A stretch of DNA of 64,000 nt, taken from Octopus vulgaris. Its lineage: Eukaryota. The DNA lies in the NCBI GenBank assembly GCA_951406725.2, contig OX597820.1, positions 110,918,001 through 110,982,000 on the forward strand, written 5' to 3'. Position 1 is the first letter of the stretch, and every line of letters begins with the position of its first letter. The translations under genes and the position numbers were made by a program. Positions 1 through 64,000 of this stretch are shown piece after piece. The notes beneath the pieces were generated by a model that saw only the letters and a list, made by a program, of their open reading frames with translations, had not been told where the DNA came from and made no database searches.

Positions 1-103
1 GCATGAGCCTAATGTACCCTTATCAGACGTGTAGTCATGATAGGTATACTGAGCTTCGTGTATTTTACCCCAGTGTTACTTTGATTGCATGCCTTGCTCT
101 CTC
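1..103 (+). mobile_element. 3' end of the ~555-bp (AAT)n-tailed non-coding retroposon (family E)
   Basis: Reverse complement of the start of the 43578-44134 unit (...ttttaccccagtgttactttga...ctctctca), followed directly by (AAT)n. Confidence 0.8.
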
Positions 104-122
104 AATAATAATAATAATAATA

Positions 123-160
<38 letters not shown>

Positions 161-192
161 ATAATAATAATAATAATAATGATGATGATGAT

Positions 193-271
<79 letters not shown>

Positions 272-404
272 GCAACAGGGGGAAACGATTATTCTTACAA
301 GCTTATGCAAGTCTCAGAGCGAGTAGCAGAAATCAGTCATCTTCATTTACATCTGGAAATAAAATAGCAGACAGTAGAGGTCAGAGAATTGATGGGCTTG
401 TACG

Positions 405-791
405 CAGGGCCAGATTAGGACCCATAGAGGCCCTAAGCACTTGAAAGCTTTTAGTGCCCTCATGTATATGTAATTAAAAATATAAACAATAATAAACCAT
501 AAAATAAATGTTTATTTTTCAAAATGAAACCAAAGTAACAGTAAAATGGAAAATAATTATATACCTCCGCTTTATTTATATATGAAAAGTTTTCTACTAC
601 TTTTTTTTAATTGCTATATTTTTGACCAGATCCTCTCTACGACACTATGGGCACTTCGAATATTATTTTAGCAAGTTTAAAGAGATTTCTTTTGTGCCAC
701 AAAAGATTTACCATATCTGTGGTGCACCCACCTACATTCCCTTGATGATTTAAGCAAGTTCTTGTTTTGTTTTCTGGTTAATTCAGCACTG
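405..791. mobile_element. hAT-like MITE
   Basis: Imperfect TIRs cagggccagatta / taattcagcactg. 8-bp TSD cttgtacg (397-404) / cttgcacg (792-799). Confidence 0.65.
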
Positions 792-799
792 CTTGCACG

Positions 800-1085
800 A
801 TGTGACCCTCAGTAATGAAGACATTAGAAATTTAGAGAAATGATGCGAATATGATGACGATAAAGTTCAGACGCAAATAAAAGGATTCCTAAATTAAGAA
901 CTCGATTCTTCTTTTCTAATTTGAAGATAGAAAACAGATGGTAATAGCTACAGATCCGAATGCTCAGAAAGTGATGCAAATCAAAAGACAAGTTGATAAT
1001 GCACTCGCCTGCAACAAGGTCATTCACAAAGAGAAGAAGGAAAATCGATAGAAACATTCCATTCACGTTACTGATAAAAATAAAT
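800..1085 (+). pseudogene. Possible Tigger/pogo transposase C-terminal remnant
   Basis: Translation DPNAQKVMQIKRQVDNALACNKVIHKEKK resembles pogo-family C-termini. Recognised from memory only. Confidence 0.3.
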
Positions 1086-1218
1086 AAAATAAATTGTTTT
1101 TGCGTATGCATCTAATTTAATTTATTTTCTTATTTATGTCGATATTTGCACACTTTTATTCTCTAAGTTATTTTTGATAATTAAAAAATATTTTTCGAAG
1201 TCAAGATATATGTGTGTG

Positions 1219-1255
<37 letters not shown>

Positions 1256-1286
1256 GGAACTCTCTCTTCCTCTCTCTATTTTTCTG

Positions 1287-1332
<46 letters not shown>

Positions 1333-1397
1333 TACACACATATACATCCATGCATACATGCATTTCTACACAAACACAAATTCAAACACACGCACAT

Positions 1398-1457
<60 letters not shown>

Positions 1458-1548
1458 GCACGCACTTATTTTAGTCATATGACTGCGGCCATGTTGGGGC
1501 TCCACTTTGAAGAAATTTAATCGAACAAATCGACCCCAGTACATATGC

Positions 1549-1630
<82 letters not shown>

Positions 1631-1634
1631 GAGT

Positions 1635-3210
1635 TTGACTAATATTAAACACTGAACTTAAAGCTAAAAATTCGATAATAGGGATAAAAACGCTAGCCAT
1701 ATGAGTCATAAATTACAGCTCTAACTTAATAAATTGGAAGATCAGAGAATTGAGAAACCTAGGTAGAAAACTACTAACAGTCACCACCCCCAGGCAGACG
1801 CCCCAAACAGAATATATCTACCCCGCTAAGAAGGGAGCCGTGGCCTGATACAGATAGAAAGCTACCATAAAATAACAACAGTTGAACTAGCAAAGTACTC
1901 AGAAACAAAGAGCGGAAGACTACTGCACGTAATAAAGCAACACAAGAAAAAGAAAACGCTTTTCTCTATACACAAGGGGGCGACAAAATACAAAACAGAA
2001 GTCATCTACACTGACCTCAGAGGACAACATAGCGGAAATGACCAGAGAGACAAGAAACAACATGAAAACTGAATTACAAAGGACACTGAAGAAGAAATGG
2101 GGAGAAAAATCACTTCATAACCAGTACCCTACAAGGCTTCACAGAGAGAAAGTAAGCCTAAATAAAAGCCAAGAATGGCTCAAAAGCTCTGGACTAAAAG
2201 CTGAAATGGAAGGACCGATTCTCGCTGTACAAGACCAATGCCTGACTACAAACAATTATAAAAACAGAATAATGAAAACCAACACAATGGGACATTTGAC
2301 CACATCATCTCTGGTTGCCCTGTCTTTGCCAAGTCTCAATATGTATACAGACACGACAAAGTAAGCATTTACATCCACTTGACAATGTGCCAACATTACA
2401 TGAAAACTGACAGCAGGTGGTATAAGCATAAGCCAAGCAAAGTACAAGACAACGATCAGGCCACAATCATCTGGGATATGCTGTTTCAAACCGACAAAGA
2501 TTGGGGATAAAAAACACCTGTTTACTGATAGACATTGCAATCCATTCTGAACAAAATATTTATTTCTTTATTGCCCACAAGGAGCTAAACATAGAGGGGA
2601 CAAACAAGGACAGACAGGGGGATTAAGCCGATTACATCGAACCTAGTGCGCAACTGGTACTTATTTAATCGACCCCGAAAGAATGAAAGGCAAAGTCGAC
2701 CTCGGCGGAATTTGAGCTCAGACGGCAGACGAAATACCTATTTCTTTACTAACCACAAGGGGCTAAACACAGAGAGGACAAACAAGGACAGACAAACGGA
2801 TTAAGTCGATTATATCGACCCCAGTGCGTAACTGGTACTTATTTAATCGAAAGGATGAACTCAGAACGTAGCGGCGGACGAAATACCGCTAAGCATTTCG
2901 CCCGGCGTGCTAACGATTCTGCCAGCTGGCCGCCTTTCTGAACAAAATATTGTTAAAAAAGAAATGGAGAAATTGTCGAAGTACAAAGACCTCGAAATTG
3001 AAGAATTCAAAATGTGGAGCATGAAGGTAAAAACAATACCAATAATAACTGGAGTATTGGGCATGATAAAACAAATTATATGAACAAAAACGTAGAAGCT
3101 ATACTTGGATCCTCAATACTACACACTGTTAAAAAATAGAAACAGCCGACATCCTGTTAAAAAAATAGGAACAGTCGACATCCTGTTAAAAAATAGGAAC
3201 AGCCCACATC
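1635..3210 (+). mobile_element. Decayed R4/Dong-type non-LTR retrotransposon, 3' part with RLE domain, split by a SINE
   Basis: Fragments WLKSSGLKAEMEG..AVQDQ, DHIISGC, HDKV..YIH, LLIDIAI..E.N...KE.EKLSKYKDLEIE, with frameshifts. Confidence 0.8.
2561..2935 (-). mobile_element. tRNA-derived SINE family B, dimeric, with 16-bp TSD
   Basis: Minus-strand head ggcggccagctggcagaatcgttagcacg. TSD ttctgaacaaaatatt at 2545-2560 and 2936-2951. Core plus tail occurs twice. Confidence 0.85.
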
Positions 3211-3371
3211 CTATTACCCTCACGGGCTATCCTTTACTGGAAAGCAATATTCTCGTATTGCATTACTATTTTCATTGAAACTTCTTCACTGTTCTCGTTC
3301 TGTTAACGTTTTGGCGTTCAGACGAGTGTACTGGCATAGATGTGGCAACATTTGAAATATTGTCGAGGTTT

Positions 3372-3444
3372 ATGCAGCTGATGAAGATAAATCAAATATA
3401 CTTTTGGCAAGCGTATTTTGAAAAATCTGAAACCGGTACTGCAT
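3372..3444 (+). ncRNA. Minimal type-I hammerhead ribozyme (PLE-type)
   Basis: atgcag-CTGATGA-agat...atct-GAAAC-CG-GTA-ctgcat. Stem I 6 bp, stem II 4 bp, palindromic stem III ACCGGT. Confidence 0.8.
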
Positions 3445-3626
3445 TATCCGTTATCTAGGTTTTTCATTTTTCAGATGTTTTTCCTAGAGGTAAGACAATT
3501 TTTTTCATGTTTGTTGCACACACGCATCTTTACTAGTACATACGCAGTGAAGCTATACATTAGCGTCGTATTTATTACGTTCGCTATTTTCCAATAGATA
3601 TCGGTGCTTCGTTGTACCATTATTTA

Positions 3627-3677
<51 letters not shown>

Positions 3678-3679
<2 letters not shown>

Positions 3680-3950
3680 CGGGAAGCTTTATGAAAATAG
3701 ACAAAAGACGAAGGCAGGTTTACGGAAATAAACAAAAGACGAAGGCAGGTGGAATGCAAACAAACAATTGTATTAGTATGGCGCTCAGGAAATATAAATA
3801 AAACAAGTCTTTAACGTTTCGAGCCTACGCTCTTCAACAGAAAGATACACAGAGAAAAAACACAGAAAGAAGGAGAGAAAAAAAATGCGTGCAGAGGCTA
3901 GCGAATCAACATGGCGATCTGATTTCGGCCAGAAGTCAAAGATCAAACGT
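3678..3950 (-). mobile_element. PLE-terminus-like repeat family X with hammerhead variant (3808-3845)
   Basis: Near-identical to 33082-33326 in the opposite orientation. Both end at aagcttcccgtta followed by (TA)n. Confidence 0.7.
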
Positions 3951-4075
3951 GAGACGCAAGAGTGAAATTAGGGGAGATAATAGGGTTAAATGACCTCGCT
4001 CCAACATAAGAGTGTGTGCGTGTGTATGAGAAGAGTGTATGTGTGTGTATGAGAGAGTATTAGTGCGTATGAGAA

Positions 4076-4394
4076 GGCGCAGGAGTGACTGTGTGGTAAG
4101 TAGCTTGTTTACCAGCCACATGGTTCCGGGTTCAGTCCCACTGCGTGGCACCTTGGGCAAGTGTCTTCTACTATAGCATCGGCCCGACCAAAGCCTTGTG
4201 AGTGGATTTGGTGGACGGAGGCTGGAAGAGGCCCGTCGGATATATGTATATATGTATATATATATAGACGCAGGCGTGGTTTTGTGGTTCAATCCTACTG
4301 GGTGGCACCTTGGGCAACTGTCTTCTGCTAAAGCCTCGGGCCGACCAAAGCCTTGTGAGTAGATTTGGTAGACGGAAACTGGAAGAAGCCCTTC

Positions 4395-4396
<2 letters not shown>
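4076..4396 (+). mobile_element. SINE family A, two 5' halves
   Basis: tRNA-like head with A/B-box-like motifs (tgactgtgtgg...ggttcagtccc) and body ending gaagcccgtcg + (TA)n. Confidence 0.8.
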
Positions 4397-4432
<36 letters not shown>

Positions 4433-4451
4433 TTTTTTAAATATATATATA

Positions 4452-4519
<68 letters not shown>

Positions 4520-4525
<6 letters not shown>

Positions 4526-7500
4526 GTAAAATATGAAAATCAACGAAAATGCCATTGCAAATAAAAAAAGGCTATTTATGACAGGTAACGACTAATATAT
4601 ACATTTAAAATGACTGAGGTAGTAATAATAGTTATAAAAGTCATTATTATGAGATGATTATAAGATGATAATAAAGTAAGAGAACAAAGCGATTTGTAAG
4701 GGAGGTAAGTATTTCTGGATTTAGAGATGTGAGTGGTGTAGGAAGTGTATAGGGGTTAGTGGTTTTAATTGAAGATTTAGTGGTGTTCTGTAATGAGTTG
4801 TGTGTTCATATTTAGTTGGTGGAGAAATTTATTAATGAAAGATGCCTTTTTATTCAACCTTTGTTGCATTGTGGTGTTCTGTGAACATTGGTAAAAGGGA
4901 AATATTTAGAAATTGGGATTAAGATTCCTGGCACACCTTTCTATGTGTTCACTCACCTTTAACTGTCTGTATTGTGGGTGACGGATTTGCTCTTTGTGAA
5001 TGATTCTTTGACGGAGCGAAATTCCTGTTTGTCCAATATAGAGTTTACCACATCTTATGCATGTCATGACATAGATTACATTTATTGAGGCGCAGGTGAA
5101 ATTTGATTTGATCTTAAATATTTCTCCTTGTTTGAATTGGAATTCTGAACCCTCCAGAAGGTTCCACAGTTAGAACGTCCACATTTTGTCACTTTTGGCT
5201 CTGTTGTTAGTGGATACAGTCTAGCGCTGGTTAATATTTTTTTCAGTGACTTCGGTTGCTTTTTGATTTTTATAATTTTATATGAGCTTAAAATTTCGTT
5301 CATTGTTTTGTCTGCTGTGAGGATGGGAAGATTTTGGGTGATGATGTTGAAGGCTTCATTGTTTCTAGGGTTATGTGTGGAAATGTACGGGAGTATTTTT
5401 AAGTCTTGTTTAGTATTTCGGCTAGTTTTCCTTAACATTTGTATATCTATTTCCTTAGCTCTTTTGATGCCTTCATTTACTAATGAGATTGGGTAGTGCC
5501 TTTTAGTTAGTGTAGATCTAAGTTCAAGGAGTCTATGTTCTCGAGTGTATGTATCGGAAACTATGGTGCAGATTCTTTTCGCTAGGTTAAAGGGTATGTT
5601 AATTTTTATGTGTTTGGGGTGGCAGGAGTTAAATAATAGGTATTGTTTAGAATATGTGGGTTTATAAAAGATGTCTGTTTCTATGTGGTTGTTAACTATT
5701 CTAATTAAGATGTCTAGAAAAGGGAGTTGCTTACTGTTGTGTTCCATAGTGAATTGTATGTTGCTGTGTATGTTGTTGAGCATTCTTTTGAAATCAAGGA
5801 GTTGATCCATGCTGTCTTTCCAAAGTATGAAACAATTATCTAAATATCTCTTCCAGTTCTCCTTTAAGTACAATTAAAAGAGGCGCCATATTTTTCTAGT
5901 GATCATTGGTATAACTTGAGTTCGTGGTAACCCATTACGAGGTTTGCAACCACTGGAGCAGCTCTGGTTCCCATTGCAATTCCGCATTTTTGTCGATAGT
6001 AAGTAGTATCGAACAAGAAATGATTGTTCAGCAGGACGAATTTCAGTGCTTCAATTATAAAATTGTGGTTAATTCGTCCTGAGATCTCTTCTGGGTATTT
6101 TTCTAGCCAAAATGTGATTGCTTCTATACCATAGTCGTGTGGGATACTGGTGTATAGATTTACCACATCGAAAGATACCAGTAGTGTTCCGTCCTTTACT
6201 GTCTTCGGGAGGTGGTTCAGCATGTCTAGGTCATCCCTGATAAAGCTTTTCACATATTTTAAAAGAGGTTTGAGAAATATGTCGAGGAAGTTGCTCAAAC
6301 GGTAGGTTTCACAAGAAGGGCCAGCTATGATGGGTCTCAGTTTGAGGTCAGTAGGGGGAGGGACATTAATGCATAGGCTTGTAGAGACTTTCCAGGCTTC
6401 ACAAATGTGTGGATTTTTATGTATTATGGGTAATCCGTAGAATAGACTAGGACTGTATTTGAAATTGGATAAATAGTCTATTTCATGTGTAGTAAGACCC
6501 TTTCCATGAATTTGGAGTAAGGAGGATAAGTTTTTCAGTGTTTTCTATGGGTTGTAATAGTTTCTCATAGTAAGTATTATTTTCCAACATGGAAAGTATT
6601 AAATTTTTGTAGTACTCTATATCCATCAATACTACCGCACTTCTTTTGTCGGTTTCTTTAATAGTGAGGTTTATGTCATTTTTTAGCTCGACAAGATCTT
6701 TCCATTCGTTTAAATTAAGGTTGGATTTGATGGGTTGTTTTGGAATGGTATTGTAAGGAAAACAAGTTATGTGATCACAGAAAACACCAAGTGCTTTATT
6801 TCTACCTTTTGTAGGATGGTGCTCTCTTTTGTTTTTCACTATTGAATCATCTTCACTGGTGTAGTTGTAAAGAGCTTCTGTGAGGCGTAATTTTCGGCAG
6901 AAGTCCAAAGTATTGTCCTTGATTTCATTCGGGTTCGATCTGCGGGGGGTAGGGGTAAATTTTAAACCTCTTGCTAGGATTTTGATTTGTATAGAACTCA
7001 GGATTTTCTTTGACAGGTTGATTATTTTCGGTTGGACTTGTTTATTTGTTTCCATTTCACATCTCTGTTTCTCTGGTTTGCGTCTAAAAAATGGTTGTAG
7101 TATGTGGATTGTAGTGGAAGGTCTGTATTTTGTTTGGTTTGCTGAGGAAAAGGTGGGTGTAAAGTGTGTCTATGGTAGTATGTTTGTGGTGGAGTGGTTG
7201 TGGAGTGTACTGGATTATGGTTGTACTGAGGGTTGTTATATCGTCTGTGGCTAATGTAGTTTGGGTTTAATTGATATTTAATATCGTGATATGGTTGGAG
7301 GGAGAGGTTATGTTGTCTAGTCATGTTTTGTTTCGTTGACTGCTTGAAGTGGCTGTGTTGGGGGTAAAGTCTCGGAGGTAAGTTCTTCCTGGTAGGAATT
7401 GTTTCATCAAAACTTAGGTTAGTCTGGAAGTTTCGATGAAATCTTTGGTTTGTATGTGGGATACCTTGAAGATTAAGTCTAGATTTCCTCCTGTGGGTTG

Positions 7501-7649
7501 AATTATCGATAGTTGTTTGATAGTTATTTGGGGGAGTAAGAGAGTTAAAGAAGGTCGAGTTGCGACCCTAGACCGTCTGTGGTTTGTGTTTAATACACAT
7601 GGGGTCATTTCTGTGTCTGTTTTTGGTTTATTTTTCTTCAGGAAGGGGT

Positions 7650-7650
<1 letters not shown>
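4520..7650 (-). pseudogene. Decayed Neptune-type Penelope-like element
   Basis: Frameshifted ORFs 6483-7055, 5903-6298, 5082-5873 contain GLKFTPTP, SFDVVNLYT, GIAMGT, RYLDN, LPFLDI, CGRSNCGT. A YIGQT GIY-YIG remnant lies at ~5025-5045. Confidence 0.9.
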
Positions 7651-7713
<63 letters not shown>

Positions 7714-7715
<2 letters not shown>

Positions 7716-7921
7716 CTGTGTGTGTGTCTGTGTTTGTCCCCCCCACCATCGCTTGACAACTGATGTTGGAGTGTTTACGTCCTCGTAACTTAGTGGTTTA
7801 GCAAAAGAGTTCTATAGAATAAGTACTGGGCTTACAAAGAATAAGTCCTGGGATCGATTTTTTCGACTAAAGGCGGTGATCCAGCATGGGCGCAGTCAAA
7901 TGACTGAAACAAGTAAAAGAA
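7714..7921 (+). mobile_element. SINE family A 3' half (partner of 4268-4396)
   Basis: gtgtttgtccccc...gcttgacaac...gactgaaacaagtaaaaga, as in intact copies at 12640-13130 and 59936-60364. Confidence 0.8.
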
Positions 7922-8053
7922 TATATATATATATATATTTTTTCAATAATAATAATAACGGTAAAATTAATTAATTAATTAGTAATTAATAATTTTACCA
8001 AGCAGTGTTCAGTATGTAAAAGGACCATTTACGGCAAATTTAAACAATATTTT

Positions 8054-8216
8054 ATATAATTAGGGTTCAGCAAAAAATTTTTGCTTTACCACTCACTGAA
8101 CTTCTACTTTAAGAGGAGTCTCCTAAAGTAGAAGAAATAGCTAATTTTTTTGGCTGCTATTTCTAAAAGTTCAGTGTGTGATAAAGCAAAATTTTTGTGC
8201 TGAACCCTAATTATAT
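8054..8216. repeat. T-shaped fold-back palindrome
   Basis: ~50-bp outer arms (8054-8103 / 8167-8216) enclose two hairpins (8104-8131, 8133-8164). Confidence 0.85.
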
Positions 8217-8334
8217 TACATATATATATATATATATATATATATGCATATTTAGATTGAGGAGATAATTATAATCTTGGCTATGACCTCACCACATCAA
8301 GCACGATCGTGATTAGTGTAGTAATCCAAAATAA

Positions 8335-9350
8335 AAACGTGATTGTTTTGCTGTAACAGTTGTATCCACATCCAGTTCTGTTTAGCGTGTCAGATAAAGC
8401 TGCCAGTGCCAAGCAGAAAAGAAGTGGAGTGAGCGTGTCTCCCTGGAATATTCCTCTTCTAATGGGGATGGCTTTGATTTTTATGAGTCCCTCTTTTGTC
8501 TGGAGCTGTAGCACTTTTGGCCATTTATTCATGGAACGTTTTATGCCTTATGATTATTGGTGATACCTTGTTCATGGCTAGTGTATCAAGGATCCATGTG
8601 TGGGAAATACTATAAAAAACCTTTCGATAGTAGATCCAAGCCATGTTTAGACCCTTCTTTTTCCTTCGGCTTTCTTCTGTTATAGCTTTATTGATCAATA
8701 ACTGATCTTTGCAGCCGTATGATTCCTTGCAGCATCCCTTCTGCTCTTCTGGAAACAAGTGGTTTTCTTCCAGATGTTTTGCCAATTCTCTGCGATGTTA
8801 TTGTAGTAAAGGCTTTGTAAATTGTAGGGAGATAAGTTATCAGTCTGTGGTTTTGTGGGTTTGTCGTTGCAGTGGATTTGGGGATTAAGATGATTTTCCT
8901 TTCCTTGGGCCATTCAGGCGTTGTCTCTGGCTCTAATAGTATCTCAGTCAACGTTTTATTATTCCTATTAGACATTTTAACCAGAAATTGAGGATCTTGT
9001 CGTGCCTGAGTGCCTTCCATTTGCTTAGTTTTTGTGGTGCCTGGGTCATCTCTTCCGTTGTTATAGGAGTCCAGAGTTGTTCAGGTACTGTATTTGTTAT
9101 TTTGATAGATCTTTTCTGAGGTTGTTCCTTCACCGCCCATATTTCTTTCCAAAATTCTTCCACTTCTGCTGTTGATGCTGCATTGATCTCTATTTTATTT
9201 TTGCCAAGTTCTTGGTAGAATCTTTTGGGGTTGGAGTTGAACTGTTTGTTTTATTCGAAGAAACGTTGGCGTTTCCCATACAGACGGATTCTTTGTGCTT
9301 TGGCGAGGTTATCTTGATTTAGCTGTTCTTTTACCTCAGGTACCTTGTTC
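8335..9350 (-). mobile_element. R4/Dong-type LINE RT fragment
   Basis: EEQKGC..GCKDQLLIN, MAWI.YRK...SISH, RRGIFQGDTLTPLLFCLAL across frameshifted ORFs. Confidence 0.8.
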
Positions 9351-9361
9351 TGTAATTTTGA

Positions 9362-9451
<90 letters not shown>

Positions 9452-9693
9452 CTCAACCCCAGGTGTCGCAATCACACTTAATATCAAAATAAGGAAACTG
9501 CAGTTAATTCAACGCAACTATCTTCTACACCTATGCACACAGATACCATCTCTAGTGATTTTACCTGCTCTTAGATCCGAAACTTTGATATAAAAATTAA
9601 TGAAATTCATGACTGTAAAATTAATGTTAATAATAACCTTATTTGTACCACCAGTAGTAATAAAAGGGATACTTGAGTAAGTGTAACAATAGC

Positions 9694-9823
<130 letters not shown>

Positions 9824-10307
9824 GGGAGCATTAGTAGGGATGATAATGAAAATGTTTAAGATAATGACAATAGGAATAATTACTGTATTAATAATCTCGG
9901 TAGAGCAAATAACAACGATTACAATTCTGGTACCAATAATTATAAGGTCAAAAACAAGAAAAGCCATAATAATATGCGGAATACTAAATTTAGCAATACA
10001 TATACCACACCAAGTGATAAGCACAACAGCAGTTATATGCATAATTCTGAAAGGAACACTACGTGTACCAAGGTGAGTCCGTCAAACATAACCACTGAAA
10101 TGACTCACACTAATAGAAGAAAAAAAGGAATGTTACCTGATATAGCCCTTCACATAATCTCCTGATAAAAGACTAACGTCTGAAACGCTAAATCACCTTT
10201 TCTTTCCAATAATGCGTTAAACTAATACCATATTTATTAAAACTTGTTTCTCCTCTGTTGTATTGTTCTTCATTGTATTTATATATGTATGTATGTGTGT
10301 GTACGTA

Positions 10308-10361
<54 letters not shown>

Positions 10362-10591
10362 TGCGGATACACGCACGCGCAAGTGTGTGCGCGAGCGAAT
10401 TAATGTTGTTCATTATTCATTTTTTAAATTATATATTTCTGATATATATATTTCTTTCCTGTGATATCTTATTGATTTTTGTGGGTTTGTGTATACATAT
10501 ATATGTGCGTGTTTATACTTAACTGAGTGTACGTGTATGCTTGTATGTATATATGATGTATGCTTGTTTTTAAGCGTGTTCATATGCATGC

Positions 10592-10624
<33 letters not shown>

Positions 10625-10659
10625 TATGTGTACGATTATTATTATTATTGTATTCTTTC

Positions 10660-11063
10660 TTTCTTTTACTTGTATCAGTCATTTGACTGTGGCCATGCTG
10701 GAGCACCGCCTTTAGTCGAGCAAATCGACCCCAGGACTTATTCTTTGTAAGCCTAGTACTTATTCTATCGTTCTCTTTTGTCGAACCGCTAAGTTACGGG
10801 GACGTAAACACACCAGCATCGGTTGTCAAGCGATGTTGGGGGGACAAACACAGACACACAAACATGCACCCCCATGCCCCCCACAAATATATACATATAT
10901 ACAGCGGGCTTCTTTCAGTTTCCGTCCACCAAATCCACTCACAAGGCTTTGGTCGGCCCCAGGCTATAGTAGAAGACACTTGCCCAAGGTGCCACGTAGT
11001 GGGACTGAACCCGGAACCATGTGGTTGGTAAGCAAGCTACTTACCACACAGCCACTCCTATGC
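10660..11063 (-). mobile_element. SINE family A, full length
   Basis: Reverse complement of both halves, with internal microsatellite. Confidence 0.85.
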
Positions 11064-11066
11064 CTG

Positions 11067-11134
<68 letters not shown>

Positions 11135-11546
11135 GTCATCATCATCATCATCATCATCATCTTCATCACCATTATTTCTATAATAATAATAAAAATAATG
11201 AATTATGTCTTTCCATTTCTTTAATAATAATGATTTCTTTTAGATATTTTTTCACACGGAATCTAACATGTACCCTGACACACCTACATACACAACATAC
11301 TAACCCACATGCATATACAACACACCCCCATGCACACAGAGACACGGATATATTTAAATACGTAACAATAATAGCAGAGCAAATATGCGTGAACCACTAC
11401 AATAGCAAAAATAGAAAAAACACAGACAGCAAAACCAAAATTAATAAAATAATATTGATACTATTGTTTATTGTTATTGTTGTCGTTGTTAATAACAATT
11501 ATAACAACAACAACAACTAATAATAATAATGATACTGAAAATAACA

Positions 11547-11592
<46 letters not shown>

Positions 11593-11617
11593 CAACAACA
11601 ACAACAATAATAATAAT

Positions 11618-12031
11618 GCTCAATACCACAGATTTGCTTGTCAGTTGCTTGACCTTCACCAGTTGAGCATGTCCCTTAGTGGCTGACGATATGTGCGTCT
11701 CTGATCATGAGCAGAAGGAGTGAGGGAAAGCATCATAGCCATGTGTTGAGAGGAATACTTTGTAGTTTGAATAATTAACTTCTGGAAACATGGGTATTTT
11801 GCTCATCACCCTTAAACAAACCTTATTTAGGGACCTTTTGAGCGAGATGGACTACTCAACCTGAAAAAGTTCTAGCTGGGCCCCAGCTACAAGGTCATGC
11901 GCTGTATTTCTTGATATAAGGTCACTATATCGCGCACATATGGTTATCAGACGGTAGTCATGATGGGTATACTGGGCTTCATGTATTTTACCCCAGTGTC
12001 ACTTTGATGGCATGCACTACTCTCTCACTCA
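11618..12031 (+). mobile_element. 5'-truncated family E retroposon in an (AAT)n tract
   Basis: Reverse complement of the 43578-44134 unit lacking ~115 bp at one end. Ends ctctctcactca + (ATA)n. Confidence 0.8.
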
Positions 12032-12344
12032 ATAATAATAATAATAATAATATTTATCAAAAGGACGATATCAAAAGACGAATATCATTACCATCATCAT
12101 CATTATCATTATCGTCATTATTAATTACACTATTTTTCATAATGATGATGATGATGATGGTAATGATCAATGCAATAATTGCTGTAGCCAAAGATCATTA
12201 TCGTCGATCAATTGATTGGAAATAAATTAAATTTAAGATAAAATGGGGAATGAATTTTATAGAATGGGAAGATTAATCTTAATTATAGTTTTTTCCAATA
12301 GAGGCAAAGAAATGTTGAAGATGAAGACGACGATGACGACAATT

Positions 12345-12515
12345 TTGGAGGAGGGGATAAGTCGATTACATCGACTCCATTGCTCCAATGATACTTGTTT
12401 TATCGACACAAAAGGATGAAGTGCAAATTCGCTCGGCGGAACCGGAACTCCAAACGTAAAGGCAGACGAAATGCCGCTAAGCCCAGCGTGCTAACGATTC
12501 TGCCAGCTCACCGCT
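12345..12515 (-). mobile_element. SINE family B
   Basis: aaggatgaa...gtgctaacgattctgccagctc. Confidence 0.7.
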
Positions 12516-12639
12516 TTGCTCATGATGATGATCAAGTGAGGTGGGCATTACATGGTCAATTTACATTTTATGTGGGAGTTTACATAAAAGGTAACAGGAA
12601 AGAAAGGGAAAGGACAAGTGAAATAAAAGTATACATTTT

Positions 12640-12798
12640 GGCTGTGTGGTAAGATGCTTGCTTCCTAACCACATGGTTCCGGGTTCAGTCCCACTGAGTG
12701 GCACCTTGGGCAAGTGTCTTCTGCTATAGCCTTAGGCCGACCAAAGCCTTGTGAGAGGATTTGGTAGACAGAAACTGAAAACAGCCTGTCGTATACAC

Positions 12799-12833
<35 letters not shown>

Positions 12834-13130
12834 TGTATGTATGTATGTATGTATGTATGTATGTATGTATGTATGCATGTATGCATGTATGTATGTACGT
12901 ATGCATGCATGTGTGTGTGTGTGTGTCTGTGTTTGTCCCCCCAACATCGCTTGACAACAGATGCAGGTATGTTTACGACCCTGTAACTTAGCGGTTCGGC
13001 AAAAGACATCGATAGAATAAGTACTAGGCTTACAAAGAATAAATCCTGGGGTCAATTTGCCCGACTAAAGGCGATGCTCCAGCATGGCCCCAGTCAAATG
13101 ACTGAAACAAGTAAAAGAATAAAAGAATAG
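12640..13130 (+). mobile_element. SINE family A, near full length with internal (ATGT)n
   Basis: Both halves are contiguous around the microsatellite. Confidence 0.85.
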
Positions 13131-13149
13131 TAGACACAATATGTGAACA

Positions 13150-13660
13150 CATGATGCAGTCCTCCTGACTCAGAAGAATCTCCAAATAAGGTCAGCCAAA
13201 GAAACCCACAGAGCCAGGATTATCACGACCACAAAGTGCACAAGCTCTAGTCCAATCTATAGGAACATGCTTAAAGTAGGTCCATTCACCCTTACCATTT
13301 GTGCAACAGTCAGCAACCTTTTCACTGGGAGACTGCACTTCCCTCTCCACCATCACTTAGAAAAGTCGATGAAAGTGTCACTGAAGAGGAAGATATCTAA
13401 CTTTAATTCCTTCAGCCTCGCCCACCATACAACCTCTTCCGCCATAGCCACTAGGCAAAGGAACACCGCAAACCCTGCCTTGATAAAGGCGTGTTGCCAT
13501 AAGTCGTGAGCTTGCAGTTTGAAGTCTACTTGAAGGGACCCAGATAGCATCACTTCTGCCCTTGAAGTTAATTCCAAGTTTAACAATGCTGTCATGTAAT
13601 ACGCAAGATGTAACAAAGTAGGAGGAAGCCGTCTGGCTTTTTACAAGTCCCCCAGATAAC
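13150..13660 (-). mobile_element. Old Tx1/L1-like LINE 3' fragment
   Basis: KAGFAVFLCLVAMAEEVVWWARLKEL..DIFL aligns by eye with REGRAIFIILEAMAKECIWRTRLKGL..NTFL at 33786-34052. Confidence 0.6.
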
Positions 13661-14343
13661 TTTGACTCCAGATTATCTGTCTATATTTAAAATCTCTGTC
13701 ATGACAGAGGCAAAATCAGTTCCTGTAACATTGCTTTCTATACTCAATATGTTTTCTACCCTCGTTCCTAACAATATTTGTTTGTGTGGGATTATTGTTG
13801 TATCGGCGGGGGAGGGGAGTGTCCATATGTACCTGAAAGTATTCCAAAGTAAAATCTTTATTTTCTAGTCCGTGAATAGAAAAAAAATAATAATAAAATT
13901 CACAGTCAGACCTCGCAAAAATACGTCTGCTCACTACGACAGACGGCAATAAATACATCAAGAACAACAACTAATACGACGACGACGACGACAATGATGA
14001 TGACAACAACAACAGTTATATTTTTGCTTCATAAGTAGGTTCAAAACAAAAATGAAATAGATAACAGTTTCCGACCGAACTACAACAACAACAACACATT
14101 CATAAGGTAGCATTCCCTGGGAGCAGTCAATCTTTATGTAAGAACTTTCTCTTTCTGCTCTCTCAGTTACACATCTATGAAGAAAAAAGGAAAAAGGAAT
14201 GTTTTTTAAACAGTAATTATTTCCCCTCCATAAAAATGTCTCACGTCGTAAAATGTTTAATTTAGGTTAATTCATTTGCCTCAGGTAATGTCATGCTGGT
14301 GATTTATAATAAGAAAGAAACGGTATTATACATGATTACCTGT

Positions 14344-14683
14344 GGAGGCGCATGGCTCAGTGGTTAGAGCGTCGAGCTTACGATCGTGAGGTTGTGAGCT
14401 CGAATCCCGGACCGGGCTGCGTGTTGTGTTCTTGAGCAAGACGCTTTATTTCACGTTGCTCCAGTTCACTCAGCTGTAGAAATGAGTTGCGACGTCACAG
14501 GTGCCAAGCTGTATCGGCCTTTGTCTTTCCCTTGGATAACACTGGTGGCGTGGAGAGGGGAGGCCGGTATGCATGGGCGACTACTGGTCTTCCATAAAAA
14601 CAACCTTGCCCAGACTTGTGCCTCAGAGGGTAACTCTCTAGGTGCAAACCCATGGTCACTCATGACCGAAGGGGGTCTTTACC
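14344..14683 (+). mobile_element. tRNA-derived SINE family C
   Basis: Head ggaggcgcatggctcagtggttagagcg...ctcgaatccc. TSD ttacctgt (14336-14343 / 14679-14686). Confidence 0.8.
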
Positions 14684-15131
14684 TGTGGCATTGTAATGAG
14701 CAAAACAAAAATTAGATATGAATATTCTATGCAAATTTTTCCTTGGTTTTCTATTTAAAATTCAAACTTCTAATCTCATTAAGATTTATCTTGAAATAAT
14801 TGACTCTTTTGTAATAACTGGCAACCAGGGCACAATACATTATTGACAGGTGCGATACCTAATTGTATACATACATACATTCATATATACATACATCCAT
14901 ATATGCATACATACATGTATATATACATGCATACATACGTGCATGCATACATACACACACACATTCGTATGTACGTGTATACATACATAGATAAATACGT
15001 ACACACATACATACATACATACATACATACATACATAAATACATACATACATACATACATACATACATACATACATAAATACATACATACATACATACAT
15101 ACATACATACATACATACATACATACATACA

Positions 15132-15163
<32 letters not shown>

Positions 15164-15465
15164 CATATATGTAATTCCGTCTACCGCATATATGTATTTA
15201 CCATAAAAATCTATGGACGATTCAGTGGAATGCTAATGCGTATACAAAAATTTATATAAACTGCTAGACGCAATGGGGTTTCTTGAGTCTGTTACCTCTC
15301 CTGTCAGCATGTGTGTATACATTTGCGCGCTTCCTACAGCATTAAGAGAATTTTAACTTTTATTTCTAGCAATGTAGGTGTCTTGTCACCCTTAGTCACA
15401 CTTAGGGATGATTTAATTTTCCTTTTTGGTATCACGTTGCGCCTAGCTGTTTATATTATATTATA

Positions 15466-15579
<114 letters not shown>

Positions 15580-15699
15580 TGTATGTATGTATGTATGTAT
15601 GTGTGTGCGTGTATGTATATGTGTGTGTGTGTGTATCAGTAAATGAGTGAGCGAGCGAGTGAGTGAGTGTTTATGTGCGTATGTGCCTAGAAAGGCAGA

Positions 15700-16340
15700 C
15701 TATATACTAATCTAGTGTAGATGTAGTTAAGGAAGCCGAAAGAAGTGTGGATGTTGTGAGAAAGAATTACTGACTGAGAAACCAATATTTCATGATTCCA
15801 GGAACCGATTTATCAATCTCACAATGGTTTCAGATCGATTATACAAAGGCATATGACATGATTCCTCAATCCCGGATAATAGAATGTTTTGAGATGGTAA
15901 CAGAGATAGTGGAGACTATCAGAATGCTGATAGTTAAGATTAGCAGTGAATGGGTGAAAAAAAAAAAATACAATATTAATTCTGTCGGAGAGTTAGGAAA
16001 TATTAAGATCAATAGAAACAATTTGACGGTGTCTGTTTTCTCTATGTAGTATAAGCGATAACTTCACCACTGCTACAAAAATGATGATAGATAGATTTAT
16101 AATGAAAGGCAGACATCATAAATCGCCTTCCATTGACAGACTGACTCGAAAGCATTCCTTAACAGAAAGAATCTACAGGATCTTGAGTAGAAATTGTTTA
16201 TTTTTTCAATGGAGACATCGGAATAGAATTTGGGCTTAAAATATGGAGGTTTAATTATATAAAGAGGAAATATAAGGGAAATTAATGAGACGCAATCAGA
16301 AAATTATTTGATATAGAGATACTAAAGACTATAAATGACC
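15700..16340 (+). mobile_element. Highly decayed R4/Dong-like RT fragment
   Basis: IDYTKAYDMIPQSRIIEC motif. Confidence 0.5.
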
Positions 16341-16932
16341 GAGTCATGATGATGATTATGATAATGAGGATAAGGATGATGAGGATGACGATAATGACCA
16401 TCATCATCGTTGTGGTCGTCGTTGTCATTTTTATCATTAGTGTTATCAACTCTGCAGCAGCAGAGGCAATTAGGCGACTCCACTCTTAAGTTTCATAATA
16501 AACTGTGGTTCTGCCCAACGATGTGATATATTAAGGAAGTTATTAAAATGTTAAAGTTATTAAAAATTGAAGCCCATTAGTGACTTTTGGGACACCCTGT
16601 ACATATTATTGATTTTATCAAAATTGAAACTGAAAGTTTCTCCCGCGACACGTGTTTCACGTTATTGTTTTCGCCTGGAGAACACATTGGCGTGAGACCT
16701 GCTTCAATTTCAATAAAATACCCATACGCTACCCTCTCATTCATCCGGTATAAACCAATGTACTTACAGAGTGTGCGTGTGTGTGTGTAAATAATGCTTT
16801 ACTTTATTGTATGTTTTATTTTATTTTTCGCTTTATTTTTCTTAATTACTCCCTATCTTTGTCTATAAAGTCACTATGCAGTATTAAACCCCAGCGAAAC
16901 TGAGTTTACTTAACAAGATACCCCCTTTAACA

Positions 16933-17036
16933 TCACCTGAGATGATGCCTCTGCACCGAGGGATGCACTACAACCAGTTATACAGTATCTCAATCGCGGG
17001 AGACTGATGCAAGATGCGTCGAAATGATCGTTGTGA
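16933..17036 (+). ncRNA. Degenerate hammerhead motif
   Basis: tcac-CTGA.GA-tgatgcctctgca...tgcaagatgcgtc-GAAA-tgatcg-TT-gtga. The core has a 1-nt deletion. Confidence 0.4.
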
Positions 17037-17097
17037 CCAATAAAGTTTATCATATATGCCAATTTCTGTCTCTATCATTTGTTCTCTGTGTGTGTGT

Positions 17098-17137
<40 letters not shown>

Positions 17138-17857
17138 TTGATCGTCGATGCCATTGCACGCTTTCAACCGCTGTTTCACCCTGACTCTGATTAACACTCT
17201 GCAGTTACTACACATGGGAGACAGACCCGAGGACAAATCAGATGGATGAAAAACTGCATTTTCGGTGTTCAGTGAATGAATTTAAAACTGGTAATGGGCT
17301 GTCCTTTATTCTTCCGACTGTATCGTGCATTTCCCTTTAAACTATTGCACACTATTTATGCAGTAAGTCTTTCAAGATCCTTTGCAGGCTTTGCACGGGT
17401 AGTGAAGATGGGCTTCAATAGGATGAAATGCAAAATCTGCCTCGGTGTGATATGAACTCAGTATGTCAACGATCGTAGCTAAATACAGAAAGGCTCGACG
17501 CTCTAACGATTCTCCTTACCGTCTGTGTGTGTGTGTGTGTGTGTGCGTATGTGTGCAAATACAGATATACCTACCTACCTACCTACCTTCTTATTTACAT
17601 GCATACATACATACATACATACATACATACATGCATACATACATACATACATACATACATACACATACATACATACATACATACATACATACATACACGC
17701 ACAAAACCACACACACACAACTACACACACACGCACTCACACACACATTTAGCTTAGGCATTCCTTTGCTTCCTTTGTCATCGCATTTTCTTATGTGTGT
17801 GTGTGTATGTGTGTGTGTGTGTATGTGTGTGTGTGTGTATGTGTGTGTGTGTGTGTA

Positions 17858-18000
17858 GCTGTGTGGTAAGTAGTTTGCTTACCAACTACATGGTTCCGGG
17901 TTCAATCCACTGCGTCGCACCTTGAGTGTCTTCTATAGCCTTCAGCCGACCAAAGCCTTGTGAGTGGATTTGGTAGACGGAAACTGAAAGAAGCCCGTCA
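17858..18000 (+). mobile_element. SINE family A 5' half (partner of 24960-25185)
   Basis: gctgtgtggtaagtag...gaagcccgtca + (TA)n. Confidence 0.8.
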
Positions 18001-18138
18001 TATATATGTATATATATATAATAAATTCAGGGTGAATACTTGATAAATGTAAGCACCTGTATATGCCAGCTAGTAGCATAGGTGAGAGGATATATGTATC
18101 AAATGAAATAAAATGAAAAACAGGACACAAAGGATGTC

Positions 18139-18230
18139 GCGGTACATATGTTTCGAGCTTTATAGAAGAACTTATTCTTACATCAATGCATAATCGACAT
18201 AACAGATAGTTCAAAACCCTCTTCAGCCGC
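18139..18230 (-). ncRNA. Type-I hammerhead ribozyme in a PLE terminal fragment (~18020-18390)
   Basis: Minus strand: gcgg-CTGAAGA-gggtttt...aaagctc-GAAAC-ATAT-GTA-ccgc. Confidence 0.75.
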
Positions 18231-18483
18231 ATGGAATTGCTACACCAAAGACTTGTATCACATTATGAAAGGTTTGAGAAAGAACATTTGGTATTATTTA
18301 TAATGGTAGGTAAACCGAGTATCACTGGGAAAGTATGTTTGTAAATCTTCATACTCAAATAGGCGTACATAGTATTATTAGACTCCAAACGTATGTATGT
18401 ATGTATGTATGTGTACGCAGGTGTGTGTATGCGTGAACATGTGTGAACATGTACAGACGCATATATGTATGTGTATATATGTA

Positions 18484-18595
<112 letters not shown>

Positions 18596-18731
18596 ATATG
18601 TGTGTGTGTGTATATGTGCGTGTATGTGTAGGTATATGCATGTGTGTATGTGCATATATGTGTATGTGTGTATATATATGTATATATATATACGAAAGAA
18701 GGTTTGAAAATGCAATTTAAAAGATGTTTAT

Positions 18732-18776
18732 TTATTTTACCGGTTTCACTCTTTGGAAAAAGATTATCAAAAGTAA
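18732..18776 (-). ncRNA. Hammerhead-like motif with U3-A8 core (sense pLTR copy)
   Basis: ttactt-TTGATAA-tcttt-ttcc-aaaga-gt-GAAAC-CG-GTA-aaataa. Confidence 0.55.
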
Positions 18777-20360
18777 CATGTGGAAGTTTGGTTGCGTTAA
18801 TTATTGGTTGTTGCAAATTGCTACATTACATATATATATACAGTCTTTGGAAACAGGGACATGTTAAGGACATAAAAAAGTACAACAGTATGTTGGGAAT
18901 ATAAAGAGGTTTAACAAGCTCATTGAAAAATGGGCAGAAAAGATTAAAACAAATATATTATACATCTCAGGGTAATTTCCAGGACGAATTATTAAAAAAA
19001 TTCAGTACAGAATATTATGAATTCAAAAAGATTTACATTAATGTAGTGGCGAGGTTGTTACTGACCTGTCCGTTTTAGCATAAATGTGGAATTGAAAAGG
19101 ATGTATCCTTTTTTTCTTTTTTTGGCTTTCCTTCAAGCATCAATGATTTTGGGGTTAGGATGAGGTGAATATGTGTGTCTCTGCGTGTATGTGTGTGTGC
19201 ATACATATACATGTGGTGTGAATAGATGTGTCTGTGTGTCTGTAGTATTTGGTCAGGTGGTGTCTGTTTGTCAAACGTGTGTGTGGTTGTCATGGTGTTG
19301 TGTGTGTGTGTGTGTTTGTGTGCGTGTGTACGCATGTATGTGTGTGGATGGCATTTGACATGGTGCTGCGTGTGTATACATGTGTGCCTGCATGGAGGTG
19401 AGATTGGTGTGAGTGTGTGTATCCCTGTGTGCGTGCACATACACGTATACAAGTGTCTGTGTGTGTGTGGGGGGCTGTTTTTGATTGGTTCCAGGGTGGT
19501 GTAAATAGATGTGTGTTGTTTAAAGAATTTTTTGGGGTAGGATGGTGTGCGCATATGCGTGCCCGCCCGCGCGCGCGCGTCTACGCGTGTGTGCGGGTCA
19601 TACACACACACTGCATACACACATACACACACACACACATCATACACATACAGACCAAACACACACACATCTCACCCCCCCACACCCCCACACACACACA
19701 CACACACACACACAACACACACACACACACACACACATACATACAGAATACACACACACACAACGCACATACATATAATACACACACACAACACACAAAT
19801 ATAACATATATTTATATATAATATACACACATATAACACACACACACAACACACACACACATAACATACACACACACAACACACGCACACATACATACAT
19901 AATATAAATACAACACATATACACCTAACACATATATACATACAATACACATACACAGCATATATATAATACACATACACAATATATACATATAACATAC
20001 ATACACAATACATACATACAATATATATATATAGACAATGCATATACATATATACATATATATATATATATGATGTTTACATACACATACATAAATATAC
20101 CACATATACACACAATATACATACAATGTATACATATACATATACACATACATATAACATATATATACACAACATACACATACACAATGCATACACATAT
20201 ATACATATAATGTATATACATGTATCCATGCATATACAACACATATACAATATACATACATGCAATGCATATATACACATACATATACACATAATGTACA
20301 CATACATATACAACACACATACCTATAATATACATATACACAATGCACATACATATAATG

Positions 20361-20398
<38 letters not shown>

Positions 20399-20825
20399 CA
20401 TATATACACACACATATATATACAATGCACACACACACACACAAAATACATACATATAACGTACACACAGATATATATATATACATACCACACACACAAA
20501 CAATGTATTCACATATACACACACACAATGCATACACACACAAACACAACACACACATATATACATATATATAACACATATACACACATAAATACATACA
20601 CACACAATGCACACACACACACATGCACACACACACACAACGCACACACACACACAACCCACACAACACACACACACATACATAACATACATATATATAA
20701 TGCATGCGCGTGTGTGGTCAATACCCGCTAGTGCGCCCTATGTGTGCATGTGTCCGCCTGCATGATACGCTGCGAGTGTGCGCGTGTCTTTGTGTGCTTG
20801 TTCTGGATGTGTGCCTAGGGGTATG

Positions 20826-23010
20826 TTAGAGTATGTTTAGTTGTAGTCTGTATTTTTGAATAAGATTACTTTCCCTATTTATTCGTGTTTGGTCTGTGGT
20901 GTCATCCGAGCATTGGTATAGTGGGAAGACTAAGAATTTGGGGTACTTATTGTGTGCACAAAGGTCTAAGTGTCCACTTAGTGGTATCTGTCTTGTGGTG
21001 GGGTCCCTCAGTTGTTGTCGGTGAACTGTCATTCTTTCTCTGAGGGTAAGGCTCGTTTGCCCTATGTAGTCTTCGTGGCACCCTTCACACCTTATGACGT
21101 AGAGTAAATTTTTTGATGCGCACGTGAAATTATTTTTTATGATGAATGTGTGTCCCGACCGGAACTTGTACGTCGATCCCTCAATGAGGTGGATGCAAGT
21201 CCTGCAGTTGGGGCGACCACATTTTTTGATGGTGGGCGGTGGGTTTGTGTTGTGTAATTTTGCGTTGGTGAGGAGGTTTTTTATGGATTTAGGTTGTCTC
21301 TTACTTTTTATTATTTTATGAGCTGCCAGTAATTTTTTCAGGCGTGGGTCTTGATTTATTTGTGGAATGTTGTTGTATATAATAGTGTAAGCTTCTGCAT
21401 TCCTTGGTTTGTGTGTTGAGAGATAGGGGCGGCTATTTACTGTACTGTGGATGTGTTTAGGTTTTCGTAGGTCTTGAGTGTTGATTGATTTGGCCCGTTC
21501 TATTCCGTTGTCTACTAGTGATGCCGGGTAATGTCTTTCGAGAAGAATTGCCCTTAGTTCCCGGAGTCTTCTATTTCGTGTTGTGTCATTTGAGACAATT
21601 GTGCAGATTCTTCTCGCTAGGTTGAAGGGGATATTTGTCTTTGTGTGTTTTGGGTGATTAGAGGTGAATAGAAGGTATTGTTTAGAGTCAGTGGGTTTGT
21701 AATGGATGTCAGTTTCAATGTTGACGCCTTTTTTAATGATTAGAATGTCAAGAAAAGGGAGTTGGTCCTGACTATATTCCATTGTGAATTGAATGTTGTT
21801 ATTTACACTGTTGATAAGGTTTTTGAAGTCAGTAAGTTGGTCGAGTGTGTGGGACCATAGGATAAGGCAATCATCTAAGTAGCGTTTCCAGTTCTCCAAC
21901 AGGTATTTGTGGAAAGACTGGCCGTACTTATATTTGGATTTTTCATAGATATGTGATTCCAGGTAGGCCATCACCAGGTTTGCATAGATAGGTGCAACTT
22001 TCGTACCCATTGCAGTTCCTGAAACCTGTCTGTAAGTGTTGTTATTGAAATTCATGAAGTTGTTTTGCAGAATAAATTTGAGGCCCTCAATGATGAATTC
22101 TTTTTTTATTCTTTCCGGGATCTCATTGGGATATTTATCCAGCCAGAATTTAATGGCTTCCAGTCCATATTCATGTGGGATTGTGGTGTAAAGATTAATT
22201 ACATCAAAGGAAACGATTAAAGTGTCTTTATCGGTATGTTTGGGGAGATGATTTAATAGGTCCAGGTCATCTCTTACAATACTTGGAATGTGTTTCAGTA
22301 TTGGTTTTAGGATGATATCTATAAAGTTGCTAAGTCTGTGTGTTTCACAACTTGGGCCTGCCACTATTGGTCTCAGTTTGAAATCAGTGGGATGTGGTAT
22401 AGTGATGCAGGTTGAAGTGGACTTTTTGCAAGCTTCTGTGATAATTTGACTCTTGTGTATTTTTGGAAGCCCATAGAGTGTGCTGGTTTTGCAATTAAAG
22501 TTTGTAATGTAGTCGCATTCCTTTGCTGTTAAGTCATTCCGGTGTTGGTAAATGAGTGCCTTCAGTTTGGTCATTGTTTTGGATTGCTGGTAGTCGACTA
22601 CTCTTTCATAGTATGTGGTATCCTCTAAAAGGAGAGATACAGAGTTTTTATACTGCTCAGTATTCATAACAACGACCGTACTACCCTTATCAGCTTCCTT
22701 TATTGTGACGTCATGATTGTCTCGTAGCGTATGGATGATTTTCCATTCACTTTTACTGGTGTTGGGTTTGGGTTTAGGTTGTGGGAGTTCACCATAAGGA
22801 AAGTTTGAGATGTAATCGCAAAATTTGTCTAAGGTTTTGTTTTTGCCTTTTATGGGATTATAGCTGCTTTTGTTACGGACCATTGATTCGTCGTTATTAT
22901 TAGTTTCCTTGTCAAAACATTCCTCTGTGAGGCGTAATTTTCTGCAAAAGTGTGAGATGTCATCCTGTATTTCCCTCAGGTTAGGGTATTGCGGAGTTAG
23001 GGTGAGTTGG
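20826..23010 (-). CDS. PLE reverse transcriptase - GIY-YIG endonuclease polyprotein (5'-truncated, no internal stops)
   Basis: LRPIVAG, SFDVINLYT, GTAMGT, WKRYLDD, LPFLDI, CGRPNCRTC linker, LLYVIRC..C..DYIGQT, RERMTVH, RESNLIQ. The first ~25 aa of the ORF-track call come from the inverted arm. Confidence 0.92.
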
Positions 23011-23855
23011 GGTGTATGTAGTGTGTGTGTATGGCCCGCACACACGCGTAGACGCGCGCGCGCGCGGACGGGCACGCATATGCGCACACCATCCTACCCC
23101 AAAAAATTCTTTAAACAACACACATCTATTTACACCACCCTGGAACCAATCAAAAACAGCCCCCCCACACACACACAGACACTTGTATACGTGTATGTGC
23201 ACGCACACAGGGATACACACACTCACACCAATCTCACCTCCATGCAGGCACACATGTATACACACGCAGCACCATGTCAAATGCCATCCACACACATACA
23301 TGCGTACACACGCACACACACACACACACAACACCATGACAACCACACACACGTTTGACAAACAGACACCATATAACCAAATACTACAGACACACAGACA
23401 CATCTATTCACACCACATGTATATGTATGCACACACACATACACGCAGAGACACACATATTCACCTCATCCTAACCCCAAAATCATTGATGCTTGAAGGA
23501 AAGCCAAAAAAAGAAAAAAAACGGGTACATCCTTTTCAATTCCACATTTATGCTAAAACGGACAGGTTAGTAACAACCTCGCCACTACATTAATGTAAAT
23601 CTTTTTGAATTCATAATATTCTGTACTGAATTTTTTTAATAATTCTTCCTGGAAATTACCCTGAGATGTATAATATATTTGTTTTAATCTTTTCTGCCCA
23701 TTTTTTCAATGAGCTTGTTAAACCTCTTTATATTCCCAACATACTGTTGTACTTTTTTATGTCCTTAACATGTCCCTGTTTCCAAAGACTGTATATATAT
23801 ATGTAATGTAGCAATTTGCAACAACCAATAATTAACGCAACCAAACTTCCACATG

Positions 23856-23900
23856 TTACTTTTGATAATCTTTTTTCAAAGAGTGAAACCGGTAAAGTAA
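23856..23900 (+). ncRNA. Hammerhead-like motif with U3-A8 core (inverted pLTR copy)
   Basis: ttactt-TTGATAA-tcttt-tttc-aaaga-gt-GAAAC-CG-GTA-aagtaa. Perfect 6-bp stem I. Confidence 0.6.
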
Positions 23901-23979
23901 ATGAACATCTTTTAAATTGCATTTTCAAACCTTCTTTCGTATATAATTCCACTCGTGCGATGCCCACAACTCAACTTTG

Positions 23980-24080
<101 letters not shown>

Positions 24081-24094
24081 TGTATGTATATGTA

Positions 24095-24149
<55 letters not shown>

Positions 24150-24959
24150 ATTGAGGTTGACATGGGGTGTGTAATGATACCTACATCCGGACATATCACT
24201 AGTCACAGGAGACATGTTTATATATGTGAGAGTGGGTAAGTATGTAGACACACACGTACACACATACAAGATAGGCTTAAAGCATGTAACGTGGGACTGC
24301 TATAAACTGACCACTCGCCTCAACTACATCATATTTCACTCCTCTCCCCCACCCCGATAATTAAAATAAATTTACGACGCTCACCACAGCATCAGAACTT
24401 TAACCCATTACTTCTCTATCTTAATCCTTTTGTCTTTACGACCGCTTTGTATACTTTTGTATCTTTTTATCTTTATCTCATTTTATCTTTATTTTTGTTT
24501 TTTTATATTTTATTCTTTATTTTTTGTACATTTTACACTTTCACAATACATTTCTAGAATTTATGACCCTATTCCTGACGTTCTTTATATCTTTATATAT
24601 TTATATTTTTACATCTTTACCTTTTATTATATTTTATATTTTATCATCTTTTATAATTATATTTATATTTATATATATTTTATGTGATCCAAACTTCATT
24701 AACGTTTCCTCCCCTTCCCCTCTTTTCTCCTTTTTCTCTTTCTCTTTCTCTCAACATCCAATCCTCCCTTTTTTCCTTCCCTTAGAAGAAGAATGAACCC
24801 AACCGGAATCTACCCAGTATTCACTCTATATTGAGTGAGAAAACGATTTTTTGGAGTCTAATAATACTCTGTACACCTATTTGATTATAAAGATTTACAA
24901 ACATACTTTCCCAGTGATACTCTGTGTGTGTGTGTGTGTGTGCGTGTGTGTGTGTGTGT

Positions 24960-25185
24960 GTATGTTTGTGTGTCTGTGTTTGTCCCCCCAACATCGCTTC
25001 ACAACCGACGGTGGTGTGTTTATGTCCCCGTAATTTAGCAGTTCGGCAAAAGAACCGATAGAATAAGTACTAGGCTTACAAAGAAAACGTCCTGGGGTTG
25101 ATTTGCTCGATTAAAGGTGGTGCTCCAGCATGACCACAGTCAAATTACTGAAACAAGTAAAAGAGTAAAAAGAGAGTAAAGAGTA
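24960..25185 (+). mobile_element. SINE family A 3' half
   Basis: gtttgtgtgtctgtgtttgtccccc...ctgaaacaagtaaaagag. Confidence 0.8.
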
Positions 25186-25754
25186 TATATATGTATAGAT
25201 AGATAGATACCTGTATGTGTGTACACACACATACATTCACACACATCACACGTATATGTACGGAGAGCAAACATACGTTGACATATAGATAACACACAGA
25301 GAGAAACTATCTATATATAGCAACACAAGTATCGAAGTTTATCAGCCAAACAAAAAGACATACGCCTCCACACAAGTCTTAAAACGAAATAATCTAATTT
25401 AAGCTATTTCCAACGCAGTGATATTTTAAGTTGCATCTCATTTACTATTGTATCTTCTCTGAAAATCTTACATTTCGCCTACAAAATTTCTTTTCCAACG
25501 AGTTCCATCGTTACTATCCTTCCAAGAATATACTGAAGCTTTTCTTTTGAAGAAATTTGCAATTTTCTGCAAAGTTACTCAGTCTTTTATCCAAAATTTA
25601 CTGTCGTTTTCTTATCTATTTGATATTAGTAAATGTCCGCCAGCCAGTAGTCGTGACATAAGTCTATTTTATTACTCAATGCGTTTTAGTTTCGGAAAGC
25701 CGACAATGAAATTTAAAATAATAACAATGATGATGATACTTATGATAATAACCT

Positions 25755-26665
25755 ACTATAGGCACAAGGCCTGAAATTTTGGCGGAAGCCCCTAGTCGAT
25801 TACATCCACCCCAGTGCTCACCTGGTACTTGTTCCATCGACCCCGAAAGGGTGAAAGCAAAATCGAACTCGATGGAATTTGAACTTGGAACGTAGAGAGG
25901 GATAAAATGTCGCTAAGCTAAAGATTCTGTCAGCTCGCAGCCTCAGCAGCTTCAAATTCTGTCGACCCCAGATTTTGAATGATTAATATTTTATCAACTC
26001 CAAAAGAATTAAAGTCAACCTAAAAAGAATTTGAAATCAGAGTGTAAAGACGGAGGAAAAGCTGCGAAACATTTTGTGCGGCGTGCTAACAATTCTTTTC
26101 TACTCTAGGCACAAGGCCCGAAATTTTGGGGGAGGGGGCCAGTTGATTAGATAGATCCCAGTACGCAACTGGTACTTAATTTATCGACCCCGAAAGGATG
26201 AAAGGCAAAATCGACCTCGGCGGAATTTGAACTCAGAACGTAAAGACAGAAGAAATACATATTTCTTTACTGCTCACAAGGGGCTACACACAGAGGGGAC
26301 AAACAAGGACAGACAAACTGATTAAGTCGATTATATCGACCCCAGTGCGTAACTGGTACTTATTTAATCGACCCCGAAAGGATCAAAGGCAAAGTCGACA
26401 TCGGCGAAATTTGAACTCGGAACGTAGCGGCAGACGAAATACCTATTTCTTTACTACCCACAAGGGGCTAAACACAGAAGGGACAAACGAACGGTTTAAG
26501 TCGATTACATCGACCCCAGTACGTAACTGGTACTTATTTAATCGACCCCGAAAGGATGAAAGGTAAAGTCGACCTCGGTTGAATTTGAACTCAGAACGTA
26601 GCGGCAGACGAAATACGGTTACGCATTTCGCCCGGCGTGCTAACGTTTCTGCCAGCTCGCTACCT
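25755..26665 (-). mobile_element. Cluster of family B SINEs including a trimer (26105-26665)
   Basis: Repeated atcgaccccgaaaggatgaaaggcaaagtcgacctcggcggaatttgaactc core. A single head at ~26660. Confidence 0.85.
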
Positions 26666-26726
26666 TTGAGTGATGACGCTAACAATAATAACGACAAGAA
26701 CAACAACATGATAATGATGACGATAA

Positions 26727-26775
<49 letters not shown>

Positions 26776-26981
26776 AATTTCTGGATGCTGCTGTCTTTTG
26801 AAGTTTTCCTATCTTGTCGTTAAAACCACGAAATTGGGAGTAATAAACAGTCCGATAACTGATGAGGAATTTATCCTCTTTTGGTATTTTGTCCTGCACT
26901 TTTCTCTCGTGTATTTACATATTTTTCACTCGTTGGTGATGTCATATACTCAATGTGCATATACATACATACATACATACA

Positions 26982-27103
<122 letters not shown>

Positions 27104-27359
27104 TAAATAAAATAAAACATATGCATATAAATAAACATATATGTACGTACCTACCTCTACATGTACATATACACGCATATATGAGTACAGGACACCAAAA
27201 AGGACGTCGAACACAATGAGAAACGAAAACATAGACACAAACCAAAGGAACTGAACATTTATTTAAAAACAGCAAAAAAATAGAATACAGGACAATTAAC
27301 ACAAAGAAAAAAAACCCTTCTTCAGTCGCTAAAGCTTTCATCTACTCTACATGGTTTAA

Positions 27360-27830
27360 CCTGATGATAGTGATGTTTGTGCCTGTTTTCATTGTCTTTC
27401 TATTGATTTATCTTGTGTTGTTGTTATTATATCATTTAGTTTTATTTTCTTTGAGCTGCTAATTCTTTTCATCTTGCGAATTTATTTTTAGAACTATTTC
27501 TGCATTTAAATTGTTGTCATACTCAAAATTTCCATTTAATATTTTGCTCATTTTCCCTTTTATTCAAATTTTCATTTGTGATGTTCTGGGTTATCTCCTG
27601 ATTAAATTTTGTTGTGTTTCATTAATTTGTTTTCTAGACTACTAAGTCTATCTTCAGATATCACATTGTCAATCTAATTGAGTTTAATGTTTGTTTTATT
27701 CTCGCTTGTTTCATTTCTTTGCCCTTTGTTTCAATTTTCGATATGGACTCTTTCAAGTATTCTATTTCTACGTCTGATATATTTTAGTTTTGAGAATATT
27801 TCTTCTTAAATTAGCTAGTTACTGTTAGCA
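27360..27830 (-). mobile_element. Decayed R4/Dong-like N-terminal fragment
   Basis: Minus-strand K/N/E-rich remnant (L..RNI.K.KI.SDVEIEYLK). Weak. Confidence 0.35.
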
Positions 27831-27834
27831 GAGA

Positions 27835-27893
<59 letters not shown>

Positions 27894-28239
27894 GTTATTA
27901 AATGGGAATATTGTGTTATTTTCTTTATATATAGACTCTCATTGTAGAATATGTAAACAGTATAAAAGCGCATTCCTCTCGTCTTCATTCATGCTTTTTC
28001 TGTTTTATCTGAGACTTTTATTTAGTGTTTTCACTTTCATTGGGAGCCACCTTATTTGTTTCTGAGCTTGTGCAGTTTCGACGCTCCATTTTCACAAATT
28101 ATTTGCATTAAATACAAAATACGCATTCTTCTTTTTACCTCCTACTTCCACTTTGCTTTCATTCTTTCGAAGGTTGGGAAAATAAAATATCCATGAAGTT
28201 GTAAGATGATCGATATAATCGACTCTGCCCTTTGAATTT

Positions 28240-28465
28240 ATGTGTGTGTTTGTCTTTGTGCCATTTTGTCCCACACCATCGCTTGACAGCCGGTGTTGGT
28301 GTATTTACGTCCCTGTAAGATAAGTGGCTCGGCAAAAGAGACCGATAGAATAAGTACCAGGCTCAAAAATATAATTCCTGGGTTCGATTTCTTCGACTAA
28401 AATAATTCTTCAAGGCGGTGTCCCAGCATGGCCGCAGTCTAACGACTGAAACAAGTAAAAGAAAA
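28240..28465 (+). mobile_element. SINE family A 3' half, preceded by a decayed family B core (28145-28230)
   Basis: Similarity to other copies in the window. Confidence 0.7.
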
Positions 28466-28484
28466 AACAACATAACACTGCATC

Positions 28485-28800
28485 TAAAATTGAGGCTAGT
28501 AAACTGTTAATTTATGCCAATTGTCCTTGGATAATATACACAGCAATGGAGAAAAAGATGGAAACCTTTGAGACGTGAATATTTCACAGATTGAATAGGG
28601 TAAGCTGGAAAGGAAGGGTAACAAATGCTGCAGTACAAGAAAAGGATGAGAGTCCAACGACAGCTTTTGTTGAGTACACAAAGTTATATTTTGGTCACTG
28701 TCTATGACTAACCGAAAAGGAAGTGTTCGGGGGAAAGAGAGCGGAAAGAATGGACTGGAAACAATAGCTTGGCTGATTGTATGGCGACTCTTGGACAGAG
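28485..28800 (+). mobile_element. RTE-clade LINE 3' remnant
   Basis: Translates KLRLVNC..., ETFET.IFHRLNRVSWKGRVTNAAV, ..YFGH. Confidence 0.5.
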
Positions 28801-29001
28801 GAACGGCAACTGATAAATGAGGATTTTTTTAATTGCCAAGATTTAAAATGGCTTTTAATTCAACAACTAGTTCAGGGTAATTTCATAACTTTTCAGTTCA
28901 CATCTACCTCAAAAGCAATCATTTGGTATTTTTTTGAGTCGCTAATCAATATATCCTCCACCTCCTCCTCCTCTTCTTCTTCTTCGTCCTCCTCGTTGTT
29001 G

Positions 29002-29061
<60 letters not shown>

Positions 29062-29085
29062 GAATAGCTTAGTGGTTAGGATGTT

Positions 29086-30148
29086 TGTTGTAAGGTATTA
29101 GTAATAATGGTACATCCCTCCCATGTGACGAATAAAATAACCTAGTTACTATAAGTAAAGGGAAACACGTGAAGTACTAGAGTACATAGTAGGCGTTCAG
29201 ATTGTTGTGTCTTTACTAGTTTTACTAAGTATACTGTATACCAAAGTGGGCGTTATAACAGTCCAACAGATTAAGTGGCGACGAGGATTTAAACAATTCA
29301 CGAGGAATTAATAAATTCGACGAGGATAAGCCAATTCATGTGAAGTTAATAGAAACTTGAAGAGGGGTTAATAAACTCAAAAAGTTGGTGTACGTATTTT
29401 AAGAAAAATCGTAAAAGTATCGAAAATTCGTTGGCAGGTTTGATTGAGTTGCAAAACAGCAACAACAGCTGAAAGAACAACAACAATAGCAGATACACCA
29501 GCAAGAGCAACAACATAAGCAGCAACAACAACAAATAATATTACAGCAACAATTACAGCTGTAATGTTGAAGTCATCAGGAAATTCAGAAAAAAATGTTC
29601 TCGCCAGACTATGTTGCGAACTCGATAACAGAGTTCAAATACAAACCTGACGAAGGAGTTACCTTCGAAGTATACAACAGAAGATATGAGCAACTTTTCG
29701 CGAAAGAATGTAAAAATTGGGATAACGAGATGAAAACGTGCTTAATCTCGAGAAAACTGGCGGCAACAGAACATGGACGATACAGTAATTATGTACAACG
29801 AAGAAAACTTTCGGACATACACTTTTATGACACTATAGATATATTGTGTAAAATTTTCAGTGAAAATATCTCCTTGTTCAACACACGTTGAAAGTGTCTG
29901 AACATAGAGAAAAACAACGATGAGAATTATATCACACATGCTGGTGGGGTAAATAGGGAATGCGAAAAGTTCAAGCTGGACGAATTCACGCCAGATATAT
30001 TCAAATGCCTGATTTTTACACGGAAACTAACTGCAGAAAAAGACGCAAAGGTTACAACTAGAATTGTCGCTAAGCTGGAACAAAACCAGGATGTAACCCT
30101 ACAAGTGTCAGAAGAATGTGACAGAATAGTCAAATGAAGACACGACAC
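29086..30148 (+). mobile_element. Ty3/gypsy LTR retrotransposon 5' remnant (LTR, PBS, gag)
   Basis: TGTTG...TATAACA at 29086-29260. TGGCGACGAG PBS-like motif at 29276. Gag-like FSPDYVANSITEFKYKPDEGVTFEVY.RRYEQLF with stops. Confidence 0.7.
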
Positions 30149-30724
30149 TATTTTGGATATATTTGGGGTACCTAGATCTGCTCAGGACTTAGTGCTTGCT
30201 TTTTTCATGGGTATGAGTAATTATTTCATTTATGTCTTACGTATTTATCGCTGAGGAGGGGAAAATTCTTATGAATTAACTCTGAAATTGGGACCAATAC
30301 GGTAATAACGAAATCTTTAAAAAATTTCTTTTGGCTTGTTTCGAGACGCATAAATTATAATGGTTATTGACAATTTTGTCTATTTTCGGCATATTTGGCA
30401 TTAGAATTTTTCTTTTGCCCTTATTTTATAAGTTATTTATAAATTTAACCTTTAAAGGTATTTTTTAATATGCTGGCCATTGATAAAAGTTTTTTCGAAA
30501 GAATTTTATCCTACATTAGATGTAAATTTAATAGTGTTCACTTCCGGACACTCTCACTCTGTGAAAGTTTCTAGTTCGAATCACACGTGTCTCGAGATGT
30601 GCTGAAGATTTTCTATTTTGGATATATTTGGGGTACTTAGTTCTGCTCAGGACTTAGTGCTTGCTTTTTCCATGGGTTTGAGTAAGTATTTCATTTATGT
30701 GTAGACAGAAACTGAAAGAAATCA

Positions 30725-30841
<117 letters not shown>

Positions 30842-30842
30842 A

Positions 30843-31113
30843 TGAATTGAAGAAATGGAGCTGAACGCAGATTGAACAGAAATCGTTTTATTTCATTCAA
30901 TGAAATAAAACGATTTCTGTTCAATCTGCGTTCAGCTCCATTTCTTCAATTCACCAATAATATTTTAATTTCAATTATCCGCACCAACGCACGGTTGCAA
31001 CACCATATGGTTGTACCTCCAACCGTGCTGTTTACTGCTGTGATTTTTGCTACCAAGGTATCGGTTAAACTTTTGATTAATCTACTACAAGATTATTCAT
31101 CTTTCTATTTCAC
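30843..31113 (+). mobile_element. Short fold-back PLE-terminus insertion (family Y)
   Basis: Perfect 55-bp arms (30843-30897 / 30899-30953) plus a 160-bp tail homologous to 48200-48357. Lies in (TA)n. Confidence 0.8.
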
Positions 31114-31156
<43 letters not shown>

Positions 31157-31381
31157 ATATGTAAGTCTATGTATGTGTCTTTGTGTTTCTCCCTCATCAC
31201 TGCTTCACAACTGTTGTTCGTTTATTTACATCTCCATAACTTACTGGTTTCACAAGAAGAAACTGATGGAATACCAGGCTTATCAAAATAAAAAAGCACT
31301 AGGCAGTGTCTCATATTTTTGTTTGCCAACTCAGTTGTATCTATTAATTTATCTTTGTGTATATGTGTGTGAGAGAGTGTG

Positions 31382-31448
<67 letters not shown>

Positions 31449-31699
31449 GGATTTCGTAGACAGGAACTAAAACAAATCAATCGTATATATATGTATATAT
31501 GTAAGTGTATGTGTGTGTCTTTGTCTCTGTGTTTCGCCCTCATCACTGCTTCACAACTGCTATCCATTTATTTACATCCATATAACTTACTGGTTTCAAA
31601 AGAAAAAAACTAATAGAATAAGTAGCAGGCTTATCAACATAAAAAAGCGCTAAGCTGTGTCCCATATTTTTGTATGCCCACTAAGTTGTATCTATCAAT

Positions 31700-31787
<88 letters not shown>

Positions 31788-33082
31788 CACCCTAATGGGG
31801 GCCTTAACTCCCATATTTTAGTCATTTGTTTTATGATCCAAAACTAGGTCAAAAGTACTGAATGGATTTTTACGAAATTTGGAAATTATATTCTATGCAT
31901 AAGGGCCATGACAATTCATATATTTTTGCTGTTGATGAAATTTTAATCACAGATATTAGACACAAATAAAGTAATATTTATAAAATTTCATCTTCTTATA
32001 AATTAGAAAGACCCCTCCATGGGGACTTAACACCCACAATTTTGTCATTTTATCTAAGCAAAAACGAATACAGTTGTACTCTTGGAAGCTGTAAGGTTAC
32101 CAAGGCATAAAAGGTGAGCATTATTTGTAATTCAATGGTACAACAGTGTAACAGTTTGCTTTGACATACACTTACATTGTGATTTCTGCAATATGGTACA
32201 TAAATTGTCAAGTAAATGAGAGGCATCTTTGCCTCCACTGATTCAGTTGCAAAGTGTTGAGTAAAGTTATTTGATTGCAGACCTCCTTTCAGTCTTTTTA
32301 TTAGCCTGGGTCACAGTCCCCAGATGGTAACATTGATTTCATGGCCTTCCCAGATGAGTGACTGGTTATTCAAAGACATTTATAGATTGTAAATTTATTC
32401 TGTCCAGTTACGTATCAGTATAGTGATTATTTGCAAACTCCAGAGGTGACACTTTCATTTCTCCTTACCCCTCACGTCACACAGTTGTTAATGTTTATTT
32501 CAGTTGGGTTACGCCCTTCCAATTGCTATACATTCGTAATGCATCTTACGGCTGTGCCTGTCACCTTGATGGTGAGGAATCCTACATTGGGAGTGGTAAC
32601 GACTAGGGTAGGGTAGCTGACTACTTATTGTGATCATTCGTCTTTTGGTTTCCTGTAGCTTTGCTCTTTTACAAACCCAGTGAACATATATTTCCTATTT
32701 CAAGGAAATTCAAACAATAGATATAAGACCCAAGTTAACAAGATTCTCAACAATTCAACTTCTCTGGTTGACATTAAGATGTCCACCCTTAATAGAGGCC
32801 TTAATTCTCATATTTTAGAGCTCCATGACCTCCATTTTTCAGGAGCAAAATCCTTTTAACAAGTTCTATAAGACTGGAATTTTGGAATATGCGCATAAAA
32901 ATCAGTAATATGGGATACATGTGGCACGATTACAATTTTTTTAGGGTGTGTAAAGAGGGAAATAACCCTCATCTGCAATTTTGATGAAATTTCAAACAGA
33001 TATTCCAGTTCATTACAGAAAATATAACAGAAAAGTCTAATTTTTCAATTGAATGTAACACGGGCAACGCCGGGTATCTCTG
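31788..33082 (+). mobile_element. Non-autonomous Helitron-like element
   Basis: 3' cacgggcaacgccgggtatctctg resembles Helitron subterminal ends (terminal CTAG absent). ~40-bp internal repeats at 31788, 32010, 32785. Confidence 0.4.
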
Positions 33083-33325
33083 TTTGATCTTTGACTTCTG
33101 GCCGAAATCAGATCGCCATGTTGATTCGCTAGCCTCTGCACGCATTTTTTTCTCTCCCTGTTTCTTTCTGTGTTTCTTTTCTGTGTATCTTTCTGTTGAA
33201 GAGCGTAGGCTCGAAACGTAAAAGACTTGTTTTATTTATATTCCTGAGCGCCATACTAATACAATTGTTTGTTTGTATTCCACCTGCTTTCGTCTTTTGT
33301 TTATTTTCATAAAGCTTCCCGTTAT

Positions 33326-33326
<1 letters not shown>
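33082..33326 (+). mobile_element. Family X repeat with hammerhead variant (33188-33225)
   Basis: tcttt-CTGTTGA-a-gagc-gtag-gctc-GAAAC-GTA-aaaga. Ends in (TA)n. Confidence 0.7.
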
Positions 33327-33379
<53 letters not shown>

Positions 33380-33382
33380 TAC

Positions 33383-34605
33383 ACCTTTATTAGCCACACA
33401 GGGCTGTACACAGACGGGACAGATTACAAAGTAGAGCTTTTCTTTATGGGGAGAAAAGAAGAAGAAAAAAGGTGGGGTAGGTTTTCGATTAAAAGGGATC
33501 GTAAAAGGGAAAGAAAAGAAAAAAAGGAAAGAAAAGAAAACACGATCAATAGGGATCGTGTACCACAGAAATGTCATGATTTAAAGTGTAAAGGGGCAAG
33601 CAGATAGGGTTTATCCGTGGAAAGAAAAGCATACAGAAAAGACCACGGTAACCTCGGTCAATAATGTTACCTGTTAACACATTTGTTTGCAAGTAGGTAT
33701 CCCGCTGTTTTAAATTTTTCCGGGGTCATTGGATTATGCTCAAGGTGGCTTCGTCATTCATACGTGCCATCCTTGCTACATTCACCTATCTTTTTTTGAA
33801 ACATTCGCTAGACAAAACTTCCCTCTCTACTCTCAGTTTCCTTTTCAAATGATTCTTGAAGAAGTTGATGAGAGATTGACCAGAGAGGAAAGTGTTTGTC
33901 TCCAATCCTTTCAGACGCGTCCTCCAGATACATTCTTTCGCCATAGCCTCAAGAATGATGAAAATAGCTCTTCCTTCCCGTTTGAAGGAAGCAGGCGGGA
34001 TAATATTGACGATAGACTCGGCTGATAAACTGACTCGTCCCACACGTGACATCAGTCGTTCGACTTAAGCCCACAGGTTGGAAATTGTTGGACACTGCAC
34101 GAATGCGTGCAGAACGGTTTTGTCGCTCTGACCACATCTCGGGCAGGTCGGCCCCGTGTTTCTCGAGCCGTGTCTTATCCCGAACCGGTAGCGCTTCTCG
34201 GTAGCACTGCTAGGCCAGGGATCTCTGGAATTTCCATGGGCCCTGACCCGAAAGTCGTCCTGAACAGGCAGGTCAGGTATTCCTCGTCGACGTCCAGGTT
34301 CGCACTGAGCTCGTCGTCGTACCTCTCCTCCACTAATCCCCTATAGAATGCTTTGGTTGAGTTGAAGTCACTCAAGGTCGACCCGGGACGGTATAGTTGC
34401 TTGAGAGGAACGCGACACTCGCGGTGCCATTCGCCCTTCCTAGGCCTCTTTTTGATCCACGACTGCATTTCGGTCATGGAGACGAGTTGCGGGAAAGCGT
34501 GCCTCACAAACGGCGACCACACCTGTTCACCGTCGTTTACGTAGAGCCTGAGATGTCGCAGTCTCAGCGCGTGTCTGCGCATCATCAACCACGGCATGCC
34601 CAGTC
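33383..34605 (-). mobile_element. Tx1/L1-clade LINE 3' fragment with 3' UTR
   Basis: GLGMPWLMMRRHALRLRHL, TKAFYRGL, CPRC..E..HAF..C zinc knuckle. 3' end cagccctgtgtggctaataaag. Confidence 0.75.
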
Positions 34606-34734
34606 CTATATATATCACCTTTTTCCAAGCCTAGAGAATTTTCTAGGAATGTCAAACGCTTTAGTGTCTTTAACACAATCTGCGATGCACGCGTAGATTG
34701 TGTTGGCTCGAATCCAGATAGGAGAGATAACTCA

Positions 34735-36170
34735 TGCCTTAACTATTTGCTCAGTCGTTTCCGGCTGGCAGATCAGTATGGACTGCAGTTCTCAGACGCT
34801 CTATTGAGGACATGGTCTAATAGCGATTGGTCTTCGAGGTCTTACTTAGATAGGTCATTTTTGTTAAGCGTAAAGATAAAGACTTAGCCAGGTGTCCATA
34901 GTTTTACTACGTCAGCTACAGTGATCACAAATGTGTGACCTGTAGGCTTGACTTAGAGTTTGTAGACAGAATCCCGGCTACTGCAAACTCAGTGAGTCAC
35001 TCTTGGACTGCGAGGAATACAGGAATCGGATTAGGCAATAAATAATGAAGGCATTGTCCGGATTTATTATTAACAATCGATGGCATACCCGCAAAAGAGC
35101 CATCAAGTTTGAGGTTGTTAGATTTAGCAAACAGGATAGAATAGAAAAGGACCTACTTAAGGCCCTAGAAGAGACATTGAGGGCTGGCAATGCGACCCGA
35201 GTGGTAACTGCGAGATTGGCATTCAACCACCACCTCGAAGCTTGACATGAGGGATCTATTGTCAGAGCTAAGCTTCGTGCAATGGAACGAAAGGGAGTCA
35301 GCTCTGTCGGATGGGCTCATGTAGTAGAGACCCAACGTGGAAATGATGTCACAATAAGGTCTTTGACGGATCAACATGAGCGTTCGATAAACGAACCCGA
35401 TGAGATGTGCATGACATTTCACGAGTATTTCGCCCAGCTGTTTGGGAGGAGCGGTGGACTGGAACGTAGGGAGGACCTCATGGACTTCCTCACCGGGTTG
35501 CCGCGTCTCTCGGGGCGCGAGGCAGAATGCTGTGAAGGACCGATCTCGGATGCGGAAGTGGAGGAGGCTCTGTCGGACTGTTCGAGGTCGAACACTTACA
35601 GAGGGTAGTTGAGGACATTAAGGAGGTGGCAGGAGTAAAAATTAACCGTAATAAGTCAGTCGGCTTCCAACTCGATACCTGGAGAGGTAAGTCGATACCA
35701 CCCAACAACGTCGTCGGGTGCTGGACAGAGGGTCCGTTTAAAATGCTAAGAGTTTGGTTAGGTACAGACCTCCAGATAGAAAACAATTGGGGCGAGGTGA
35801 CAAGCAGGGTTGCCCACCTAACTCAGACCTGGTCTGAGCTGTGGCTATCCTTGAAAGGGAGGTTGGAGGTCGCAAATGTGTTCATCGCATCTGTGGTTAC
35901 CTACCGCCTAACTGTCATACCTTGTCGAGAATCGTGGCTAAGGAAGATGGAACGATTGCTCTTTCACTTTTTGTGGAAGGGCAGGGTTCCACTTGTAAGG
36001 TGCCCTATCTGCTGCTCACAGCCGCTAAAGGGTGGGCTAGGAATACCGTAGCTAATGATGCGCAGACACGCGCTGAGGCTAAGGCATCTTTTGCTCTACC
36101 TGGATGGTGGACGGGCCTGGTCTCCGTTCGTCAAACTGATTCTTCCTCGATTCACTAGTTTCAGTGAATT
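34735..36170 (+). mobile_element. Tx1/L1-clade LINE internal fragment, internally deleted
   Basis: APE end motifs SYLDR and SDH; GPISDAEVEEAL; AGVKINRNKS; LSLKGRLEV; GGLGIP. Confidence 0.75.
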
Positions 36171-36599
36171 GGAACCGTAAATCAAGCGTAGACCCAAGTT
36201 GTGACTCACCACAGGCCCATCTCCGCAGAGACAGTTCGCTGCCATCTTTCAATCTGACTTGCCGATGTCCGGCTAGAGGCCCCATCCTCACAGATCGTCA
36301 TCGACGGGCTCGTCTGCTCAAAAAACGTCAGAACTGGCGATATCTGCAGTGAAGGACTGTAGTCTTCTCTGACGAAAGCGGAGATTGCATTTCTGTGGCA
36401 GATGGAAGAGCTATGGTTTGGAGAAGAAGACCTCTTCTTCTCCAAACCAAAGCTCATCGTCATGCCGATGGTTGTGTGGTGGAGAGAGACTCATCGTATG
36501 GGGTGGGATTGCATTGAACCAGAAATTTGGACAAATTGTCTTCCAAAACATCGGCCAAAACCGGGGCAACGGAATAACTGCTGATCGCTACAAGTGGTG

Positions 36600-37104
36600 A
36601 GACCTCACATTGTGTCATACTTTTCCCGTCATCAGAATCACGTGTTCCAACACGACAGCGCATGTGCCCAAACTGCCAGGTTGACAACAACTTCCTCCAA
36701 CAGCACTACATCCAGACACTGCCATGGCATGCCCTAAATCCAGACTTGAAACCCCATAGAACACCTTTGGGACGAAATCCAAAGAAAGCTAAATGACATC
36801 CGTCCAAGGCCAACAACTCATTGGAAGTTTTAACAGTGTGGGCTGTTATCCCTATGACCTTCATCAATCGTTTGGTGCATTCAATGTACAATGTACAGAA
36901 GATGCCTGGCAACAATCAACGCTAACAGATATTGAGTTCATCGCTTTGGATCCAGGACATTCCGTCATCACGTGACACCATGCAACGTCAAACATGTTTC
37001 AGGAAATGATGTTTTGTCATTAGGAAAGAACGTCAAGCAATTCTATGGCAGTCTGTTAATAAACGGTTTCTATTTAGAATGTGTGCAATGTTTCTTTTGA
37101 GGTT

Positions 37105-37110
<6 letters not shown>
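36600..37110 (+). mobile_element. Tc1-like transposase 3' remnant
   Basis: LPW.A..PDL.PIEHLWDEIQRKL (frameshifted SPDLNPIEHLW motif) at ~36720-36795. TIR-like end before (TA)n. Confidence 0.65.
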
Positions 37111-37175
<65 letters not shown>

Positions 37176-37894
37176 TTCATTCTACTAAATTTGAATCTAA
37201 TGAATCAACACAACAGTTTTTATAATATAAATAATAATTTATTAAAATATTTCTAATCATGAAAACCAGCATTTCTCAACCGAATCAATTAACTTTCTAC
37301 CCGAGAACCAGATTTTGAGAGACTTTAATATGCCGCTGGATGATGCTATATCATCGGGTAATTTGTGGTATTTCTATTTAGTTTTCATACAACTTACAAA
37401 CCGTTTGGTTTTCATCAAGAAAATCAGCTAAAGCTAATATTGACTTCACACATAAAATGTGTCTTGCTTAATTCCACGATCGATAAACAATAAAAATTCC
37501 GAAAATCTTCATTCCTCTTTCTTTTGACTTAATTATATATCAATAATCGAATCATAGACGCAATCTCTGGTAAGTCACGTGACCTGTCCAGGTCACTCTG
37601 ACCGTATTCTCTATATTTTAGAAGGGTATGCTAATTTCTTTTTTTTTGTATAAAGAAATAGTCCGAGTCTTGAAGAGATAATTTTAAAGCTAAGCTAATT
37701 AGCAATTCTCGTTAGAAATAGAAATTAACATTTCAAATAACAAACTCTGACCACTATAAAGAGTTTAAACAGTACTAATCATCCAATCCTGTAGGTGCCT
37801 TACTACTTACAACTATTGATCTCTAATCTCCTCAACACTAACCAAAATCGCCTAAAACAAAGTACTTTTGAACTGTACTACATTATTATTCATA

Positions 37895-38336
37895 TAGGGT
37901 GCGGCAGAAAAATTTTCCGCATTTTACACGACTCTATATGTGAAGCTAGGGAAGCTAAGCAAATGGTAGTGCAACCATCATGTAGCTAATATTTTACCAT
38001 TGTAAGGCGGTGAGGTAGCAAAATCTTAGCACACTAAGCAAAATGCTTAAGGGCATTTCATTCATCTGTATGTTATAAGTTCCAATGCCACGGATCTCGA
38101 CATTACCTTTCATCCTCCGAGGTCGATAAATAAGTATTAGTTGAGTACTGGAGTCGATGTAATCAACTTAAACCCTCTCCCAAAACTGCTGGCCTTGTGC
38201 CAAAATTTGAGATCAGTATTTTGCCATTTTCTTTTTAATAGATATCGTTATGGATTGGAGCGGTGCATACCGAGCGTTTGCTGCTGAACATGTACATCAA
38301 GAATGAACCTGGAAGGTTTTTTTTTGCCGTACCCTG
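37895..38336 (+). mobile_element. Tc1/mariner-type internally deleted element with nested SINE B (38005-38215)
   Basis: TIRs tagggtgcggcagaaaa / ttttttgccgtaccctg with TA flanks. Start remnant MDWSGAYRAFAAE. Confidence 0.65.
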
Positions 38337-38529
38337 TAGTCACAGATGCAAAAATATAAAATCCCTAGCAGACAATAATTTGAGCCAACACAAAGACTTT
38401 TAACGAAGGTGATTTCCAAAAGGTTAGTGTTTTCTGTTGTATGCAAAAGGTGCAGCAGAAACCCTCCCGTATGTTATATGGCCATTGATGTGGCGTTAGT
38501 GAAGTTAAGCAAGTGATAATAATGGTTTC

Positions 38530-38735
38530 AAATTTTGGCACAAGGCTGGCAAGTTGGAGGAGGGTGCTAACCAATTATATCGACTACAGTGATCAACTGG
38601 TATTTATCTCATCGACCCCGAAAGGGTGAAGGACAAAGTATACCTCGATGGCATTTTAACTCAGAACGTAAAGACGAATGAAATGCCACTAAGCATTTGG
38701 CCCTGTGTGCTTATGATTCTGCCAGCTCACCGACT
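38530..38735 (-). mobile_element. SINE family B
   Basis: Core and head motifs. Confidence 0.7.
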
Positions 38736-40031
38736 TTAAGCAGGTGATAATAATGTCTTCCTGTAGTTAATGTTTTACCATGTTGTTGCAGTATAACCAC
38801 TTTTGCTTGGATATATGCATACTGTGTGTTTGCTTTTGAAACGTTATCTAAAATGATAAATCTGAGTATCTTGTTACCGCTCTCTGTATAACCCTGTTTA
38901 GACAGTCCAGCTCTGCGGCCTCTCATAACTGTGCTGGGTCCATGACTATTATGTACTCTAATGGACTTATGAGATCGATGCGGCTGATATCATGTTTGAA
39001 GATGGATCGGAAGAGAAGCATGGTTCAGATCCTGGTTAACGTGTAGTTTAGAGATTTAAAAAAAAAATAGAAGTTAACTGACTGGAGTTGATGACAGTGA
39101 CGTCCCATAATTTCATGTAAGTAATCTATGTAACATAACCAATGATTAGAACGATCATATAAATTGTATAAGATTAAAATAATCACATTCATGCAAGGAA
39201 TTTGTTGTGTGGACACCCCCAGACGATGAAGTCGGCTAGCTCAATACGTCGATATAGAGGGAGAAGTCTAGACGTCAGAGTTGAGTAGAGACATTTGGAA
39301 CAGTGGCGACGAGGATTTCGTAGCTCACACAGCCACTCTGTAGTATTGCGATATACCAGAATTATACTTTGGGGTGGTGTACTTGAGCTGTTATTTCAGA
39401 AATACTTAAGATATCACGAGAAAGTACTATACAGATAGGTATCTATGCATGTAGCATATTGAGGGAGTTCTGTTAATAAAATTAAGGGATTTCGCCAGTT
39501 CCCTTGATATTCTCTTTATGATATTAGGAAATTTCGTTGTCGTCACTTCCAGTCAATTTACTTCCATTGTTTTAAATCCTCCAAAACTGTATGTTATCCC
39601 TGATTTCAATGCTTGAAGCAGAGTGAACTTTTTCAATGACACATTAGATGACGCAGTGGTGTTAAACAGGGCAGCATATTAGAACATAACTCAAAATATC
39701 AGGAGGTGAAGCATCTGTGTAGTATATCTTTGAGGTATTTAAAACTGTTACAATGCCGCAAAGGCCATACACTCTACTACTATTTTATTCAGACCTACAT
39801 TAAAACTCTTTATAAGAACGAGAGAAAAAATAAATTCAATAAAATACGACAAAAAATATATAATCAATATTTTGTTCAAAATACATCTGTAGTTGTTTAT
39901 AAAGTTATATGACTTGTTATACGTGACAATATGAATAAATACGATTCAACATCCATCGATTCATTTGCGTGAACGTTTGAAACAATCTGAGGTTATAACA
40001 ACACTATCTTTATTCTTATTATTTCACATCA

Positions 40032-40068
<37 letters not shown>

Positions 40069-40554
40069 CGTGTATGTGTGTGTGTGAACGCACAATGTGC
40101 GGCAGAAAAAGCTCCCATAGTATACTTATAATGGAATAATAAATATGGGAATGTATTTTGCTGCATCTGCTTATGTATGCGTGAACATGTTATACGCACG
40201 CATATGTTTTTACACACTAAAACTATATAATATATATTCCCTCTTCATATATTCCTTAATCGATCGATATTTTATCACACAACAGGCTGATAAACGAGCT
40301 ACTTGTTTGACTTTAATTAAATAACTGCCTTCCTCAATACGTGTGTATTGCGCTACTGACGAATTATGACTAGATATGGAAATATATATATATATTGCGT
40401 TTTGCAAGTAAGGATATTTTTCGTTATTTACGAAAGTGCGGAGATAAAGTTTCCGAGTGAAAATCAATAACTAGACGTGTCGTTCTTGCTTTTTCTGAGT
40501 AATGTTGACAACAATATATCATACATACATACAAACATACATATCTTTTATCTT

Positions 40555-40745
40555 TTATCTTTTACTGGTTTCAGTCATTTGACTGCAGCCATGCTGGGGC
40601 ACAGCCTTGGAGGGTCTTAGTCGAACATATCAACTCTAAGTCTTATTTTTTAAAGCTTAGTACTTGTTCTTTCGGATGCCTTTGCCGAACAGCTAAGTTA
40701 CGGTGACGTAAACACGCCAGCATCAGTTATCAAGCGTTGGAGAGG
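40555..40745 (-). mobile_element. SINE family A 3' half (5' half at 42303-42440)
   Basis: Reverse-complement motifs. The two halves bracket the CR1/L2 fragment. Confidence 0.65.
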
Positions 40746-40759
40746 CATTTTTACTCTCG

Positions 40760-42295
40760 AAAACCAAAACGCATCATCTCCACCACTTCTGACATCAAAT
40801 TCTACAGTAACAATAGAATTTACACATGAAATGCTGCGACGTCACCTTAAGAATAAGCACAGCTATGTCTCTCTTGGTCTTGATGGTGTTATGTAGCTGC
40901 TTCTTAAACGTGGTAAATACTTTCTTTTGCACCAGCTTTCACTCTTCTCTCAGTTCTGTATTAACAACGGTGCTACTTCAGAGCTGTGGAAAACTGCTAA
41001 TGTCATTCTTCTGTTCAAAAAGGAATTCTCACACTCTTATCCGGCCCTGGCAATTTGGATTTATCCCTAACACCAGCTGCTGTGATCAACTTATCGGGTT
41101 TCTTGAAGACATCACCCGGGTCACTGATAGCGGCTCATGAGTGGGTGTTGCTTACCTTGACTATACTAAAGCTTTTAATTCTGTGTCACGCAAAACTCTC
41201 TGCAGTGAGTGTGAGAGATGATCTTTTTAACTGGCTGGAGTCCTTCATTCTCAGCCGAAAAGAGGTAGTCACGGTTCTAGTACAGCATTCTTCACCCTAT
41301 GAGATGTCATCTGGCGTACCGCAGGGATCTGTTTTTGGTGCCCTTTTGTTTGTTGCATACATTAATGACATAGATGCCAACTTAAAGAATGCCACAGTGC
41401 TGAAATATGCTGATGACATCAAGCTGTACCTTGAGATAAAAAGGATAGATTCTGAACACTGTAGATCTTTCCTGCAATCGGATCTGGACACAATATAACA
41501 ATGGATCACAGACTGGCAACTCAAGCGGGCTGTGGACAACCCAGCGTCCGCATATTCTCTCTACAACACTAATATCAAGAAGTCTTCTTGTGAACGTGAC
41601 CTGGGCATTACTGTCAGCAGCGATTTGCACTGGACGAATCACATCTCTAAAATTGTCCAGAAGACCGAGAGTGTCTTGGCATCATTCAGCAAGACCTTAG
41701 TCAGCCGCTCTCCAGCTATATATTGGAATTTGCCCCGCCAATCTGGAACCCCTATCTTACTCAAGACATTGACCTCCTGGAAACTGTTCAGAGACGTGCA
41801 GCCAAACGAATACCCTCCATCAGGCATCTACCATACTCTGAACGCCTTCCTTCCCATTGAAACTCCGACGTCTGGCAACTGACTTGGTAAACACCCACAA
41901 AATTATTAACCAATTTGCCAACGTCCATCTTGAGCACCTTTTTGAGCTCAATGTGTCTAACACACGTGAACATGCCTATAAAGTCAGAAAACAGCACAAC
42001 TCCCATGACTTTCGGAAGCATATTTTTACACTCAGAGTTGCTGAATCATAGAACAAACAACTTGCATCAGTTGTTAGTTGCCAAGACATTGCATCTTTTA
42101 AAACCTCCATGCTTCCTGAAATTCGCCAACATTACACCGGATATTGCACCTTCTATACGCATGCGCACGTGTATATCATGACTCGTACACTGTTCACTTT
42201 CCTGACTTCTGTACATAATTCCATGTACTATATATGCACCTTTGATGAGTTGTGGTGCACGTGAGCACTATACATAATAATTTCATTACTATTAT
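40760..42295 (+). mobile_element. CR1/L2-type LINE RT and 3' end, decayed
   Basis: QFGF...SC..QL, YLDY.KAF.SV, SGVPQGSVFG.LLF..YIND, KYADDIKL, ERDLGI, RKH.F..RV. Confidence 0.85.
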
Positions 42296-42302
42296 TATTT
42301 TT

Positions 42303-42440
42303 CTGTCTACCAAATCCATTTACAAGGCTTTGATCGGCCCGAGGCCGTAGCAGAATACACTTGCTGAAGGTGCCACGCAGTGGGACTGAACCCGGAACCA
42401 TGTGGTTGAGAAGCAAGCTCCTTACCACTCAGCCACGCCT
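42303..42440 (-). mobile_element. SINE family A 5' half
   Basis: Reverse complement of head and body. Confidence 0.75.
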
Positions 42441-42974
42441 CACACGTGCGCGTGCGCAAATACGCACAACATGAATAAATAATGACTGCTTGCAAAGAAA
42501 CAAGACTTGTATATGTATTCTTTCTTTTATAATTTTAATAGTTTCAGCTCGAGAGCTGCGGCCATGTTGGGGCAGAGCTTCAGGTGAGGTCTGATCGAGC
42601 AGACATAGGATCAAAAGCATTCTAGCTGTGACTATGTCTTCTTTTTTTTCTGAAAAAATATTTGAACTGCATTATTAAAAGTATCCTTTTGGTACGACAG
42701 ACTAAAACAAATAAAGAAATAAAAAGATTAAAATTAACTGTGTGGGGGGGGGGTTTGAACACACCCATACATGTACGAATGTATAAGCGCGTACGCCACA
42801 CAAGCGTGCACTCAAACATATAACAAGCACACACATACACACGCGCGTACACATACCTACGTACAGAGAGCGGGAGAGGAGAAAGAAAGAAAGAAAGAAA
42901 AAAGAAAGAATTGACGTATAAAAAATCCAAAAAATATATTGATTTCAAATTTTGACACAAGGCCAGCAATCTAT

Positions 42975-43510
42975 CTGTTTGGGTATTTGCCACAGAGAGG
43001 TTTTTCTTGCCATTTATCATTCAGAATATCTAAGGCAGCAGTTTTAGCACGGGTTTTCATGCGCTTAGCTTTTTCTGTGCCTGTTTCTTGTATGTCTAAT
43101 TCCGAAATTTGTTGTATTCGGTCAATATTTGTTGGACTTTCTTCATTTGTTTGATGTTCATCTGTCTTAGTGTTTATGATTGGTTCGGGGGAGTATTTCA
43201 CTTTGCCTATCACTTATACTAACTCTTTCTATCCTTACTGCGTTTTTATCAGCCCTGGGCTGGTCTATAATTATTTCCTCTGTATTATCTTCTTTAGCTG
43301 CGGCTTCGTTATTTTTATCCGTTACTGCTTGTTTAATTTGGTCAATCTCTACTTCAGTCAGTAATTTTTTTTTATAATGTTTCTTCTGACGTTGGTAAGT
43401 TTGTTACTGTCTATGTAGGGTCTTACTTCAGGGTGTTTCTGTCTCCAGTTTATGTAGGTTTGTACAGTGTTTGTGGGGAAATATATGGCATGGTAGAAGG
43501 CCGCAAGAAC
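42975..43510 (-). mobile_element. R4/Dong-type LINE fragment adjoining (TAA)n
   Basis: KWQEKPLCGKYP matches RWQEKLLHGKYW at ~58350. Confidence 0.6.
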
Positions 43511-43577
<67 letters not shown>

Positions 43578-43578
<1 letters not shown>

Positions 43579-44134
43579 GAGTGAGAGAGCAGTTCATGCC
43601 ATCAAAGTGACACTGGGGTAAAATATACGAAGCCCAATATACCCATCATGACTACCCGTCTGATAAGGGTACACCAGGCACATGCATCACAACCATGTGT
43701 GCGTGACATGGTGATCTCATATCAAGATAAACAGCACATGACCTTGCAGGTGGGGTCCAGTTAGAATTTTCTTCAGGTCGAGTAGCCCATCCCGCTCAAA
43801 AGGTCCCTGAATAAGGGTTGTTTAAGGATGTTGAAAGAACCACCCATGTTTCCAGAGGTGAATTATTCAAACCCCAAAGAATCCCTCTCAACACATGGCT
43901 ATGATGCTCCCCCACTACTTCCGCTTGTGATCAGAGATGCACTTATTGTCCAGCCACTAAGGGACATGCTCAACTGGTTAAGGCCAAACAACTGACAAGC
44001 AAATCTGTGGTACTGAGCAGAATATTTGCTGTAGCCCATCTTTTATACCAAGACAAAACAATGTACATGATAACACTTCCAATCAGTTAAGATCAGAAGC
44101 CATGAGAGCCATTGCCTGGTACTGCAACATGGCA
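43578..44134 (-). mobile_element. Family E retroposon, copy 1 of 3 in tandem
   Basis: ~555-bp unit bounded by (TTA)n on both sides. Confidence 0.85.
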
Positions 44135-44220
<86 letters not shown>

Positions 44221-44230
44221 TTATTATTAT

Positions 44231-44786
44231 TGAGTGAGCGAGCAGAGCATGCCATCAAAGTGACACTGAGGTAAAATATACGAAGCCCAGTATACCCATC
44301 ATGACTACCCGTCTGATAAGGGTACACTAGGCACATGCATCACAACCATATGTGCGCGACATGGTGATCTCATATCAAGATAAACAGCACATGACCTTGC
44401 AGGTGGGGCCCAGTTAGAATTTTCTTCAGATCGAGTAACCCATCCCGCTCAAAAGGTCCCTGAATAAGGGTTGTTTAAGGACGTTGAACGAACCACCCAT
44501 GTTTCCAGGGGTGAACTATTCAAACCCCAAAGAATCCCTCTCAACACATGGCTATGATGCTCCCCCACTACTTCTGCTCGTGATCAGAGATGCACATATC
44601 GTCAGCCACTAAGGGACATGCTTAACTGATTATGGTCAAACAACTGGCAAACAGATCTGTGGCATTGAGCAGAATATTTGCTGCAGCCCATCTTTTATAC
44701 CAAGACAAAACAATATACATGATAACACTTCCAATCAGTTAAGATCGGAAGCCATGAGAGCCACTGTCTGGTATTGCATCAGGGCA
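44231..44786 (-). mobile_element. Family E retroposon, copy 2
   Basis: Same ends as copy 1, high identity. Confidence 0.85.
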
Positions 44787-44858
<72 letters not shown>

Positions 44859-44935
44859 CATCATCATCATCATCCTCCTCATCATCATCATTATTATTAT
44901 CATCATCATTATTATTATTATTATTATTATCATCA

Positions 44936-44996
<61 letters not shown>

Positions 44997-45090
44997 CATC
45001 ATCATCATCATCATCCTCATCATCATCATTATTATTATCATCATCATTATTATTATTATTATTATTATCATCATTATTATTATTATTATC

Positions 45091-45123
<33 letters not shown>

Positions 45124-45246
45124 GTTGTCGTTGTTATTTAAGACGTCGCATAGTATCCAATATCATGATGTTGCTGATTTTGGATATTGTGTCTACCGTA
45201 GGTTTGTACTGTATGTCATCATCCTCATTATTATTATTATTACTAT

Positions 45247-45797
45247 TGTGTGAGAGAGCAGTTCATGCCATCAAAGTGACACTGGGGTAAATATACGAAG
45301 CCCAGTATACTCATCATGACTGTCCGTCTGATAAGGGTACACCAGGCACATGCATCACAACCATATGTGCGTGACATGGTGATCTCATATCAAGATAAAC
45401 AGCACATGACCTTGCAGGTGGGGCCCAGTTAGAATTTTCTTCTGGTCGAGTAACCCATCCCGCTCAAAAGATCCCTAAATAAGGATTGTTTAAGGTTGAA
45501 CGAACCACCCATGTTTCCAGAGGTGAATTATTCAAACTCCAAAGAATCCCTCTCAACACATGGCTATGATGCTCCCCCACTACTTCTGCTCGTGATCAGA
45601 AATGCACATATCGTCAGCCACTAAGGGACATGCTTAACTGATTATGGTCAAACAACTGGCAAACAGATCTGTGGTATTGAGCAGAATATTTGCTGTAGCC
45701 CATCTTTTATACCAAGACAAAACAATGTACATGATAACACTTCCAATCAGTTAAGATCAGAAGCCATGAGAGCCACTGCCTGGTACTGCATCAGGGC

Positions 45798-45798
<1 letters not shown>
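45247..45798 (-). mobile_element. Family E retroposon, copy 3
   Basis: Same ends as copies 1 and 2. Confidence 0.85.
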
Positions 45799-45863
<65 letters not shown>

Positions 45864-46473
45864 TATTATTATTATGGCCCTCAGCCTGTGAAGTCATACA
45901 ACTTGGACCTCCGTAATTTGTAAGTGTTTAATCAAGCATTTGGGCTGGTTGCAGCCCGCTTATTCAAAATTTTGCTAACAAGCATTTTGCTTACATTGTC
46001 TGGATGGTAGTGATAACATTTTGTATAATTGCACCTAATTTATTTTTTGGTGGTGGCGGCGGTAACAACTGTTTTGCATTTTTGCATTTTTTATGAAGAC
46101 AGGATTCCATTCATTTTCCCAATTTGAAAAAATGTCAGATTTGGAAAAATAATTATCGACCAAGAGCAGCGTTCTGTTGAAACTCTGAAAACAAACGCAG
46201 CCGAAGGTGGAATGAATTTTTCGCCAAAGAGAAATATAATTTCCCCTTGTTGCTACGATGACAGAAACAAGTGCAAAAGTACTAGCAACAATGATAATGA
46301 TGACGACTTCTACAGCAGCAGCAACAACGTGAATAGCATCAGCATCAGCATCACCACCACCATCACCACCACCATCACCACCACTACCACCACCACCACC
46401 ACCACCAACACCACCACTACCACAAATGGTATAAACAACGACAATAACAGCAACTGTATCAACAACAACATCA

Positions 46474-46846
46474 GGAGGCGCAATGGCCCAGTGGTTAGGG
46501 CAGCGGACTCGCGGTCGGAGGATCTCGGTTTCGATTCCCAGACCGGGCGTTGTGTGTGTTTATTGAGCGAAAACACCTAAAGCTCCACGAGGCTCCGGTA
46601 GGAGGTGGTGGCGACCCCAGTTGTACTCTTTTGCTCCAACTTTCTATCATTCTTTCTTCCTACTTCTTGTCCCCGACTTCCTACGCAACTGCTGAGCCTG
46701 GATGCACATCCATCCATCCGTCGAAGCTCTCGGTGTCGGGGGGTTGACCTGCTTTCTCTTCTGCAGGTCTTACGAATAGCAAAGGACCACATTTTGGACT
46801 TCTCCCAAGGGACGAAGACCGCTTCGCTCAACAAAGAAACAAAACA
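46474..46846 (+). mobile_element. tRNA-derived SINE family D
   Basis: Head ggaggcgcaatggcccagtggttagg...gtttcgattccc, A-rich tail, flanked by long direct repeats. Confidence 0.75.
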
Positions 46847-47619
46847 AACAGCAGCAACAACGTGAATAGCAGCAGCATCATCACCACCACCACCACCACC
46901 ACCACCACCACTAGCACCACCACCATCACTAGCACAGATGGTAGAAACAACAACAATAACAGCAACTGTATCAACAACAACATCAATAACAAGATGAACA
47001 AGAAAACATGAACAACAAGATTGAAAACAACAGTGATAACTGTTTGGAAAACAACAACAACAACGACGACGACGACGACGACACCAACAATAGCAGTAGC
47101 AGCAGTAATAACACGATGAACTTCAGTTACTTCCTTTCCTAAAGCCGTTAGCAATTGGACTGTTTTTTCAGTGAATGACTTAAAAAATAAGGCACTGAAA
47201 TATAAGAGTGACATTATGAAGCCAGGTGTTATGTGCCTTAGTGAGGAGGAGAAAAAATGCCCCGAAAGACGAACAATTGTTTATAAATGTGTTTCTCGCA
47301 AGGAGAGGAAACTTAAATTTCCTGCTCCTGCGGAGACTGAAAAATGCCTCGAAGATGTGTGTACAGAAAGGTAAACAATATAGGATGGTCGCTGCTATAT
47401 GCAGCAGTGAGCAAGAAGCCAGAAGAATGGCTACTATAATTTGCACGTCTCAGGCATTTCTAATGATTTCCCATTACATGGGTAAAAGGTTGACTCGAAT
47501 TCAAGTCTAGAATGTGCCGGGTCACCGTGTTCCGGCGAGGGTTTTAGCCATTCTAGAGGAGCAAAGGGAGATTGTGGAGATGAAGTCCACACAACAACTC
47601 AACAAGACTGGAATTCTTA

Positions 47620-47790
47620 TGGTTTCGCACCTATAAAGTACTTAGCAGTAAAAACCAACTGACCCTTACGTATCTCGTCCTCCAGTTTCTGGAGAGGTTA
47701 TGAGCCTTCAGTCATTTGAGACTGACAAGTTGCCTATACTGCTAAGCGCTTTATAGGTGCGAGACCAATGGTCATCCTATGACCAGCCAT
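47620..47790 (+). repeat. 31-bp inverted repeat enclosing small hairpins
   Basis: Arms 47620-47650 / 47737-47767. A further hairpin tggtcat-cct-atgacca precedes (ATAC)n. Confidence 0.7.
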
Positions 47791-47865
47791 AACTTTTATT
47801 TTCCTACGATACATACATACATACATACATACATACATACATACATACATACATACATACATACA

Positions 47866-47937
<72 letters not shown>

Positions 47938-47941
<4 letters not shown>

Positions 47942-48353
47942 GTGAATGGAATAAATTGAGTTGAACGAAGATTGTACAGAATACCTTTTATTACATTCTA
48001 CACATGTTTCGAAGGCCACAAATTTCCAAATTCTGTTTAAATAAGGGTACCATATTGCGGCTTTCTCTTCAGGAAAAAGCCGCAATATGGTACCCTAATT
48101 TAAACAGAATTTGGAAATTTGTGGCCTTCGAAACATGTGTAGAATGTAATAAAAGGTATTCTGTACAATCTTCGTTCAACTCCATTTATTCCATTCACTA
48201 ATAATATTAAACTTCAATTATCCGCTCCAACGCACGGTTGCAACACCAAATGGTCTTATCTCCAACCGTGCTGTTTTCCGCTGTGATTTTTGCTACCCAG
48301 GTATCGGTTAAACCTTTGAATAATCTGTTACAAGAAAATTCATCTTTCTATTT

Positions 48354-48357
<4 letters not shown>
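47938..48357 (+). mobile_element. Fold-back PLE-terminus insertion (family Y) with hammerhead at 47996-48075 (-)
   Basis: ~127-bp arms with 2 mismatches, plus tail. Minus strand ttc-CTGAAGA-gaaagccgcaa...ttgtggccttc-GAAAC-ATGT-GTA-gaa. Confidence 0.8.
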
Positions 48358-48383
<26 letters not shown>

Positions 48384-48385
<2 letters not shown>

Positions 48386-50818
48386 GGTGTTAAACGCAGG
48401 TGTTATTCAATTTCTTTTACTTCCAACACATGTTTCGAAGTCAACATTGGTAAATCAAACTCATCAATAATACATTTTAAAAGAATGTGATGGATGTGTA
48501 TAATGATGAAGGGAATGCTATTAAGTTGTTTTTTTTAAAAACGTTAGAAGATATAACGTCAAAGGTAGCCTATAGAAAGAGAAAGGATAAAGGAAAGAAA
48601 TAAGCAGAAAACTAATAATGGGGAAATATAGAGCGATATGTAAATTAAAATAAAGGCTTGGAAATAGATACATCTAGTGGAAGTGAAATGTAAGAAGAAA
48701 ATCAATGTTCAAATTATATAAAATGGTAGATATCACTTATATGGACTAAAGGTATGTTTCTGCCAATGTTTACATCGATAAGCAAGCTCTATAAACGTGT
48801 TTACAAGGAGATTATTAGAAAATAGAATATACAATAGTTCACTATTGCATTTATTACTATCCCTAAATGTAGAATAATTAGAAATTCTTTAATAGCTGAA
48901 TTGGTCGGTACGTATATACTTTATGAAATGGCTGACCAGTTCCCAAGCATCAATGGAGGTCTCTATCGTGATGATTGCCTACTCCACCTTCAAAATGTTT
49001 CTAACTAAAAAGTACAAAAAGTTAAGAATAGTTTAATTAAGTTTTTCCATGGAATGGGCTCAGGTATCGTTTTTGATGATGATGTAACGAAAGCCAACTT
49101 TTTAGATATTACACTTAACTTACACAATAATTCGTACTTCCCATACAACAAACCATCAACCAATCTTATGTATATTAGAGCCAATTCAGTAATTATTCTA
49201 GGGCAATCACTAAGAATTTAGTTTTAAATATTTCATTAAGATTGTCTAAGTTATCTGCTAATGTTGACATTTTCAACACGGCTGAATTTTATAACTCTGC
49301 CTTACTTAAAGCAGGTTATACAGAGAAAGTTACCTACATTAATTCCATTCAATCTCATTCTACTTTTACTAATGGAGACATGAAATCTAGTTGTAACGAC
49401 GTGAACGTTTTTAATTTTAATTTAGACTCCAACATCAAACAGAGTAATGTTTTTTTTGAAGCGTAAGTAAGATAACCGTTATTTAAGAACCTCTTTTTCA
49501 TTCTAAAGGTAAATCAATGTCTTTTAAAGATAGTTACACTAAAAATAAGGCAACTACTAGCAAAATTATTTGGTTGGTTATTCCTTATGGGTGGCAAATT
49601 AAATCTAATCTTCCTTTCCAGTTTCGTGAACCTGTTATTAAGAATTTCCCAAAGAATTCTAGGTATTACTCGATTATCAACTCGCACACGGTTAGGATTA
49701 GCTTTTCTAACACAAAAAATCTATCACAAATTATCTCTTCACATAATATTAGTCTGTTAAATAAGAATCCAATTACTGAAAATAATAACATTAATTTAGC
49801 TAATACTAGCCATCCTCCTAGAAATATTAACAATGTTATTGTCTCTGAAGTCAATTCCAACGGAATTAAGCTTATGTGTAATAATTCTAAGACTGAAACC
49901 TCTATATACCAGTATAAAATTACTTCCGGTACCGATGTCATTTTCTATATAGGTAGTTCTTCTCAGTTATCTAAAAGAATTTCTAATAATTTACATTTAG
50001 GGATAGTAATAAACGCAACATTACAGGGCCTAGTAAATTAATTTGATATCTGAAAGTTCATAATATGCAATATAATTTAGATAGGTTGATTCTCTCCATT
50101 TCATTCCCATACGATAAAGGCAAAGAATTCTGCCAACTCCGTAATTGTATATTCTATTTTCTAATAATCTCTTTGTAAACACGTTTATAGAGCTTGCTTA
50201 TCGATGTAAACATTGGCAGAAACATACCTTTAGTCCATATAAGTGATATCTACCATTTTATATAATTTGAACATTGATTTTCTTCTTATATTTCACTTCC
50301 ACTAGATGTATCTATTTCCAAGCCTTTATTTTAATTTACATATCCCTCTATATTTCTCCTTTATTAAATTTCTGCTTATTTCTTTCCTTTACCCCTTCTC
50401 TTTCTATAGGCTACCTTTGACGTTATATCTTCTAAGGTTTTTTTTAAAAAAAAACTTAATAGCATTCCCTTCATCATTATACATATCCATCGCATTCTGT
50501 TAAAATGTCTTATTGATGAGTTTGATTTCTTTCTTTCCCTGATGAGAAGATTACATTGTTTTAAACCATTTTATTCCTTTTGGAATAATACCAATGTTGT
50601 CTTCGAAACATATGTCAGAAGTAAAAGAATTTGAATAACACCTATGTTTAGCTCCATTTATTTATTTATATATATTATACAAAATATTCCGCATCAACCC
50701 GGAGTTTCTACCTTTACAAACAGGGTGTTACGTCATTATATGTGGGATTTTTGGCTGCTCTGGTAACTGTTTATTTATTTTTTCCGTGTTAATTGTAACC
50801 AAGGGAAAATACACACAT

Positions 50819-50820
<2 letters not shown>
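48384..50820 (+). mobile_element. Decayed Penelope-like element with inverted pLTR
   Basis: Arms 48384-48835 / 50144-50657. Internal GLYRDDCL, NFLDITLNL...PY.KP, and IYQYKI..IFYIGSS (GIY-YIG). Confidence 0.85.
50535..50620 (+). ncRNA. Type-I hammerhead ribozyme in pLTR
   Basis: ttcc-CTGATGA-gaagattacattg...caatgttgtcttc-GAAAC-ATAT-GTC-agaa. The inverted arm preserves ggaa, which restores stem I. Confidence 0.7.
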
Positions 50821-50912
<92 letters not shown>

Positions 50913-51068
50913 GTATGTATGTATGTATGTTTGTATATATATGCATACATATATACTTATAACAGATAGAAAGGGCGGGAAAGAGAGAGAGAGAGAAAGA
51001 GAGAGAGAGAGTGAGAGAGAAATTTTAACAAATATCGTTTTAGCATAACGTTTAAGTGGATGAAAAGA

Positions 51069-51105
51069 GTCTTGACGTTTCAGACGCAATTCTTCATCAG
51101 AATAC
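51069..51105 (-). ncRNA. Minimal hammerhead motif
   Basis: gtatt-CTGATGA-aga-attgcg-tct-GAAAC-GTC-aagac, with one stem I mismatch. A diverged homolog lies at 10162-10255. Confidence 0.65.
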
Positions 51106-51978
51106 AAATATAGAACAAAAGTATAAGAAGAGACTGAAAGAGTAAAAGTAGTTGAAGTGGAAAAAAACGGACAAGGGCTAAGTGGGAATGAGATTTTACG
51201 GGGGAGTTAGTGAATGGAGGGGGATTAAGACGAAAGGGAAATTAAGAAACACACATTTGTATAAATATATGTATTTATAACTCATACCTACTCATACATA
51301 TATGCATACGTATTTGTGTACGGATGTATGTATGTTTAGGCATACGTCAATGTATGAATACACATAATAATGTGTAGATTTGTCTACTCGCCATATGAAA
51401 CAATAAGGAGATGCAAACATGAGAACAGTCACCCACAAATATAAAATCGAGCATACGTAGTATGCATGACATTTAGGAAATTATGACACCTCATTTCTTT
51501 TTCAAAAATCAATTGTTTTCTGATGCTAAAATGGAACTTCCTACTTTTGTATTAAACAAATGACTTGGGAGTTAAGCTTTATTCACATCATTGTTATTTA
51601 TTTGTGAATTAAGTTGCAACACGGTGTGAAAACTTGTTTTAATCCTGTTCATGAGAACACAGTCTTTGTTTGATATTGATAGCATTTGTTGCTGGTGGTG
51701 CTGTTGATAATTATGGCAGGTTAAATGAGAAAATAAATCAATAGAAATATGACTTAACTTCTATTAAATCGCCATTTTGACTGACTATGATCCAAATAAT
51801 TTTGAAATTTATGCCTGTTAAAATATTTGGCATTAATTTATTTTCTGTTTCTTAGCTAGCAACTTAGCTACCATCCTACCTACATATCTACCTATCTTCA
51901 TTCCGACTTTTTATCTACGATTCTACATTCCTACATATATATCTATTTTCCTACCTAACTGCCTACCAAGCTACATTC

Positions 51979-52078
<100 letters not shown>

Positions 52079-52649
52079 TTATCTATCTATCTGTTTGTCG
52101 TTTTCTCTCTCTCTTTCTCTCTGCCTAGCCTAATAACCTACCTGCATAAAACCAACTCATCTGCCTATATACTTTACTCTCTATCTAATACTTACCTACC
52201 TACCTACCTACCTACCTACCTACCTACCTACCTACCTACCTACCTACCTACCTACCTACCTACCTACCTACTTACCTACCTACCTTTCTATGTACCTAAT
52301 TATCTTTCCTACCTTTCTAACTACTTACCTATTTTTCAATTCACCTACCTATCATAGTAGCTATCTCCCTTCATGTATACCTCCTTACCTATCTACATTC
52401 ACATATTACTTGCTTCCATATCGAACTGTCTAGCTACTTACTTTTCTACACATGGACCACCTTTCCGAAGTACCTACCTACCTACCTTCATTACCTACCT
52501 ACCTACATACGTACGTACCTACTTACGTACGTACGTACGTACCCTACCTACCTACCTACTTACCTACCCACCCTCCATACGTACCTGCGTTCATACACAC
52601 TAACATTTCTTACCTGATGACAAAATTACCTAATAATAATGCTTTCTAG

Positions 52650-53395
<746 letters not shown>

Positions 53396-54169
53396 TAATG
53401 CAATTAATTATGGCAACCTGTATATTATATCTAGTTTTAAATTTCAATTCTTACAACGTTGTAAGAAGCACTTTTTTATGTTGTTGTTCAGACCCAAGTC
53501 AGTCTTAGTCAAGCAGATCTATGCTCAAGACTATATCGGGCGTCATCGCTCTGATCGCATTCAATGAGCTGTTGACTTAAGACGTTATTTCTAGCAAAAC
53601 GAGTGACTATATGGAGGATTTCTTGTTGGCTCCGAGAAATAAGTACGAGTTCATTAATGTACAGACGTGGTTACACTCAACTTACATCGCACTCCATGCC
53701 ATTCTTAGTCTCTTCTCTATCGATCTCTTTCTCACACACATACACACAACGTATACCCAAGCTCCACAATCTCTGACTCTTTCTCTTTCTCTTTCTTTCT
53801 CTCAAGATTATGTTGCATTGCTACTTTATCTACAAGCTTTATTGGCATAAATCAGTCCTTCTCAAACATTTTTCAATTCCCACCGCTTTACTTTTACTAA
53901 CACATTTTTACGGTCTTTTCTTTTATTAACACTTTTTCTACGATTCAACTTCTATGTTTTTAATGTATATACGCGTAATATCAGACCAGAGTAATTTAGT
54001 TCTGGGTACTAGTTTTATGTGCGTGACTACTTACGCGTTAAATAAGAACCACTTCTGTTATGTTTGTGCTTCTCAAAGAGAGACTGTGTATAATTTTATA
54101 TGAGTACTGGAGACGAAGGGCGTTGTGTGGGGCGGCTAATGTATCTAATATTTTTAGACTTTGTTTTTT

Positions 54170-54360
54170 GAGCTGGCAGAATCGTTAGCACACCGGGCAT
54201 TTCGTCTGTCTTCACGTGCTGAATTCAAATTCCGCTGAGGTCGGCTTTGCTTTTCATCCTTTCGGGATCGATAAAATAAGTACCAGTTTAATACTGGAGT
54301 CGATGTAATTGACTTACTTCTCTTCGAAAATGCTGGCCCTGTGCCAATATTGAAATCAAT
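54170..54360 (+). mobile_element. SINE family B
   Basis: gagctggcagaatcgttagcac...ctttcgggatcgataaaataagtacc. Confidence 0.75.
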
Positions 54361-55721
54361 ATTAAAAACTTTCGATGTAATATTATGATAAAGTGCTCGC
54401 TAGCTACAATCACAACAACGACGACAAAAGCAATGACAGGAATCATAAATCGGAATATAAGGATAGATTTCTATTGATTGCTAGTGAGGATGGGCTTCTA
54501 AACTGGGAATCGCAGTAGAATTGTCCATTGTCCGAAACTTGGCAAAGACCTAGCTACAACGTTACCATCTTAGCGGAGACCAGAGCAGAATGTTTGCAAC
54601 TGAGTGCAATAAGCTTAGCTCAGCCCACAGAAAAGGCCTGGTGTTAAGCTGAGTGATCAATGGACTCAACAATGCAGCCTTCAACCATGAAACAGCGGAG
54701 TATGGGTTTCAGGCTCTCAAGCTGCAGGTAGCAAGTAACAAGATTATTCAGAGCAACTGGTCTTTGGTTTGTATCATTGTAGTTGCTGGTCTATAAACCA
54801 ATACTTATCACCTGTTTTATTCAGGAATGAAACACTGAAGACTATATTATCCAATGTAGAGTTTGTTGATTTAGCTGATATTTCTAGCAGCCTGTGTGAC
54901 ATCTTAAGCGCTGCTTTATATCATGGAGATACTACTTTTATTTCATTTAGATTCATGTAATTTTAACAGGTGCGCGCACACAGATAACTACAGCAAAAAT
55001 CACCCACAAACACAATAATACATACACATGTATCAATGTATGAATGTGTGTGTGTGTGCGTGCGCGCGCGCGTGGTATGTGTTCACGACTGTTCATATAT
55101 GACAAAGAAGTTACTAAGTGTGTGTTGGTGTCGAAATATTCAAGGTGGAAGCTGTAAATTCAATTAGCGCTTGAATCCTCTTCAGTTGACACTGTTAGCA
55201 ACTGACGTCACAACAGAGCAATGACGTCACAGCGCCATAACAACGACGTGTTTCTATTTAGAATTCCGTTTTTATTTAATAACGTCTGCTTACATCACTT
55301 ATATTAAAGTTCCTGGATAGATCAAGTATAAAATTTTTTTCATTTTTCTTTGTTTCATACTATATGTGTATATTATATACTGCGTGTGTGTGTATGTATG
55401 CATGCATATTTGCAAGTAAAGATGCATATGCATATATATTTATACTTATTTATATTATGTATGTTTGAATGTATATACGTCATATATCCATATATAAAAT
55501 TTTGCATATACAAGTATACATATGTAAATGAACTTGAATACTCATGTCTACTGATTATTATAAGTAATTAAATAAATAAATTACATAAATATGCATACAT
55601 ATGAATGTACACACATGTACTATACATATGTACTATACATATGCACACATACACACGCACTCATATATACATTTATGAAATTGTGTTGCAAGATTCCTGA
55701 TGTGAAGTTGTGTTGAAACAG

Positions 55722-56188
55722 ACATTGTTGTATTTCGGGACGGTCATTTTTCTTTGCCAAATAAACACACGCGATATATATTCGTTCTTCACTCGTTCTT
55801 ATTTTAATTCATGTCCATAGTTCGGAAATCTTTCGTCACACATCTGTGACCTTTTCAGTGACACATTCCGTCCTCGTGTATGTGCTCCTGCTCCGCTTAG
55901 TCCATTTTGTTCTTCTATGATGTGTATCCTGATATGCGCATGCGTTCGCGCGTGCGTATACTTACGCATGCCTATGTGTTTCGCATGTGTGCTTATGTGT
56001 ATATATGGGCCGATGCCCTTTATACTGTTGTCATTGTTATCGTCTCTGTTCTTATTAGCTCTAGAACGAAGAGCTACTAAGAACAAAGACGATAACAATG
56101 ACAATAGTATAAAGGGCATAAGCCATATATGCGGATAAGCACACATGCGAAACACATAGGCATGCGTAAGCACACACACCACACACAC

Positions 56189-56231
<43 letters not shown>

Positions 56232-56490
56232 AGCACACACACATACAAATACAGTTGCAAATACATGCGCATGTGAAGATACACATCATAGAATAAAAGA
56301 ATGGACTAAGCAGAGCAGGAGCACGACGACGGAAAGTGTCTCTGAAGAGGTCACAGATGTGTGACGAAAGATTTCCGAACAATGGACATGAGTGAAAATA
56401 AGAACAGTAATAAACGGGGGAAGAGCGAATATATAGTGCGAGTGTTTATTTGGCAAAAAAAAAAATGACCGTTCTGAAATACAACAATGT
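55722..56490. repeat. Large imperfect palindrome (fold-back insertion)
   Basis: Arms 55722-56062 / 56070-56490 with a 7-nt spacer. The right arm has a (CA)n expansion. Confidence 0.9.
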
Positions 56491-56528
56491 ATGTGTGCGT
56501 GCGTGCGTGTGTATGCGCCTGCATACAT

Positions 56529-57210
56529 ACGAGGGTAAGCCATTATACTCACTCTTGTTTCTGTAATTTATTAAAACAAAAGCAGGTGTTGAACAATTAC
56601 ATCATTTTCAGCATAGTCCCCTTGCTTTTCGATGCAATTATTCCAGCGGTCCACAAGCTTGCTTCTCCCATCAGAAAAGAAAGTTTTCTGCTGGTCGCAC
56701 AGCCATTTATGCGCCACTCCTGACACTTCTTCAACCGTAGCCAATCAATGACCTCGTAAAGGATGTCTGAGCAGTCCACAGATGTGATAGATGGAAGGGG
56801 CGGGATCTGAACTGGATGTAGGGTGTTCCTGTAACTTGAAACCCTATTTTCCGATGGTTTCAAAGGTTTGGGTGACCGTATGTGGGCGTCCATGATCGTG
56901 AAACAAAAGCACTTGCTCTGACGTTTGACAGCAGCGTTTCGTGCGATTTGCTGGTTTCAGTTTGTTCCAGTATTTTCACCGTAGCCTACACTGGTAATCG
57001 TAGACCCCTTTTCGAAGTAATGTTCAAGTATGGGCTCTTTTGCGTCTCATTTTAAATTTTTAAATGTTTTAAATTTCAATTCTTACAATGTTGTAAGAAA
57101 CGGTCGGCATCATTTTCTGCGGAACGGTTAGTCTTGAATTTCTTTTTCGTTGGATATTGCTGGTGTTGCTGCTCCATAAGGTTTTCTTTTTTTTTAATTA
57201 ATTAATGCAG
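56529..57210 (-). mobile_element. Decayed mariner-type transposon 3' part
   Basis: TA+CGAGGG TIR-like end. Frameshifted remnants of HPPYSPDLAPSD and FF.DG..KLV.RWN.CIE.QGDY.E. Confidence 0.65.
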
Positions 57211-57394
57211 GTCATTCAAATTGTACATGTTGGTAAAGTGCATGTTCTTCTATGCAAAGGTACAATTCAACATAAACTCAATCACAAGCGATGCATTTGC
57301 ACCATCTTTGATCCTAACTCTTGAACGATGTTTGAAAATCATTCGGATAAGCACCGTCGTACCCACATCTTCACAACCACTTTCATTTCGTGAC

Positions 57395-57650
57395 ACCCTT
57401 GGACAAGTGTCTTCTACTATACCTCGGGCCGACCAAAGCCTTGTGATTGGATTTGGCAGACGGAAACTAAAAGAAACCCGTCGTATATATATATGTGTGT
57501 GTGCGTGTATGTGTGTGTGTGTCTTTGTGCGTGTTTGTGTGCCTGTGTTTGTCCCCCACCACCCGCTTGACAACCGTTATTGGTGTGTTTACGTCCTCGT
57601 AACTTAGCGGTTCAGCAAGATAGATCGATAGAATATGTATCAGAATTTAC
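57395..57650 (+). mobile_element. SINE family A, truncated
   Basis: Body, microsatellite and partial 3' half, ending at (AAT)n. Confidence 0.75.
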
Positions 57651-57651
57651 A

Positions 57652-59150
<1,499 letters not shown>

Positions 59151-59453
59151 CATTGTATTATATTACAGATCCACTAGGTATTAATCTGTTTCGCACCGGA
59201 GTTGAGGTAATCCGACGATATCTGGTAAGTGTACTAATCACAGATTGCAGTTATGGGGTGAATGGCCATGTTCCCGCTATTTTATCTCATATCCAGTGTA
59301 AAACCGATTGGTAAGACTGCGTGCATTGTAACTATAATGCAATATATTTTGATTAATATACCCACACTTTTGACCAATATTACGAGTACCTAATTTTGCT
59401 GAATTACGGATTATTACATGGCTATACATTCATACATATATACATACATACAT

Positions 59454-59492
<39 letters not shown>

Positions 59493-59553
59493 GCTCTTTA
59501 TCTCTCTTTATTGGCTTTATATGTGTGTGTGTGCGTGTGTGTATTTGCAGTAC

Positions 59554-59639
<86 letters not shown>

Positions 59640-59904
59640 TGCGTGTGTGTGTGTGAATTTAACAATCCATTATCATTTCTTAAGTTTGAAGTCGTTTATA
59701 TAATAGAAATTGCCTCTTCACAACTAACATTTCCTTTGAGAGCTGCAAAAGGAAACAACTACACCCTATACAAAAAAAGAAAAGAACACAAACAGCATTT
59801 CGCAACTATCGTCATGGTAAACACGAAAAGAAAGAGGAAAGGAAGAAAAGAAACGATTTTTTTTCACCTAAAGTCGTGTTTCTCTTCATCATCTTCATCA
59901 TCAG

Positions 59905-59935
<31 letters not shown>

Positions 59936-60083
59936 GGCGCAGGAGTGGCTGTGTGGTAAGTAGCTTGCTTACCAACCACATGGTTCCGGGTTCATTTGGG
60001 CAAGTGTCTTCTACTATAGCCTCGGGCTGACCAAAGCCTTATGAGTGGATTTGGTAGACAGAAACTGAAAGAAGCCCGTCGTA

Positions 60084-60150
<67 letters not shown>

Positions 60151-60362
60151 ATGTTTGTGTGTCTGTATTTGTCTCCCTAGCATTGCTTGACAACCGATGC
60201 TGGTGTGTTTATGTCCCCGTCACTTAGCGGTTCGGCAAAAGAGACCGATAGAATAAGTACTGGGCTTACAAAGAATAAGTCCCAGGGTCGAGTTGCTCGA
60301 TTAAAGGCGGTGCTCCAGCATGGCCGCAGTCAAATGACTGAAACAAGTAAAAGAGTAAAAGA

Positions 60363-60364
<2 letters not shown>
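59936..60364 (+). mobile_element. SINE family A, near full length
   Basis: Head, (TA)n(TG)n, 3' half and tail. Confidence 0.85.
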
Positions 60365-60409
<45 letters not shown>

Positions 60410-60855
60410 CACATACATACATACATACATACATACATACATACATACATACATACAGTGTCACTGATACACAGAAGATCAAACGAAATAAACTATGGTG
60501 AAAGTGACACTCCTCTATTGAAACTTCATCTTGAAACCATTCTACAACAAAAACCACGACTAACAGACATCCATATAGAATATAACGACACCAGCAATTG
60601 TGGTAAATATACGACAAATGCTTTTATATTAATGGAAAAGTGACTATCCCGATAGGTATAAACATGTCGTCATTAAGATATTACTTTGTTGTCTACAAGT
60701 GATGTCCTCAGCCATGAACTGCGTCATATTAATAGATATTGCAATATACTTACACATCTGCATACACACACGCATACATTTGCACACACGCGTGCCCATT
60801 TGCTAATACACCAAGGGGCAGAGAGACATTGGCAGAAACTACCACAGTATGTTTC

Positions 60856-60906
<51 letters not shown>

Positions 60907-62072
60907 AGAAAGTATGGCTGGTGATTACACGTGGTTGAATATACAAGGTAAATAAGATGTAAAAACACGGAAGATATGTTTTACGAGACTAAAGCATATA
61001 ATTAAATCGTCATGGCAAAAGTATTATACAATATTATACAAAATAAGATTTTTTTCCTCGGCTAAAATGACCGGTTTCGCTGAAGTATTTCAAATGTTAA
61101 GTGTTAGATGCAATTCGAAATGAGAAATTTTGTTGTTAATGTGTGGGGGGATAATTGGTAACCAAGGTATTTTTCAGTAAAAGGGAAATAAATCTGCAAT
61201 TTTCAATATGAGTTTATATTCAGTTCTGGCTTATATTATTCGATAAATAAGGTCTCTTTATTTAGTCGCACTTTTTTTCAGGTCCAAATAGTGCATTGAT
61301 ATAATGGGAAGATTAGGAATTTTAGTTTCAGTTGATCTGCACATTTTTAGTGTGTTCACTGAGTTGTATCTGGCGATATTGTGGGGGAAGAGAACTGTTG
61401 TCTGTGAACTGTACATCTTCGTCTAAGGGACATTGCTGCGGAAACTATATAGTTTTTATAACAACCCGAACATCTTATGACATAAATAAAGTTTTCAGAG
61501 GCACATGTAAAATTGGATTTAATTTTCAATTTTTATCCTTGTTTAAAATGGAATTCTTATCCGTCCAAAAGATTGGGACATGTTCCACAGTTAGGTCGAT
61601 CACATTTTTTTACTCACAGCCCCAGAAACAATGAAGTATTTAACATCATGTTATGCTGATGGATTATCTAAATTGCCTAATAGAACGGCAAATATCATTA
61701 ATAATATTGGAAATTATTTCATTGAATAAAATTTATTGAAAGATCAATTATTTATATCCCTTTTTGTATATTAAAACCGCTCAGAACTTTCTGGACAACT
61801 TTATATATATACATACATACAGTACAACGCAAATATGGAATTTTTGATTATCCATTTTAAATGTCAATAAAGGGTAACCAGAATGAATGATAAATCTATT
61901 TTAGTCAGGCACAAAGAAGAGATACACTACCACTTCAAGCAAAGCCAAAGTCTTACCTGTGTTACGTTTCAGGTGTGTTTAACGAAGCGTTAAAAGATTT
62001 AGCTTAAAATGCTCAGAACTTTCCAGACAACCTAACACACACACACACACACACATACATACACACACACAC

Positions 62073-62113
<41 letters not shown>

Positions 62114-62121
62114 TATATATA

Positions 62122-62822
62122 TATAAATTAAGGAAATCGCGAACACACGAGATTAGCTGTGGAAATAACTTAGAGAATCGGTTAGAGTACCCTTATAGAC
62201 GCAAGAAGAGTGCATTACTATTGCAATTTTGGAAGCATAGGCTGAAAGCTCTATATTTCACTTTTCTAGTGATATGATCCTCCTCAAACGAAATCACCAG
62301 TTTGTTGGATAGTTTTTTTAAGATTTGAATACAAAGTATTTGTCTCTGATGAAATTGGTTTTTTTTTCTGCGTCAGCAATATTTTTCGTAGAGATGACAA
62401 GCTTTTCACGGATCATAGTAAATAAATGATTTGTAATTGTACTCGACGTAAGGGAGTGATGTGATTATAAAGAGGTAGAAGCTTCAAAGAAACACTAGAA
62501 TAGAAAAATTCTTCAATGAAGAAATCTGAGTTTCTCTTTTACCTAATTCTCTATTTAAACAATTAAACCACGCTACTTAATTCGGTCCATGTCAAAGTCT
62601 CGGGCGAAACAATATGCATTTTGTTGGACTCACTGTTATTGATTAAACGTCTTCGCTCTCAGATTTGAGATCTTTATTCTCTATTCTAAATAGTCACACG
62701 ATGTTTGACTGTGAACTTCTTGGATACTATAAATTAAGGAAATCGCGAACACACGAGAATAGCTGTGGAAACAACTTAGAGAATCGGTTAGAGTACCCTT
62801 ATAGACACAAGAAGAGTGCATT
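62122..62822 (+). repeat. ~95-bp direct repeat pair
   Basis: 62122-62216 and 62728-62822, about 3 mismatches. Confidence 0.85.
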
Positions 62823-63551
62823 GTTGTTGAAAAGGCCTGACAGAAAAAAGAAACAGACTACATCACGAATTTGTACGTACATATACGTACACACGCACAT
62901 ACACATATACAGACAAGCAAACACACACACACAGTCGCACACATGAAAGTATGTATATACATACATATGTTTACAATATGTATGGATATATATTTTTAAG
63001 TACATATGCACGCATACATATAGTTTTGCGCGCACACACAAACATGTATGTATGTATGTATGTATGTATGTATGTATGTATGTATGTATGTATGTATGTA
63101 TATATGTATGTATACACAATGCAGTCAGTTGCTAAGCATGGTAACTATTACGTCATTGATATTCCGAAGAATATGCTGTTAGCACAACGCTCTTTGAAAT
63201 TAAAGAACTATGTTCAAAGGGAAATATCTAAATATCTTTACAGCGGTGCCGACGGTGTTACGGAAAAGGAGAAAGAGGTGGAAATTGCCATGTTTTAAGT
63301 AAGAGCGAGAGAGAGAGAGAGAGAGATGACAAGTCAGAAGGATACGTATAAAGAGAGGGAAAGTAAGTGAAGGAGAGAGATAGAGAGTGAGGAGAGAGAT
63401 ATGCAGAATAAGAGATAGTAGTATTTCAAAAGAAACGAGAATAAAGTGTAAAGAGAAAGAGAAAAGTTCAGTATATTAATTTGCCCAAATCTATACATTT
63501 CCCAATATAGTTTCAGTAATTATATTTCAGCAATTAACTATAATAATAATG

Positions 63552-63624
<73 letters not shown>

Positions 63625-64000
63625 TGATGATGATAATGATGATGATGATGATAACAGCATCACATGACCAACAACAACAGCAACAACAACAATAATAATT
63701 ATAATTATAATTATTATTATCATTATTATTATTTGAAAATTGTTATTTTATCATTATTATTATTATTGTTGTTGTTTCCATTGTTATTTAAAGAAGTTTG
63801 TCTTAAAGACAGTAACCATATCACGGATTTATGAACACGAATCTGAGACCGCGGCATGATATTACACGAGAAATACAAACACATTAACAAACATGCACAC
63901 ACACACACACACACACACACATTTTATTATTGTAAGACTTGTTAAGAGAAAACTGCAACCTTCATCTACAATATTTACACTTGAGATATTGTGTGCGTGC

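What the first reader, a model, noticed from the sequence alone, without database searches (positions are those of the whole stretch)
23856..23900. Neptune pLTR hammerhead with compensatory U3-A8 core and a 2-nt insertion
Seen in both arms (also 18732-18776): a 6-bp stem I flanks UUGAUAA instead of CUGAUGA, then a 5-bp stem II, an extra GU, and GAAAC-CG-GUA. Established: C3 and G8 form a tertiary Watson-Crick pair in the active fold, so C3U plus G8A is the compensatory double change. Inference: a non-canonical but selected ribozyme on a young element, which standard CUGANGA searches would miss.
Basis: partly seen in the sequence, partly recalled or inferred. Interest (0 to 1): 0.75.

Follow-up and report, generated by a model that had tools for sequence, protein, structure and literature searches.

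The report
Known-type hammerhead in Penelope retroelement
The flagged 45 bases are one of thousands of genomic copies of a hammerhead-ribozyme motif in the end repeat of a Penelope-like jumping gene; its unusual U-A core pair is already in print, the supposed two-base insertion is better read as a U·U mismatch that is also in print, and the motif likely cuts only weakly as a dimer, which has not been tested.

Summary
The motif is at both places (23856-23900 +, 18732-18776 -). It is a type I hammerhead in the pLTR of a 5'-truncated, Neptune-like Penelope element that carries an inverted 5' arm. U3-A8 is no property of this young copy: with this stem III the genome holds 8,935 U3-A8 matches (control 62), in families whose proteins are only about 40-65% identical. 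Stem I covaries; N7 and H17 vary as hammerhead rules allow. U3-A8 is published for Penelope-element hammerheads (PMC4209133) and other natural ones (PMC3088659). The '2-nt GU insertion' is not supported. Sister families fix the register as U10.1·U11.1 followed by C-G (4 compensated pairs against 0), and that U·U is also published (PMC3088659). The arms lie on opposite strands, so one transcript cannot supply a dimer and would fold back; the sense arm has a private stem I mismatch. Copies do not end (50 of 50) or, as a rule, begin (1 of 30) at the cut site. Cleavage is untested. The scan noted U3-A8 Penelope hammerheads before in other genomes. Ordinary; low interest.

The parts
23856..23900 (+). 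Type I hammerhead motif in the inverted 5' arm (antisense to the ORF, pointing away from it); predicted cut between 23894 and 23895
23856..23861 (+). Stem I, 5' strand; pairs with 23895-23900
   Evidence: 6 of 6 pairs show two-sided change in 12 representatives
23862..23868 (+). Core U3 U4 G5 A6 N7 A8 A9 (U3 = 23862, A8 = 23867; N7 = 23866 is U here, C or A in relatives)
23869..23884 (+).
23885..23894 (+). G12 A13 A14, palindromic stem III ACCGGU (2 bp with a 2-nt loop as monomer, 6-bp duplex in a dimer), H17 = A at 23894 (U or C in sister subfamilies)
18732..18776 (-). Sense-strand hammerhead motif in the 3' pLTR; private C·A mismatch in stem I; predicted cut between 18738 and 18737
18687..19620 (-). 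Sense arm (3' UTR / pLTR), ending about 50 nt past the predicted cut site at a (TA)n run
23015..23981 (+). Inverted copy of the 3' arm (97.4% identical over 940 nt) joined to the truncated 5' end of the ORF
23946..23981 (+). About 36-nt 'tail' present at only this end of the insertion, followed by (TA)n
   Evidence: the one-ended 30-40 bp tail is described in PMC8557442 Fig. 2 legend
20826..23008 (-). Penelope-like ORF, 5'-truncated (likeness to fuller copies starts at 23008, at the GxKF motif region; about 1.4 kb of 5' ORF missing), open to the stop: RT (Pfam RVT_1), CX4CxxC linker, C-terminal GIY-YIG endonuclease with CCHH
19621..20825 (-). Microsatellite-rich part of the 3' UTR, shared with other copies

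Best explanation
This is a type I hammerhead motif carried in the pseudo-LTR of a high-copy, Neptune-like Penelope retroelement, with an inherited U3-A8 core pair and a U10.1·U11.1 mismatch under a C-G pair at the base of stem II; in source elements it likely cuts slowly as a dimer, and in this truncated copy it is probably inert. Shown: the motif, its place 118 nt upstream of the ORF's ATG in tandem copies, its covariation across families, and that genomic copies run through the cut site. Inferred: two motifs pair through the palindrome ACCGGU to make a 6-bp stem III (direct-repeat copies such as L141 have two same-strand motifs); U3-A8 replaces the C3-G8 tertiary pair; cutting after N-U-H would trim read-through pLTR-ORF-pLTR RNA, probably with protein help, while mostly uncut RNA is what gets reverse-transcribed. 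In this copy the two motifs are on opposite strands inside a 940-nt inverted repeat, so a read-through RNA would fold back over them.
For: Pattern counts with stem III ACCGGU and H17: U3-A8 8,935 (control 62), C3-A8 282 (42), U3-G8 181 (24). 27 of the first 100 C3-A8 rows are a chance match antisense to a LINE-type ORF. C3-G8, searched with A17 only: 24 (9) against 5,798 (27) for U3-A8. Own family: 100 of the first 100 listed keep U3 and A8. In 12 hand-picked representatives the 15 invariant columns are core and stem III positions; stem I has 6 of 6 pairs with two-sided change; stem II has 4 of 5 in the U·U register and 0 of 5 in the insertion register. H17 is A, U or C and never G in 50 of 50 rows (3 of these loci were picked with A17 fixed, and the variation amounts to three subfamily states). 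The motif-bearing families lie beside related PLE ORFs. Literature: U3-A8 in Schistosoma Cercyon PLE hammerheads and weak dimer cleavage of minimal PLE hammerheads (PMC4209133); natural U3-A8 and U10.1-U11.1, the U-U being the best tolerated mismatch (PMC3088659); a PLE hammerhead is protein-assisted and uncut RNA is the main insertion substrate (PMC11167929).
Against: No cleavage data. The hammerhead fold is not the predicted minimum-energy fold of the monomer (z 0.68 and 0.35), and even in the predicted dimer only the palindrome duplex forms while stem I's 5' strand mispairs with stem II's 3' strand. Three weakening features are stacked (U3-A8, U·U, an A/U-rich stem II with hairpin energy about -0.2 kcal/mol). 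Genomic ends show no cut-site footprint. The representatives in the covariation test were picked by patterns that fixed the core words, and the pattern fixed the U·U and C-G letters, so invariance of those columns is partly built in; related sequences can beat the shuffle control without structure. Neptune membership rests on motifs compared by eye, not on a tree with named references.
Confidence: 0.8

Rival explanations
1. One reading: a 5-bp stem II (UCUUU/AAAGA) with a true 2-nt GU insertion before G12.
For: All five pairs are Watson-Crick in this subfamily group; the isolated hairpin is a little more stable (-1.1 vs -0.2 kcal/mol) and the whole motif about equal (-1.1 vs -1.3). It may exist as a slipped alternative fold.
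Against: It breaks in the sister subfamily of about 580 matches (C opposite A) and wholly in families B, D, E; 0 of 5 pairs show two-sided change and 57.9% of cells pair, against 4 of 5 and 73.7% for the U·U register.
Confidence: 0.07
2. The fold is conserved but no longer cuts; it serves as a structured RNA element (protein binding or positioning of reverse-transcription starts about 45-50 and 85 nt downstream) in the element's life cycle.
For: Copies run through the cut site in 50 of 50 rows and 37 of 37 sister-family rows; only 1 of 30 ORF-start copies begins within about 8 nt of it; hammerhead mutants did not impair insertion in vitro for an anole PLE (PMC11167929).
Against: Catalytic-core letters (G5, A6, A9, G12-A14, U16.1) and the not-G rule at 17 persist across families 40-65% identical in protein, which is what selection on catalysis predicts; uncut ends are also seen for the anole PLE, whose ribozyme does cut.
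Confidence: 0.2
3. A decayed hammerhead carried along without selection; U3 and A8 are just C-to-T and G-to-A drift in an A/T-rich element.
For: Both changes are common transitions; the element is very A/T-rich; within-family identity reflects recent copying, not selection.
Against: Stems I and II have been rewritten with compensated pairs among families while the core stayed fixed; single-change cores are rare (282 and 181 matches against 8,935) and among the first 100 listed of each are mostly scattered mutants of U3-A8 families or chance matches.
Confidence: 0.05

Closest known systems
U3-A8 minimal hammerheads of Schistosoma mansoni Cercyon Penelope-like elements (Cervera and De la Pena 2014, PMC4209133; read parts 1-2 of 4 of the text and parts 1-2 of 3 of the supplement PDF)
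   Same: Type I, in the pLTR of a PLE, U3-A8 core, thousand-copy families, dimer-dependent stem III; two such sequences (UUGAUAA.., UUGAAAA..) are in their Fig. S3.
   Different: Here stem III keeps a 2-bp stem with a palindromic loop (ACCGGU), and stem II starts U·U then C-G rather than one unpaired base plus G10.1-C11.1; the host element is Neptune-like.
PLE hammerheads with a small palindromic helix III (Drosophila, rotifer, shrimp, mosquito; same paper)
   Same: Short palindromic helix III, pLTR location, expected dimer cleavage.
   Different: Those listed have C3-G8.
Natural core variants U3-A8 and U10.1-U11.1 (Perreault et al. 2011, PMC3088659; read section 8 and passages)
   Same: Both deviations seen here are reported as natural variants; U-U is called the best tolerated mismatch at that place.
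   Different: In the section read they are listed as separate variations, not as a combination kept across several retroelement families; their supplementary Fig. S6 was not seen.
Neptune clade of EN+ Penelope-like elements (Craig et al. 2021, PMC8557442; read passages and supplement part 54 of 59)
   Same: RT followed by C-terminal GIY-YIG, CX2-5CxxC linker, CCHH, long spacing between them, (TA)n targets, inverted 5' arm, one-ended tail.
   Different: No phylogeny against named Neptune references could be run; the paper notes Neptune itself is paraphyletic in its tree.
PAc hammerhead of the green anole Poseidon element (Frangieh et al. 2024, PMC11167929; read part 1 of 4 and passages)
   Same: pLTR hammerhead near the ORF start; two 3' ends downstream that make the tail; no genomic ends at the cut site.
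   Different: C3-G8 core; Poseidon clade; the ORF starts inside stem II, here 118 nt after the cut site.

Membership tests
Type I hammerhead ribozyme | Core N3 U4 G5 A6 N7 N8 A9 / G12 A13 A14 / A15.1-U16.1 H17 with a Watson-Crick 3-8 pair | tested here: met
   U3-A8; core invariant in 12 representatives; H17 never G in 50 rows
Type I hammerhead ribozyme | Stem I closing the ends, with covariation | tested here: met
   6 of 6 pairs with two-sided change; the sense arm of this copy has one mismatch
Type I hammerhead ribozyme | Paired 10.1-11.1 (usually G-C) at the base of stem II | tested here: not met
   U·U in this and three other families, G-C or A-U in family B; a published natural exception (PMC3088659)
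Type I hammerhead ribozyme | Match to an Rfam hammerhead model | tested here: not met
   none among 77 matches at E<=10
Type I hammerhead ribozyme | Self-cleavage after H17 | not testable with these tools
   no assay; contigs cannot show RNA ends
PLE pLTR hammerhead | Located in the pLTR of an RT + GIY-YIG element, sense to the ORF in the 3' repeat | tested here: met
PLE pLTR hammerhead | Short palindromic stem III able to pair between two copies | tested here: met
   ACCGGU; the 6-bp intermolecular duplex appears in the cofold prediction
Neptune clade | C-terminal GIY-YIG with CCHH plus upstream CX2-5CxxC linker (excludes Penelope/Poseidon, Hydra, Naiad) | tested here: met
   ORF translation read against the definitions in PMC8557442
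Neptune clade | Long linker between CxxC and the first C of CCHH (reduced in Nematis) | tested here: met
   24 residues here; about 24-25 in the two Neptune rows and under 10 in the three Nematis rows of Fig. S2 (compared by eye)
Neptune clade | RT phylogeny with named Neptune references | not testable with these tools
   no named reference proteins were available to the tree tools; the tree holds only this genome's families

The most novel reading that the evidence does not exclude
A lineage of Neptune-like elements has kept, over about 50% protein divergence, a deliberately slowed hammerhead (U3-A8 plus U10.1·U11.1 over C-G) so that the RNA stays uncut until it has been reverse-transcribed; the G-C, A-U and U·U versions of the 10.1-11.1 pair in sister families of one genome form a natural series for testing how ribozyme speed relates to retrotransposition.
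Probability: 0.15. Interest if true: 0.5.

Novelty: new member of a known kind. Interest (0 to 1): 0.2.

Why it matters
Modest. It confirms that descriptor searches for CUGANGA and a paired 10.1-11.1 undercount Penelope-element hammerheads (about 8,900 U3-A8 matches with this one stem III in a genome with about 48,300 raw C3-G8 pattern matches, control about 4,900). The set of sister families with G-C, A-U and U·U at the base of stem II is a ready natural panel for cleavage kinetics. The copy itself is a truncated insertion with no sign of a special role.

Tried and rejected
Rfam scan: no hammerhead match, only microsatellite-driven miRNA noise. MFE folding of the monomer gives no support. Idea that ribozyme cutting sets the ends of insertions: rejected for 3' ends (50 of 50 and 37 of 37 rows continue past the site) and unsupported for 5' ends (30 of 41 ORF-start matches examined: 23 keep the whole motif and upstream pLTR; 7 are truncated at about -39, -35, -29, +6, +24, +61, +68). 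A seeming clonal C3-A8 family (27 of 100 rows) is a chance match antisense to a LINE-type RT ORF. Expression: no RNA holder listed on record; this says nothing for or against expression; only contigs were available, so RNA ends could not be seen, and the replication on further runs could not be obtained. Tree of the endonuclease ends: U·U families A, C, D group together (99/97) and E is separate; without a root the direction of change at 10.1-11.1 cannot be told. Lunse et al. (RNA Biol 14:1499, dimer-cleaving PLE hammerheads) and Przybilski and Hammann 2007 (3-8 pair exchanges) are not held; I saw only their citations, and the first may already describe the U3-A8 plus U·U combination. Paper searches: hammerhead+Penelope-like+C3U gave 0; C3U/G8A/compensatory 0; U3-A8 with Penelope-like gave one paper holding the term; U10.1/U11.1 gave one; octopus+hammerhead ribozyme+Penelope gave one.

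Full report
Observation. The 45 nt at 23856-23900 (+) read stem I UUACUU, core UUGAUAA, a 16-nt stem II region, GAAACCGGUA and AAGUAA. The same motif is at 18732-18776 on the - strand with two differences: a loop letter, and a C·A mismatch in stem I found in 1 of 36 copies. Rfam does not detect it and the hammerhead is not the predicted lowest-energy fold, so the case rests on comparison.

The element. [quoted passage not shown] Against fuller genomic copies the likeness starts at 23008, so about 1.4 kb of the 5' ORF is missing. Beyond the break lies an inverted copy of the 3' arm (97.4% over 940 nt) with a roughly 36-nt tail at that end only; both ends abut (TA)n. This is the arrangement described for Penelope-like elements (PMC8557442, passages). 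The linker motif, its long spacing to CCHH and the RT motifs resemble the Neptune rows rather than the Nematis rows of that paper's supplementary alignments (by eye); no tree with named references was possible. In a direct-repeat copy (L141) the predicted cut site lies 118 nt upstream of the ORF's ATG. The genome is 2.8 Gb in 227 contigs; that it is a cephalopod is my guess, not a tool result.

Is U3-A8 special to this copy? No. The family pattern has 1,529 matches (control 0), and 100 of the first 100 listed keep U3 and A8, while N7 is C in 95 and U in 5. With stem III ACCGGU and H17, U3-A8 has 8,935 matches (control 62), C3-A8 282 (42) and U3-G8 181 (24); C3-G8 was counted only with A17 and gave 24 (9) against 5,798 (27). 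The single-change rows are mostly scattered mutants of U3-A8 families; 27 of the first 100 C3-A8 rows are a chance match antisense to a LINE-type ORF and 11 belong to a different repeat, tandem at 360 bp in one locus. U3-A8 motifs sit beside related PLE ORFs 41-65% identical to the window's. The genome also has many canonical hammerhead-like matches (48,324, control 4,902, loose pattern), so U3-A8 marks one lineage, not all.

The 'insertion'. Two registers fit this subfamily with near-equal energy. Relatives decide. A further set (270 matches, mostly one family) has U·U, C-G, then A-U, G-C, U-A; the pattern fixed the first two positions but not the pairing of the inner ones. Family B has G-C or A-U at 10.1-11.1 and no spare bases. 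On 12 hand-picked representatives the U·U register gives 4 of 5 pairs with two-sided change and 73.7% paired cells, the insertion register 0 of 5 and 57.9%; stem I gives 6 of 6. So the GU is G11.2 and U11.1, and the real oddity is a U10.1·U11.1 mismatch (U at 10.1 in 98 of 100 and 94 of 100 listed copies). H17 is A, U or C, never G, in 50 of 50 rows.

Mechanism. Inferred: the palindrome lets two motifs form a 6-bp stem III (seen in the cofold prediction, although stems I and II misfold there), and cutting would occur after 23894 or 18738. PLE hammerheads of this build cut weakly and as dimers (PMC4209133; review PMC6765202, passages); in one PLE the ribozyme needed the element's protein and uncut RNA was the main insertion substrate (PMC11167929). 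The genomic ends agree with uncut templates: all 50 and all 37 rows run past the site to ends about 45-50 and 85 nt downstream in the own group, and only 1 of 30 ORF-start copies begins near it. In this copy the two motifs face opposite ways, so one RNA carries one ribozyme and one antisense copy, which would pair (245 nt of the arms give -391 kcal/mol). With a truncated ORF and a damaged sense motif, this copy is probably inert.

What is known. Cervera and De la Pena reported U3-A8 in Cercyon PLE hammerheads of Schistosoma with about 1,300 hits and show such sequences in Fig. S3. Perreault et al. reported natural U3-A8 and U10.1-U11.1 and cite earlier work that both support cleavage. I did not find the combination described for a retroelement lineage in the searches, but the most relevant paper (Lunse et al.) is not held. 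Earlier notes of this scan describe U3-A8 PLE hammerheads in other genomes; they are unchecked AI notes and did not change my reading.

Verdict. A real, conserved, probably weakly active hammerhead of a known kind; the core variant is published, the insertion is a misread register, and the copy is ordinary. Interest 0.2.

Noticed in passing
window 23815-23874, runs X1 and X10: Contigs of two runs guessed to be RNA show clustered T>C and A>G differences (17 of 28 listed places each, e.g. 23860-63, 23871-74, 23830-35) against 5 of 15 and 6 of 16 in X17 and X19 (one sample). This would fit A-to-I editing of fold-back RNA from inverted pLTR arms; weak, since RNA status is a guess, depths are low and no matched DNA was laid.
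   Followed up: partly
G000:C4:80857199, 80857559, 80857919 (L192): 360-bp tandem repeat with a hammerhead-like motif carrying an unpaired C3·A8 core and a G/C stem II; 11 of the first 100 C3-A8 rows are of this sequence type, and U3-A8 relatives with the same stem appear.
   Followed up: partly
G000:C1:2210408, 2604342 and others: A canonical C3-G8 family also appears to start stem II with U·U, and others with a 1x1 A·A, so an unpaired 10.1-11.1 position recurs among this genome's hammerhead-like repeats; several copies lie back to back within 10-60 bp.
   Followed up: no
L141:912 onward (G000:C27): Fuller copies have a long N-terminal ORF extension (about 460 codons, helical then Gln/Asn/Pro-rich) ahead of the GxKF motif; the L141 copy is broken by a stop and a frame change.
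   Followed up: no
L160 (G000:C1:77936470): One ORF-start copy has a 2-nt deletion in the 3' strand of stem II; a single decayed copy.
   Followed up: no
window 48526-48835 and 50144-50453: Another inverted repeat (310 nt, 95%); my type I hammerhead regex found nothing convincing there.
   Followed up: no
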